Source: Octopus sinensis (taxonomy: Eukaryota). Taken from it: a stretch of 64,000 nucleotides of DNA. Below, piece after piece: positions 1 to 64,000 of this stretch; position 1 is the first letter of the stretch, and every line of letters begins with the position of its first letter. Location of the stretch: assembly GCF_006345805.1 (NCBI RefSeq), contig NC_043014.1, positions 39,122,001 to 39,186,000 of the forward strand, written 5' to 3'. The notes below the pieces were generated by a model that did not search any database, had not been told where the DNA came from, and was given only the letters and a program-made list of their open reading frames with translations. The position numbers and the translations under genes are program-made.

Positions 1-526
1 TTAAAGACAATTTAGTTGTCAGGGTTAATGAGAAATGACTTTTGAAACATGAATTTTCTGCTGTTTTATATTACCTTGATAAAATATGTAATGTGTATTC
101 GCCTAGCTGTCGCATGTAATGTGTTTACGCCTAGCTGTCGCTTATCTGTGTTTGAATTCTTGAAGATATAAATAAGCAAATACATAAATGGCGTGTGTAT
201 AAATAGATCACTTTCTGATATTGCGAGTCTGTATGTGTGACACATATTTTTAGGATTAAATATTTTTAGAAATGTATATTTTTTCTGCTCAAGCGTGTAG
301 ATACGATCAAATGAAATTTGTTTTCCTTTATGATAACATATAATCATTGGATTATTTTAATGAGGACATGGTGAGAGGGAGGACATGGTGGGATAGTTGC
401 ATAACCAAGGACTATTTCCACTTCACAGTTGTTTGGTCTTCCTTGGGGGAAGATACTGCAAAGATTTTGCATTAACTTTTTGTTTTAAAGAAAATAGTTA
501 AGAATTGGTATCGAAAAATTTAGTTT

Positions 527-946
527 GGATTTTTTCAGTTTGAACGGCAGTTTTTTCTAGCAGTGTCATATGAAATTATCACCCATAATTATGACCCCTG
601 TATCGATCTATTGCATTTCAATCTGTTTTAGGGTTAGGGTTAGGGGTGGGGGAAGGGTATCTTTTTTCTTCAGAAATGTAAATAAACCCAATCTGTTTCT
701 TAAACGAGGGACATATTCATACGGCACAGAATGTTTTTTTTTTTACCTCAATAGACGTCAGTGATTGGTTGAAATTGCAGAAATTGAAGAAAAAAAACAA
801 CAAATATCTTACAAACTATAAAATTTTCTCAATAAAGCCAAGAGAAAAAGATGCTTTATAAACACATTCTACCAGTATACGGAGTTAAAAGTGTTTAGTT
901 ACGTGGAAATTATTTTAAAAAACTGCCATTCAAACCGAAAAGATCC
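527..946. mobile_element. MITE with GGATC-type TIRs and internal TTAGGG repeats (Merlin-like, inferred)
   Basis: TIRs ggattttttcagtttgaacggcag...ctgccattcaaaccgaaaagatcc; perfect 8-bp TSD tttagttt (519-526, 947-954); related copies at 11313, 13461, 15842, 49509. Confidence 0.85.
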
Positions 947-1212
947 TTTAGTTTTCCTTCTGTTCTTCTGTCATAGAAATTACCATACAAAAGGAAAAGA
1001 AACTGATTGTAAATTTGTAATGTCAATTAGTAACTTAATGATGCATCGGACAAATGAGTTTGTTTTGTAATCTACTCAAACGTTGATCTACGAATTTGAT
1101 TACCAATTATATACAGTGATAGATTGCAACTCCTTATCTGCAAATATTTGCTGCAGGCCTAATAAATAATGGTTTCGAATTTCTGCATAGCGCTAGCAAT
1201 CTTAGGGTGCTC

Positions 1213-1537
1213 AACTGGTACTTATTTAATCGGCCCCGAAAGGATGAAAGGCAAAGTCGACCTCAGCCGAATTTGAACTCAGAACGTAGCGGCAGACGAA
1301 ATACCTATTTCTTTACTACCCACAAGGGGCTAAACACAGAGCGGACAAACAAGGACAGACAAACGGATTAAGTCGATTATATCGAACCCAGTGTATAACT
1401 GGTACTTAATTTATCGACCCCGAAAGGATGAAAGGCAAAGTCGACCTCGATGGAATTTGAACTCAGAACATAACGGCAGACGAAATAGTGCTAAGCATTT
1501 CGCCCGGCGTATTAACATTTCTGCCAGCTCACCACCT
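1213..1537 (-). mobile_element. SINE family A (tRNA-like head, tandemly repeated body)
   Basis: Reverse complement of the family A sequence delimited by a TSD at 46326-46560. Confidence 0.85.
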
Positions 1538-1668
1538 TTGGGTCTAACAAATAATGAATATACAAAAAAAGCCCAGTTTTCATGTTTTATTTGTTAGCTT
1601 TTTTTATTTTGATTTTGATTTTCGAATTATAGTTTCACGATTCATAGTAATGCAAAACTGGCCCTGAC

Positions 1669-1822
1669 TGTGTCGGCAGATATTTAAAAGACATATTTCT
1701 GCAAACATTTGAAAGATATAAAGTGCCGGTAGATATTTAAAAGATATATTAGTATTAATGTGTTGGCAAAAAAGTTAAAAGATAAATGTGTTGGCAGGTG
1801 GCAACAGATATTTAAAGATAAC
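1669..1822. repeat. Degenerate ~28-bp tandem repeat
   Basis: About 4-5 diverged units of tgtg(t/c)(c/t)ggcagatatttaaaagat. Confidence 0.5.
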
Positions 1823-1876
1823 GTATACGTCGGAAGTTTAATGGTGGGTTCTGTTTAATTTCATTTTAGTTTAATA

Positions 1877-1933
1877 ATGAAACGTCTGTCAGAGACAGCT
1901 GAGAAAAGTTTAATGTGGATATGGGTAAAAAGG
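1877..1933 (+). mobile_element. Possible HERO-clade non-LTR retrotransposon C-terminal remnant
   Basis: MKRLSETAEKSLMWIWVKR resembles the AEKxSxWIWxKR end motif of HERO ORFs (recalled); short match. Confidence 0.35.
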
Positions 1934-2224
1934 ATTGATAGAACTGCAAAGGAATACAGCAAGCCACTAAACATACGAGGAAAGAAACAGTTTGAAGCTG
2001 TGCATGTAGATGCTGTGGTCTTTGTGACTGAGCAATAAACTCACCCAAATGTTCAGAGTTCAATCCCCACTAAAGGTGGCATTTAAAAACCACAGGACAC
2101 CTAGGAATCACTACCTTGCTGGGTTCAGCTCCCTTAGAATGTCAGGAACTAACGGACCAAAACATTTGTTTGACAGGAGCCTTTCCTCTGAAGATTTCTC
2201 CTGCTGTCCGCTCGCTCTGTCCAC

Positions 2225-2742
2225 GGATCTTTACCTTTTGACCGACAGATTTAAAAAATAATTTTTTGTAACTTAACACTTTCAAACTTCGTATACTGGT
2301 AGAATGTGTCATCTTTTACTCTTAGCGTTTTTGAGATAAACTTATATTTACGAAGTAATTTCACGTTAAAGTAGTCCTATTTCGGTAATTTCAACCAATC
2401 AATGACGTGTGTCCAGCTGAATAAAATTACTGCCGTTGTTTGTCAACAACAACTATTGGCGGTGTATTTTTCGTTTGTCACTGTTATTTATTACATCGTT
2501 CGTGTGTTTGTACTTGTTTTAGGGTTAGGGTTAGGGTTTTAGGGTTATGGTTGTCATAAATAACAGATACAAATGAAAAATACACCACTGGAAGTTCTTG
2601 TAATTTTATTTAGCTGAATACACGTCATTGATTGGTTGAAATTTCTGAAATACAACTACTTTAACATGAAATTACTTTGTAAATATAAGTTTTTCTCAAC
2701 AATGCTAAGAGTAAAAGATATTTTATATGACACTTTCTACCA
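2225..2742. mobile_element. Foldback MITE related to the GGATC family, with long internal inverted repeats and central TTAGGG
   Basis: Starts ggatctttacc; ~140-bp imperfect inverted arms (gtagaatgtgtcat...aataaaattac / gtaattttatt...gacactttctacca); ttagggttagggttaggg near 2520; right terminus missing. Confidence 0.75.
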
Positions 2743-3198
2743 CTTTGTTGAAAGCATTAGGACCAGGTCTCCAATTTGAGGATACTTTCCCTTCTTCTTC
2801 CCACCAGTTTTGGAAGCGCTGAAAAGGGCTGCGAGCACTGCTCATTATCCTGACTAAACAATAAAAAGATTAAAAGCAGTAACACCACTTTCTCTATAAT
2901 TCGTACTTTCAGAAGAAGAACAAAGGACTGAAATGTCAGCTGTTTCACTTTTTACAGAAAATAAACACATTATAATCATACAGTAAATTTCCCTCATTCG
3001 ACTAACATTCTCGCCATCTTCTTTTTAACTATATTCATTTCGGCTTTCTGCATTCTGGGTTCAAATCCTACCAATGTCAACTTTATCTTTCATCCTTTCG
3101 GGGTCAATAAATAAAATACCAGTTCAGTACTAGGTTCAATGGTTCTTCTCTCCTTAGCTCTTTCATTCTTTTTATTCTTTCTCGGAGAAATCTCCCAG

Positions 3199-3290
3199 GG
3201 AGGGACAAGCTCCGACAAATATAAATGCCCAAGACACAGTGCATGTCGCAATGACATCCCTGCTACTTCATCGAGAATTGAAAGCCCACA
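3199..3290 (+). CDS. Candidate exon E1 of zinc-finger gene (GGTSSDKYKCPRHSACRNDIPATSSRIESP)
   Basis: ctcccag acceptor after pyrimidine tract, gtaagg donor, phase 0 to 2, matches E2. Confidence 0.45.
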
Positions 3291-4304
3291 GTAAGGCAAG
3301 GCATATTATATCCGAGATGTGATACACATTCATTTTTAACCTGGTATACAGAAATTTAAAGATTTGGCTATTAAATTTAGCAAAACATGCAACTGCACAG
3401 AGTTTTTTTTTAATCAGAAACACCTCGATATATGCAAAATGGATCTTTTTAGTTATAACTCCATAACTCATCATGGCCTGTAATACCATGGTTTCAAAGG
3501 GTACATTTGTTCGGTTGGGCCTGAGAATATCTCATGGGTCCCTCTCTATAAAAAAGAATTTAAAAAAAAGAAAAAAAACCTCACAGCCAAACCCCGCCCC
3601 GTGTTTCGAAAGGATCCATCTATCTCCTTTAAATGGGCCTTGAAAGCAGTCACGCTCTGCTTTGAAGAAGTGCCTGTATACCATTTCAAATGAAAAATGT
3701 CAATTTGACAACCTAGTTTTCTATATCTCTGATTTATCTTCTCAAAAATCTGACTGATTAAATTGTATGTAATATGATGACTTCGGGTTGATATATGGCA
3801 ATGAGTAAAAAATAAATAAATAAATGAAAATAAGAAAGAAAGAAAGAAGCTTGGTTATTTGAAGCAAAAGTACATCGGTTATTTAGCTTATCGTGTTCTG
3901 AAAGCTTATCAGCTGTGAAAAGTTCATTTTTGTTATATGTGAATGCCTGGATATACCTTTGTGCATGTGTGTGTATGTGTGTGTGAAAGAGAGAGAGACA
4001 GACAGACAGAAAGAGAAAGACCCAGAGAGAATGTGTATGTATGTATCTGCAAAGTGCTTGAAAAATGTGAAACCCTAGAATATTTCGCGGGTAATTGAAT
4101 CAGAAGGACCCGGTATCTATAGCAGAAATGAATGTAGGTGAAGTTATAAATAGGCCTTAATGTTGGTGGTGAGCATCCCGCAGAACGATAGATATGTTTC
4201 AATGCTTAGATATGTTTGATATGCTTTGATATGCTTCAGTGTTAAGATAAACGTGTAAGTTTGATTCCTGACTACCTCTCTTCCTTATACATTTTTTTTT
4301 TACA

Positions 4305-4895
4305 TAGTATGGCTGTGTGGTAAGAAGTAAGCTTCTTACCACACAGCCATACTAACGTTAGCACGCCGGGCGAAATGCTTAGCGGTATTTCGTCTGCCAT
4401 TACGTTCTGAGTTCAAATTCTGCCGAGGTTGATTTTACCTTTCATCCTTTCAGGGTTGATAAATTAAGTACCAGTTACGCACTGGAATTGATGTAATCAA
4501 CTTAATACCTATGTCTGTCCTTGTTTGTCTCCTCTATGTTTAGCCCCTTGTGGGTAATAAAGAAATAGGTATTTCGTCTGCCGTTACATTCTGAGTTCAA
4601 AATCCGCCAAAGATGACTTTGCCTTTCATCCTTTCAGGGTCGATAAATTAAGTACCAGTTACTTACTGGGGTCGATGTAATCGACTTAATCCTTTTGTTT
4701 GTCCTTGTTTGCCCCCTCTATGTTTAGCCCCTTGTGGGCCATAAAGAAATAAGAAGCTTGCTTCCAAACCACATGGTTCCAAGTTCAGTCCCACTGTGAG
4801 ACACCTTGGGCAAGTGTCTTCTACTATACCTTCTGGCCAACTAAAGCCTTGTGAGTTGATTTGGTAGACAGAAACTGAGAGAAGTCCATTGTATA
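4305..4895 (+). mobile_element. SINE family B 5' part, interrupted by a family A SINE
   Basis: Head tggctgtgtggtaagaag resumes as cttgcttccaaaccacatgg after the insert; taagaag repeated either side. Confidence 0.75.
4355..4750 (+). mobile_element. 5'-truncated SINE family A (dimeric body), nested
   Basis: acgttagcacgccgggcgaaatgc...ataaagaaat with two body units. Confidence 0.85.
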
Positions 4896-5126
4896 TATTG
4901 GTCCTATTGTGTTAAACTGTCGTATGTCCAAATTTGGCCAAATGCATTCTTTTTGTTTTTTTTAGTATTTTTTTTGCTTGCAATCACTGGTTCTTTTGGT
5001 CAAACTATCGTGTCTGCTTCAGATGCCAAGATATCAAAAATTGTCAAAGTATAGTACAACGGTTTTGCTTTGGAATGGTGAACCTACTTTTTTTGTTTTC
5101 TGAAAAAGCAACATTTTGGACTTACG

Positions 5127-5289
5127 ATCATCATCATCATCATCATCGTCGTTTAACGTCCGTTCTCCATGCTAGCATGGGTTGGACGGTTCGACCGGGG
5201 TTCTGGGAAGCCAGAAGGCTGCACCAGGCTCCAGTCTAATTTGGCAATGTTTCTACAGCTGGATGCCCTTCTTGCATAATAGCAACTCT
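5127..5289 (-). mobile_element. Retroposon family D 3' fragment with (GAT)n tail
   Basis: (cat)n cgtttaacgtccgttctccatgctagcatgggttggacgg, shared with 35905, 42368, 54838. Confidence 0.75.
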
Positions 5290-5304
5290 GTGTGTGTATG
5301 TACG

Positions 5305-5392
<88 letters not shown>

Positions 5393-5640
5393 ATATATAC
5401 ATACGTATATGTGTGTGTGTGCGTGTGTGTTTGTCCCCACCCCTGTCATCGCTTGACAACCAATGCTGGTATGTTTATGTTCCCATAACATTAGCAGTTC
5501 GGCAAAGGAAACCGATAGAATAAGTACTAGGCTTACAAAGAATAAATCCTGGGGTTGATTTCTTTGATCATTAACCTTTAATGCAGTGCTCCAGCATGGC
5601 TTCAGTCAAATGACTAAAACAAGTAAAAGAATAAAAGTAT
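5290..5640 (+). mobile_element. (TA)n/(TG)n tract plus 3' half of SINE family B
   Basis: tttgtccccacc...cagtcaaatgactaaaacaagtaaaagaataa. Confidence 0.7.
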
Positions 5641-6362
5641 ATATGCAAATATCATAAAGGACTGTCTATATGGCCTGACCTGCTAGAAATAGCAACGAAA
5701 TCTTCCTCCCATCTTAGAAAATAGAAACAAAGACACAATGGATAATATAGTATGTTGCATGGGAAAAAAAGACTGAATGGTCATGAGTGGAGAGTCTTTC
5801 ATTATAAGCCTGCTTGAGCATGTGATTTCACATAGGATTAAAGAATAAAAATATAAGAAAATGGTAAGGCAGTAAGGTACAGTATCTTAGTTTCATCTCT
5901 ATTGATTCTGAGTTCTAATCCTGCCAGGAATAGGGAATTCGTAATGATTTCTTTCTGCAGCACAAATCGATTAATACTGCACTTGATTAATACTTATTTT
6001 ATCAACTCTCAGAATGAGAAAATGTGCCAAGATAAACAGAACAGTGGCACTGTATAAGAGAATGGGCTATAGCTGATGAGATTGACCTCTGTCTGTGGCT
6101 ATCTGAACATCACTATAACCATCACTCGAAGAAAAGCAATACACTGGAGCCGTTACATTCTCAAACACAGCATACATAGATAAGAATTGGAATTTAAATC
6201 CATAAGGTCCCAGGGCAATTACTTTGAGTACCCATGCCTGAAGACAGTAGTACCCCTGCCTACCTTTCCTCTGCTTGATTTGTACCTACTTTATCAACAC
6301 AGGAGGGATGAAAGGTGAAGTCATCTACAGAACATAAACTTATGAAAATACCATAACACATA

Positions 6363-6766
6363 TACCATACTTTAACATGTATAAGGAACCCTTTTTTTGT
6401 CAAAAATTAGGTTACAAAAATATGGGATTTTCTTATACATGGATAGTATTATAATTCCTTACAAAACCTTTTCTCCAAATTTTCTATATTTTAACATGTA
6501 TAAGGAACCCTTTTTTGTCAAAAATTAGGTTAAAAAAATATGGGAGTTTCTTATACATGCATAGTATTATAATCACTTACTAGACCTTTTTTCCAAATTT
6601 TCTGTATTTTAACATGTATAAGGAACCCTTTTTAGTCAAAAATTAGGTTACAAAAATATAGGATTTTCTTACACATGGATAGTATTATAATTCCTTACAA
6701 AACCTTTTTTTCTAAATTTTAAGCCCCAAAAATTAGGGGGTTCCTTATACAAGTTAGAATACAGTA
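6363..6766. mobile_element. Tc2/mariner-like MITE with its left arm triplicated (~119-bp units)
   Basis: TIRs taccatactttaacatgtataaggaaccc / ggggttccttatacaagttagaatacagta; units start near 6370, 6490, 6608. Confidence 0.7.
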
Positions 6767-7376
6767 CTTTTCATTCTGACCCTTCCTTTGTTTTTTGACA
6801 AACTGAAAATTACTAATATCCTCGACTGACATATTCTCCACTTCTATAGTCTCTGATTTCTATCTTTTCAGTGATGAAATATTTAGCTTATGGAATCCTT
6901 ATTCAATATCATAATCCACATGCTTTTATATTCTAGAAATAACTGTGAGAGACTCTATTTGTTTGTACTCTCTATTTAAATTAAATGTTTTTCAAGTGAT
7001 GCCAAATGTTTTGTTTTTCCATTTTCTATTTTAATCCACATACCATCACTATATCTATTGTTCTTCCAAGCCTGCCATTTTTCACCACCCTCACAAAACT
7101 ACATCAAGGTTAACGGACTGCAAAGTTTCCTGAATAGTAGATTGCTTGATGGAAATAGTTTTACGAGAATTATTTTCGTCTCTTATCTCCTGAGTTTAAA
7201 TCCTTACATTCACTTATCTGGGGTTTGATAAAATGAACACCAGTTGTACACTAGCTTATCTTGTTTTTCTCCAACATGTTGAGTCATATGGTCTGGGATG
7301 ACCTGAAATGATCTGGGACTTGGTTCTTGATTTCATAGCGTTACCAACCCGGCTCTGGCTCTGTAGTATAAATGTC

Positions 7377-7547
7377 TTGTTTTCATTAGTTTTTCATTAA
7401 AATATACCAGCAAACTTTAGTTGCAATTTATGTTCCTAATACTAGCTTAATGATAACTAAGTAATCTTACTAAATTCTTTGTTATATTTAAAATAATTTA
7501 AAGAAACACAGAGCATCTCAAAATAAATACAGTAACAAAAGGGTTAA
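7377..7547. mobile_element. piggyBac-like MITE end
   Basis: Ends aaaagggttaa; reverse complement of 29765-29935. Confidence 0.6.
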
Positions 7548-7800
7548 GTAGATTTGAGATAAATCTCACTGGACTATTGCAAGTGTGTGTAAAAAAATAA
7601 AGCTTTGCCATCACTCACTAGTTGCCTGTATCATACTCTTTTGGTAATTGTTTTAAGAGTTTATTTAGTTGTAAGCAGATGTAGACATCCTCTCAACCTT
7701 CCCATTTTTCACCCAATGAAACATTGAAGAAATGACAGGATATGCTGCACCAACACTTTCTTCTTCCAGCACAGTTGGTATTCATTCTCAGTCAAGTTGT

Positions 7801-8092
7801 TTGTTCCTTCTCAAGCCATGCCTGGCTCATTAGGGCCAGTTTCCTGGTTTCTTGGTGTATAGGTTCCCCACCTGGACGGTCCGTCGAAGGTGAGCTGCAA
7901 GATGCAGGAGGAAAGAGTGAGAGAAAGTTGTGGCGAAAGAGTCAGCAGAAGTTTCGCCATTACCTTCTGCCGGAGCCGCGTGTAGCTTAGGTGTTTCACT
8001 CATAAACACACACATCGTCCAGTCTGAGATTCGAACCCGCGATCCCACGACCGCGAGTCCGCTGCTCTAACCACTAGGCCATGTGCCTCCAC
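7801..8092 (-). mobile_element. SINE family C (tRNA-derived)
   Basis: Reverse complement has A box TGGCCTAGTGG and B box GGTTCGAATC; matches 50559. Confidence 0.85.
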
Positions 8093-8329
8093 AGTCAAGT
8101 TGACAGTAGCAACATGAAATGGTGTGCCTCGTGCAGGGACACAATGGGCTGCTTGATCCAGGAATCAAATCCTCAATCTCATGATAGTGAACGCAACACT
8201 CTAGTCAATAGGGCATGTATTTTCACACACATGGTGTGTGTGTGTGTGTGTGACTTTGTTGACAGTGACTCCCATGTTTAGTCATTAGTGGTTTATTCAA
8301 AAACCATTTTCTTACACACTAGCATCTTC

Positions 8330-8440
8330 ATCATTACCACCACCACCACCACTACCATCACCACCACCACCACTACCATCACCCTTACCACCATCTCCTC
8401 CACCACCACCATAATCATCATCATCATCATCATCATCACC

Positions 8441-8474
<34 letters not shown>

Positions 8475-8500
8475 TCACTACCACCATCATCACTACCATT
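8330..8500. repeat. (CAC/CAT)n trinucleotide tract
   Basis: Direct reading. Confidence 0.9.
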
Positions 8501-8597
8501 GTCATACGTCTGCTGTCCATGCCGTCATGTATAACACGTAAGTAACCACCAGTTACCAGATTCTGACAAATGGTTGTTCTGTTCTTCGTCATTCCAG

Positions 8598-8845
8598 GGA
8601 AGCAGACCGAGACAGCTGTTCAAGAGAAGATGACTCAGGAAGCAACAACGATACTTTCTCTAATTCTAAACCAACTTACACCAATGGATATTCCACTGAA
8701 TTTCCTAAATTCTTCGAAACATTTGAATCCATTATTAATAAGAACATGAAGTATATGCATAAACACTTCTTCAATGCTGATTCTGCACAGAACAACTTAC
8801 ATTCTGACTATTTTCCATCATCTTCGAGTAGTTTTGCTGAAGAGC
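8598..8845 (+). CDS. Exon E2 of zinc-finger gene (EADRDSCSREDD...DYFPSSSSSFAEE), S/N/D-rich
   Basis: attccag acceptor, gtaagt donor, 248 nt open in unique AT-rich sequence, phase 2 to 1. Confidence 0.7.
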
Positions 8846-8951
8846 GTAAGTTACCAATTCTTCATTTTTTTTACTTTTTGTCTTTTACTTGTTTCAGTCA
8901 TTGGGTCATGGCCATGCTGGTGCACTGCCTTGGAAAGTACAGTTAAACAAA

Positions 8952-9669
8952 TTGCCATATTCTGAACCCTTTGCTTCCCTGGGCATGGACACATTGAAAC
9001 TCCGACGTCTGACAGCTGACACCCATAAAATTATTAACCATCATACAAACAATAACTCTGAGCACCTTTTCAAACTCCGCCCGTCTAACACCCGTGGACT
9101 TATTTACAAAGTCAGAAAACAGCACAGCTCCCATGACTTTAGGAAACATTTTTTCATGCTGAGAGTTGCTGAAGCATGGAACAAACTGCCGGCATCAGTT
9201 GTTAGTTGTCGGAGCACTGCATCCTTCAAAACTTCCATGCTTCCTTGCCCATAAAATTATCAACCATCGTACAAACAATAACTCTGAGCACCTTTTCAAA
9301 CTCCACCCGTCTAACACCCGTGGACATATTTACAAAGTCAGAAAACAGCACAGCTCCCATGACTTTAGGAAACATTTTTTCACGCTGAGAGTTGCTGAAG
9401 CATGGAACAAACTGCCGGCATCAGTTGTTAGTTGTCGGAGCACTGCATCCTTCAAAACTTCCATGCTTCCTAAGATTCGCCAACACTACACCTGATTTTC
9501 TCCCCTTCATACACACACAAGCATGTGTCTGACTTATACACTGTTCACTTTCCAGACATTTGTACATTACTGCATATGCTTTATAATGCTTTATACGCAC
9601 TTTTAACAAGTTGTAGAGCACCTGAGCAATGTATACAATAATTTCATTATTATTATTATTATTATTATT
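8952..9669 (+). mobile_element. CR1-clade LINE 3' fragment with internal tandem duplication and (ATT)n tail
   Basis: RT C-terminal motif TRGHIYKVRK...RKHFFTLRVAEAWNKLP present twice. Confidence 0.85.
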
Positions 9670-9942
9670 CAGTAGTTTTATTTTTTATAGCGTGCTTTCA
9701 CTTCACTACCGAGTACAGCTCTGTGTGCCTTGGGTATGTGCTGTGCTTTGTTGTGATGCTTTCTGAGATTCGCCAACACTACACCTGATTTTCTCCCCTC
9801 CATACACACACAAGCATGTATCTGACTCATACATTGTTCGCTTTCCAGACATTTGTACATTACTGCATATACTTTATACGCACTTTCTGACAAGTTGTGG
9901 TGCACCTGAGCACTGTATACAATAATTTCATTATTATTATTA
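9670..9942 (+). mobile_element. CR1 3' tail fused to an unrelated ~100-bp head
   Basis: Tail from ctgagattcgccaacac to tgtatacaataatttcattatt; 9670-9765 does not match the other CR1 copies. Confidence 0.6.
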
Positions 9943-9999
9943 TAAATGAACCCTAGTATTTGTTTTTTAACGTTTGGTGCTTATTCAAGAAGAACAACA

Positions 10000-10395
10000 A
10001 ATTTCCTGTGAGCGATGAAAAGTGACTGTAGATTTACCAGGGTGCCAGGGACTTTTTCCCATCCCAGTTATGAATAAACCGGACATTTTAATGTGTTGTG
10101 AAAGAAAGAAAGTGAATCTGGTTGAGTTAACAGTTCCTCATAAAGATAACATGGACGCCGTTCAGGCTCGAAAGATTAACTGTTATGTAAACCTCCTCAA
10201 GGAATGTGAAGATGCAGGCTGGAAAGCGGAGCATTTTCCAATCAAAGTTGGATGTAGAGGGTTTGTTAGATACAGTGTGAGACAACTGTTGTTATCGTTA
10301 GGCCTAACTCATCGTAAAGTCAATACCACCATGATCGATATCCAAACTACAGTGGAAAAGAGTAGCCACTAGATTTGAGACGATGAGCGATGGCT
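10000..10395 (+). mobile_element. HERO-clade non-LTR retrotransposon remnant (restriction-like endonuclease domain)
   Basis: KPDILM..VNLVELTVPHKDNM..ARK..Y..L..EC...GW...PIKVGCRGF motif; terminal W-I-W codons decayed to TAG/TGA. Confidence 0.8.
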
Positions 10396-10410
10396 AGAAG
10401 AATGTATGTT

Positions 10411-10658
10411 GTGTTCTTGAGCAAGTCACTTTATTTCACGTTGCTCCAGTTCACTCAGCTGTAGAAATGAGTTGCAACATCACTGGTGCCAAACTGTATT
10501 GGCCTTTTCCTTTCCCTTGGATAACACTGGTGGCATGGAGAGGAGAGGTGAGGCTGGTATGCGTGGGTGACTGCTGGTCTTCTAGAAACATCCTTGCCCA
10601 GACTTGTGCCTTGCAGGGGAACTTTCTAGGAGAATCCTATGGTCATTCTTGACCGAAG
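10411..10658 (+). mobile_element. Headless body of an older SINE
   Basis: gtgttcttgagcaagtcactttatttcac..ccagttcactcagctgtagaaatgagt, similar to 54450-54710. Confidence 0.5.
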
Positions 10659-10681
10659 AGGGTCTTTTTAATGTGCTTACT

Positions 10682-10779
10682 TGTGTGTGTATGTGTGTGT
10701 GTGTATATATATATATATATGTATTTATATATATATATATATGTATGTATGTATATGTATTTATATATATATATGTATG

Positions 10780-10836
<57 letters not shown>

Positions 10837-10875
10837 GGATAGATGGATGGATGGATAGATAGATAGATAGATAGA
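10682..10875. repeat. Compound (TG)/(TA)/(GATA) microsatellite
   Basis: Direct reading. Confidence 0.9.
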
Positions 10876-11312
10876 TAATGTTTTTAACATCTACTTTTCA
10901 ATGTAGTCAGCTGAGACTACATAGGGGCAAACCATTCTACAGCCTGGTTCCCCCTCCTGACACTAACCCTCACTTGTTTCCAAGCAAAGTAATTATAATC
11001 CACCAGTCTATCAGACAATGAACAGCCTGGACATGATTTCATGGAGAACTACAAACAAACTACACCTGTTGTATAAACAGTGAGGGTTTGTTTACAATTA
11101 GCATGTAATGTGTTAAGAAGCCTGGTCATGCTTCCACAGTGGCCTGCAAACATACAACACCATCTGAATGAATAGTTAGGCATTTGTTTACATTCAGTGC
11201 ATAGATATGTCAAAACAAGGGAAAATACAAACTCATTCACACACACCTATACAAACATACACACACACACACATATCAGTTATGCACATTTAGAAAGTTT
11301 GTTAGAAAAATT

Positions 11313-11919
11313 GGATCTTTTTGGTTTGAACGGCAGTTTTTAACATAATTTCTAGGTAACTAAAAAATGTTGAACTTCGTATACTGGTAGAATGTGTTTA
11401 TAAAACATCCTTTTCTCTTGGTTTTATTGAGAAAATTCTATTGTTCGTACGATATTTATTGTTTTTTTTCTGCAATTTCAACCAATCACTGACGTCTATT
11501 GAGGTAAAAAACATTCTGTGCCGTATGAATATGTCCCTCTTTTAAGAAACAGATTGGGTTTATTTACATTTGTGAAGAAAAAAAGATACCCTTCCCCCAC
11601 CCCTAACCCTAAAACAAATTGAAATGCAATAGATCAGTGGTTCCCAAACTATGAGTTGCGACCCACAGATGGGTCGCGAAAGGAATCTTAGTGGGTCGCA
11701 AAAAGTTATAAAATTACGCATTAGCTTTGATTAACTGCTGTCTATCGAGATAGTTCAGTAGAGTTAAGTGGCTCGTCATAAACTGGTGTGATAAATAGTG
11801 GGTCGCGACTCTAAAAAGTTTGGGAACCATTGCAATAGATCGATACTAGGGTCATAATTATGGGTGACAATTTCATATGACACCGCTAGAAAAAACTGCC
11901 GTTCAAACCGAAAAGATCC
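11313..11919. mobile_element. GGATC-TIR MITE (Merlin-like) carrying a nested hAT MITE
   Basis: Both TIRs present; ccctaaccctaa internal; no matching TSD seen for this copy. Confidence 0.8.
11635..11832. mobile_element. hAT (Charlie-like) MITE, nested
   Basis: TIRs cagtggttcccaaac / gtttgggaaccattg; perfect 8-bp TSD caatagat. Confidence 0.9.
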
Positions 11920-12329
11920 AGATGTGCTACTACGACAAAGAGCCTGAGAGTTGAGAATGCGTCTATGTTTGCTTGTGACTATATAGACATATAAAACAAT
12001 AAGTGAAAGCATGGTACATATTTATCAAGCCATATTCGTTCTCAGGTGATGGCTGACTCTTAGTTGCGGCATAACAACGTAGTGTGTGTGAGTTGTTATG
12101 ATTGTTAGGCAAATCTCATTGTTATATAATTCTTTATCAGGAATAGACATTGCAATGATTGTTGGTCGTAAACAAAGCAGTAAAATATATGAAGGATATT
12201 ATTTACATTTGAAAATAAAGCAAAGATACCGGCGGTGATGACTGCTACGCACACACGTGAGTGCGTATGTACATAAGTACGTATGTATTTATGTATTTTG
12301 TTTTTCTGTCCTCTCACTGAACACTTACT

Positions 12330-13017
12330 GGTACTACTTAAGAAGAGTGGTCCCGGTGCGCGCACTCGCGTGCTCGCGGATCCGCGCTAGCTAGTCGTGA
12401 CTAATCGATCCTACAACGACTACCTATCTATCTATCTATCCGCTCAGTCGAAGTCGACTCTCGGTTACTCGATGGATCAGTGTCCTCCAGTCAGTTCTAT
12501 CCTGGGCCGCTTCTTTCAGATTGGCTATGTCCATTCCGGTATCACTCATGATGGTGTCAAGCCAGCGGGTTCTTGGTCGGCCTCTTCCTCTCTTGCCACT
12601 GACCATTCCGAGCATGATGTCCTTCTCCAGGGATTTTCTCCGCATAGTATGACCGAAATATGCCAATCTATGCTTGGTGATCCTAGCTTCTAGCGACAGC
12701 TTCGGCCTGATCTGCTTAAGAACTTCTCCATTGATGAGCCTCGCTGTCCATGGAATCCGTAAAAGACAACGACTACCTAGCAAAAAAAAAAATACTTATT
12801 TTGTGTTTTATTTACTTTACAACGACTACCTAGCAATGTAAATAAAACACAAAATAAATAATGTTTATACTCAAAGTACATAATTTTTTTAAAACAAAGT
12901 AAATAAAACACAAATTAATTATTTTTTTTAAAAACAAAGTAAATAAAAAAAAACACAAAGTAAGGATCGACTAGTCACGACAAGCTAGCACGGATGCACG
13001 AGTTCTTGAGTAGTACC
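12330..13017. mobile_element. Unclassified CpG-rich foldback element, host of the RTE insertion
   Basis: 40-bp imperfect inverted repeats 12373-12412 / 12963-13002 plus outer ggtactacttaagaa / ttcttgagtagtacc. Confidence 0.55.
12427..12765 (-). mobile_element. 5'-truncated RTE (BovB-like) LINE, reading frame intact
   Basis: CLLRIPWTAR..RLAYFGHTMRR..GKRGRGRPRTRWLD..AQDRTDWR; (GATA)n tail; TSD tacaacgactaccta 12412-12426 / 12818-12832. Confidence 0.9.
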
Positions 13018-13460
13018 CACTTATACATTATCTTCGATGAGAGAGTCCGTCATATACGTACATACCCACGAACATACGTACGTATGTACGCAGGTACGTT
13101 TGCACGTGAGTACGTACATACGTACATGTGTACCCATGTACGTACATCTTGTGGTCCGTGTGTGGAATAACTTGTCGGTCCCTTGCAGGTTTTGGGAGTG
13201 AAATGAGTTTAAGAGGCGCTCTTACTTCGACATGAGTTGACTTTTACTAATGCATGCATGTATGTATGTAGGCATGTATCAATATGTATGTATGTATGTA
13301 TGTACGCATGCACGAACGCACACACGTAGTATGTACTCATGTACCTGTGTACGTGTGTGTGTGTGTACCTGTGTTTAGAGATCATGTAATGGTTGTAAAC
13401 GAGCATCACCATCATATAAGCGAGATTATTCATTTCTAGCCTTCTCTGAATAACCATGCA

Positions 13461-13872
13461 GGATCTTTTCGGTTTGAACGGCAGTTTTTTTTAAATAATT
13501 TCCACGTAACTAAACACTTTTAAACTTCGTATACTGGTAGAATGTGTTTATAAAACATCTTTTTCTCTTGGCTTTATTGAGAAAATTCTATAGTTTGTAA
13601 GATATTTGTTGTTGTTTTTCTTCAATTTCTGCAATTTCAACCAATCACTGACGTTTATTGAGATAAAAAACATTCTGTGTCGTATGAATATGTCCCTCGT
13701 TTAAGAAACAGATTGGGTTTATTTACATTTGTGAAGAAAAAAGATACCCTTCCCCCCACCCCTAACCCTAAAACAGATTGAAATGCAATAGATCGATACT
13801 AGGGTTATAATTATAGGTGACAATTTCATATGACACCGCTAGAAAAAAATGCCGTTCAAATCGAAAAGATCC
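13461..13872. mobile_element. GGATC-TIR MITE (Merlin-like)
   Basis: Both TIRs; 8-bp TSD accatgca/accatgcg. Confidence 0.85.
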
Positions 13873-14129
13873 ACCATGCGTAGCTATGGAAAAACTTTAT
13901 CGTGCTTGAAAAAAAGATGAGTGTTGGTGACTGGAAAGGTTTCCAACCCTAAAAGAATCTGCTTCAGTAAATTCCATCTGAACCATGCAAGCATAGAATA
14001 GTGGATGCTAAAGGAGGAGGAGGAGAATATAAATGCTCGTTTAAAAAAGCCAGCTTTAATAGCAAAACTTTGAAGTAAACAGTCTCTATAAATATTTAAA
14101 TTATTAGTAAATATATATATATATATTTA

Positions 14130-14500
<371 letters not shown>

Positions 14501-14989
14501 TCATCATTTTTTCTCCTTTTCCATGTTGTGATGAGTTGGCTGAATCATCATGTACTGAATCAGCTTAGTTTCTGCAGCTTGATGTCTTTCCTGTCACCAA
14601 TCACATCACAGACTGTACTCAGAGTATTTCATTGTGGTATCAGTATAGTGAATGAGCAACCATTCTCTATCTTGATCAATGTTACTCAACCACTTTTTAC
14701 CTTTGGACCCCTTTGATTCCTATTTTATTCAGATGAACCCTCATAGGTATTCAATATTTTTAAAAAATCCTATTACCATATTTTTATAATTAAATATTAC
14801 TCGCAATTGTATAAAAAATACTGTTAGAATATTTTATGTATTGTAGAAGTATTTGTAATTTATTGCACATAAATTTTAGCAACAAAATCTTATATAGACC
14901 ACCGGCAGCCATATGGACCCTGTTTGAAAACCACTGATGTAGATAGAGTAAAGCAGTCTCTTTAACACTTGATCAAACTATGTACAGTC

Positions 14990-15024
<35 letters not shown>

Positions 15025-15185
15025 AACCAACGTGTAGATATACAAACATAATTTTCTATGAAAACCTATCTGACCCTGCAGAAATATTACTTTTTACTTG
15101 GAAAGCAGGTGAAGGGGTTTGTGACAGGAAGAGTATCAAGCTTTAGAAAATCCATCTCAACAAATTCCAACTCGAGTAGACATTA

Positions 15186-15432
15186 AAATGATGATGATGA
15201 TGATGATGATGATGGTGGCGTTGGTGGTGGTGGTGGTGGTGGTGGTGGTGGTAATGGTTTGGTGGTGGTGGTGGTGATAGTGATGATGGTGATGATGATT
15301 ATGATGGTGGTGGGGGTAATGGTTTGGTGGTGGTGGTGATAGTGATGATGGTGATGATGATGGTGGTGGTGGTGGTGGTAATGGTTTGGTGGTGGTGGTG
15401 GTGGTGGTGGTGATAGTGATGATGGTGATGAT

Positions 15433-15464
<32 letters not shown>

Positions 15465-15515
15465 CGATGACGACGACGACGATGACGACGACGACGATGA
15501 CAACGACGACGATGT
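15186..15515. repeat. Compound (GAT)/(GGT)/(GAC) tract with internal block duplication
   Basis: taatggtttggtggtgg block occurs three times. Confidence 0.9.
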
Positions 15516-15841
15516 TTGATGATAAGAATGACAGAAGATAACCAACACACTCAGAATGGTGCCTCTATTTTATCTAAATTAAGATATACTGGCAGGAGTC
15601 CTATACTAATATAATATAGTTTATGTATTCGAATATCTTAATGTCTATAGCAGACAGATTTCAAACGCAGGATATTTGGGTCAGTAGTCTGTTACATTAA
15701 CCATTTAGCTACTGCATCTTGACATTGCGAGTTATGTAGTTTATTTGAGAATGCAAATAAATACAATGGAACTAAAAAATATTTTCTTTTTGTACCCAGA
15801 AATCAACAAAATACTTTTTTTTTTTTTACTCAAGAATAATG

Positions 15842-16256
15842 GGATCTTTTCGGTTTGACCGGCAGTTTTTAAAAGTAATTTCCACGTAACTAAACACTTT
15901 TAAACTTCGTATACTGGTAGAATGTGTTTATAAAACATCTTTTTCTCTTGGTTTTATTGAGAAAATTCTATGGTTTGTAAGATATTTGTTTTTTTTTTCT
16001 TCAATTTCTGCAATTTCAACCAATCAATGACGTCTATTGAGGTGAAAACATTCTGTGCCGTATGAATATGTCTCCCGTTTAAGAAACAGATTGAGTTTAT
16101 TTACATTTCTGAAGGAAAAAAGATACCCTTACCCCACCCCTAACCCTAACCCTAAAACAGATTGAAAAGCAATAGATCGATACTAGGGTCATAATTATGG
16201 GTGACAATTTCATATGACATCGCTAGAAAAAACTGCCGTTCAAACCGAAAAGATTC
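15842..16256. mobile_element. GGATC-TIR MITE (Merlin-like)
   Basis: Both TIRs; perfect 8-bp TSD gaataatg. Confidence 0.85.
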
Positions 16257-16901
16257 GAATAATGCTAATTCAACCCCAATTTTAGCCGTAGTATTTTGTA
16301 TTAAATTCCTCGTATTATATACAAACAAATAAATGCAGTAGACTGTGCGTGTGCGTGTGAGTGAGAGAGAAAGATAGAGAGACTTTACAGGCAATGACAA
16401 AATTAATACATAGTAAGGGAGGTAACTCCCTTTTCTCGTTTACACATTTTCTACTATACGAATTATGAAAGCTACTTTACACGTGGGATATCAAAATTTT
16501 TAATGTTTTTAATTTACTATAACACGGTTCAGTGTTCAGATTAAGCAAGGCTTGATCTATTAAAATATATTTCTTTAGTATAGGCTGCAGTCAGTTTAAG
16601 TGAATTTTGTTTATTGGACAAGGGAAACGCAGACACAAAGACACACACAGATACGTACACACACACACACACACACACACGCACGCACACATCTTCCACA
16701 GTTTGCCTCTTTCAAATTCACTCACTAGGCATTGATCAGCCCAGGACTGTAGTAATAGACACTTATCCCAAAACAATATGGCTGCAGGCTCCTTAAACAT
16801 GCAGCCATGCCTGTACCTATTCATACGAAATTGCTGGACTTTATTTACCAAATTTAAACATTATCCCTAATTCTTAATGTCTCAATTCCCCTAGTTTTCA
16901 G

Positions 16902-17002
16902 AAATATGCACCCTAACTTTTATGAATGTTACAAGCAGGACCTATGAGGTTGACATCAGCCAGTGTATTAGTTTGGAACCTGAAGGACTAAGAATAGGCC
17001 AT
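16902..17002 (+). CDS. Candidate exon E3 (ICTLTFMNVTSRTYEVDISQCISLEPEGLRIGH)
   Basis: ttttcag acceptor, gtaagt donor; the only open frame is phase 1 to 0, matching E2. Confidence 0.5.
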
Positions 17003-17081
17003 GTAAGTTTCTGACATGATTTGGAGGCCCCCAGATATCTCCCCAGTTAGAGCCTAAAGACAACCTCATTTCACCTTACAG

Positions 17082-17170
17082 AATTTTTGTTGGAGGCCCT
17101 GCTTACAACTGATGAACATTCTATGCAATATATACAGTTTCATCCCTCTCTTTTATGGGTTGATTTTGCA
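17082..17170 (+). CDS. Candidate exon E4 (NFCWRPCLQLMNILCNIYSFIPLFYGLIL)
   Basis: ccttacag acceptor, gtaaat donor, phase 0 to 2; 79-nt intron from E3; two frames are open, so ambiguous. Confidence 0.3.
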
Positions 17171-17182
17171 GTAAATTTCTCC

Positions 17183-17590
17183 AGGAGTGGCTGTGTGGTA
17201 AGTAGCTTGCTTACCAACCACATGGTTCCGGGTTCATTCCCACTGCGTGGCACCTTGGGCAAGTGTCTTCTACTATAGCCTCGGGCCAACCAAAGCCTTG
17301 TGAGTGGATTTAGTAGACGGAAACTGAAAGAAGCCCGTCGTATATATGTATATATATGTATGTGTGTGTATATGTTTGTGCATCAATGTTTGTCTCCTCC
17401 CCCCAACATCGCCTGACAACCGATGCTGGGTGTGTTTACATCCCCGTAACTTAGCGGTTCGGCATAAGAGACTGATAGAATAAGTACTAGGCTTACAAAG
17501 AATAAGTCCTGGGGTCGATTTGCTCAACTAAAGGTAGTGCTCCAGCATGGCCGCAGTCAAATGACTGAAACAAGTAAAGAAAGAAAGAAA
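17183..17590 (+). mobile_element. SINE family B, full length
   Basis: aggagtggctgtgtggtaag head with B-box-like gggttcattccc, internal (TA/TG) tract, ends tgactgaaacaagtaaag. Confidence 0.9.
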
Positions 17591-17799
17591 GGATTTCTAA
17601 AGTGATATATCAAATATCATCATCGTTGTTTTAATGTCTGCCCTTCCTGTTGCCAAACCCCACCTGTTTTCAGATAAGGTAATATTTCCCCATGGCCGGA
17701 AATGTTTTTTTTTTTTTTAAGCAGACTGGAAATGAACAACATCATTGGTATGAAGACATGTGGCTTTGTGGTTAAAGTATTCAGCTCATGTTCATAAGG

Positions 17800-18497
17800 T
17801 CATTCTGAAGCCTTACTTCTCTGGGCATAGATACATTGAAACTCTGACGTCTGGCAGCTGACTTCGCAGACACCCATAAAATTATTAACCATCTTACAAA
17901 CAATAACTCTGAGCACCTTTTCAAACTCCACCCATCTAACACCCGTGGACATATTTACAAAGTCAGAAAACAGCACAGCTCCCATGACTTTAGGAAACAT
18001 TTTTTCACGCTAAGAGTTGCTGAAGTATGGAACAAACTGCCGGCATCAGTTGTTAGTTGTCGGAGCACTGCATCCTTCAAAACTTCCATGCTTCCTTGCC
18101 CATAAAATTATCAACCATCGTACAAGCAATAACTCTGAGCACCTTTTCAAACTCCACCCGTCTAACACCTGTGGACATATTTACAAAGTCAGAAAACAGC
18201 ACAGCTCCCATGACTTTAGGAAACATTTTTTCACGCTAAGAGTTGCTGAAGTATGGAACAAACTGCCGGCATCAGTTGTTAGTTGTCGGAGCACTGCATC
18301 CTTCAAAACCTCCATGCTTCCTGAGATTCGCCAACACTACACCTGATTTTCTCCCTTCCATACACACACAAGCATATATCTGACTCATACACTGTTCACT
18401 CCCCAGACATTTGTACATTACTGCATATGCTTTATATGCACTTTTGACAAGTTGTGGTGCACCCAAGCACTGTATACAATAATTTCATTATTATTAT
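17800..18497 (+). mobile_element. CR1 3' fragment with the same internal duplication as 8952-9669
   Basis: Identical junction ccatgcttcct/tgcccataaaattatcaaccatcgtaca. Confidence 0.85.
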
Positions 18498-18765
18498 TTT
18501 TAAGGGCATGTGTATCTGTGGAGTGCTCAGCCACTTGCACATTAATTTCATGAGCTGGCTTGATCTATTGACTGTATTACATGGAACACTTGTTGTTGTA
18601 GCCGAATATAGTACCATTGGACTTGTGTGTGACAGTGAAGCTTATTTACGATCATCGTGTGTTTTCATGAAAGATTGGAAACAAAGGACACTGCTTGTAA
18701 GACAGTGATACTTGTTTACAACTATCATGCAATACCAAGATGAAGAAGCAGAAACATGTACAAGC

Positions 18766-19001
18766 ACACACACACACACACACACACACAAACATACACA
18801 CAAACACACACACACAAACATACACAAACACACACACACAAACACAACACACACACACACACTCACACATACACACAAACACACAGTCACGCAAACACAC
18901 GCACACGCAACACACACACACAACAAACACAACACACACACACACACACAAACATACACATGCAAACACACACAAGTACACACACAAACCTACACATGCA
19001 A

Positions 19002-19034
<33 letters not shown>

Positions 19035-19430
19035 CAACACACTCACACATACACACAACACACAGTCACGCAAACACACGCACACGCAAAAACACACACA
19101 CACAACACACACACACACACACACAAACATACACATGCAAACACACACAAGTACACACACAAACATACACATGCAAACACACACACACAAACATACACAA
19201 ACACACACACACACCACACACACACACACACACACCAAACACACACACACAAACACACACCACACACACACACACACACCACACACACACACACACCACA
19301 CACAAACACACATGCAAACACACACAAGTACACACACAAACATACACATGCAAACACACACACACACAAACACACACAGAAACACACACACACACACACA
19401 CACAAACATAAACACACACACACACACACA
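18766..19430. repeat. Complex (CA)n satellite with higher-order blocks
   Basis: Recurring aaacatacacatgcaaacacacacaagtac blocks. Confidence 0.9.
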
Positions 19431-19474
19431 TGCATGCAAATTCTTATTTAAACCTATCATTATAAGTACATTAG

Positions 19475-19596
19475 GCTATGTACCTATATATTTACACCAA
19501 AACCTAGAAACACTACGTTTTGTGAAGAAAGAGCAAAAAAAGAAAAACTGATGCAGATTCTCCAATTCCAATCTATTAGTGGTACAGTGAAAATTT
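19475..19596 (+). CDS. Candidate exon E6 (LCTYIFTPKPRNTTFCEERAKKEKLMQILQFQSISGTVKI)
   Basis: cattag acceptor, gtaaga donor, phase 2 to 1, 122 nt open. Confidence 0.35.
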
Positions 19597-19790
19597 GTAA
19601 GATATTCCAAAGATTCTCCATTTGAGATTTTTTTAGGTGAATAGATGCACACACTTGGATGTATGCATTGGCAGTTCAACCAACACACCAACTGAACATC
19701 ATATTTAAAACTCTAGGAATTCTCTTGACACAATAATGTCTTGTTGCTTTGTTAGCAACCAGCTTGAACTCTCTTAATTATTTTTATTTA

Positions 19791-20093
19791 TGCGCCCTTT
19801 TCAAGCCTAGCCAGGCTCATGGGCCCGGTTTCCCGGTTTCTATGGTATATGTGTTCCCTCCAGCTGGACGGGACGCCAGTCCATCGCACCATTACTCAAG
19901 AAACAGGAAGAAAGAGTGAGAGAAAGTTGGGGCGAAAGAGTACAACAGGGGTCACCACCACCCCCTTTCAGAATCTCGTGGGCTTTAGGTGTTTTTGCTC
20001 AATAAACACACACAACGCCTGGTCTGGGAATCGAAACCACAATCCTCCGACCACAAGTCCACTGCCCTAACCACTAGGCCATTGCACCTCCAC
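19791..20093 (-). mobile_element. SINE family C
   Basis: Reverse complement of family C head and tail. Confidence 0.85.
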
Positions 20094-20367
20094 AAACTCT
20101 CTTAAGAAGAACCTAAAATAAAACTCAAAGAAAAATCATTAATGCATACATTTGCATGCATACATTCATTCAACAGGCTTCTTTCTGTTTCCATCTACCA
20201 AATCTACTCACAAGGCTTTAGTCAACCCCCAGCACTATAGCCGAAGACACTTACCCAAAATATTTTTTTATCACCCTGAACTATATTTCCAATTTTGAGA
20301 GTTGCTACTGATACAACATTTCAATTGGTTTGCTCTCCAGTCATCTTCAGGTAAAACACTCTGAACT

Positions 20368-20591
20368 GAAGGCGGTGAGCTGGCAGAAATGTTAGCACAC
20401 CAGGCAAAATGCTTAGCGGTATTTCATCTGTCTCTACGTTCTGAGTTCAAATTCTGCTGAGGTCAACTTTGCCTTTCATTTTTTCGGGGTTGATAAATTA
20501 AGTACCAGTTGCGTACTTGAATCAATCTAATCAACAGGCTCCCTCCCCCCCCCAAAAAAAATTTCAGGCCTTGTGTCTAGAGTAGAAAAGA
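20368..20591 (+). mobile_element. SINE family A
   Basis: gaaggcggtgagctggcagaaatgttagc head. Confidence 0.8.
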
Positions 20592-20717
20592 ACACTCTCT
20601 AAACTGGTCAAGACATTGTGTTAGCAACACATCCAAGATGAAGGAAACAGTTAGCAAAACAAACACCAGATCATAAGGATAAAATTCATGTTAAGAAATC
20701 AAGTCAGAAATATACAA

Positions 20718-21190
20718 GGCACCGATGCCAGTGACACATAAAAGGCACTCGTACTGGTGACATGTAAAGGCTCCTGTGTCACTGACATGTTTAGAGGTAC
20801 CTGTGCTGGTGACACATTAAGGGCATCTGTGCCAGTGATGTGTAAAAGACATCCAGTACACCCTGAGGAGCAGTTGGTGTTAGGAAGGGTTCAAATTCTG
20901 CTGAGGTCAACTTTGCCTTTCATCCTTTCGGGGTCGATAAATTAAGTACCAGTTATGCACTGGGGTCGATGTAATTGACTTACTATTTATGTCTGTCCTT
21001 GATTGTCCCCTCTATGTTTAGCCCCTTGTGGGTAATAAAGAAATAGGTATTAGGAAGGGCATCCAGCTATAGAAACCAAGCCAAAACAAGACTGGAGCCT
21101 GGTGCTGCTCTCTGATTTACCAGTTCAAGTCAAACTGTCTAACCCATGACAGCACTGAAAATGGATACTAAATGATGATGATGATGATGA
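20718..21190 (+). mobile_element. Retroposon family D with a nested family A fragment (20890-21049)
   Basis: Nested piece flanked by direct repeat ttaggaaggg; (GAT)n tail. Confidence 0.75.
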
Positions 21191-21930
21191 GTACAGCATC
21201 ACCATGGGAGGCTTTATTGGCAGCTGGCTGATGATGTAAAAGGGTGGATGCAAATTCAACCTATACACCACCTGCTGAGAACCCTCCCCTGAGAACCCTT
21301 CCCCACCAGCCACCTAAAAGCAATCACAGTGGTGAGTGCTTCTCAAGAAAATCACCAGGGGTCGTTCATTGACCTGTTGCTATAAGGAGGAGAACAGTTC
21401 TCCAAACTGCTGCCATTTCTCCCCTTCTTGAGATTGCTTTTCACTTTAGCAGCCAGATCGTCTTCATGTCATACATACCCAGCCATAATTCCAGAAACAT
21501 CTCACATTATGAATAATTTAGGGAATTATATTTGCATTGCAATATACTTAAAACATAATTGTGTGTGTGTGTGAGCACATGTGTGTATGTGTGTGTGTGA
21601 AACTATAAGTGTATAACTAATACATTGTGTTAGAATGTACACGCATTTTATACTCACTACATTTTTGGCGTTCTCTTGTTTTCAGATTTTTATTGTTTTA
21701 ATATTATTAGCCCCGCCTTAGTGAAGGTAGAGGTATTGTTTTCAGTCATGTTTGTTTGTTTGTTGGTTGGTTTGTCCATGGACAAAATATCTCAAGAACT
21801 GCGGGATGGATTCAGGATGAAACTTTCAGGAATGTTTGGTCTGGTGACTAGCACCAACTGATTAGATTTTGGGATCGATCTGGTACCGGACAAGGATTCT
21901 GGATTATTTATATTTACTTTACTTTACATG

Positions 21931-22228
21931 GAATTATGGAGATGTACTCGCATAGCAAGTGATTTGATCTGAGATCGTGTGCTGAAACGAAAACAATTGC
22001 AGCGTGGAAGGTGTTTATAAGCCATTTAAAGAAACACACAAAAGCTGTTCGATTCACTTCAACATTTAAATTTAATTTGTCAAAATATTTTCGTCGCTTT
22101 AAGATCGCGACGTGTTCACTGACAAAAATCCGTGATGCAGCAAATTAAACTTAAATGTCGAAGTGAATCGAATGGCTTTTGTGTGTTTCTTAAATGGCTT
22201 ACAAACACCTTCCATGCTGCAATTGTTT
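21931..22228. mobile_element. Palindromic insertion with 88-bp arms
   Basis: Arms 21991-22079 / 22141-22228; flanked by direct repeat tttactttacatg. Confidence 0.7.
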
Positions 22229-22252
22229 ACTTTACATGATTACGATCTTAGA

Positions 22253-22630
22253 TTAACTTTTAGTAGTTATAGAGTCGGGTGTCAGAGGTGATGGAGATGG
22301 AACATTTTGATCTTCGACAGTAAAGATGCCTGCATAGCATCCAGCAATGATTTCTGCACATTCTTTGGGATTGTCAGTAATCTGCCCTGTGTGGGAATTG
22401 CGAAGGGGACCAACTGGAGAGTGAGGTCTCTGCTTTGAATGTACATACTTCCAGAACACTTTGCTATCAAGGTTGGTTGCTATGCACTGTTCAAATTCAA
22501 GCACTGCTTTTTTTGTCACCTGCTTGAGATGGTTGGATAATCTATTGCGCTTTGTCCTGTTGATCTCTGATTTGTGCATTTCGTATTCCTGTTCAGCATT
22601 ACGGCATTCTTTCCTGGCAGTCTCCCCAAA
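22253..22630 (-). mobile_element. CR1 ORF2 internal fragment (endonuclease-RT linker)
   Basis: FEQCIATNLDSKVFWKYVHSK..VGPLR..ITDNPKECAEII...IFTVED. Confidence 0.75.
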
Positions 22631-22833
22631 TTGCCAACACTACACCTGATTTTCTCCCCTCCATACACATGCAAGCATGTATCTGACTCATACACTGTTC
22701 ACTTCCAAGATATTTGTACATTACTGCATATGCTTTATATGCACTTTTGACAAGTTGTGGTGCACCTGAACACTGTATACAATTATTTCATTATTATTAT
22801 TATTATTATTATTACTATTATTATTATTATTAT
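22631..22833 (+). mobile_element. CR1 3' end with (ATT)n tail
   Basis: gccaacactacacctgattttc...tgtatacaattatttcattattatt. Confidence 0.85.
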
Positions 22834-23424
22834 CAGAGCTCATAACAATTTTTTTTTGCATTTTGTACTTTTATTAGCATTCACATAATGGATTTAATTA
22901 GTTCCTCCAATAGATCGGCATCTCAAACAAGAACCACTACTTGTATTATGAGCTGTCAGTAACCAAGTCAGACTAATAAGTTCTTACCTTTTGTACTTAA
23001 ATAAACAGAAATTATAAATATTGATATATAGCTAGTTCCTTATACAGTGAATGATCATTTGAAAGTCTTCTTACATTTTATTATTATTATTTTAAGTTTT
23101 TCTCAGTTAACTCCCTTTAGGCTGTAACTACATTTTGAATTGGTGCATTTAATTTAGGCTTGTATTAGATAAAGATAAACTATTTATTAGTGTTACTAAA
23201 TTTTCTACTACAACTTTCACATTCCATGACTACCATTGGGATTGACCTGGCACTGGACAAAGATTCTGGATTATTTTTCCTGTTTTTCTACTTAATTTTT
23301 GAGAGCAGTCGAGTTTATTTCAGATATTCGCATTTTAAAAATCATCTCTAGCTAATTGTTGAGAGGATGTTGGTGTTGCCTTAGCGGAGGTTTTTGCTCT
23401 CTGAGTGCTCTACTTTCCTTTTTG

Positions 23425-23850
23425 GCCAAGGTCTCATCAACTTTTTCAAGTTTCACTTGAAAAGGAAGATGAAAGTAGAGAGGGAAGTGATGTCTGGTAG
23501 CAAATTCAATGAAAGGTGGGTGAATGTCGCAAGAATGGCCAGTATGAACGGACCAATTCTGAGGATACACCTGTGAAAATTAAAAGGAAATATAAAAGGA
23601 GAAAGGGGCTCTCTACCCCCCTTTTGACCAGGCTCCCGTGGCTTTTATGGGGTTTTCCATGAGTAACCTTTTGAAGTACCTCCCCCTATTGGGAGTTTTA
23701 ATTGTTACTTATATTTCGTTGTTATCCTGCTTTTGTACACGGACTTTTTCAAACAGACAAAACCCTTTGTAATTTTCATCCCGTATATTGTCCCTTTATG
23801 TTTTAATTGATTTTTGTTAGCCCTTGTGGCCAATAAACGAACGAATTATT
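23425..23850 (+). mobile_element. L1/Tx1-like LINE 3' remnant
   Basis: FFKFHLKRKMKVEREVMSGSKFNERWVNVARMA resembles Tx1 ORF2 C-termini (recalled); 3' UTR ends aataaa(cgaa)n. Confidence 0.5.
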
Positions 23851-23935
23851 ATTATCATTATTTCTATTATTCTATATATTTTTTCTTTCTCACGTTACTT
23901 AAATTTCTCTGTTTTCCATTTCTCCATTGTTTCAG

Positions 23936-24003
23936 CTCCACCCCAAAGGTCAGAACTGTTTTCATGTGCATTTTGCGGGCTGGGTTTTAACCTTGAGGAA
24001 ATG
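23936..24003 (+). CDS. Exon E7, first half of C2HC zinc finger (PPQRSELFSCAFCGLGFNLEEM)
   Basis: Long pyrimidine tract plus ttcag, gtgagt donor, phase 1 to 0; completes a finger with E8. Confidence 0.75.
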
Positions 24004-24120
24004 GTGAGTACATCTATCAGCCTCCTTGTCATCATAATCACCATTTTACTTATTTCAGTTATTGGACCATGGCCCATGCTGGGGTTCCACCTTGAAAGAT
24101 TTAATCAAATGAATTGACAC

Positions 24121-24266
24121 TCGTACTTATCTTTAAAGTCTGGTACTTATTCTATCAGTCTCTTTTGCTGAACTGCTAAATTACAGGGATGTAAACAAAC
24201 CAACACCAGCTGTCAAGCAGTGACAGACAACAAACACAAACACCTACATACACTCCTCCTACACCT

Positions 24267-24309
<43 letters not shown>

Positions 24310-24904
24310 ACAGGCTTCCACACAGTTTTTTGCCTACTAAATTCACTCACAAGGATTGGTCAGCCCAGGACTATAGCAGGAGACATTTGCCAAGGGTATT
24401 GCACAGTGGGACTGAACCTGAAGCCAGGTGGTTCCAAACCATACAGCCATCTCTACACAACTACACAGCCATGGCTCTCTCTACTCTTTTACTTGTTTCA
24501 GTCATCTGACTGCAGCCATGCTGGAGCACCGCCTTTAGTCGAGCAAATCGACCCCAGGGCTTACTCTTTGTAAGCCTAGTACTTATTCTATCAGTCTGTT
24601 TTGCTGAACCACTAAGTTACGAGGACGTAAGCACACCAGCATCGGTTGTCAAGCGATGTTGGTGGGGAGGGACAAACACAGACACACAAATGCACACACA
24701 CACATACATATATACATATACATATATACATATATTATACATATACATATATATATATTTCAGTTTCTGTCTACCAAATCCACTCACAAGGCTTTGGTCG
24801 GCCCGAGGCTATAGTAGAAGACACTTGCCCAAGATGCCATTCAATGGGACTGAACCCGGAACCATGTGGTTGGTAAGCAAGCTACTTACCACACAGCCAC
24901 TCCT
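24121..24904 (-). mobile_element. Two tandem SINE family B copies (about 24121-24475 and 24482-24904)
   Basis: Reverse complement of 17183-17590. Confidence 0.85.
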
Positions 24905-25068
24905 GCGCCTATGTTTAAATGTGTCATTCAAGAAGGTCTTCAGTTTGAACAATTTTCATGATGTTTCATATTTAGATGCTTTTATTAAATTCATTCAATT
25001 GTTAAACATAAATAAATCATGGATTTGATTTACTGTCATGTGATGTTTTACCAACCGTGTATATATAT

Positions 25069-25308
25069 ATATAAATTAGAAAAAAATCACCTTTTATCAA
25101 TTCAAATTGATAGAATAAGTACTAGGCTTACAAAGAAATTAAATTACACCATCTAGAAAATTACATATAATAGAAATATAAAAAATAAAATAACAATAAT
25201 ATACCGATGATTAAGTAAATTGCAAAATAATTATGTAATTTAATAAATATGTAATTTAATTGTTCATTTTGAATTGATAAAAGGTGTTTTTTTTCTAATT
25301 TTTATATA
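25069..25308. mobile_element. Small TA-flanked MITE containing a 30-bp piece of SINE B
   Basis: ~38-bp inverted arms; gatagaataagtactaggcttacaaagaa inside. Confidence 0.55.
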
Positions 25309-25575
25309 TATATTGTATTTTGTGAAATTTGATTTAGTATTTCTAAATTGAATTTTTCCCTGTAAGTTAGGAATAATATTCCATCAAATTATCATTATAT
25401 ATATATATATATACAGAGAGAGATACAGACAGACAATGTAATATTTTAATCAAGCCCAAACGCCCACTCAAAGCTTTAATTATCTTAGAACTTCACCGAG
25501 TCTAAATCCAGTTCTGGTTTCTGTTTATATTTATCTCAAGATAATAAAAAAATAAATGTCTTGTGCATCTTACAG

Positions 25576-25714
25576 AGAATTCACGAACGGAGATGTATGA
25601 AAACCAGATCTCACAGGAAGTCCTCTGATCCCTTTAGAAAAGCCTTCACAGCTGAACCTTATACTGAAGATAGAAAAACTAACCTCTTTTTCAAATCTTC
25701 TTCAAATGAATCAG
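25576..25714 (+). CDS. Exon E8, second half of zinc finger (RIHERRCMKTRSH...FKSSSNES)
   Basis: cttacag acceptor, gtaagt donor; phase 0 is the only stop-free frame. Confidence 0.75.
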
Positions 25715-25877
25715 GTAAGTTTCTTTTATGTGTTGTATTTGTTGTTGTTAATCCCTGTGCCCCTTATAAATCAAAATATGCAAGGTTGGATAAAATACCT
25801 TGTGGTACTTGGTTTCATCCATTTATGTTCTAAGGTCAAATCCCTGAGAATTTTACATGCATACATACATATGTAAA

Positions 25878-26205
25878 TCATCATCATCATTTGTTTCCAT
25901 GGTGACATGGATTAGAGAGCTTGACCAGAGCTGGCCAGCCCGAGAGCTGCACCAGTTTCAAGTTGTCTGTTTTGGCTTGGTTTCTATGGCTGGATGCCCT
26001 TCCTAATGCCAACCAGAGTGCACTGAGCATTTCTTATGTGACACCAGCTCAAGTGCTCTATATGTGGCACAGGCAAAGGAGCTGTATACATGGAACTTGC
26101 ATGTGTGCATTATACATGGCACTGGTATGGGTGCTTTTTACATTGCACCAACATTGGTGCTCTTTTATGTAACACCGGCACAAGTGCTTTTTATGTGGAA
26201 CTGAC
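25878..26205 (-). mobile_element. Retroposon family D, degenerate
   Basis: (cat)n tail and ggatgcccttcctaatgccaacc core. Confidence 0.65.
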
Positions 26206-26276
26206 ACGTTTCGTTTTTGGATTTGGTTTGCAAGATTCTTTATATGAGTTCATGTGTTGAAGCATATTCTGTTGTG

Positions 26277-26429
26277 TCTGGGGAGAGTCCTTTTCTTTTT
26301 GTCAAGACTATTGAAAAGGTTGCAAGACGCAACGAAAAGTTTAGGAAAATAAAAATAAGAAATAAGTGGAAATTTTACCGGTGAGTGTGTTACATTATAA
26401 GGCACAAAAAGAAAATGACTCTCCCCAGA
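26277..26429. repeat. 26-bp inverted repeat pair (old MITE core)
   Basis: tctggggagagtccttttctttttgt / acaaaaagaaaatgactctccccaga, 25 of 26 complementary. Confidence 0.7.
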
Positions 26430-26957
26430 TGCAACAGGACATGACGCATGTTTATTGTAACCTATAATCATGAATGATGCATAATGAGCAAAAGAGTACA
26501 ATCTTTGGTAAAAGTAGCCAAAAAGGGTTCCACCAAAGGGTCTCTGCAGTAACTTTAATCAACAGGATGTGTAGCTCAGAGATCCTGGAAACACTCCGGG
26601 TCAAGCCACTATTTCTCCACATTGAGAGATCACAGCTCTGATATTACAGATATGTGATTAGAATGCCACAGAAGGTAGTGAGCTTATAGAATTATCAGCA
26701 TACCAGACAAGATGCCCAGCAGTATTTCTTGTGACTTTATGTTTCTGAGATCAAAAGATCAAATTCTGCTGAAGTTTCACCTTTTCAAGGTTGATAAAAT
26801 AAGTACCAGTTGAGCAACTTAACCCCTACCCACAAAAATTTCAGGCCTTATGCCTATAAAAGAAGGGATCATCATCATCATCATCATCGTCGTCGTCGTC
26901 GTCATCGTTATCATTACCATCATCATCATCACCACCACCACCACCACCACCACCACC

Positions 26958-27003
<46 letters not shown>

Positions 27004-27684
27004 AGGCAGTTGGGCGGCAGTAAAAGTTTATTGCGAGAAATGTTGTCGTAACTGTTAAAGGTCAGAATATATAATTTCTGGTATTAGTTCACCGACAGAA
27101 ATCAAACCATTTGCCAAGCATCACCAGTTACATTATAAAGTGCTGGCTACACCCTCTCCACAAAGTATGTACTATAATCTTTTTCTGCCATTTTAACTGA
27201 ACTGTGGTAACTCCACAAGATAATTCATCAGTCACTTATAACAAGCAAGATAGATTATTTTACAATTGACACTGGAAAATTTTGAGAAGGTGCCTTCTGT
27301 ATGAAGAACATATTCTTTAAATATTGGTTACTAAGGTAGTGGACTGAAAATAATTTTTTAAATTAATTGGAATTGTAATCTGAATGAGTTAAGAAAATCA
27401 GTCATTAGTGTTGACGAAAATTATTTTCAGGTAGCTCAAGGGAGAGAACCTCTGAAATTTCAATTAGCCAAAAGTTCCACCTACCAAATTCACTCACAAG
27501 ACATTGATTGCCCCAACACTGCATTAGAAGACTTCTCCAAGATGCTGCTGCAATGGGACTGAACCTGAAACCACAGAGTTGCAAAGCAAGCTTCTGAAGA
27601 CATATATATATAATTTAAGAGACACACTATATATGTTTTTATGTGCTACTATTAGTTTCATACGCTGAGAACATACCAAACTTT

Positions 27685-27780
27685 GTTTTATAACATGTCT
27701 GGTGTCCCAGCACAATCATCAGACACTATCCACACTTCATAGTTTCCTGTACATACAGTTGTTGTCTATCCCAAAACTGG
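27685..27780 (+). repeat. Left arm of a perfect 96-bp inverted repeat
   Basis: Exact reverse complement of 28556-28651. Confidence 0.95.
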
Positions 27781-28019
27781 AGGATCAAACCAGAAATTAC
27801 TGCATAATACATTGTCTTCTACTACAGTTTGTTTATGTGATTGCATAACAAACTTTTTAATCACTCAAGAATATTTGTCTTTGTTTTTTTTTTCTTGAAA
27901 AAAATTCTAAACTTATTTCTGTCCTTTTTCTTATACTCTAACCTTTCATCTGGCATTAAGTCACCTTCCTCAATACTACTCACCCACTCAACTGAAATGT
28001 GTATATGTGTGTGTATGTG

Positions 28020-28245
28020 CAGGTGCCGCATAAAAAGCACTCAGTACACTCTGTAAAGAGGTTGGTGTTAGAAAGGGGACACGGCCGTAGAAACCATTTC
28101 AAAGCAGACAGCAGAGCTTAGTTCAGTCTTCTTAGTTGCCAGCTCCTGTTGAACAACCAACCCATGGAAAATGGGGATTAAATGATGATGGTGGTGGTGA
28201 TGGCAGTGGCGGTGGTGATGGTGGTGGTGGCTGCTGCTGCTGCTG
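28020..28245 (+). mobile_element. Retroposon family D 3' fragment
   Basis: aaaagcactcagtacactctg...aacccatggaaaatgggg..(gat/ggt)n. Confidence 0.65.
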
Positions 28246-28344
28246 CGAAACGTGGTCCTTTGCTATTCGTAAGACCCACAGAAGAGAAAACAGGTCAACC
28301 CCCAACACCGAGAGCATCGACGGATGGATGAATACGCATCCAGG

Positions 28345-28557
28345 CTCAGCTGTTGCGTAGGAAGTTGGGGACAAGAAACAGGAAGGAAAGAGTGAGAGAA
28401 AGTTGGGGCGAAAGAGTACAACAGGGGTCGCCACCACGCCCTGTCGGAGCCTCGTGGAGCTTTAGGTGTTTTCGCTCAATAAACACACACAACGCCCGGT
28501 CTGGGAATCGAAACCACAATCCTCCAACCGCGAATCCGCTGCCCTAACTATTGGGCC
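28345..28557 (-). mobile_element. SINE family C, truncated, abutting the inverted duplication
   Basis: Ends gccctaactattgggcc, fused to 28556. Confidence 0.8.
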
Positions 28558-28651
28558 AGTTTTGGGATAGACAACAACTGTATGTACAGGAAACTATGAA
28601 GTGTGGATAGTGTCTGATGATTGTGCTGGGACACCAGACATGTTATAAAAC
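28556..28651 (-). repeat. Right arm of a perfect 96-bp inverted repeat
   Basis: Exact reverse complement of 27685-27780. Confidence 0.95.
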
Positions 28652-28895
28652 TGCTGCTGATGAGATAAAATACTAGGGATTGAAATGAGAGATTTTCAGC
28701 AAGGAACTCGGATTGAAACTCCATATATAATGTTCTGAAATTGTATGTTTAGAATCACAAGGCCATACTGACACCTTTCTTGAAGTTTATACTAAAAGTC
28801 AAATACTATTCCCATTTCAAACATAACAGGTTTAAGTGCTGAATTAATGGTTAAGAGGGAAGGTATTTGGCAGAGATCTTGAGAGTGTGTGTATC

Positions 28896-28938
<43 letters not shown>

Positions 28939-29043
28939 GTGTGTTGTGTATATGTTGTATGTAGTGTATTGTATGTACACCTGCATGTAAAATGTTTGTG
29001 CTTGGGTGTATGTAATTAATATGTGTATATGTGCGTGTATGGT

Positions 29044-29081
<38 letters not shown>

Positions 29082-29430
29082 GTGCTGGTTATGGTGGTTG
29101 GAATGATCAGTCATGACCCCCACCACCACCACCATCGCCACCACACATTCTGTTTATTTATTTATTTATTCATATTTATTGGAATTTGGTTGCATTTTAG
29201 ATTAAGTGAGGTGGAGGGAAGGGGGGACAAAGAAAGAGAGAGGAGCAAGAGAGGGAGAAAAGTGCAAAAAGAAAGATAGAAGCAAGAGAGAAAGAGAGAG
29301 AGAGAGAAGAGCAAAAAAGAGAGATAGGGGCAAGAGGGAGAGAGGGGTGCAAGGGAGGCAGAGAGAGGAACCAGAGAGATTAGCAAGTAAGAGGAACCAG
29401 ATTAACACGAGAGTGATAGAGAAGAATGCA

Positions 29431-29461
<31 letters not shown>

Positions 29462-29764
29462 CAGATAGGGAGAGAGACAATAAGAAATAGTCAGAGAGGC
29501 AACAAGAGAGAGAGAGAGATTGATATAGAGAAAAAGAGAATGTGAAGAGACAATGTAAGATTACACATTCAAAGACAAAGAAGAAAATACCGCTTTCAAT
29601 GAAATACAATACCTGAAACATACCCTAACCTATTTCTAAAACGAGGAAATAATAAAACAAAAATAAAACAGGTTCCTTTTCTAACCTGTTAAGTGACACC
29701 AACAGAAACAAAACAAGGGAACAGAATTTCTGGGTAAATGAGGAATCTGATAAATCTAACAGCT

Positions 29765-29935
29765 TTAACCCTTCATTACTGTATTTATTTTGAGATGCTC
29801 TGTGTTTCTTTCAATTATTTTAAATATAACAAAGAATTTAGTAAATTAACTTTGTTATCATTAAGCTAGTGTTAGTAACATAAATTTTAACTAAGATTTG
29901 GTGGAAGATTTTAATTCAGAACTTATGAAAACAAG
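29765..29935. mobile_element. piggyBac-like MITE end
   Basis: ttaaccctt start; matches 7377-7547 in reverse. Confidence 0.6.
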
Positions 29936-29940
29936 CTGAC

Positions 29941-30336
29941 TTGGCAGACACCCATAAAATTATTAACCATCTTACAAACAATAACTCTGAGCACCTTTTC
30001 AAATTCCACCTGTCTAACATCCATGGACATGTTTACAAAGTCAGAAAACAACACAGCTCCCATGACTTTCGGAAACAATTTTTCACGCTAAGAGTTGCTG
30101 AAGTATGGAACAAACTGCCGCATCAGTTGTTAGTTGTCGGAGCACTGTATCCTTCAAAACTTCCATGCTTCCTGAGATTCGCCAACACTACACCTGATTT
30201 TTCTCCACTCCATACACACGCAAGCATGTATCTGACTCATACACTGTTCACTTACCAGACATTTGTACATCACTGCATATACTTTATATGCACTTTTGAC
30301 AAGTTGTGGTGCACCTGAGCACTGCATACAATAATT

Positions 30337-30369
<33 letters not shown>

Positions 30370-30390
30370 TATTATTATTATTATTATTAT
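29941..30390 (+). mobile_element. CR1 3' fragment
   Basis: ADTHKIINHLTNNNSEHLFKF..RVAEVWNKLP; (ATT)n tail. Confidence 0.85.
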
Positions 30391-30570
30391 AAGACATTTA
30401 TGCTAAAAAGCTAGAGCCAGTTTCAGCCGGGTTGTTAACGAAAGGGTCAATTTCCCTCAACAGATTCTTTATTGCCCTTAATTCTTTCCTGACCATACAC
30501 TGTGTGTGTGTGTTGAGCCACACCTATCTCTCTCTTCTTACCCCCTGTCCATACTGATATTTCTCCATAG

Positions 30571-30978
30571 GCACAGGAGTGGCTGAGGTGGTAAGGAGCT
30601 TGCTTCCCAACCTCATGGTTCCAGGTTCAGTCCCACTGCATGGCACCTTGGGCAAGTATCACCTACTATAGCTTCTGGCTGATCAAAACCTTGAGAGATG
30701 GATTTGGTAGACGGAAACTGAAAGAAGTTCCTCGCGTGCACACACGTGCGCGCGTGTGTGTGTGTATGTATGTGTGTATACATGTGTCTTTGTGTCTGTG
30801 TTTGTCCCCCACCACCACTTGACTACCAGTGTCGGTGTGTTTACATTCCTGTAACTTAACGGTTCAGCAAAAGAGTGTGGCAATAAATTCCAGACTTATA
30901 AAAAGAAAAAAGGGACTGGAGTTGATTTGTTCAACTAGAATTCTTCAAGGAATTCAGTCAAGTGACTGAAGCACGTAA
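30571..30978 (+). mobile_element. SINE family B, degenerate
   Basis: caggagtggctgaggtggtaagg head. Confidence 0.75.
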
Positions 30979-31437
30979 GATCTGTATATATATAAAGCAG
31001 GATGTGTGTGCATGTGTACGTGATTGTAGTTTATACACATCCACAAATTAGCATGCATGTTACTCAAATTTTAGGAGGACATTCATCACGACCCTAGCTG
31101 TATTTTCGTCAAATTATTTTCCCCCAAGGCACCTGCGAATAGCAGTAAATAATTTTGAGCCATAACTCCAGTTTTCACGCCATTATTATTTACAAAACAT
31201 GAGCTAAGTCCCATTCTAACGACGGTGTAAAGGGAGGGAGGGAGCGAGAGAGAGAGAGAGAGATAACAGATTTTTAAAATTTCTTTTTAGTGATTGACAA
31301 AAACAGACAGACAGGTGTTGTGATGTATGCATGTATGTGTGAATGGTTTCAGTCACACACATACAAACACACTCACGCGAGTATTTATGCGTACAAACCA
31401 GATGCATGCAATGCGTGTGTTGACTGTATATATATAT

Positions 31438-31833
31438 ATCTATATATATATATAAAGCTGAAGTTGTCTGTATGGCAGGTTTGGTAGCCTTCAACTAACA
31501 CTATCTCCTCCGAGACCTTGCGGCACAAGTTGACCAAAATTGAGAGTATGATAGAAGAAGGCTTGCTCTTCCTTCCATAGAAGGAAAGATTCAAATTGGA
31601 CCATGTTAACACCAAAAATTATTTACATCAAAAAGGTGCTTTTTTTTCTATGAAAATCCCTAATTTTTTACGATTTTTTTACTGCTGTATCGCCATTTTT
31701 TGGTGTATTTCAACCAAAAAAATGTTCACTTAAAGAGAATAACAAGCTACATAATGCAAAATTTTTACTTTTCAAAATTTCCAATTCTAAAGGGTCGAAA
31801 CAAACCCGAGTAACAATGGGCGATACTGCTAGT
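31438..31833 (-). mobile_element. Helitron/Helentron-like non-autonomous element
   Basis: Reverse complement starts actagcagtatcgccc and ends tatatatagat, as in 46975 and 48835. Confidence 0.65.
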
Positions 31834-32615
31834 ATGAAATAAAAGACCCACTCCTTTTTGTCACTCACTATATTCACCTCTACCCTCATAACCAACTATC
31901 TGTTATTTTACTCTCTTATAACTACTTCCCCCTCTTGTCTCATGAAGGTTTTGTTATATATATATAATGAACTTATTGTATACACTGCTCAGGTGCAGTA
32001 CAACTCATCTGAAAAAGTAGCTAAAACTGCATGGATAGTACATAGAATAATGCACAGGAAGTGAACAGTGTATAAGTCTATAAAAAGAAAAAGAAACGGA
32101 GGAGGGGGGGCATCAAGTATACTGTTGACAAATTTCAGTGGATAATTTTTGTGGATGTCTACCCATTGCTACCATCTTAACTTTTTCCCTGATAGTTCCA
32201 CCCACTCTTATATAAATGTAGGGTGGTCGTATATCTCCTCCCTAGCAAGACACCTCTGCTTTTCCCTCAGTCTCCTCCCTACCCTCTCAAATATTCTCTT
32301 CCCCACTTAATCAAGAGGGCTTCCACTTTCCCCTTCTTTTCCCTTTTTCTTTTTCTTTCCTGCCTTGGCAGTTACTTGGCAACTCCACCAGTGCTGGTGG
32401 CATGGAAAAATAGCACCCAGTAGATGTTGTAAAGTGGTTGACATTAGGAAGGACTTCAAGCCACAGAAACCATGCCAAATCTGATATGTAGCATGATGCA
32501 ACCTTGTGCTCACTGGATCTTGTCAAATTGTCCTAACCATACCAGCATGAAAAACAGATGTTAAATGATGAGGATAATGTGTAGATGTGTGTGTGTGTGT
32601 GTGTGTCTATGTATA

Positions 32616-33005
32616 TACTCTTTTACTTGTTTCAGTCATTTGACTGCGGTCATGCTGGAGCACTGCTTTTAGTTGACCAAATTGACTCTGGGATTTATTC
32701 TTTGTAAGCCCAGTACTTATTCTATCGGTCGCTTTTTGCCAAACCGCTAAGTTACAGGGACATAAACACACCAGCATCGGTTGTCAAGCAATGCTAGGGG
32801 CACAAACACAGACACACAAACATACACACACACACATATATATGACGGGCTTCTTTCAGTTTCCGTCTACCAAATCCACTCACAAGGCTTTGGTCAGCTT
32901 GAGGCTATAGAAGTAGATATTTTCCCAAGGTGCCACGCAGTGGGACTGAACCCAGAACCATGTGGTTGGTAAGCAAGCTACTTACCACACAGCCACTCCT
33001 GCGCC
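32616..33005 (-). mobile_element. SINE family B
   Basis: Full-length reverse complement. Confidence 0.9.
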
Positions 33006-33142
33006 TATATATATATATATATATATATAAGAAGAGAGAAAGAGCGAGAGAGTAACTATGGTCTGTATCCAATACAAAGTATTGTAATTATATTAAAAGG
33101 TAATCTTTGTATCTCCCTTGTTAGAGCATATGGTGACCAGTG

Positions 33143-33187
33143 CTTCCCACTGATGAAGTCCGGTAGACTGAAATCACAGGATAGAAG
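33143..33187 (+). ncRNA. Hammerhead-ribozyme-like motif (type I), probably decayed
   Basis: CTGATGA-AGTC(cggta)GACT-GAAA-TC(acag)GA-TA; stem I (CTTC/GAAG) out of register by 3 nt. Confidence 0.35.
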
Positions 33188-34216
33188 AATTCCAGTACTC
33201 ATGGCGGATGATTCTCATCTGCTATGATCTATGTGTGTGCTTTTATGCACCATACGCTTATACAAGAGGATCTCTCAAGGCTAATAACGTAGTATTTGAT
33301 GCTCTGACAAGTCATTCATGTTAAGTTGGATATAAAGATTACATTTTGGTATTAGTACTGCTTCTGTCACTAATAATTAATTTGTAATTATATTTGATAC
33401 TGTTCCGAGCATGAATATTTTGATGCTCAAACTTTTACCAGGTGACATATAGTATGTAATACTATAGTTTAGACATATATCACCATCTCATTTTGATGAC
33501 TAGACAGCATCTGTATTATGGTGATGCAAGGGAGATAACTGATGGTTAGTTTGTTGGGATTCTCACATTAAGTGATATTTGTTAGTGTTGTACTATTTTT
33601 ATAAATGCTATTAGCATTATAGAAATAGGGAGGTGTTCTTATAAAGTGTATGAACCAGTTATGCAAGGATGAAGTTGTATCTTCTGTAAAATCTGCTGTT
33701 CCACCAATGGAATATGTACTTACTAAAAGGCTTTCCTGTTTAAAAGGTAGTTTGTGAGTAAGCTTATATCTAATTTGATGATGATATAGGATGCCAAAAT
33801 GTTGGCAGATATTTGTGAAAGTGTTGGCATCTGCCATAAAAAGTATATTTTGATATTTGTTTGGGGCCGTTGGAATTGTAGATGGAAATTTTAAGCAAAG
33901 GTACATTAACCACCCTACTTCTTTCAGAAATAACACCAACAGAATACACGGGTGTTATCCAACTATGTTTGGCGGTTAAAGGAATATAGCTTGTGAGTAT
34001 ATTATCAAGTGGAAAATCCAAGTACAAAGTATACCATTTATGAATGCTATGAGAAACTGTAAGTTATGCAGAGCAGAAATGAGAATAATATTGAAAGCCA
34101 TAACTATATACTTAAATATTCACTCAGGATATTTTGGCAGATGCCACCAATTTAGCAAATATTTACCAAAATTCTGACAACATATATCATCAACAGACTG
34201 GCTATAGAAAGAGAGA

Positions 34217-34604
34217 TTACTCTTTTACTCTTTTACTTGTTTCAGTCATTTGACTGTGGCCATGCTGGAGCACCGCCTTTAGTCGAGCAAATCGACCCCG
34301 GGACTTATTCTTTGTAAGCCCAGTACTTATTCTATCGGTCTCTTTTGCCGAACCGCTAAGTGACGGGGACGTAAACACACCAGCATCGGTTGTCAAGCAA
34401 TGCTAGGGGGACAAACACAGACACAAACACACACATACATATATGTATATATACATATTTTAGTTTCCGTCTATCAAATCCACTCACAAGGCATTGGTCG
34501 GCCCGGGGCTATAGCAGAAGACACTTGCCCAAGGTGCCTCGCAGTGGGACTGAACTCGGAACCATGTGGTTGGTAAGTAAGCTACTTACCACACAGCCAA
34601 TCCT
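34217..34604 (-). mobile_element. SINE family B, low divergence
   Basis: Near-identical reverse complement of 61149-61563. Confidence 0.9.
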
Positions 34605-34665
34605 GAGTATATCTATCTGAAGAAAACCTTTCAATAATATTTACTCCTACTGTGGAATTGTAAAC

Positions 34666-34711
<46 letters not shown>

Positions 34712-35165
34712 AATTATTGTATACAGTGCTCAGGTGCTCTACAACTTGTCAAAAGTGCGTATAAAGCATATGCAGTAATGTACAAATGTCTGGGAAGTGA
34801 ACAGTGTATGAGTCAGATACATGCTTGTGTGTGTATGGAGGGGAGAAAATCAGGTGTAGTGTTGGCGAATCTCAGGAAGCATGGAAGTTTTGAAGGATGC
34901 AGTGCTCCGACAACTAACAACTGATGCCGGCAGTTTGTTCCATGCTTCAGCAACTCTTAGCGTGAAAAAATGTTTCCGAAAGTCATGGGAGCTGTGCTGT
35001 TTTCTGACTTTGTAAACATGTCCACGGGTGTTAGACAGGTGGAGTTTGAAAAGGTGCTCAGAGTTATTGTTTGTAAGATGGTTAATAATCTTATGGGTGT
35101 CTGCCAGACGTCGGAGTTTCAATGTATCCATGCCCAGGGAAGTAAGGTGTTCAGAATATGGCAAA
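34666..35165 (-). mobile_element. CR1 3' fragment, frame intact
   Basis: PYSEHLTSLGMDTLKLRRLADTHKII...WNKLPASVV...EIRQHYT. Confidence 0.9.
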
Positions 35166-35572
35166 TGCCTTATAGAACATTCTAATTTCGCTCTTGTACA
35201 CTCTTGTATACTCAGTGAGTTTATTCCCTTCTCTGCTTGACTTCTAAAACACTAATAATATTGTAATGACAACAGTTTAATATCAATTAATATAACTTAC
35301 GATTATACCAAGGTAAATAATTCCTACAAAAGCAGTCATGAGTTATTTCCCTTCTATCACACTATAATGTATATGATGACCTGGTTTATCACCAAAATGG
35401 TGTTTAACTTGATATTTGCTTGAATGAAATTTGAATGCACCTTATTCTTGGGTATTATTGTGTTATCCATCTGGAGGATCTTGAAGTAGCAACGTATTCA
35501 TCTAGTAAACTGTATTTAATAATAATATGACCTGGTGCAATACCAGGCTGTGGTTCTTCTGGCTTCCTATCT

Positions 35573-35606
<34 letters not shown>

Positions 35607-36295
35607 AATTATTGTATACAGTGCTCAGGTGCACCACAACAATATGATTGGAAGTGTTAAACATGTACATGCTTCGCCTTGGTATAAAAAAGGGGCTAGA
35701 ACAAATATTCTGCTTAATGCATTAAATTTGCTTGTCAGCTGCTTGACCCTAACCAGATGAGTCCCTTAGTGGCTGACAATATGTGCATCTCTAATCAGGA
35801 GCAAAAGTAGGAAGGGAGCATCATGTTGAGAGCGATTCTTCAGGGTTTTAATAATTCATCCTTAAACCTTATTCAGGGACTTTTTTGAGTAGGATGGGCT
35901 AGTCTCATCATCATCATCATCATCATCGTTTAACGTGCGTTTTCTATGCTAGCACGGGTTGGACGGTTCGACCGGGATCTGGGAAGCCAGGAGGCTGTAC
36001 CAGGCTCCAGTCTGATCTGGCAGTGTTTCTACAGCTGGATGCCCTCCCTCGAAGATAATTCTAACTGAGCCCTACCTTCAAGGTCATGGACTGTTTATCT
36101 GGATATGAAGTCACCATATGTCACACACATATGGTTATGATGCATGTGCCTGGTGTAACGTTATTAGATAGGTAGTCTTGATGGGTATATTGGGCTTCGT
36201 ATATTTGTACCCTAGTGTCACTTGAATTGTGTGTACTGCTATTTCATTCAACAACAACAACAACAACAACAATAATAATAATAATTATAATCCTT

Positions 36296-36500
36296 TTTAC
36301 TAAAGGCACAAGGCCTGAAATGTTGGGGGAGGGGACTAGTCAATTACATCAACCCCAGTATTTCACTTTTATCTATCAACCCCAAAAGGATGAAAAGCAA
36401 AGTCGACCTCAGTAGAATTTGAACTCAGATCATAAAGACGGATGAAATGCTGCTAAGCATTCTGCCCGGTGTGCTGACAATTCTGCCAGCTCACCGCCTT
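36296..36500 (-). mobile_element. SINE family A; part duplicated with its flank at 37310-37479
   Basis: Shared flank aataataatgataataatgatttcttttc. Confidence 0.75.
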
Positions 36501-36809
36501 AATAATAATGATAATAATGATTTCTTTTCTTCGCCACTTTTATTTAAATCAGATTACAAGGACAGTTTACAATTTGTGTGGAGATTTACTTATAAAGATG
36601 AAGGGACAAAAGGAAGAGAAGGGCATATAAAAAGTATACAAAATATTGAACACTTGGATGATACAGTCCTCCTGATATAGAAGATCTTCCAACTGTGGCC
36701 AATCAAGGAATCCTACAGATCTATTATTGTCCCAACCACCAAGGGCACAAGCCCTCACCCAATTATTGTTCAATCTACAAGTGCATGTTTATATTACTCA
36801 AAGGTAATG

Positions 36810-37295
36810 ACTAGTGACCGAAACCTTTGGCTATATGCTGTACTTGAGAAAACCCATCAAGACAACCGAAATTGTAGTCATGGCCCTTGCTGGTGTCACT
36901 CAACTGGCACCCATGCTGGGGGCACATAAAGATCACCTTTTGAGCATTGGGCCTCGCAGAGACAAAGTAACTGAGTTCCTTTCACGCATTTGGCCTCACA
37001 AAGGCAATAACCAAGACCCTTGGCATTATGTCATGCTTGAGAAGAAGACCCATCAAGCCAAGCAAAATCACAGTTGTGGCAGATACTGGTGTCACGCCAA
37101 TGGCACCCATGCTGCTGGCATGTAAAAGCACCCATTACACTATCAGAGTAGTTGGCATTAGAAAGGGCATCCAGCTGTAGAAAATCATGCCAAATCAGAC
37201 TGAAAACTGGTGCAGCCTTCCAGCTTACCAGTCCCAGTCAAACTGTCCAACCCATGTCAGCATTGACAACAGATGTTAAATAATGATGATGATGA
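36810..37295 (+). mobile_element. Retroposon family D, long variant
   Basis: Internal cttgagaa..acccatcaag subrepeats, then standard 3' end and (GAT)n. Confidence 0.65.
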
Positions 37296-37779
37296 TACAT
37301 ATATATATACCCCAGTATTTCACTGTTATTTATCAACCTCAAAAGAAATGAAAGGCAAAGTCGACCTCAGCAGAACTTGAACTCAGATCACAAAGATGGA
37401 TGAAATGCTGCTAAGCATTCTGCCAGCTCACCACCTTAATAATAATGATAATAATGATTTCTTTTCTTTGCCACTTTATATATCTATATATATATACGTA
37501 TGTATGTGTGTGTGTGTGCATGCGTGCGTGTGTAAACTATGAAAGAAAGAAAATGGAATTCATGAGATTCTTTATTCAGAGCCACTACAATCATTTTGAC
37601 TCATTATGCACCTGTATTTTGCAGGCAAGATGCTGTGCAAACAGTTGTGATGCATGATTGGTGCAGATGCATTGCCTTAGGTGACTTTTCAAAAAGTAGC
37701 TACACAGCTAGTTTCTTTCAGTTTCCATCTAACAAATCCACTTACATAGGCTTTGGTTGGCCTGAGGTTTAAAAAAAAA

Positions 37780-38232
37780 AAATAATAATAATAATAATAA
37801 TAATAATGAAATTATTGTATACAGTCCTCGGGTGCACCTCAAGTGCTCAGGTGCACCACAAGTGCTCAGGTGCACCACAAAGTGCTCAGGTGTACCACAA
37901 GTGCTCAGGTGCACCACAAAGTGCTCAGGTGCACCACAAAGTGCTCAGGTGCACCACAAAGTGCTCAGGTGCACCACAAGTGCTCAGGTGCACCACAAAG
38001 TGCTCAGGTGCACCACAAGTGCTCAGGTGCACCACAAAGTGCTCAGGTGTACCACAAGTGCTCAGGTGCACCACAAAGTGCTCAGGTGTACCACAAGTGC
38101 TCAGGTGCACCACAAAGTGCTCAGGTGCACCACAAAGTGCTCAGGTGCACCACAAGTGCTCAGGTGCACCACAAAGTGCTCAGGTGTACCACAAGTGCTC
38201 AGGTGCACCACAAAGTGCTCAGGTGCACCACA
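37780..38232 (-). repeat. CR1 3' terminus followed by ~20 tandem 19/20-bp copies of its subterminal motif
   Basis: (aat)n gaaattattgtatacag then (a)aagtgctcaggtg(c/t)accac array at 37841-38232. Confidence 0.9.
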
Positions 38233-38397
38233 GGTTATAATAGAAGACACTTGCAGTGGGACTGAACCTGGGGCCATGTGGTTACGAAGCAACCTTCTTA
38301 CCACACAGCCATGCCTGCACCTATATTTATTCATTTTATTTTTTATCTTTTACACTTATTTATTTTGATTTATATATTTCTTTCTTTTAATTTCCAG

Positions 38398-38501
38398 AAT
38401 TCAGTACCTGTGCCTGCCCTAAAAATGCAAGCATGAAAAAGATTCACTTGCCCTCCTGTAGTGAATATAAGTATTCGTCGTCACCTTTTAGCCTCCGTCA
38501 G
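38398..38501 (+). CDS. Exon E9, degenerate second Cys/His finger (FSTCACPKNASMKKIHLPSCSEYKYSSSPFSLRQ)
   Basis: Strong pyrimidine tract plus ttccag, gtaagt donor; only phase 1 to 0 is open, matching E8. Confidence 0.7.
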
Positions 38502-38545
38502 GTAAGTACAGCAAAATATATTTATATACTTGTTTCAGTCATTTG

Positions 38546-38644
38546 GCACCTTGGACAAGTGTCTTCTACAATAGCCTCGGGCCGACCAAAGCCTTGTGAG
38601 TAGATTTGGTAGATGGAAACTGGAAGAAGCCTGTTGTATATATG

Positions 38645-38743
<99 letters not shown>

Positions 38744-38970
38744 GTATGTGTGTATATATGCTTGTGTGTCTGTATTTGTCCTATCCCCCCAACATCGCCT
38801 GACAACCAATGCTGATGTGTTTACATCCCTGTAACTTAGCGGTTTGGCAAAAGAGACCAATAGAATAAGTACTAGGCTTACAAAGAATAAGCCCTGGGGT
38901 CGACTTGCTCGACTAAAGGCGGTGCTCCAGCATGGCCACAGTCAAATGACTGAAACAAGTAAAAGAGTAA
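38546..38970 (+). mobile_element. 5'-truncated SINE family B with long (TA)n and an inverted copy of its 3' end at the 5' junction
   Basis: 38527-38545 is the reverse complement of 38943-38961. Confidence 0.85.
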
Positions 38971-39377
38971 TGGATTGCAGTTACCACCAATGCGTCTGTG
39001 AACTTTCTTCATGCAATTTTGGTCTGCCCGCTTGGGCTCTTGTGTCTCCCTTGAGGTGTCCATCGGAGGTCTTGCCTTGTAATGTTGGAAACAAATTTCA
39101 TTTAAGGTGTGCTCCAGCGAACCACATTTCCACATCTTCATTTGGGTGTCGATAAGTTACCGGGTTTGTCTGTTCTCACAAGGCTTTGTTTGTGAGTCTG
39201 TCTCATTGTTTCACTGTCTCACCTGGCAGATGTTTCAGACACATTTATTCACAAATGCTTCGAGCTTTTCAATGGAGAACTTTGTGACTCACCATGTTTC
39301 ACACGCACACAGCAGAACCTTCATATTTATATTAAAGAGTCAGTTTTGTGTTTGTTAACAACATCTGTGATCTTCAG

Positions 39378-39482
39378 ATGGGTCTGAAAATACCTGAAGG
39401 CAGCTATAACTTTCCCAACCCTTGTTTTATATCCTCATCAGTTCCATCCTCCTTATTGATGACCCTTCTCAGGATGGAAGCT
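39378..39482 (+). CDS. Candidate exon E10 (MGLKIPEGSYNFPNPCF...RMEA)
   Basis: cttcag acceptor, gtaagg donor, phase 0 to 0, skippable. Confidence 0.4.
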
Positions 39483-39622
39483 GTAAGGACACAACACATT
39501 CAGTCATAAATTGGATCAATCAAGGCTCACCTTGAGCTTAACAACAACACTAACAACAGCTGTTATGGAAAAGAACACCTATTGAAAAATGAAATGATTT
39601 TCTTTTCTCTGTTTTTCTATAG

Positions 39623-39698
39623 AATGATGGGTCTATTTTCCCTTCAAAATCTGAGTGGACCCCACCTGTATACACAACTTCATCAAGTTTTGAAACTG
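39623..39698 (+). CDS. Exon E11 (NDGSIFPSKSEWTPPVYTTSSSFET)
   Basis: Long pyrimidine tract plus ctatag, gtaagt donor, phase 0 to 1. Confidence 0.6.
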
Positions 39699-39949
39699 GT
39701 AAGTAGTTATATTTCAACTTTCTTACTTTTTTTTTTTTTTTTATGCTTTAGTCTCTATGCAGGTAAAAACATGAGCAGGAAGAAAGTTTCAAAAACTTTT
39801 AAGATGAAAAAAAATCAAAGACCCTAAAATTTTTTTTTTAAAGATTGATATATTCCAGCTATAAAAAAAAATAATTTATGTACACACACAATTACTTGTG
39901 CACACATTCATACATATACTCTCTCTCTCACTTTCTCTCTTTCTATTTA

Positions 39950-40081
39950 TCTATGAGTGTCTGTCTACTTATCTGTCTGTCTGTCTATCTATCTATCTAT
40001 CGATCAATTAATCTATCTGTCTGTCTGCCTGCCTGCCTGCCTGTCTGTGTGTTTGTCTATCTGTCTATCTATCTGTCTATC

Positions 40082-40112
<31 letters not shown>

Positions 40113-40139
40113 CGATCGATCGATCACTCTAGATGTTTG

Positions 40140-40210
<71 letters not shown>

Positions 40211-40552
40211 GTCAATTAATCTTTCTATCTATCGATCGATCACTCTAGATGTCTGTCTGTCTATCTATCTATCTATCTATCAATTAATCTATCTATCGAG
40301 AGATCACTCTAGATGTTTGTCTGTCTGTTTATCTATCTATCTATCTATCTATCTATCGATCGATCGATCGATCACTCTAGATGTTTGTCTGTCTATCTTT
40401 CTATCTATCTATCTATCAATTTATCTATCTATCGATCGATCACTCTAGATGTTTGTTTGTCTATCTATCTATCTGTCAATTAATCTCTCTATCTATCGAT
40501 CGATCACTCTAGATGTTTGTCTGTCTATCTATCTATCTATCTATCTATCAAT
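39950..40552. repeat. (TATC)n/(TGTC)n satellite with a higher-order spacer cgatcgatcactctagatgtttgt
   Basis: Spacer recurs six times. Confidence 0.9.
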
Positions 40553-40929
40553 TTCTTAGCCACATTTTCCTGCTGGTATTGACCTACAGATGTATTCAGA
40601 ATTACCATCAGCGGCAACAATCTCTGCCAAACATCATGGACATTTCTGCCTTCTGCCTTGACTAACTTCTAATCCAAACACAGATGTGCTCTACCTTCCC
40701 GTGTTCCCTCATCATATACTTCTCCGATTGCATACAACCACACATCCATCCTTCCATGGTTGCATGCCTGGGGTGTTGATATTTGTTAAAGTAGATTTTC
40801 TTATTTTACAGTTGATGTCCTTGCTAATACTTACTACCCAGTCAGAAAGTGTCTTTACCCTGGCACAGTACGATGGCTGTAGTTAAATCCGAACTTACTA
40901 CCTTTGTGCTGTCAGTAGTCAAGTATCTT

Positions 40930-41660
40930 AACCTCATACACACATGCACACACGCATGCACACACACACACACACACACATGCATACATGCACATACATA
41001 CACATATATATCCACACATCATAACCTCACACCGCCTCAAATCATAACCAAATGCATATGCACCCACACAAACACACACACACACACACATGCATACATA
41101 TATCCTCACATCATAACCTAACACAATGCTCGCACGTCTTCAAATCATAACCAAATGCACACACACACACACACAAGCACACATACACACACACACACAC
41201 ACACATGCATACATGTACATACATACACATACACATACATATCCTCACATCATAACCTTACACATCCTCAAATCATAACCAAGTGCACACACAAGTTAAA
41301 TGCACAAACATGCACACACAAGTAAATGCACACAAGTAAATGCACACAAGTTAAATGCACGCAAATGCACACACAAGTAAATGCACGCAAGTTAAATGCA
41401 CGCAAATGCACACACAAGTTAAATGCACGCAAATGCACACACATGCACACACAAGTAAATGCTCACACAAGTTAAATGCACACAGAAGGTAAATGCACGC
41501 AAATGCACACACAAGTAAATGCACACAAGTTAAATGCACGCAAATGCACACACAAGTTAAATGCACACACATGCACACACAAGTAAATGCTCACACAAGT
41601 TAAATGCACACAGAAGGTAAATGCACATACAAGTTAAGTGCATGCACAAATGCACACACA
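40930..41660. repeat. CA-rich higher-order repeats and ~15-bp aaatgcacacaagt(t) minisatellite
   Basis: atatcc(a/t)cacatcataacct block three times, then minisatellite 41275-41660. Confidence 0.85.
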
Positions 41661-42291
41661 TGCTCTCAAAAGTTAACCTCCACGTGTAACTCAGCTTAAT
41701 CACACACACACACATACATTCTGACATCTTGATATTAAACACATACACACATATCTCTGTATTTTAACGTCTCAAATACGCAAATGTATATACTCACATA
41801 TATACATGCATGTGTTCTCATGCTTTAACCTCACTAAGTGACACACATGTCTATTATGTCTTAACCTTACATACATACTAATACTCTTAACATCTTAATC
41901 TCACAAACACGCAAACTAACAAGAGAAGCCTTTATGTGGTCATTCCGATACACACAGACACACACACAGACATAGACATAAAAACACACAAATATGAATG
42001 TGTGTGTGTGTGCAGTATCTGTATTGCATGTATGTGTGTGAATGTGTATATTCTGAAAAGTAAATAGACATCTTCATTTTTTTTTTTTTTCCTTATGAAA
42101 GATTTTATTTACTAAAACAAAATAATGTCATTTCGTTGGCACTTAAATACTTAATCTAGCATTTAGCAGGCATGACTTGTGCAGTTGTTAATTATTTAAC
42201 TATTTAACACCAATTTCAACATCATACTAATGACTAGTGTCCACACAGATAAATCAGTATATTGAGAGGTGTCTATTTATTTTTGTGATGT

Positions 42292-42325
<34 letters not shown>

Positions 42326-42367
42326 TAATCAATCAAATTCCAACTTAATCAGATTTTCACATTTTAT

Positions 42368-42951
42368 TCATCATCATCATTGTTTAACGTCTGCTTTCCA
42401 TGCTAGCATGGGTTGGATGATTTGACTGAGGGCTGGCAAACCAGATGGCTGAACCAGGCTTCAATCTTGATCTGGTAGAGTTTTTACAGCTGGATGCCTT
42501 TCCTAATGCCAACCACTCCGAGAGTGTAGTAGGTGCTTTTACATTCTACGGGCACGGGGCCAGTTAGGCGGTACTGGCAATGACCTCGCTCGAATCTTTT
42601 TACACATGCCACCGGCACAGGTGCCAATAAGGTGATGCTGGTAACGATCACGCTCGAATGGTGCCTCTTACATGCCACTGGCACGGAGGCCAGTTAGCCA
42701 CTTTGGCAACAATCATGCTCGGATGGTGCTCTTAGCACCCTACTAGCACGGGGCTTAAGTGCCAGGAAGGTGACGCTGGTAACGATCACACTCAAATGGT
42801 ACCTTTTATGTGCTACACGCACAGAAGCCGGTTAGCCGCTCTGTCAACGATCACTCGTATGGTGCTCTTTGCACCCCGCTAGCATGGATGCCAGTCATCA
42901 AATTTGATTTTGATTTTGATTTCACTTGCCTCAACAGGTCTTCGCAAGCAG
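42368..42951 (-). mobile_element. Retroposon family D, long copy with internal subrepeats
   Basis: Reverse complement of 57720-58159. Confidence 0.8.
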
Positions 42952-43086
42952 AATAAACCAGTATTTTCATATTTTACACAATCATCAGGTTTATGTAGTG
43001 ACAATCATGTTCTACAATTGACGTGGAACACGTCTATCACTACATAACCCTGATGATTGTGGAATGTATGAAAGTACTGGTTTATT
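42952..43086. repeat. 135-bp imperfect hairpin
   Basis: ~50-bp arms aataaaccagta..tatgtagtga / tcactacata..tactggtttatt. Confidence 0.8.
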
Positions 43087-43486
43087 TCAGTATAGTAAAA
43101 TTGTAAAAATTGAAAATAATAACATCAGACTAAGTTGGAATTTCATTGATTAATATATTCTTCTATACACAACCATGCAAACTCAGGTGTGTGTGTATGT
43201 GTTAATATTGAACAGTGAGAATGAGTGCTGAACACCACATTGGTGACTAAATGTTCTTTATTCGTGGGTTAACAAAGCTACCATTGGTTTCATGTCGAGT
43301 GAAATCTCTCAATAATTATCAAACCTGCCACATGGAATGTCGTTGTTCATCTCCATCTTGGATGGAAACACCAAGATGGAGATTAACACCAACATTCCAT
43401 GTAGAAGGCTTGGCTTGATAATTGTTGAGGTTTCTCTTGACATGGAACCAATAGTAGCCTTTTTAATGCACAAATAAGAAAAAGTT

Positions 43487-43525
43487 TATATATATATATA
43501 TATATATATATACATACATATATAT

Positions 43526-43563
<38 letters not shown>

Positions 43564-43607
43564 TTATACATATATATACATATATATACATACATATATA
43601 TATATAC

Positions 43608-43640
<33 letters not shown>

Positions 43641-43705
43641 CATATATATACATACATATATACATACACACACACACATATATATATATATAAAAATATA
43701 TATAC

Positions 43706-43736
<31 letters not shown>

Positions 43737-43860
43737 CATATGTATATATATATATATATATATACACATATATATATATATTATATATATATACATACAT
43801 ATATGTACACATATATATATATAAATATATGTATGTATATATATATATATGTATATATGT

Positions 43861-43910
<50 letters not shown>

Positions 43911-43917
43911 ATATTAT

Positions 43918-43986
<69 letters not shown>

Positions 43987-44011
43987 ATATATATTATATA
44001 TATATACATAC

Positions 44012-44062
<51 letters not shown>

Positions 44063-44070
44063 GTATATAT
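43487..44070. repeat. Long interrupted (TA)n tract
   Basis: Direct reading. Confidence 0.95.
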
Positions 44071-44686
44071 ATTTATACCATCATCATCATTATCATCATT
44101 TAACCTCCATGTTTCAGGCTGATATGGGTTGGGCAGTTTGATAGGATCCGGTGTGCCCGAGGACTACATCATGTTCCAGTGTCTGCTTTGTCATGGTTTA
44201 TTCCTCTGGATGCCTTGCTGAAGACCAACCGCTTTACAGCATATACTGGATGTTTATTTCATACTGTCAGTGTTACAAAGGTCACCAAGTGGCTTGCATA
44301 ACTACAAACCCCAAAGTGTGTGTGTGTGTGTGTATGAGAGAGTGAGGTAACTTAATGGTAGAGGATGAGCAGTAGAGAATTATAAAGTATGAGAGAAAAG
44401 GGCCAGCGCAGAGCAAGTTCCTTGCTGGACTATTTGCATTTCAGGAGAGAGGATAGCAACGATCAAATGCAGGTAGAAAACAATAAAAACAGTGGTGATG
44501 AGGAGGGGGTCAAGGTCAACCTTTATCATATGAGAGGGTTGACGATGGGATGGGCATCTACTTCAATAAATTCTGACTCAGGCAAGCATGAAAAAGTGGA
44601 TGGTAAATAATGATGATGATGATGTTGATGATGATGATGATGATGATGATGATAATATTGAAGATTATATGTACTTTCAATTTCAG

Positions 44687-44771
44687 ATTTTATTCCAGAA
44701 CCAATAGTACCATCATTATTAATACAAAGAATAAACAATATTTTAACCAGAAATTCCGACTTATATAATAG
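44687..44771 (+). CDS. Exon E12 (FIPEPIVPSLLIQRINNILTRNSDLYN)
   Basis: tttcag acceptor, gtaagc donor; only phase 1 to 2 is open, matching E11. Confidence 0.6.
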
Positions 44772-45176
44772 GTAAGCCTTTTATTTATTTATTTTAGACT
44801 TTTTCTTTTATTTTATTTTCGAAACTAGCTGATTGCATACTAGGTGATCTTGTAGTTATTTCAAACATCTTGGTAAACTGAAATGAAACAGAAATAAAAA
44901 CATACGTAATAAAATCAAGGAGCAAAGGTCCTTCCCAAGTCATCGGCTCATAAGGCCAATTTCCCCAAATTTTTTGGCATATATGTTACCTTGCTGTCCT
45001 GGATAATGGTCTGTCACAAGATTACTCATTTTCACAATGTGAAATGAAGTGTCTTGCTCAAAATAACAATGCATTGCCCAGTCCAGGAACTGAAATCACA
45101 ATTTTACAATCATGAGTGGAATGCTCTAAGCACTGAGCTACACGTATCCATTCATTATAAAATACCTGTTGTGAAT

Positions 45177-45689
45177 TAAGATATGAACCATTTTGTTGCA
45201 CAATGCGTTTCCATCTTTCCTTTAACTTGAAAATACCCTCTTCCCAGAATTGAGGTGGTTTCATGGCAAAGAATTCATCAAGGTATCTTTTTACGTCATC
45301 CAAGGAATTGAAATTTTTACCATTAAGACTATTCTGCAGAGACCTGAATAAGTGGAAATCCGAAGGAGCAATATCTGGTGAATATGGAGGGTGAGGTAAC
45401 ACATCCCAGCCGAGCTGCAGCAATTTTTGTCTGGTTCCCAAAGCATCAAGTGCCGAAAATGAACTTTGTCTGATTCCCAAAGCATCAAGTGCCGAAAATG
45501 AACATTTTAATGGGTTACAGAATTAACCCAGGTTATAGGAACATAAATCTTCTTCCACGAAAAGATAGCTTAAACTGTACTCTAAATGGAGGTGTAGTCA
45601 AATTCTATTTTATGAACTCAACCATGTTCTAAAATAAGTCGAAAGGTAAGCTACTATAAATTGGCACAAACTTTCCGGACAGCCTAATA
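45177..45689 (-). mobile_element. Internally deleted mariner (Tc1/mariner) element, 3' end lost
   Basis: LGWDVLPHPPYSPDIAPSDFHLFRSLQN motif; TIR tattaggctgtccggaaagtttgtgcc; 39-bp duplication over the deletion junction. Confidence 0.9.
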
Positions 45690-46181
45690 TTTTCCAAAAT
45701 CATGAGCGCTGTGCTGTTTTTTTGATTTTTATAAGCATCAACATTTTTAAACAAGCATTTTTGTTGTCACAGACTCAGAGGCCATCTCAAATGAATTGCT
45801 AAAATGCCACGATCACAGAATCTGAATTTCCAAAAAAAAGAAAAATGACTCCATCAGGGAATCACAACGAAAATGTTTTGATGCAACTTCATTTTTTTCA
45901 AAAATTATCTTTTGTGTTTATGAATTTGTTTTGCAAAATTCCTGATGTGAAACCATGTGTTGAAACAGATATTGTTATATTTTAGGATGGTCATTTGTTT
46001 TTTTTTAAAGCCAAATAAACACATGCACATAATGTACTTGGTGGAGCAGGAGGATACACATGAAGTAAAAAGGGTCACTGAAGAGGTCACAGATGTGTTA
46101 CAAAAGATTTGCAGATGATGGACATAAGATAAAATAAGAATAATAATAATAAACAAGTGAAGAATGGATATATAATACATG

Positions 46182-46808
46182 TGTAACAGGATCAGGTTCG
46201 GGAACACTGGAGGGGTGTCCGATCTGATCCCGTCACATACAATTTAAGTAGAATAAACAGAGACAAAGTCAGGCGGTCTTCGACAACAGTAAGTGGTGGT
46301 TTATTCTGCGGTTACTGGCAAGAACGAAGGCGGCGAGCTGGCAGAAACGTTAGCACGCCGGGCGAAATGCGTAGCCGTATTTCGTCTGCCGTTACGTTGT
46401 GAGTTCAAATTCCGCCGAGGTCGACTTTGCCTTTCATCCTTTCGGGGTCGATAAATTAAGCACCAGTTACGCACTGGGATCGATGTAATCGACTTAATAC
46501 CTATGTCTGTCCTTGTTTGTCCCCTCTATGTTTAGCCCCTTGTGGGTAATAAAGAAATAGGTTACAGGCAAGAACTAGTGCATGTGTATCTCTAGTGGGA
46601 AACCGGCAGCCGAATCCGCAGGACTGGTTGCGATGCTTTCTTGTTGCGGGTCAAGACGATTCGTCGGTTCGCTCCCGCTTCGTTGGGGTGAGGTTCTCTG
46701 AGTGTAGGGTTGTTCCCTGAGAGAAAGTCAAGCCACGTCCAACCGCTAGCGCTGCTCATGCCAGAAAGGCCGATTCAGCGGTCAGGCTTTTAGGTTCCAG
46801 TTCCTGCA
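46182..46808. mobile_element. Solo LTR (TG...CA, 4-bp TSD; Gypsy-like, inferred) with nested SINE
   Basis: catg|tgtaac...cctgca|catg; GC-richer than flanks. Confidence 0.7.
46326..46560 (+). mobile_element. SINE family A, full-length monomer
   Basis: 15-bp TSD gttac(t/a)ggcaagaac; A-box-like tggcagaaacg and B-box-like gagttcaaattcc. Confidence 0.9.
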
Positions 46809-46974
46809 CATGTGCATCATGAAGACATCTGGTGGCCAACCAGAAGTAATCCAATTCTGTGCATGTATGCTGAAACTTACACAGTAGCGTCACTACACAT
46901 ATGTTTATTTGGCACAAAAAAAAATGTCCATCCTGAAATATAAGAATACATTTTATGTTGTTTTATATATATAT

Positions 46975-47318
46975 ACTAGCAGTATCGCCCGGCGTTGCTC
47001 AGGTTTATAAGGGAAATAACTATAAAGCATTTTTAGAGAGTTATAGCCAAAAAAATGGAAAAAATGATGGTAAATTTTTTTTAGACAGTTTGTGGTTTGT
47101 GTTTCTGATTCTCGACCACATGTCGAATTTATCGATTTTTTTCAGAACTGGGGGAACTTTTCAAAATTTTTGCTGCGTTAGTTTTGAATTATGACATTGG
47201 GCTATGTGTGTGTCAAGTTTCATCAGAATCGGTTGAAAGCCGTGGTCAGGGTGAGGGTACAAGCAAACAGACACACAGAAACACGCACAGACAAACTACC
47301 GTTTATATAGAGAGAGAT
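46975..47318 (+). mobile_element. Helitron/Helentron-like non-autonomous element
   Basis: actagcagtatcgcccggcgttgctc...gtttatatagagagagat. Confidence 0.65.
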
Positions 47319-47903
47319 ATATTGAAAAATTTTTTTTTTTTTTTCTAGAAAACTTGATGAGACCAATTTCTTGAAATTACGTTCCCGTTGCACCAGTTGT
47401 CAGTTTGTGTACAGTAATGGTGAAGAGTTTATATGCACGTGTTATATCAGCTCTCGTTTGATGTAAACTCCTGTAATGTTGAACCAATAAAACTTTTTTT
47501 TTTACTTTGTGTTTGCGCGTGTGTGTGTGTGTGTGTCTGACCATATGTACTTTAAAGTCACTCCCTTAATAAACTGCAGTGAATAAATTAATACACAATG
47601 ATTATTTTTCTCTTTAATTTTTTATTCTGTTGTTTTCAGCAAGGGTCACATAGACAGCCAAAATGGTAGAACACCAAGCCTGATATCTTCACCATCACCA
47701 TCATCAACCTCATTGTTATCATCTTCATCATCATCATCATCATCATCATTGTTTAATGTCTGTTTTCTGTGCTGGCATGAGATGGACCATTTCACAGGAG
47801 CCAAAAAGCTAGAGGGTGGTGCTTAGCCCTAATGTTTTACTTTGGTATGGTTTCTATATCTGGATGCCCTTCCTAATGCAAACCACTTCACAGAGTGTAT
47901 TCT

Positions 47904-48320
47904 CTTACTCTTTACTCTTTTACTCTTTTACTTGTTTCAGTCATTTGACTGCGGCCATGCTGGAGCACCGCCTTTAGTCGAGCAACTCAACCCCGGGACT
48001 TATTCTTTGTAAGCCCTGTACTTATTCTATCGGTCTCTTTTGCCGAACCGCTAAGTGACGGGGACATAAACACACCAGCATTGGTTGTCAAGCAAACACA
48101 GCGGGACAAACACAGACACACAAACATACATGCACACACACATATATATATACATATATACGACGGGCTTCTTTCAGTTTCCGTCTACCAAATCCACTCA
48201 CAAGGCTTTTGGTCAGCCCGAGGCTATAGCAGAAGACACTTGCCCAAGGTACCACGCAGTGGGACTGAACCCAGAACCATGTGGTTGGTAAGCAAGCTAC
48301 TTACCACACAGCCACTCCTG
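47904..48320 (-). mobile_element. SINE family B
   Basis: Full-length reverse complement, (tactctt)n tail. Confidence 0.9.
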
Positions 48321-48834
48321 GGTGTTTTGGGGTTTTTTTACATAGCTTGTAAGCCATGAAAGTGGCAGTATTGAGTGGGGTGGCTTTATACCAAGTTATG
48401 AGAGACTAAAGTATGATAGAGGGGACAGACAGAAACAGATGTCTTGCAGTGGACAAAATACAGGGCTGCCCTGGTTGGAAAAGGAAAGAAGATGATAAAG
48501 AGGTATCAGGATATCCCCTCAAATCACAGGAAGGTGAAACATACAAGAATTTGTCCAGAGGATTAGAGGGTGAATGGGTTGATACATGACTACAATCATC
48601 AGCAAAAATATACTTGAACATGGTGCTGTTCATGTTCAAAGGACTAGGGGTAATATTTACCTTTGATTCTCAACCAGAAATTGAAACCTCAGGCTGTATA
48701 TTTCTGCAATTTTTTTCTGTTTTTCCTTTTGTTCTCAGAATTTGCACTTAGAAATTTATGATAGTCAACTGTCAACTTCTTCACAACCTTGGGTCAAGTT
48801 CTGTTCAACTTATATAACCCTCAAAATATCCATT

Positions 48835-49220
48835 ACTAGCAGTATCGCCCGGCGTTGCTCAGGTTTGTAAGGGAAATAACTATAAAGCATTTTTAGAGAG
48901 TTATAGCCAAAAAATAGCAAAAAAATGGAAAAAAAATGATGGTAAATTTTTTTTGAGGGATAAAAAAGGTGGAGTTGCGTCCCCTAGACGGTCTATGGTT
49001 TGGGTTTCAGATTCTCGACCCCATGTCGAATTTATCGATCTTTTTCAGAACTGGGGGAACTTTTCAAAATTTTCGCTGCGTTAGTTTTGAATTATGACAT
49101 TGGGCTATGTGTGTGTCAAGTTTCATCAGAATCGGTTGAAAGCCGTGGTCAGAGTGAGGGTACGAGAAAACAGACACACAGAAAACGCACAGACAAACTG
49201 CCGTTTATATAGAGAGAGAT
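48835..49220 (+). mobile_element. Helitron/Helentron-like element, near-identical to 46975-47318
   Basis: Same termini, with an extra ~40 bp internally. Confidence 0.65.
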
Positions 49221-49508
49221 TTCTGTGAACCAGTTTAACTATGGAATCAACCGTTATAAAGATGAAATACTAAACAGAATTCTTTCTTTTTTTACTTGGT
49301 ACCTGTTGCAGAAGCAACACACCTGGTCTCAGTAATGTCTCTGTCTCTCTCTACCAACTAGTTGGTCAGCAGGGACAAATCTCACACAAGCCTTAATATC
49401 TATCTTCTGTTCATTTAGCAATTAGTAAACTAATTACAACAATAATCATAAATTCTTCAACAAAACTTCTATAAGCCCTTATGTATTATCAACTCGAAGG
49501 AATTGTTT

Positions 49509-49953
49509 GGATCTTTTCAGTTTGAACGGCAGTTTTTTCTAGCGGTGTCATATGAAATTGTCACCCATTATTATGACCCTAGTATCGATCTATTGCATTT
49601 CAATCTATTTTAGAGTTAGAGTTGGTTAGGGTTAGTTAGGGTTAGGGTTAGGGATGGGGAGAAGGGTATCTTTTTTTCTTCATGAATGTAAATAAACCTA
49701 ATCTGTTTCTTAAACGAGGGACATATTCATATGGCACAGAATGTTTTTTAACTCAATGGACGTCATTGATTGGTTGAAATTGCAGAAATTGAAGAAAAAA
49801 AAAACAACAAATATCTTACAAACTATAGAATTTTCTCAATAAAGCCAAGAGAAAAAGATGTTTTATAAACAGATTCTACCAGTATACGAAGTTTAAAATT
49901 TTTTAGTTACCTAGAAATTTTGTTAAAAACTGCTGTTCAAACCGAAAAGATCC
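49509..49953. mobile_element. GGATC-TIR MITE (Merlin-like) with expanded TTAGGG tract
   Basis: Both TIRs; TSD aattgttt/agttgttt; ttagagttagagttggttagggttagttagggttagggttaggg. Confidence 0.85.
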
Positions 49954-50558
49954 AGTTGTTTTATCTCTTAATGGTAAATAAAAGGCACTTTAACTATGAT
50001 CTATTTCTTCTGTTATTTATTTCATGGACTATGAATTAACCAGCATGCAATCTTCCTTCAAATGCAACTGTAATATCCTGATAACACAAATGACACTTAT
50101 TGCTTCAATTCATCCATCACACCTTGTTTGAAAACTGGTCTAGGTTGATGACAAATAGAGCATTTAGCCATAGTCAAACCCAGGTAAGCATAAAAAGTAG
50201 ACATTAAAATGATGATGCTGATGATGATGATGTGTGTATGTGCACATGTGAATTTTTACGTTCTGCATCCTCACGTGAAACAGAAAAAATGGTGACATTA
50301 TGTTAATGTTTCCTGTCAACAAATCATCCTGTAGCTCTGTGCTTTCAAAATCCTTTACTTGAAAAGCAGTTAAAGGATTGCTGCAGGAAGAGCCTGGGGC
50401 TATAAAGTGATGCTTCAATAAGTATGTTAGCCGTACTTATTATATGCTAGCATAGAAAAATGAATGTAAAGCAAGCCACCGAATGAACAAGTAGTGAATG
50501 AGAAGCTAAATAATTAATTTACAATGTGTTTATATTCGAGATTAAAACTTAAAAGAAT

Positions 50559-50862
50559 GTGGAGGCACATGGCCTAGTGGTTAGAGCAGCGGACTTGCGA
50601 TTGAGGGATCATGGGTTCGAATCAGACCGGGCGATGTGTGTGTTTATGAGTGAAACACCTATGCTCCACGCGGCTCTGGCAGAAGGTAATGGGGAAATTC
50701 TGCTGACTCTTTCACCACAACTTTCTCTCACTCTTTCCTCCTCCATCTTGCAGCTCACCTGCGACAAACCGGCGTACCGTCCAGGTGGGGAACCTATATG
50801 CCAAGAAACCGGGAAACCAGCCCTTTGAGCCAGGCATGGCTTGAGAAGGAACAAACAACAAC
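50559..50862 (+). mobile_element. SINE family C
   Basis: A box tggcctagtgg, B box gggttcgaatc. Confidence 0.85.
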
Positions 50863-50957
50863 GACTTAAAAGAATGGCTGGAAGAAATTAATGTATTTTC
50901 TATGAGGAAAGGTGTATAACAGAATCAAAAGACCAAGTTTTTGGAAACATAGCAGCA

Positions 50958-51306
50958 TTCAAACTCCACCTGTCTAACATCCGTGGACTTATTTACAAAG
51001 TCAGAAAACAGCACAGCTCCCATGACTTTCAGAAACATTTTTTCACGCTAAGAGTTGCTGAAGTATGGAACAAACTGCCGGCATCAGTTGTTAGTTGTTG
51101 GAGCACTGCATTCTTCACTACTTCCATGCTTCCTGAGATTCACCAATACTACACCTGATTTTCTCCCCTCCATACACATGCAAGCATGTATCTGACTCAT
51201 ACACTATTCACTTTCCAGACATTTGTACATTACTACATATGCTTTATATACACTTTTGATAAGTTGTAGTGCACCTGAGCACTGTATACAATAATTTCAT
51301 TATTAT
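50958..51306 (+). mobile_element. CR1 3' fragment
   Basis: Matches other CR1 copies. Confidence 0.85.
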
Positions 51307-51644
51307 ATAATAATGAAATAACATTCTTGTATATCAAGGTCAGGATAGAAATGAAAACAAAATATATAAATTTAAATGTTTTTTACATAAACAACATATA
51401 ATTCCTGTTGATAAGAACAAAGTTTCTAAAAGAGATGAAGAAATTTGAAGGATTGCTTTGGTCCAGTGGCAGAACATCTGTTGAGTTTACAGATGGGAAT
51501 TCAAATTCCACGAGCAGCCCTCAACTTTTTCTATCTGAAAGTTTTTTTAACCCAATATTTAGATACTGTTATTTATAGCTTTATCTGCTTCAAGTTCGAC
51601 CACAAAAAACTGAATTAGATATGTTTGCTTTAATGTATCTTCTT

Positions 51645-51952
51645 CTTCTCGCCCGTTTCAAGCCTAGCCAGGCTCATGGGCCTGGTTTCCCAGTTTCTGT
51701 GGCGTATGTGTTCCCCCTAGTTGGACGGGACACCAGTCCATCGCAGCGTTACTCAAGAAACAGGAAGAGAGAGTGAGAGAAAGTTGTGGCGAAAGAGTAC
51801 AACAGGGGTCACCACCACCCCCTGCCAGAGCCTCATGGAGCTTTTAGGTGTTTTCGCTCAATAAACACACACAATGCCCGGTATGGGAATCGAAACCGCG
51901 ATCCTCCGACCGTGAGTCCGCTGCCCTAACCACTGGGCCATTGCGCCTCCAC
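51645..51952 (-). mobile_element. SINE family C
   Basis: Reverse complement of family C. Confidence 0.85.
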
Positions 51953-52270
51953 TTTAATGTATCTAGGTTATACATTCATTGCAAATGTATAGTAGAAATG
52001 CTAGAGCTTCAGACAGTATACTTTTTATGTCCTAAGTTCAAATCCTGCTCAGGTCCACTTTGCTTTCTCATCTTTCTGAGGCCAATACAAGGTTCTTAGC
52101 ATTACTACAGTACAATGACAGAAACAAGTAGAAGGTGAAAAGAATACACACACACACACACACACACTCACACTCACACACACACACACACACACACATG
52201 CATGCAGATTGTTTTTCTGGTGTTGGTCAAATGATGCAGACACTTGATGAGACCCTTATAAGAGTCAAAA

Positions 52271-52458
52271 ATATGGTCTTGAGTTCACCATATGGTCTTG
52301 GGTTCACCATAATGTCTTGGGTTCACAATATGGTCTTGGGTTCACCATATGGCCTTGGGTTCACCATGTGGTCTTGGGTTCACCATATGGTCTTGGGTTC
52401 ACCATATGGTCTTGGGCTCACCATATGGCCTTGGGTTCACCATGTGGTCTTGGATTCA
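52271..52458 (+). repeat. 19-bp minisatellite, 10 units, derived from the SINE B head
   Basis: atatggtcttgggttcacc units; the last runs into gtctcactg and SINE B to ~52785. Confidence 0.9.
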
Positions 52459-53989
52459 GTCTCACTGTGCAGCACTGTGGGAAAGTATCTTATACTACAG
52501 CCTTGGGTCAACCAAAAACTTGTGGATGGATTTGGCAGGCAAAAAATAAAAGAAGCTCATTGTATATGTATTTACACATGTGTGTGACTTTGTGCTTATC
52601 CCACCACCACTTGATGACTGGTGTTGGTTTGTTTACATCCCCATAACTTAGCAGTTTGACAAAAGAATAAGTACCAGGCTTGCAAAAAAATAAAATAGTG
52701 GGGGTCAATTTGTTTGACTAAACCCTTCAAGTGGTGCCCCTGCATGGCTGCAGTTCAGTGACTAAAACAAGGAAAACGAAAGGTAGAAGATAAAGATACA
52801 TATTTATCTAAGGATAAATATCCTTTTTATATATTCTATAAACACAATCAATAAATGATGTCATTCAGATTTATGAAGCTTCTTGACCTTTTCCATGAAA
52901 GCCTGGTATTCTATTCTATCAACCAACATGCCATACGTAGAAAAATATAAACAGAAAAAAAAATGTCACCATTTCCTAGCATGGAAAGAAGGTGAAAAAA
53001 AAATAAGCAGAAGAAGAAAAATGAGAGAAGAAGAAAATAGGGAGAAGGAAAGTCAATTAGAAACACAGACAATTGAAAGCGGAATGAGAAGAATGAAAAG
53101 AAAAGAGAAACAAACATAGGTGATGAGAAAAGATAGTGAAAAATAGGTGACGGATTAAGAAAACGCTGGATGACATTAAAATCAATCAATATTTACTTAT
53201 AAAACAAAACTGCGATAAACTGTGAATTACTTGACTTTTTGTAATCAGATCGTTTCCTTCGATGGCTTTCGAAAGAAGAAATATGTCACAACTGAAGCAT
53301 AGTAATCTGTTTGTTGGCGACAGTGTGGCTTCTGAACAGCTCAGTACTCAGCCTGCTCTTGTCCCTCTTGTCCTATTACCAAACTAGTTTATTAAAACAC
53401 ACACGCACACACATAGTTGCAGGAGCGGCTGTGTGGTAAGTAGCTTGCTTACCAACCACATGGTTCCGGGTTCAGTCCCACTGCATGGCGCCTTGAGCGG
53501 GTGTATTCTACTATAGCTTCAGGCTGACCAAAGAGAAACAAGGAGAGAAAAAAATGTGTGTAGTGGCTACATATGTGTGTATGTGTGTGTGTATGTATGT
53601 ATGTATGTATGTATGTACGTATGTATGTATGTATGTGTGTGTGTATTTTGTGAGAAATCAAGTGTTTGTATAACATACATACTTAGAGTAGAAATTTAGC
53701 TCTTGGATTAATTTTGTGATCGCAACTGAAAATACAGGTGTTTTTAGATGTGCTTCATAAGCAGAGTTACCTTCCTTGGCAAAAAAAAAAAAGACAGGGA
53801 AAGAAAATGACAATGCCTTGCAATGCCATAAGCAAGATTTCTTTAAATTTTAACTGCCTGTACAAAAGATAATGGTAGGGACCATAGCCTTCGTATGTCC
53901 TATTATACAAGGCAATCATAATAGTTAGGTCGATTTGTTGCATGATTTCTGTATAGGAGAATCAAGTGGAAATTTGTGAGAAATATATA

Positions 53990-54213
53990 TTAAACCAATG
54001 AAGCTGGAAGAGGATGCAATTGTAATACTATTGACATAAGAGTTTGCATTTAGAGAGAAATAGAGAAATACTGAGTGATTCAAGAGAGTGAATGAGAGAA
54101 GTTTTACCCAATATTGAGGTTATGATCTTGGGAATTTTGCCATATATTTAGCATATTCTTCATGCTTTGAATCAATATACCAATTCAATCAATAAATAGT
54201 GTTGTTATGCAGG
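53990..54213. repeat. Old dispersed repeat, inverted relative to 59316-59525
   Basis: cctgcataacaac..attgattcaaagcatg..gatcataacctcaa shared; possibly a LINE RT remnant. Confidence 0.6.
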
Positions 54214-54449
54214 AGTTTGTGATTATATTTGTAATATGTTGAAAGCAAGGGATTTAAGGAATGGTTTTACTCTTGCTTTTGGTGGTTAGGATGTGGAAGG
54301 ATTTCTGTTTTTAAAGATGGTTGGGTGTCATTTGGCTGGGATTTAGCAACTATTTCTAGCAGCTCAAGTAACCATAGAAAGGCTTCTTTGTTGGCTTCCT
54401 ATACACTTTGTTGAAGTGTATAGATGTGATGTCTATAGATATAATATGA

Positions 54450-54710
54450 AGACATATGACTTAGTGGTTTCAGTGTTGCACACATGATCATAAGATTGTG
54501 GTTTCAATTCTTGGGCCAGGCAGTGCATTGGGTTCTCGAACAAAATACTCATGTGGGTCCAGTCCACTCAGCTGTAAATGAGTTCCAACAACAAATGGGA
54601 AGTTAGCCCTTTGACAGACTGATATCTCATTCAGGAGTAGATGTGTTGTAATCTCAGTCACTTATATGGCATAGAAACTGAACTGGGCTCTGATCTGATG
54701 AGCCCAAGGG
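54450..54710 (+). mobile_element. Older tRNA-headed SINE
   Basis: tgacttagtggtt head, gtggtttcaattc B-box-like, ccagtccactcagctgtaaatgagt body. Confidence 0.5.
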
Positions 54711-54837
54711 TTCTTGACAGATCTAATCCCAGCTGGATGTGATGGTTATTTAGAAGAGGCAAAGTGAAGTATATCGCTTGGCATTTTATTGTCTTGGCAA
54801 ACTCTATAACAATAGAGACAAAAATAATGAACTGAAA

Positions 54838-55195
54838 TCATCATCATCATCATCATCATCGTTTAACATCTGTTTTCCATCCTAGCATGGGTTGGATGGT
54901 TCAACTGGGGTCTGGGAAGCCAGGAGGCTGCACCAGGCTCCAGTCTGATCTGGCAGTGTTTCTAGAGGTGGATGTCCTTCCTAATGCCAACCGCTCTATG
55001 AGTGTAGTGGGTACTTTTTACATGCCACTGGCACAGGGACCAGAGGAGGCTGGCAACAGCCACAATCGGTTGGTGCTTTTTACGTGCACCCAGCATGGAA
55101 ACCAGTCAAGGTAGCACTGGCATCAGCCACGTTCGGATGGTGCTTTTTATGTGCCACTGGCACAGGTATCACAAAAAACAAATTCCATTTGATAT
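54838..55195 (-). mobile_element. Retroposon family D
   Basis: (cat)n tail and standard core. Confidence 0.8.
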
Positions 55196-55324
55196 TTGGG
55201 AAAGGTATGGTGTGATAGTTAAATTAATTTAAACCAGGTACATATCTAATTCTCGAGCAAATAAAAATGAGTAATCCTGCAACAGACTGGTGTCTCATCC
55301 AGGGAGGAATATATATATATATTT

Positions 55325-55735
55325 ATAGGTGCAGCTGTTGTTGTATGGTAAGAAGCTTTCTTCCCAACTACATGGATCCGGGTTCAGTCCCACTACATGG
55401 CTCCTTAAGCAACTGTCTTCTACTATAGCCTCAGACTTACTAATGTCATATGAGTGGATTTGGTAGATGGAAATTGAAAGAAGCCCATCGAATATATATA
55501 TGTATATATCTATATGTATGTGTTTATCCTCCTACCATTGCTTGACAATTGGTGTTAATGTGTTTACATCCCTGTAACATAGTGGTTCGGCAAAGACAGA
55601 CCGATAGAATAAGTACTAGGCTTACAAAGAATAAGTCCTGGGGTAAATTTCTTCAACTAAAAAAAAAACTCTTTAAAGTGGTGCTCCAGCATGGCCACAG
55701 TCAAATGATAGAAGCAAGTAAAAAAGTTAAAGAAT
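55325..55735 (+). mobile_element. SINE family B, degenerate
   Basis: Similarity to 17183-17590. Confidence 0.75.
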
Positions 55736-56290
55736 ATATGTCACAGGAACTGGGACACTGGTCCTTTGCTCCTTAAGGAACAATGTGAACTAACCATATA
55801 ATTTAAAGACATCTTCATAAAAACTTTTGTCAGGATTATAACAAAATTGAACATTGTCTTATCAGTGAGCACAAAACATGACTGCTGATGTACCAAGGTC
55901 CAACAGAATTCTTTTATATAAAAGTACTCAAATTCTTTAATAATTTCCATAAAAATTTAATACAAAGGGACTTGTCCACAGAGATATTAAAAAGAGGCAC
56001 ATACTGGATGGAATAATATAAGAAACTATGAATAAATACCATTCACTGCACAAAACTAGCTTCTGTTTCATTAAAATAATTTACAATCTGCTAGGGTGGG
56101 GGTGAGGCTCATCATAAAACTTACCAAGCAGGATGTTTGTAAAACACCATTCAGTAACAGGAAGTATTGAGCTACAGAAGTGGGAAAAATATCACTAATA
56201 CATACCAATATATAAAGTTACAGATATTTTACTGAAGCTCTCTAAAATCATGATCATATTGAAAATTAATTAAATATATGTTCTTGAAAT

Positions 56291-56676
56291 ACTCTTTTAC
56301 TCTCTCTTTTACTTGTTTCAGTCTCTTGACTGCGGCCATGCTGGAGCACCACCTTTAGTCGAACAAATCGATCCCAGGACTTGTTCTTTGTAAGCCTAGT
56401 ACTTATTCTATCGGTCTTTTTTGCCAAACCGCTAAGTTACGGGGACGTAAACACACCAGCATCAGTTGTCAAGCTATGTTGGGGGAAAAACACAGACACA
56501 CACACACACACATATACGAAGGGCTTCTTTCAGTTTCTGTCTACCAAATCCAGTCACAAGACTTTGTTTGTCCCAAGGATATAATAGAAGCCACTTGCCC
56601 AGGGTACCAAGCAGTGGGACTGAACCTGAAACTATGTGGTTGGTAAGCAAGCTACTTACCACACAGCCACTCCTGC
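56291..56676 (-). mobile_element. SINE family B
   Basis: Full-length reverse complement. Confidence 0.85.
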
Positions 56677-57669
56677 ATTTTTTTTACACATATTTAAGTA
56701 ATTGCATATTAAAATACTAATATTAATTAATTTCTCTTTAGAGCTTCAGTTAATGTGAAGTGTCAGAGATAAAGAAAAGGGAACTCTATTTCACAGTCTT
56801 TGAAGATATCAGGACACTATTTTTATCTCCAAACAGATCAAGTTACCAAATCCTGTCCCACTGACAACACTATTACAGCATATAGCCAAGTCAGTGTTAA
56901 CATATTTAATGTAATGAGCATAAAAAAACCCAACTGAAAATAATTATGCAATGAAAGAACGAAAGATTATTATTGACTTAATAACTGATATTTTAATAAT
57001 TTCAGTAACTATGGAAGACAACTCTTAAACTGTTTCGGTCTTATTAAACTTCTTCAAACAAGCAATGGAGATGGTGTCCCTGAGTAACTTCAGTGATTAT
57101 TTTTAATATATATATATATATACAACGGTGGTGCCCCAGCATGGCCACTGCTTTCGGGCTGAAACATTTTTAAGGATTTAAGGATTTAATAGATGTAGCT
57201 GTGTGGTTAAAAAAATTTGCTTCTAAACGACATGGTTTGGGGTTCAACGCTATTACATGGCATTTTGGGCAAGTGTCTTCTACTATAGGCCTGAGCTGAC
57301 CAAAGTTTTGTCAGTTGATTTGGTAGAAGGTAACTAAAACAAGCCCTTCCTTGAGCGTGTGTGTGTGCTTGTACCTTCTTTGTCTTGGCATCACACAAAA
57401 ATTGTAAATCAGTGTCCCTGTCATATAAGCAGTGTCATTCATTTCCACTATTCTGTGGAAACATATCTGGCCATAGGGAAATATTATCTTGTTTGGAAAG
57501 AGATGAATATTGGTGACAGGAAGGGCTCTGACAGTAGAAAATCTACCTCAATAAGCTTTGTCTGAGCCAAGCAAGCATAGAAAATTGGATATTAGGATGC
57601 TGCTGTTGACACCAACGCCACTACCACCACCACTGCTAATGCTGCCCCCAATTAATTTTCATACCTATT

Positions 57670-58159
57670 AGTGTACGGGTGTAACCAGTCCACTTATGCG
57701 TGCCTTTCCTTCATTGGACACTAAACTCTGCTTGTGAAGACTTGTTGAGGCAAGTAAAATCAAAATCGAAATCAAATTCGATGACTGGCATCCGTGCTTG
57801 TGGAGCGCTGAGAAAACTATACGAGTGAGATTGGGGCCAGAGCAATCAAGCTGGCCTCCGTGCTGATGGCACGTTAAAAACACCATTCGAGCGTGATCAT
57901 TACCTGCATTGCCTACTAGCACTTGTGCTGATGGCATGTGAAAAAACATTCGAGTGAGGTCATTGCCAATTCTGCTGGACTGGCTGTTGTGCAGGTGGCA
58001 CATAAAAAGCACCATTTGAGCATGGCCATTGCCAGTACCGCCTGACTGGCCCTCATACCAGTTGCACATAAAGGCACCCACTACACTCTCGGAGTGGTTG
58101 GCATTAGGAAGGGGATCCAGCTGTAGAAACTCTGCCAGATAAGATTGGAGTCTGGTGCA
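57670..58159 (+). mobile_element. Retroposon family D, longest 5' extent, 3' end lost at the mariner
   Basis: Matches 42368-42951 reversed. Confidence 0.8.
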
Positions 58160-58710
58160 GTTTGTGCCGATTTATAGTAGCTTACCTTTCGACTTATTTT
58201 AGAACATGGTTGAGTCCATAAAATAGGATTTGACTACACCTCCATTTAGAGCACAGTTTCAGCTATCTTTTCGTGGAAGAAGGTTTATTTTCCTATAACC
58301 TGTGTTAATTCTGTAACCCTTTAAAATGAAGATAAGAAAGTTCATTTTCGGCACTTGATGCTTTGGGAACCAGACAAAAATTGCTGCAGCTCAGCTGGGA
58401 TGTGTTACCCCCATCCTCCATATTCACCAGATATTGCTCCTTTGGATTTCCACTTATTCAGATCTCTGCAGAATAGTCTGAATGGTAGAAATTTCAATTC
58501 CTTGGATGATGTAAAAAGATACCTTGATGAATTCTTTGCCATGAAACCACCTCAATTCTGGAAAGAGGGTATTTTCAAGTTAAGGGAAAGATGAAGATGC
58601 ATTTGAAACAAAATAGTTCATATTTGGTTGATTAAAAATGTAATGGCAAGTATTTATTGACCTTTTTCTTTCCTTTAAAAATCAGCATGAACTTTCCAGA
58701 CAACCCAATA
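58160..58710 (+). mobile_element. Internally deleted mariner, same deletion as the 45-kb copy
   Basis: HPPYSPDIAPLDFHLFRSLQNSL; right TIR catgaactttccagacaacccaata. Confidence 0.9.
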
Positions 58711-58746
58711 GAACTGCTTGAAATAGTAGCTAAATCCCAACCAACT

Positions 58747-59203
58747 TTAACCCTTTAGCATTCACAATATTCTGTTAAAGGTAATGCTTATTTATTCACA
58801 TTGTTTTGAATTAATATGCATTATTTTGTAGCTTTGAGATTTTGATAATGTAACGGTTAATTTTTAGAAAGATATTGCAGGGTTGGCATGAAAAATCAGA
58901 TCTGGCCAGTATGAATATAAAACAGGTAGAATATTTTGGCCAGATATGGCTGGTTTAAATTCTTATTTCTTTACTGCCCACAAGGGGCTAAACACAGAGG
59001 GGACAAACAAGGGCAGACAAACGGATTAAGTCGATTATATCAACCCAGTGTGTAACTGGTACTTATTTAATCGACCCCGAAAGGATGAAAGCAAAGTCGA
59101 CCTTGGAAGAGTTTGAACTCAGAACATAGCGGCAGACGAAATACCACTAAGCATTTCGCCCGGCATGCTAACATTTCTACCAGCTCACCACCTAAAGGGT
59201 TAG
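58747..59203. mobile_element. piggyBac-like MITE with nested SINE A (58961-59192, minus)
   Basis: ttaa|ccctttag...ctaaaggg|ttag. Confidence 0.65.
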
Positions 59204-59528
59204 AAGCAAATATCCTTCCATGTTGTAACTAACCCCCACCTCCCCCCAAAAAAGAACAAAACTGTATATTTTAAATTCCTTGCTTTTAATATATTACAAA
59301 TATAATCAGAAACACCTGCATAACAACGCCATTTATTGATTGAATAGGTATATTGATTCAAAGCATGGAGAATATGCTAAATATATGGCAAATATTCCAA
59401 GATCATAACCTCAAGATTTGGTTGCTACAAATTCTTTTCTCTCCAACCATTTACTATTTCTTCGGATGTAATATCCTATACCAATGGTATTACAATTACA
59501 TCCTTTTCCAGCTTCATAGGGCTAATGC

Positions 59529-60240
<712 letters not shown>

Positions 60241-61148
60241 TTCCCATGCTTTCATGGGTTGGATGGAGTTTATTAACGATTTTCTATGGCTGGATATCCT
60301 TCAGGTCACCAATGCTTACCTGTTTCCAAACAAGATAATATTGCCCCTTTGGCTAGATATGTTTGCACAGAATATTGGAAATGAATGACATTCATTACAA
60401 TAACCATGTGATGTCAAGACAAAGTGACACAAATACTCTCACACACATATCCACATATATATATATATACTTATACGCCCCCTACACACACACTATAGCT
60501 TTTTATACTGACCCTACATGCAAATAAAAGCAGTAAGCAATATTTTTCCAAGACAGGTTTGACCAGTAACCTAATAAATAGTTCTAATGCCAAAAATAAA
60601 GGAAAGGATCACATAGTTATTCCATATTGGCTACCTCTAATGAGTGTATGGTTATATAATCAGATAGTTACCAAACACTCCGTTGTACCCCTAGTGTGAA
60701 ACCAATTGTTAAGATCAGCCGTGATGGATATATAATGCTGTACACTCCAGTTTCTGTCTACAAATCCACTCACAAGTCTTTGGCTGGCCTGGAACTGTAG
60801 CTATAGTAGAAGACACTTGCCAAAGGCACCATGCAGTGGGAGTGAACCTGAAACCGTATAGTAAGGAAGCAAATGTTTTAACCACACATCCATGCCTGCA
60901 TTTATACATTTTGCACAATTCCAAGCTCATTTCTCTCTTACTGAAAACAGGGAACAATTTGACCTGAATATTAAATTTGTCCTGTATAATAGGACATAAG
61001 AAGGCTATGGCCCTTATCTTTAACCTTTGTAATGTCAAAATTTAAAGAAATTCTGCCTAAGGCATTACAATGCATTGCTTCTTCTTTTTTGTTTGTTTTC
61101 TTCTTTCCAAGGAACATAACTTTACTTATAAACAACGAAAAAAAACAA

Positions 61149-61563
61149 GAAGTGGCTGTGTGGTAAGTAGCTTGCTTACGAACCACATGCTTCCGGGTTC
61201 AGTCCCACTGCGTGGCACCTTGGGCAAGTGTCTTCTACTATAGCCTCGGGCCGACCAACGCCTTGTGAGTGGACTTGGTAGACGGAAACTGAAAGAAGCC
61301 CGTCGTATATATGTATATATATATATGTGTGTGTGTGTATATGTTTGTGGGTCTGTGTTTGTCCCCCTAGCATTGCTTGACAACCGATGCTGGTGTGTTT
61401 ACGTCCCCGTCACTTAGCGGTTCGGCAAAAGAGACCGATAGAATAAGTACTGGGCTTACAAAAGAATAAGTCCCGGGGTCGAGTTGCTCAACTAAAGGCG
61501 GTGCTCCAGCATGGCCGCAGTCAAATGACTGAAACAAGTAAAAGAGTAAAAGAGTAAGAGAGT
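61149..61563 (+). mobile_element. SINE family B, low divergence
   Basis: Full length with (aagagta)n tail. Confidence 0.9.
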
Positions 61564-62039
61564 ATTTTTGGTTGGCATTAGAAAATGAATCCAGGTGCTA
61601 AATTTCTATTCTAAGAATGTACATAATATAAATGCTTGGTTTCTTGCAATTATTCAACCATATAATCCAAACTATTGTGAAAGAATACATTGAAAAAATT
61701 CCAAATAACTATCTAAAATGAGATCTCTATATATCATGTTAATGGTCTCTTTTAAGCATAAATTTCTCTTTGACTGGCAGAATCATGATGAAAATTTATA
61801 CTGAGTTGCATCACAGCAAGAATTCATTAGAGAAAAGTATGGAAGTCTATAACCTCATAAAAATTTTAGAATCTTGGGAGATGGGTAGATAAGCTAGAAG
61901 TAGATTTATATTCCATCAGTGGTATACACACACACACACACACCCTTTAAGGTGGTGCTCCAGCATGGCCATAGTCAGATAACTGAAAAAAAGTGAAAGA
62001 AAAAATGCTTCTGAAACTCTGCTTTCTTTATAGGTAGGG

Positions 62040-62215
62040 GTGTTGACATTAAACAAACTCATTTTTAACTCTGGGATGAAGTGGTCTGTATCAGTCTGGC
62101 CTTTATCCATTGACCTGTCCAGCATGAGAGCCCCTCCCAAGATCTTGCACTCAGCTGTCAAAGCTGTCAGGGTCAGCAAGGCGTAAAAGCTACCACCCCA
62201 CACTAAGGGTTGGAC
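62040..62215 (-). mobile_element. Possible RTE 5' UTR remnant
   Basis: Reverse complement gggaggggctctcatgctggacaggtcaatggataaaggccagac resembles RTE/Rex3 5' regions (recalled). Confidence 0.35.
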
Positions 62216-62626
62216 CTTGAGATGGTTGTTGTAGTATCACATACCAATTGTCAATGAATAAAAGAGACAGAACTCCAAGGAATTGTAATCTGTCTGTTAC
62301 CAATAAAATAATTAATGGTTATACCCTGGACCAAAGACTTCTCATGGCTAAGATATAAATTGGTAGTTTGTTTTGTGAGTCAGTATGTATGTCGCTACTG
62401 ACTGAATGAATGTCAGTCATGAAGAAGTATGTCTGGAATAAATGATGGTGATGGTGATGGTGGTGGTGGTGGGAGACATTTCACTACAGTTACAATAGTA
62501 ATGTAAAGGGCATGAGCCAATGAAAGAACTACAATAAGATTGCTCAACCTATATGAAAAAATATCAGCGGAATCTCAGTTTTATACAACAGCAAAAAAAA
62601 ATGCAGGAAATGTTGGACACTGTAGT

Positions 62627-63047
62627 TTCTTATTTCTTTACTGCCCACAAGGGGCTACACACAAAGGGGACAAACAAGGTTAGACAAACGGACCAAGTCG
62701 ATTATATCGACCCCAGTGCATAACTGGTACTTAATTAATTGACCCTGAAAGGATGAAAGGCAAAGTCGACCCTGGCGGAATTTGAACTCAGAACGTAAAG
62801 GCAGACGAAATACCGATTTCTTTACTACCCACAAGGGGCTAAACACAGAGAGTACAAACAAGGACAGACAAACAGATTAAGTCGATTACATCAACCCCAG
62901 TGCATAACTGGTACTTAATTTATCGACCCCGAAAGGATGAAAGGCAAAGTCGACCTCGGTGGAATTTGAACTCAGAACGTAAAGACAGATGAAATACCGC
63001 TAAGCATTTTGCCCGGCATGCTAACGTTTCTGCTAGCTCGCTGCCTT
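62627..63047 (-). mobile_element. SINE family A, dimeric
   Basis: Two body units, head at right. Confidence 0.85.
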
Positions 63048-63453
63048 GTAGTTTCTGATATACATATAGTAAAGCTGGTTGTAATTGGAATGTCTTTCAT
63101 CAAAGACTGCAGGATCACTGGATTGAAGCAACTATGAGACTAAACTGCAAGGGAGCGTTTACATCATCACATGAAATGCTAGGAATGGCAACTAAATCTC
63201 CCTTAAATTACAACCCTGTTGCCTAGAACAAACAGGAATAGCATACTGGACAATACAGTCTTCATATGTCTGTTGGATCATAGCTGACTTTCGGATAAAC
63301 AACTAGATATACTACTACTTACAACTGTGTATTAAATTCTGAATATGGGAGATACATGGAAAGAACTCTACATAGATGCTCAGTCAGTTGTATATATAGC
63401 AGCCAAATCTTCCTCAAATCAGACTGAAGGTATAGGTTGCTTACAATAAATGT

Positions 63454-63753
63454 GTGGAGGCGCAATGGCCTAGTGGTTAGGGCAGCGGACTCGCGGTCGC
63501 AGGATCGCGGTTTCGATTCCCAGACCGGGCGTTGTGTGTGTTTATTGAGCGAAAACACCTAAAAGCTCCACGAGGCTCCAGCAGGGGTGGTGATCCCTGC
63601 TGTGCTCTTTCACCACTCTTTCTCCCACTCTTTCTTCTTTTGGCCTGCTCGCTTAGCCAGCAGGGTGGCGTCATTCAAAGGCTAAAATAATGCGAACGCA
63701 TTGTGACCAGCGATGTGTAACAACATCTGATGGTCAGGTTGGTCACGTGATCA
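63454..63753 (+). mobile_element. SINE family C head with an alternative 3' tail
   Basis: A and B boxes intact; the sequence after ctctttcttc differs from the other C copies and ends cacgtgatcac. Confidence 0.8.
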
Positions 63754-64000
63754 CAATAAATGTATGGAATGGTGATGACTTGAAAGCCCTTCATCATAGA
63801 TCTTTTTAAACTGGGCTGATTTGGGGGTTAGGCAAGGACAATGTAAAGAACCTCAGGGGAAGTTGCAAAATCATCAATTTATGAAATGAACCCAGGAGGT
63901 ATGTGCAGAGATAAGGGGATGATAAGTAAAGGAGAAGGAGTCTTCCTTTGCTTTTGAATTAACCCTTTTAATGGACAGGGAAGGGTTTGCTTTTACACAG

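What the first reader, a model, noticed from the sequence alone, without database searches (positions are those of the whole stretch)
23936..25600. C-x2-C-x11-H-x3-C zinc finger assembled across a 1572-nt intron
Splicing E7 to E8 gives FSCAFCGLGFNLEEM|RIHERRC. The spacing matches C2HC fingers of the RNF114/125/138/166 E3 ligases (RNF125 recalled as CAECDTLVCLSEMRAHIRTC) and the TRAF-type fingers of XAF1/TRAFD1 (XAF1 recalled as CKFCKLDMQLSKLELHESYC). It is the best independent evidence for the reading frame and points to a ubiquitin or innate-immunity role (inference).
Basis: partly seen in the sequence, partly recalled or inferred. Interest (0 to 1): 0.7.

Follow-up and report, generated by a model that had tools for sequence, protein, structure and literature searches.

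The report
Split zinc finger in octopus J-protein
The two exons really do splice to encode a conserved zinc finger, but it belongs to a cephalopod Hsp70 co-chaperone (J-domain protein), not to a ubiquitin ligase or immune adaptor, so it is a sound but ordinary gene feature.

Summary
Exons 23936-24003 and 25576-25714 (+ strand) are separated by a 1572-nt phase-0 intron. Spliced, they encode FSCAFCGLGFNLEEM|RIHERRC, a C-x2-C-x11-H-x3-C motif.

- **Junction.** It is contiguous in the annotated orthologues of Octopus bimaculoides (XP_052831161, 94% identical), O. vulgaris (identical) and Argonauta hians. It is also contiguous in uninterrupted cDNA-like contigs from two more distant, unidentified species.
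- **Conservation.** All four ligands and the spacing are kept. pN/pS is about 0.11. The same intron splits the finger in Argonauta.
- **Gene.** It is not a RING or TRAF protein. It is a class-C J-domain (DnaJ/Hsp40) protein. Its J-domain exon lies about 33 kb upstream of the window.
- **Finger family.** It is a lone ββα C2HC module in a mostly disordered tail. It fails the RNF125-type Pfam model, whereas an RNF125 control scores 50 bits. It scores below threshold for zf-C2HC_2 in the octopods, and for zf_UBZ and XAF1_C in the distant orthologues.

A ubiquitin or innate-immunity role is not supported. The most likely role is a partner- or client-recognition module of an Hsp70 co-chaperone. I class it as a new member of a known kind, of low to moderate interest.

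The parts
8598..8845 (+). Coding exon 2 of the O. vulgaris model. It is the first exon of the gene inside the window and encodes (K)EADRDSCS...PKFFETFESIINKNMKYMHKHFF...SFAEE. It starts with one base that completes a codon and ends with one extra base.
   Evidence: tblastn with P0001 (92% identity) and P0145 (98%). The splice sites ccag|GG and GAGC|gtaagt were read. Joining C+CT gives Pro, which matches AEE-PPPQ in the orthologues.
23936..24003 (+). It encodes PPQRSELFSCAFCGLGFNLEEM, the CxxC knuckle and beta-hairpin half of the finger. Cys codons are 23965-23967 and 23974-23976.
   Evidence: It is 100% identical to P0001 and P0145.
24004..25575 (+). A 1572-nt phase-0 intron that splits the finger between Met and Arg. 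It is mostly repeats: two tandem SINE-like copies, each followed by a CA-rich microsatellite, and a 50-nt inverted-repeat (MITE-like) pair at 25061-25110 / 25264-25313.
   Evidence: An intron at the same position is present in O. vulgaris (1564 nt) and Argonauta hians (3990 nt).
25576..25714 (+). It encodes RIHERRCMKTRSHRKSSDPFRK...SSSNES, the helix half of the finger (His 25582-25584, Cys 25594-25596) followed by a basic tail. It ends with one extra G.
   Evidence: tblastn with P0001, P0145 and P0146.
38398..38501 (+). Coding exon 5, encoding (E)FSTCACPKNASMKKIHLPSCSEYKYSSSPFSLRQ. It holds a degenerate second finger, C-x-C-x9-H-x3-C.
39623..39698 (+). Coding exon 6, encoding NDGSIFPSKSEWTPPVYTTSSSFET.
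40812..40882 (+). Alternative terminal coding exon, encoding (V)DVLANTYYPVRKCLYPGTVRWL followed by the stop. It is used in the O. bimaculoides RefSeq model.
44687..44771 (+). Coding exon 7 of the O. vulgaris model, encoding (D)FIPEPIVPSLLIQRINNILTRNSDLYN.
47349..47466 (+). Terminal coding exon of the O. vulgaris model, encoding (R)KLDETNFLKLRSRCTSCQFVYSNGEEFICTCYISSRLM. The stop is at 47464-47466 and an AATAAA signal lies at 47486-47491.
   Evidence: The C-terminus is conserved in P0147 and P0148.

Best explanation
The two exons are consecutive coding exons of the window species' orthologue of Octopus bimaculoides LOC106872147. They are exons 3 and 4 of the O. vulgaris model. The gene encodes a class-C J-domain (DnaJ/Hsp40-type) protein so far found only in cephalopods.

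Splicing across a conserved phase-0 intron joins two halves of one zinc finger. The first half is a CxxC knuckle and beta-hairpin. The second is an alpha-helix carrying H-x3-C. Together they make a single zinc-binding ββα C2HC finger of the C2H2-like kind.

The finger is the only confidently folded element in a long, serine-rich, mostly disordered C-terminal region.

Inferred mechanism:
- The N-terminal J domain has an HPD motif. Its exon lies about 33 kb upstream of the window. It docks on Hsp70 and stimulates its ATPase.
- The tail specifies the client, partner or cellular location. Its conserved elements are the C2HC finger, with invariant surface Glu (His+1) and Arg (Cys4+4), and a PxxFxxFE...NM motif.

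Shown: the exons, the junction, ligand conservation, purifying selection, the ββα prediction and the J-domain context. Inferred: zinc binding, Hsp70 co-chaperone activity and the targeting role. The ligand of the finger is unknown.
For: **Sequence and splice sites.**

**Junction contiguous in relatives.**
- XP_052831161 of O. bimaculoides: E=2.6e-35, 94% identity over all 68 residues.
- O. vulgaris P0145, with identical exons.
- Argonauta hians P0146.
- Logan contigs L002 and L004-L006, which carry uninterrupted 529-540-aa ORFs on contigs of 2.0-2.3 kb and so look like spliced transcripts.

**Conservation.**
- Invariant EL..CAFCG....L.....HE..C...R across sequences that are only 31-33% identical overall.
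- pN/pS is 0.11 in the finger and 0.22 over both exons against Argonauta.
- The intron sits at the same position in Argonauta and O. vulgaris.

**J domain.** Pfam DnaJ at E about 1e-24 in every full-length orthologue, with HPD at residues 31-33. There are strong matches to solved J domains.

**Fold.**
- AlphaFold2 of the finger gives a ββα fold with pLDDT about 90 over residues 11-30.
- In the full-length model, only the N-terminal region (J domain plus a predicted hairpin to residue 98) and the finger (residues 311-340, pLDDT 68-78) stand out.
- Foldseek matches are all ββα zinc fingers.

**Chance control.** 1 of 1285 comparable splice pairs gives the motif.
Against: - No Pfam zinc-finger family is reached at its curated cut-off. 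The best is zf-C2HC_2 at 14.8-18.6 bits against a cut-off of 27.
- No RNA reads from the window's own species were available. The junction there rests on identical O. vulgaris exons and on relatives.
- The J-domain exon is outside the window. It is linked only through the orthologous O. vulgaris locus, which is 95-99% identical to the window.
- Zinc binding and Hsp70 stimulation are untested.
- The MSA is shallow (4-5 sequences), so the structure models are weak evidence.
Confidence: 0.8

Rival explanations
1. The finger is a UBZ-like ubiquitin-binding zinc finger. The protein would then couple Hsp70 to ubiquitylated clients, as a functional analogue of DNAJB2/HSJ1, which uses UIMs for this.
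For: - The spacing equals that of UBZ4 fingers (established knowledge).
- Foldseek places the WRNIP1 UBZ-ubiquitin complex (3vht_B, rmsd 1.1 A over 28 columns) and the RAD18 UBZ (5vf0, 2mrf) among the top matches.
- The Pfam zf_UBZ model gives sub-threshold hits for the two distant orthologues (15.3-16.8 bits, E=0.005-0.017).
- A copepod J-protein (Acartia fossae, P0189) also carries two C-terminal C2HC fingers.
Against: - All of these scores are below the curated cut-offs, and Foldseek E-values are >=0.28.
- The acidic residue two positions after the His, which UBZ4 fingers of RAD18 and WRNIP1 need for ubiquitin binding (from memory, not tested here), is R, Q or L in these proteins and is not conserved.
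- Classical DNA-binding C2H2 fingers match equally well.
Confidence: 0.12
2. One reading: an RNF114/125/138/166-type or TRAF/XAF1-type C2HC finger of a ubiquitin ligase or innate-immunity adaptor.
For: - The spacing is identical.
- The octopus finger is 46-48% identical to the RNF125 finger.
- XAF1_C scores 17.2 bits (E=0.0037) for one distant orthologue.
- The FLN29/TRAFD1 zf-TRAF chain scores E=0.28.
Against: - There is no hit to PF18574 for any orthologue, while the RNF125 control fragment scores 50.4 bits.
- There is no hit to zf-TRAF.
- Pfam detects no RING, MATH/TRAF or further C2H2 domain above its cut-off; a short UIM was not tested specifically. The protein has a DnaJ domain instead.
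- The similarity to RNF125 lies mostly in 'EEMRIH', which is not conserved in the distant orthologues (SDMKEH/FDMKEH).
- The profile of all orthologues scores RNF125 at only E=0.55.
Confidence: 0.03
3. The finger and its basic tail bind nucleic acid, or act as a nuclear-targeting element. This would direct the J-protein and Hsp70 to chromatin or RNP substrates.
For: - The best PDB profile hits are DNA-binding C2H2 fingers: Gfi-1 (E=1.5e-4) and ZBTB32.
- Foldseek hits include CTCF, SALL4 and BCL11A fingers.
- A basic stretch follows the finger (MKTRSHRK), with an invariant Arg.
Against: - A single finger rarely gives specific DNA binding (established knowledge).
- The C2H2 hits reflect the generic Y/F-x-C-x2-C-G-K-x-F motif and stop before the last ligand.
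- The spacing is x11, not the classical x12.
Confidence: 0.15
4. The motif is a chance product of joining two open frames. These would not be real coding exons, or the Cys/His would not be functional.
For: Pfam zinc-finger scores are below threshold. The word-index homology search with the junction peptide found nothing.
Against: - The junction is contiguous in the annotated orthologues and in transcript contigs.
- All four ligands are invariant at 31-33% overall identity.
- pN/pS is 0.11 with synonymous sites near saturation.
- Only 1 of 1285 comparable splice pairs yields the motif.
Confidence: 0.01

Closest known systems
Octopus bimaculoides LOC106872147 (XP_052831161.1 / XP_014774508.1, 'uncharacterized protein'), O. 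vulgaris 'hypothetical predicted protein' (UniRef name 'DnaJ homolog subfamily B member 9') and Argonauta hians 'meiotically up-regulated gene 185 protein-like'
   Same: These are orthologues. Identity to the window's exons is 94%, about 99% and 64-67%. They share the exon junction, the finger and the J-domain-plus-tail architecture.
   Different: The 3' ends differ between the models (terminal exon 40812-40882 against exons 44687-44771 plus 47349-47466). None of these records annotates the zinc finger, and their names come from the J domain only. Unlike DNAJB9/ERdj4, the J domain starts at residue 3, leaving no room for the N-terminal signal peptide that DNAJB9 has (from memory; no signal-peptide predictor was run).
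Pfam zf-C2HC_2 (PF13913), the C2HC/C3H-type fingers of ZC2HC1A/B/C and of multi-finger proteins such as the Leishmania tarentolae axonemal protein in PDB 9y6s chain 4E
   Same: - The spacing C-x2-C-x11-H-x3-C is identical.
- Shared non-ligand positions: Leu three residues before Cys1, Gly after Cys2, Phe/Tyr at Cys2+4, an aliphatic residue at His-3 and Glu at His+1.
- It is the only Pfam hit for the octopod fingers.
- 9y6s_4E is the best PDB sequence hit for the octopus peptide (E=1.3e-4).
- The sampled top relatives found by phmmer are PF13913 proteins.
   Different: - Scores are 14.8-18.6 bits against the 27-bit cut-off.
- It lacks the usual Arg at Cys2+2.
- The invariant 'CAFC' and the Leu at Cys2+6 are rare in that family.
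- It is a single finger rather than 3-10 copies.
- The distant orthologues do not hit PF13913 at all.
RNF125-type C2HC finger (Pfam PF18574 zf_C2HC_14; PDB 5dka, 8gbq)
   Same: Same spacing, 46-48% identity to the octopus finger, and a ββα fold with rmsd 1.8 A over 27 columns.
   Different: There is no PF18574 hit, whereas the RNF125 control scores 50.4 bits. There is no adjacent RING, which the RNF125 finger supports (PDB titles of 5dka and 8gbq). The similarity is not conserved in the distant orthologues.
UBZ4 ubiquitin-binding zinc fingers (RAD18, WRNIP1)
   Same: Same ligand spacing (from memory) and fold. They are among the top Foldseek matches.
   Different: The key acidic residue after the His is absent (from memory). 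Only sub-threshold zf_UBZ scores are seen, and only in two orthologues.
Class-C (type III) J-domain proteins, and DNAJB2/HSJ1 as an example of a J domain joined to small ubiquitin-binding motifs
   Same: An N-terminal canonical J domain with HPD, followed by a non-conserved specificity region.
   Different: - There is no G/F region, no CxxCxGxG zinc-finger domain (PF00684) and no DnaJ C-terminal domain (PF01556).
- The tail carries one C2HC finger rather than UIMs.
- A comparable J + C2HC architecture was seen only in a copepod transcript (P0189).

Membership tests
RNF114/125/138/166 C2HC finger (Pfam PF18574 zf_C2HC_14) | A match to the family profile at or above its gathering score (25 bits) | tested here: not met
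   There is no PF18574 hit at E<=10 for the octopus, Argonauta or two distant-orthologue fingers. The positive control, a 28-residue RNF125 finger, scores 50.4 bits at E=1.9e-13.
RNF114/125/138/166 C2HC finger (Pfam PF18574 zf_C2HC_14) | The finger sits next to an N-terminal RING domain, with C2H2 fingers and a UIM downstream | tested here: not met
   Pfam on the full-length orthologues P0001, P0145, P0146, P0147 and P0148 reaches its cut-off only for DnaJ. No RING or further C2H2 domain is detected. A short UIM was not tested specifically.
TRAF-type zinc finger (zf-TRAF; XAF1/TRAFD1) | A match to the zf-TRAF or XAF1 profiles above threshold | tested here: not met
   - There is no zf-TRAF hit.
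- XAF1_C scores 17.2 bits (cut-off 25.8) for one of four fingers only.
- The FLN29 zf-TRAF chain scores E=0.28 with the orthologue profile.
- No positive control was run for zf-TRAF.
zf-C2HC_2 (Pfam PF13913; ZC2HC1-type C2HC/C3H finger) | Ligand spacing C-x2-C-x11-H-x3-C | tested here: met
   The same spacing occurs in 684 distinct fingers from the 141 related proteins.
zf-C2HC_2 (Pfam PF13913; ZC2HC1-type C2HC/C3H finger) | A profile score at or above the gathering score (27 bits) | tested here: not met
   The octopus finger scores 13-14.8 bits and the Argonauta finger 18.6 bits. P0147 and P0148 give no hit.
zf-C2HC_2 (Pfam PF13913; ZC2HC1-type C2HC/C3H finger) | Family signature at non-ligand positions (C-G-R-x-F after Cys2, aliphatic at His-3, Glu at His+1) | tested here: inconclusive
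   Gly, Phe/Tyr, the aliphatic residue and Glu are shared. The Arg (70% in the family) is absent, and several invariant cephalopod residues are rare in the family. The comparison set was itself retrieved by similarity to the query.
UBZ4 ubiquitin-binding zinc finger | A conserved acidic residue two positions after the His, on the ubiquitin-contacting helix | tested here: not met
   That position is R (Octopus), Q (Argonauta) or L (P0147, P0148). The requirement itself is recalled from the RAD18 and WRNIP1 literature and was not re-derived here.
UBZ4 ubiquitin-binding zinc finger | Binding to ubiquitin | not testable with these tools
   This needs a binding assay. Foldseek similarity to 3vht_B, 5vf0 and 2mrf is at fold level only.
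J-domain protein (DnaJ/Hsp40), class C | A J domain with an HPD motif | tested here: met
   PF00226 scores E=2.6e-24 to 9.4e-25, with HPD at residues 31-33, in all full-length orthologues. The J-domain exon is not in the window. It lies about 33 kb upstream in the 95-99% identical O. vulgaris locus L001.
J-domain protein (DnaJ/Hsp40), class C | Absence of the class A/B hallmarks (G/F region, CxxCxGxG domain PF00684, C-terminal domain PF01556) | tested here: met
   No PF00684 or PF01556 hit appears in P0001 or P0145-P0148 (and the precomputed domains). Absence of a G/F region was judged by eye from the sequences.
ββα (C2H2-like) zinc-finger fold | Two short strands carrying CxxC, followed by a helix carrying the last two ligands | tested here: met
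   - The AlphaFold2 model has strands at residues 9-10 and 17-18 and a helix from residue 20, with pLDDT about 90 over residues 11-30.
- The listed Foldseek matches are nearly all ββα zinc fingers.
- This is a prediction only, from a 4-sequence alignment.

The most novel reading that the evidence does not exclude
Cephalopods, and independently at least one copepod, may have evolved J-domain co-chaperones that read ubiquitin or a ubiquitin-like mark through a UBZ-like C2HC finger. Such a protein would deliver Hsp70 directly to ubiquitylated clients. It would be a zinc-finger counterpart of the UIM-bearing DNAJB2, and a previously undescribed J-protein class.
Probability: 0.1. Interest if true: 0.5.

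Novelty: new member of a known kind. Interest (0 to 1): 0.25.

Why it matters
For annotating this window, the result fixes the frame and the exon chain of a real gene. That gene is the orthologue of LOC106872147, and the window holds its coding exons 2-8 and two alternative 3' ends. The result also corrects the functional label from 'ubiquitin ligase or innate-immunity factor' to 'Hsp70 co-chaperone with a C2HC finger'.

More broadly, it adds an unannotated zinc finger to a J-protein so far found only in cephalopods. The finger is conserved and sits below Pfam thresholds. It is also a clean example of a phase-0 intron placed between the knuckle and the helix of a ββα finger.

It does not open or settle any long-standing question. 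The ligand of the finger is the only interesting unknown.

Tried and rejected
- **Word-index homology search with the 68-aa junction peptide.** It found nothing, although the orthologue is in the collection. The exhaustive phmmer search was needed.
- **Ab initio exon finding.** Home-made splice PWMs plus self-repeat masking recovered E7, E8 and the exons at 38398 and 39623. It could not chain them, and it missed 8598-8845 and the 3' exons. It was superseded by tblastn with the orthologues.
- **Search for further intact fingers in the window.** None was found.
- **Rfam on 20-30 kb.** No match.
- **Search for the J-domain exons in the window.** Absent. They lie upstream, as shown by the O. vulgaris locus.
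- **Foldseek.** It cannot separate UBZ, RNF125, TRAF and classical C2H2 fingers for a 41-residue model, since all E-values are >=0.28.
- **Structure prediction with the spliced window protein as first row.** O. vulgaris P0145 was used instead.
- **Species of the Logan runs ERR12374249 and SRR276660xx.** Not identifiable from the paper library.
- **Literature on a J domain joined to a UBZ finger.** Nothing relevant. The ZC2HC1A papers give no mechanistic information.
- **Pfam on three transposon-like ORFs.** No hits.
- **RNF125 and TRAF membership.** Rejected for the reasons given in the membership table.
Full report
**1. The observation**

The window is AT-rich eukaryotic DNA (34-42% GC), dense in SINE-like repeats and microsatellites. 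About 45% of it is repeated within the window itself.

At the stated coordinates the + strand reads ...ccattgtttcag|CTCCACCCCAAAGG...GAGGAAATG|gtgagt. After 1572 nt it reads ...gcatcttacag|AGAATTCACGAACGGAGATGT...AATCAG|gtaagt.
- E7 is 23936-24003.
- The intron is 24004-25575.
- E8 is 25576-25714.

In the only open joint frame the splice gives PPQRSELFSCAFCGLGFNLEEM|RIHERRCMKTRSHRK.... This is C-x2-C-x11-H-x3-C, with a phase-0 intron between Met and Arg.

As a chance control I paired every donor and acceptor of comparable score within 20 kb on both strands. That gave 1285 pairs. Only this pair yields the exact motif across a junction.

The intron is almost entirely repeats: two tandem SINE-like copies, each followed by a CA-rich microsatellite, plus a MITE-like 50-nt inverted repeat.

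**2. What gene it is**

The word-index protein search with the 68-residue junction peptide found nothing. An exhaustive phmmer search of 1.84 billion representatives did find a match. One protein matched end to end: P0001, E=2.6e-35, 94% identity, residues 226-293 of 376.

P0001 is XP_052831161.1, 'uncharacterized protein LOC106872147 [Octopus bimaculoides]'. It carries a canonical N-terminal DnaJ domain (PF00226, E=2.6e-24).

Further orthologues:
- O. vulgaris P0145 (500 aa).
- Argonauta hians P0146 (417 aa).
- Two more distant sequences, P0147 and P0148 (529 and 540 aa), known only from Logan assemblies. They sit as uninterrupted ORFs on contigs of 2.0-2.3 kb, so they look like spliced transcripts. 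One variant, P0380, is seen on 106 contigs. Their species could not be identified.

tblastn of these proteins onto the window gives this exon chain (splice sites read):
- 8598-8845
- 23936-24003
- 25576-25714
- 38398-38501
- 39623-39698
- then either a terminal exon 40812-40882 (O. bimaculoides model), or 44687-44771 plus 47349-47466 (O. vulgaris model). The second ending has AATAAA 20 nt after the stop, and its C-terminus is conserved in P0147 and P0148.

The window-encoded protein is 94% identical to P0001 and about 99% identical to P0145. The window DNA is 94-99% identical to the O. vulgaris locus OX597833.1:47.16-47.25 Mb (L001).

The J-domain exon (residues 1-222 in one exon) is not in the window. 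In O. vulgaris it lies about 33 kb upstream of the position matching window base 1. Any in-window 'E1-E5' are unsupported by the orthologous models.

**3. Is the finger real and constrained?**

The sequences are only 31-33% identical overall, yet these finger positions are invariant: E-L-x2-C-A-F-C-G-x4-L-x5-H-E-x2-C-x3-R. All four ligands and the spacing are kept in every orthologue and isoform that reaches this region.

Against Argonauta, synonymous sites are near saturation (pS 0.78-0.86). pN/pS is 0.11 in the 27 finger codons and 0.22 over both exons.

The same phase-0 intron splits the finger in O. vulgaris (1564 nt) and in Argonauta (GAAGTG|gtaagt ... ttccag|AGAATC, 3990 nt).

AlphaFold2 on the 41-residue finger alignment gives two short strands and a helix, with pLDDT about 90 over residues 11-30. 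In a full-length model of P0145, only the N-terminal region (the J domain plus a predicted hairpin to residue 98) and the finger (residues 311-340, pLDDT 68-78) rise above the disordered background.

These were a different acceptor, or non-conserved Cys/His positions. One caveat remains: no RNA reads from the window's own species could be examined.

**4. Which kind of finger?**

- The octopus and Argonauta fingers hit only zf-C2HC_2 (PF13913), at 13-18.6 bits against a 27-bit cut-off.
- The P0147 and P0148 fingers hit zf_UBZ instead. P0147 also hits zf_C2H2_6 and XAF1_C. All are below their cut-offs.
- No finger hits the RNF125-type model PF18574. A 28-residue RNF125 control fragment scores 50.4 bits on it.
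- No zf-TRAF hit appears.

Against PDB sequences:
- The octopus peptide is closest to a two-finger 'C2HC/C3H-type domain-containing protein' (9y6s_4E, E=1.3e-4). That protein is part of the Leishmania tarentolae axonemal doublet.
- RNF125 scores E=2.7.
- A profile of the four distinct orthologue fingers hits classical C2H2 fingers (Gfi-1, 1.5e-4), then 9y6s_4E (0.003), FLN29/TRAFD1 (0.28) and RNF125 (0.55).

Foldseek returns only ββα zinc fingers, with no significant discrimination; all E-values are >=0.28. They include classical C2H2, the WRNIP1 and RAD18 UBZ, Sgf11, RNF125 (48% identity over 27 columns) and FLN29.

The other 141 phmmer hits carry mostly 3-8 fingers of identical spacing. Six I sampled were all PF13913 proteins. 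Their high summed scores largely reflect ligand matches repeated over many fingers.

A position-by-position census of 684 such fingers gives a mixed picture. The cephalopod finger shares Leu(-3), Gly(Cys2+1), Phe/Tyr(Cys2+4), an aliphatic residue at His-3 and Glu(His+1). It lacks the family's Arg(Cys2+2) and has its own invariant residues (CAFC, and Leu at Cys2+6).

My conclusion is that this is a divergent C2HC member of the C2H2-like ββα class. It is closest to zf-C2HC_2, but it is not a demonstrable member of any curated subfamily. It demonstrably fails the RNF125-type model.

**5. How it most likely works**

The protein has a canonical J domain with HPD. It has no G/F region, no CxxCxGxG domain and no DnaJ C-terminal domain. 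This makes it a class-C J-protein.

In such proteins the J domain recruits and activates Hsp70, and the rest of the chain provides specificity (established knowledge of the Hsp40 family).

In this protein the rest is a long Ser-rich region predicted to be disordered, with three conserved islands:
- a PxxFxxFE...NM motif (exon 8598-8845);
- the C2HC finger with its basic tail;
- a degenerate second finger, C-x-C-x9-H-x3-C (exon 38398-38501; lost in P0148).

I therefore infer that the finger is a zinc-stabilised recognition module for a partner, a client or a location. Its ligand is unknown.
- A ubiquitin-binding (UBZ-like) role remains possible but weak. The acidic residue that UBZ4 fingers need is absent and the position is not conserved.
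- A nucleic-acid or nuclear-targeting role is about as likely.
- The ligase or innate-immunity reading is not supported.

**6. Novelty and verdict**

The gene is already present in public annotations, as an uncharacterised or hypothetical protein. An early O. bimaculoides annotation split it into two entries. The finger itself is not annotated because it falls below Pfam thresholds.

A J domain joined to C2HC fingers also occurs in a copepod transcript (P0189 of Acartia fossae). I found no literature on this architecture.

This is a correct and well-supported observation of an ordinary feature: a new member of a known kind. Interest is about 0.25.

Noticed in passing
window 38398-38501 (+): The next coding exon encodes a degenerate second finger, C-x-C-x9-H-x3-C (CACPKNASMKKIHLPSC). 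It is kept in O. bimaculoides, O. vulgaris, Argonauta and P0147 but lost in P0148. It has no Pfam hit.
   Followed up: partly
window 40812-40882 versus 44687-44771 + 47349-47466 (+): There are two alternative 3' ends of the gene. A short terminal exon is used in the O. bimaculoides RefSeq model. Two further exons are used in the O. vulgaris model, with the stop at 47464-47466 and AATAAA at 47486-47491. Only the second ending is conserved in the distant orthologues.
   Followed up: partly
window 24004-25575: The finger-splitting intron is mostly mobile-element debris. It holds two tandem SINE-like copies (about 24136-24433 and 24572-24871, 73-82% identical), each followed by a CA-rich microsatellite. 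It also holds a MITE-like pair of 50-nt inverted repeats (25061-25110 / 25264-25313, 94% complementary).
   Followed up: partly
L003 47377|51368 (Argonauta hians); L001 59928|61493 (O. vulgaris): The phase-0 intron between the CxxC half and the HxxxC half of the finger sits at the identical codon boundary in Argonauta (3990 nt) and O. vulgaris (1564 nt). The split therefore predates the Octopus-Argonauta divergence.
   Followed up: yes
upstream of window base 1 (L001 2001-2666): The J-domain exon (residues 1-222 in one exon) lies about 33 kb upstream of the window, giving a first intron of about 40 kb. Short transcripts and ORFs that end after this exon (P0149, P0264, P0382-P0384; 193-219 aa) suggest a J-domain-only isoform or intron retention.
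   Followed up: no
public records (no window coordinates): The first O. bimaculoides annotation split this gene into two UniProt entries. A0A0L8H8N2 holds the J domain and is named 'DnaJ homolog subfamily B member 9'. A0A0L8HA43 holds the C-terminal part. The names 'DNAJB9' and 'mug185-like' derive from the J domain alone.
   Followed up: partly
P0189 (Acartia fossae transcript; not in the window): A copepod J-protein has a DnaJ domain, a G/F-like region and two C-terminal C2HC fingers (PF13913 at 26.1 bits, just under the cut-off). The architecture is analogous and possibly independent in origin.
   Followed up: partly
window 58325-58591 (+): An open frame reads ...PYSPDIAPLDFHLFRSLQNSLNGRNF...FFAMKPPQFW..., which resembles the C-terminal part of mariner/Tc1 transposases (from memory). 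Pfam gave no hit.
   Followed up: partly
window 59344-60335, 18780-19300 and 8300-8540: Long low-complexity tracts are present. One is a roughly 1-kb trinucleotide-type repeat that is open in several frames, giving His, Ser and Asp runs. Another is about 0.5 kb of TG/CA-rich repeat. A third is an ACC/ATC-type repeat just upstream of coding exon 2.
   Followed up: no
window 8850-9500, about 34700-35000 and about 50900-51200 (+/-): Repeated ORF fragments such as ...HLFKLRPSNTRG.IYKVRKQHSSHDFRKHFF.LRVAEAWNKLPASVVSC... occur several times. They look like the 3' end of a non-LTR retrotransposon ORF (from memory). One copy was scanned against Pfam and gave no hit.
   Followed up: partly
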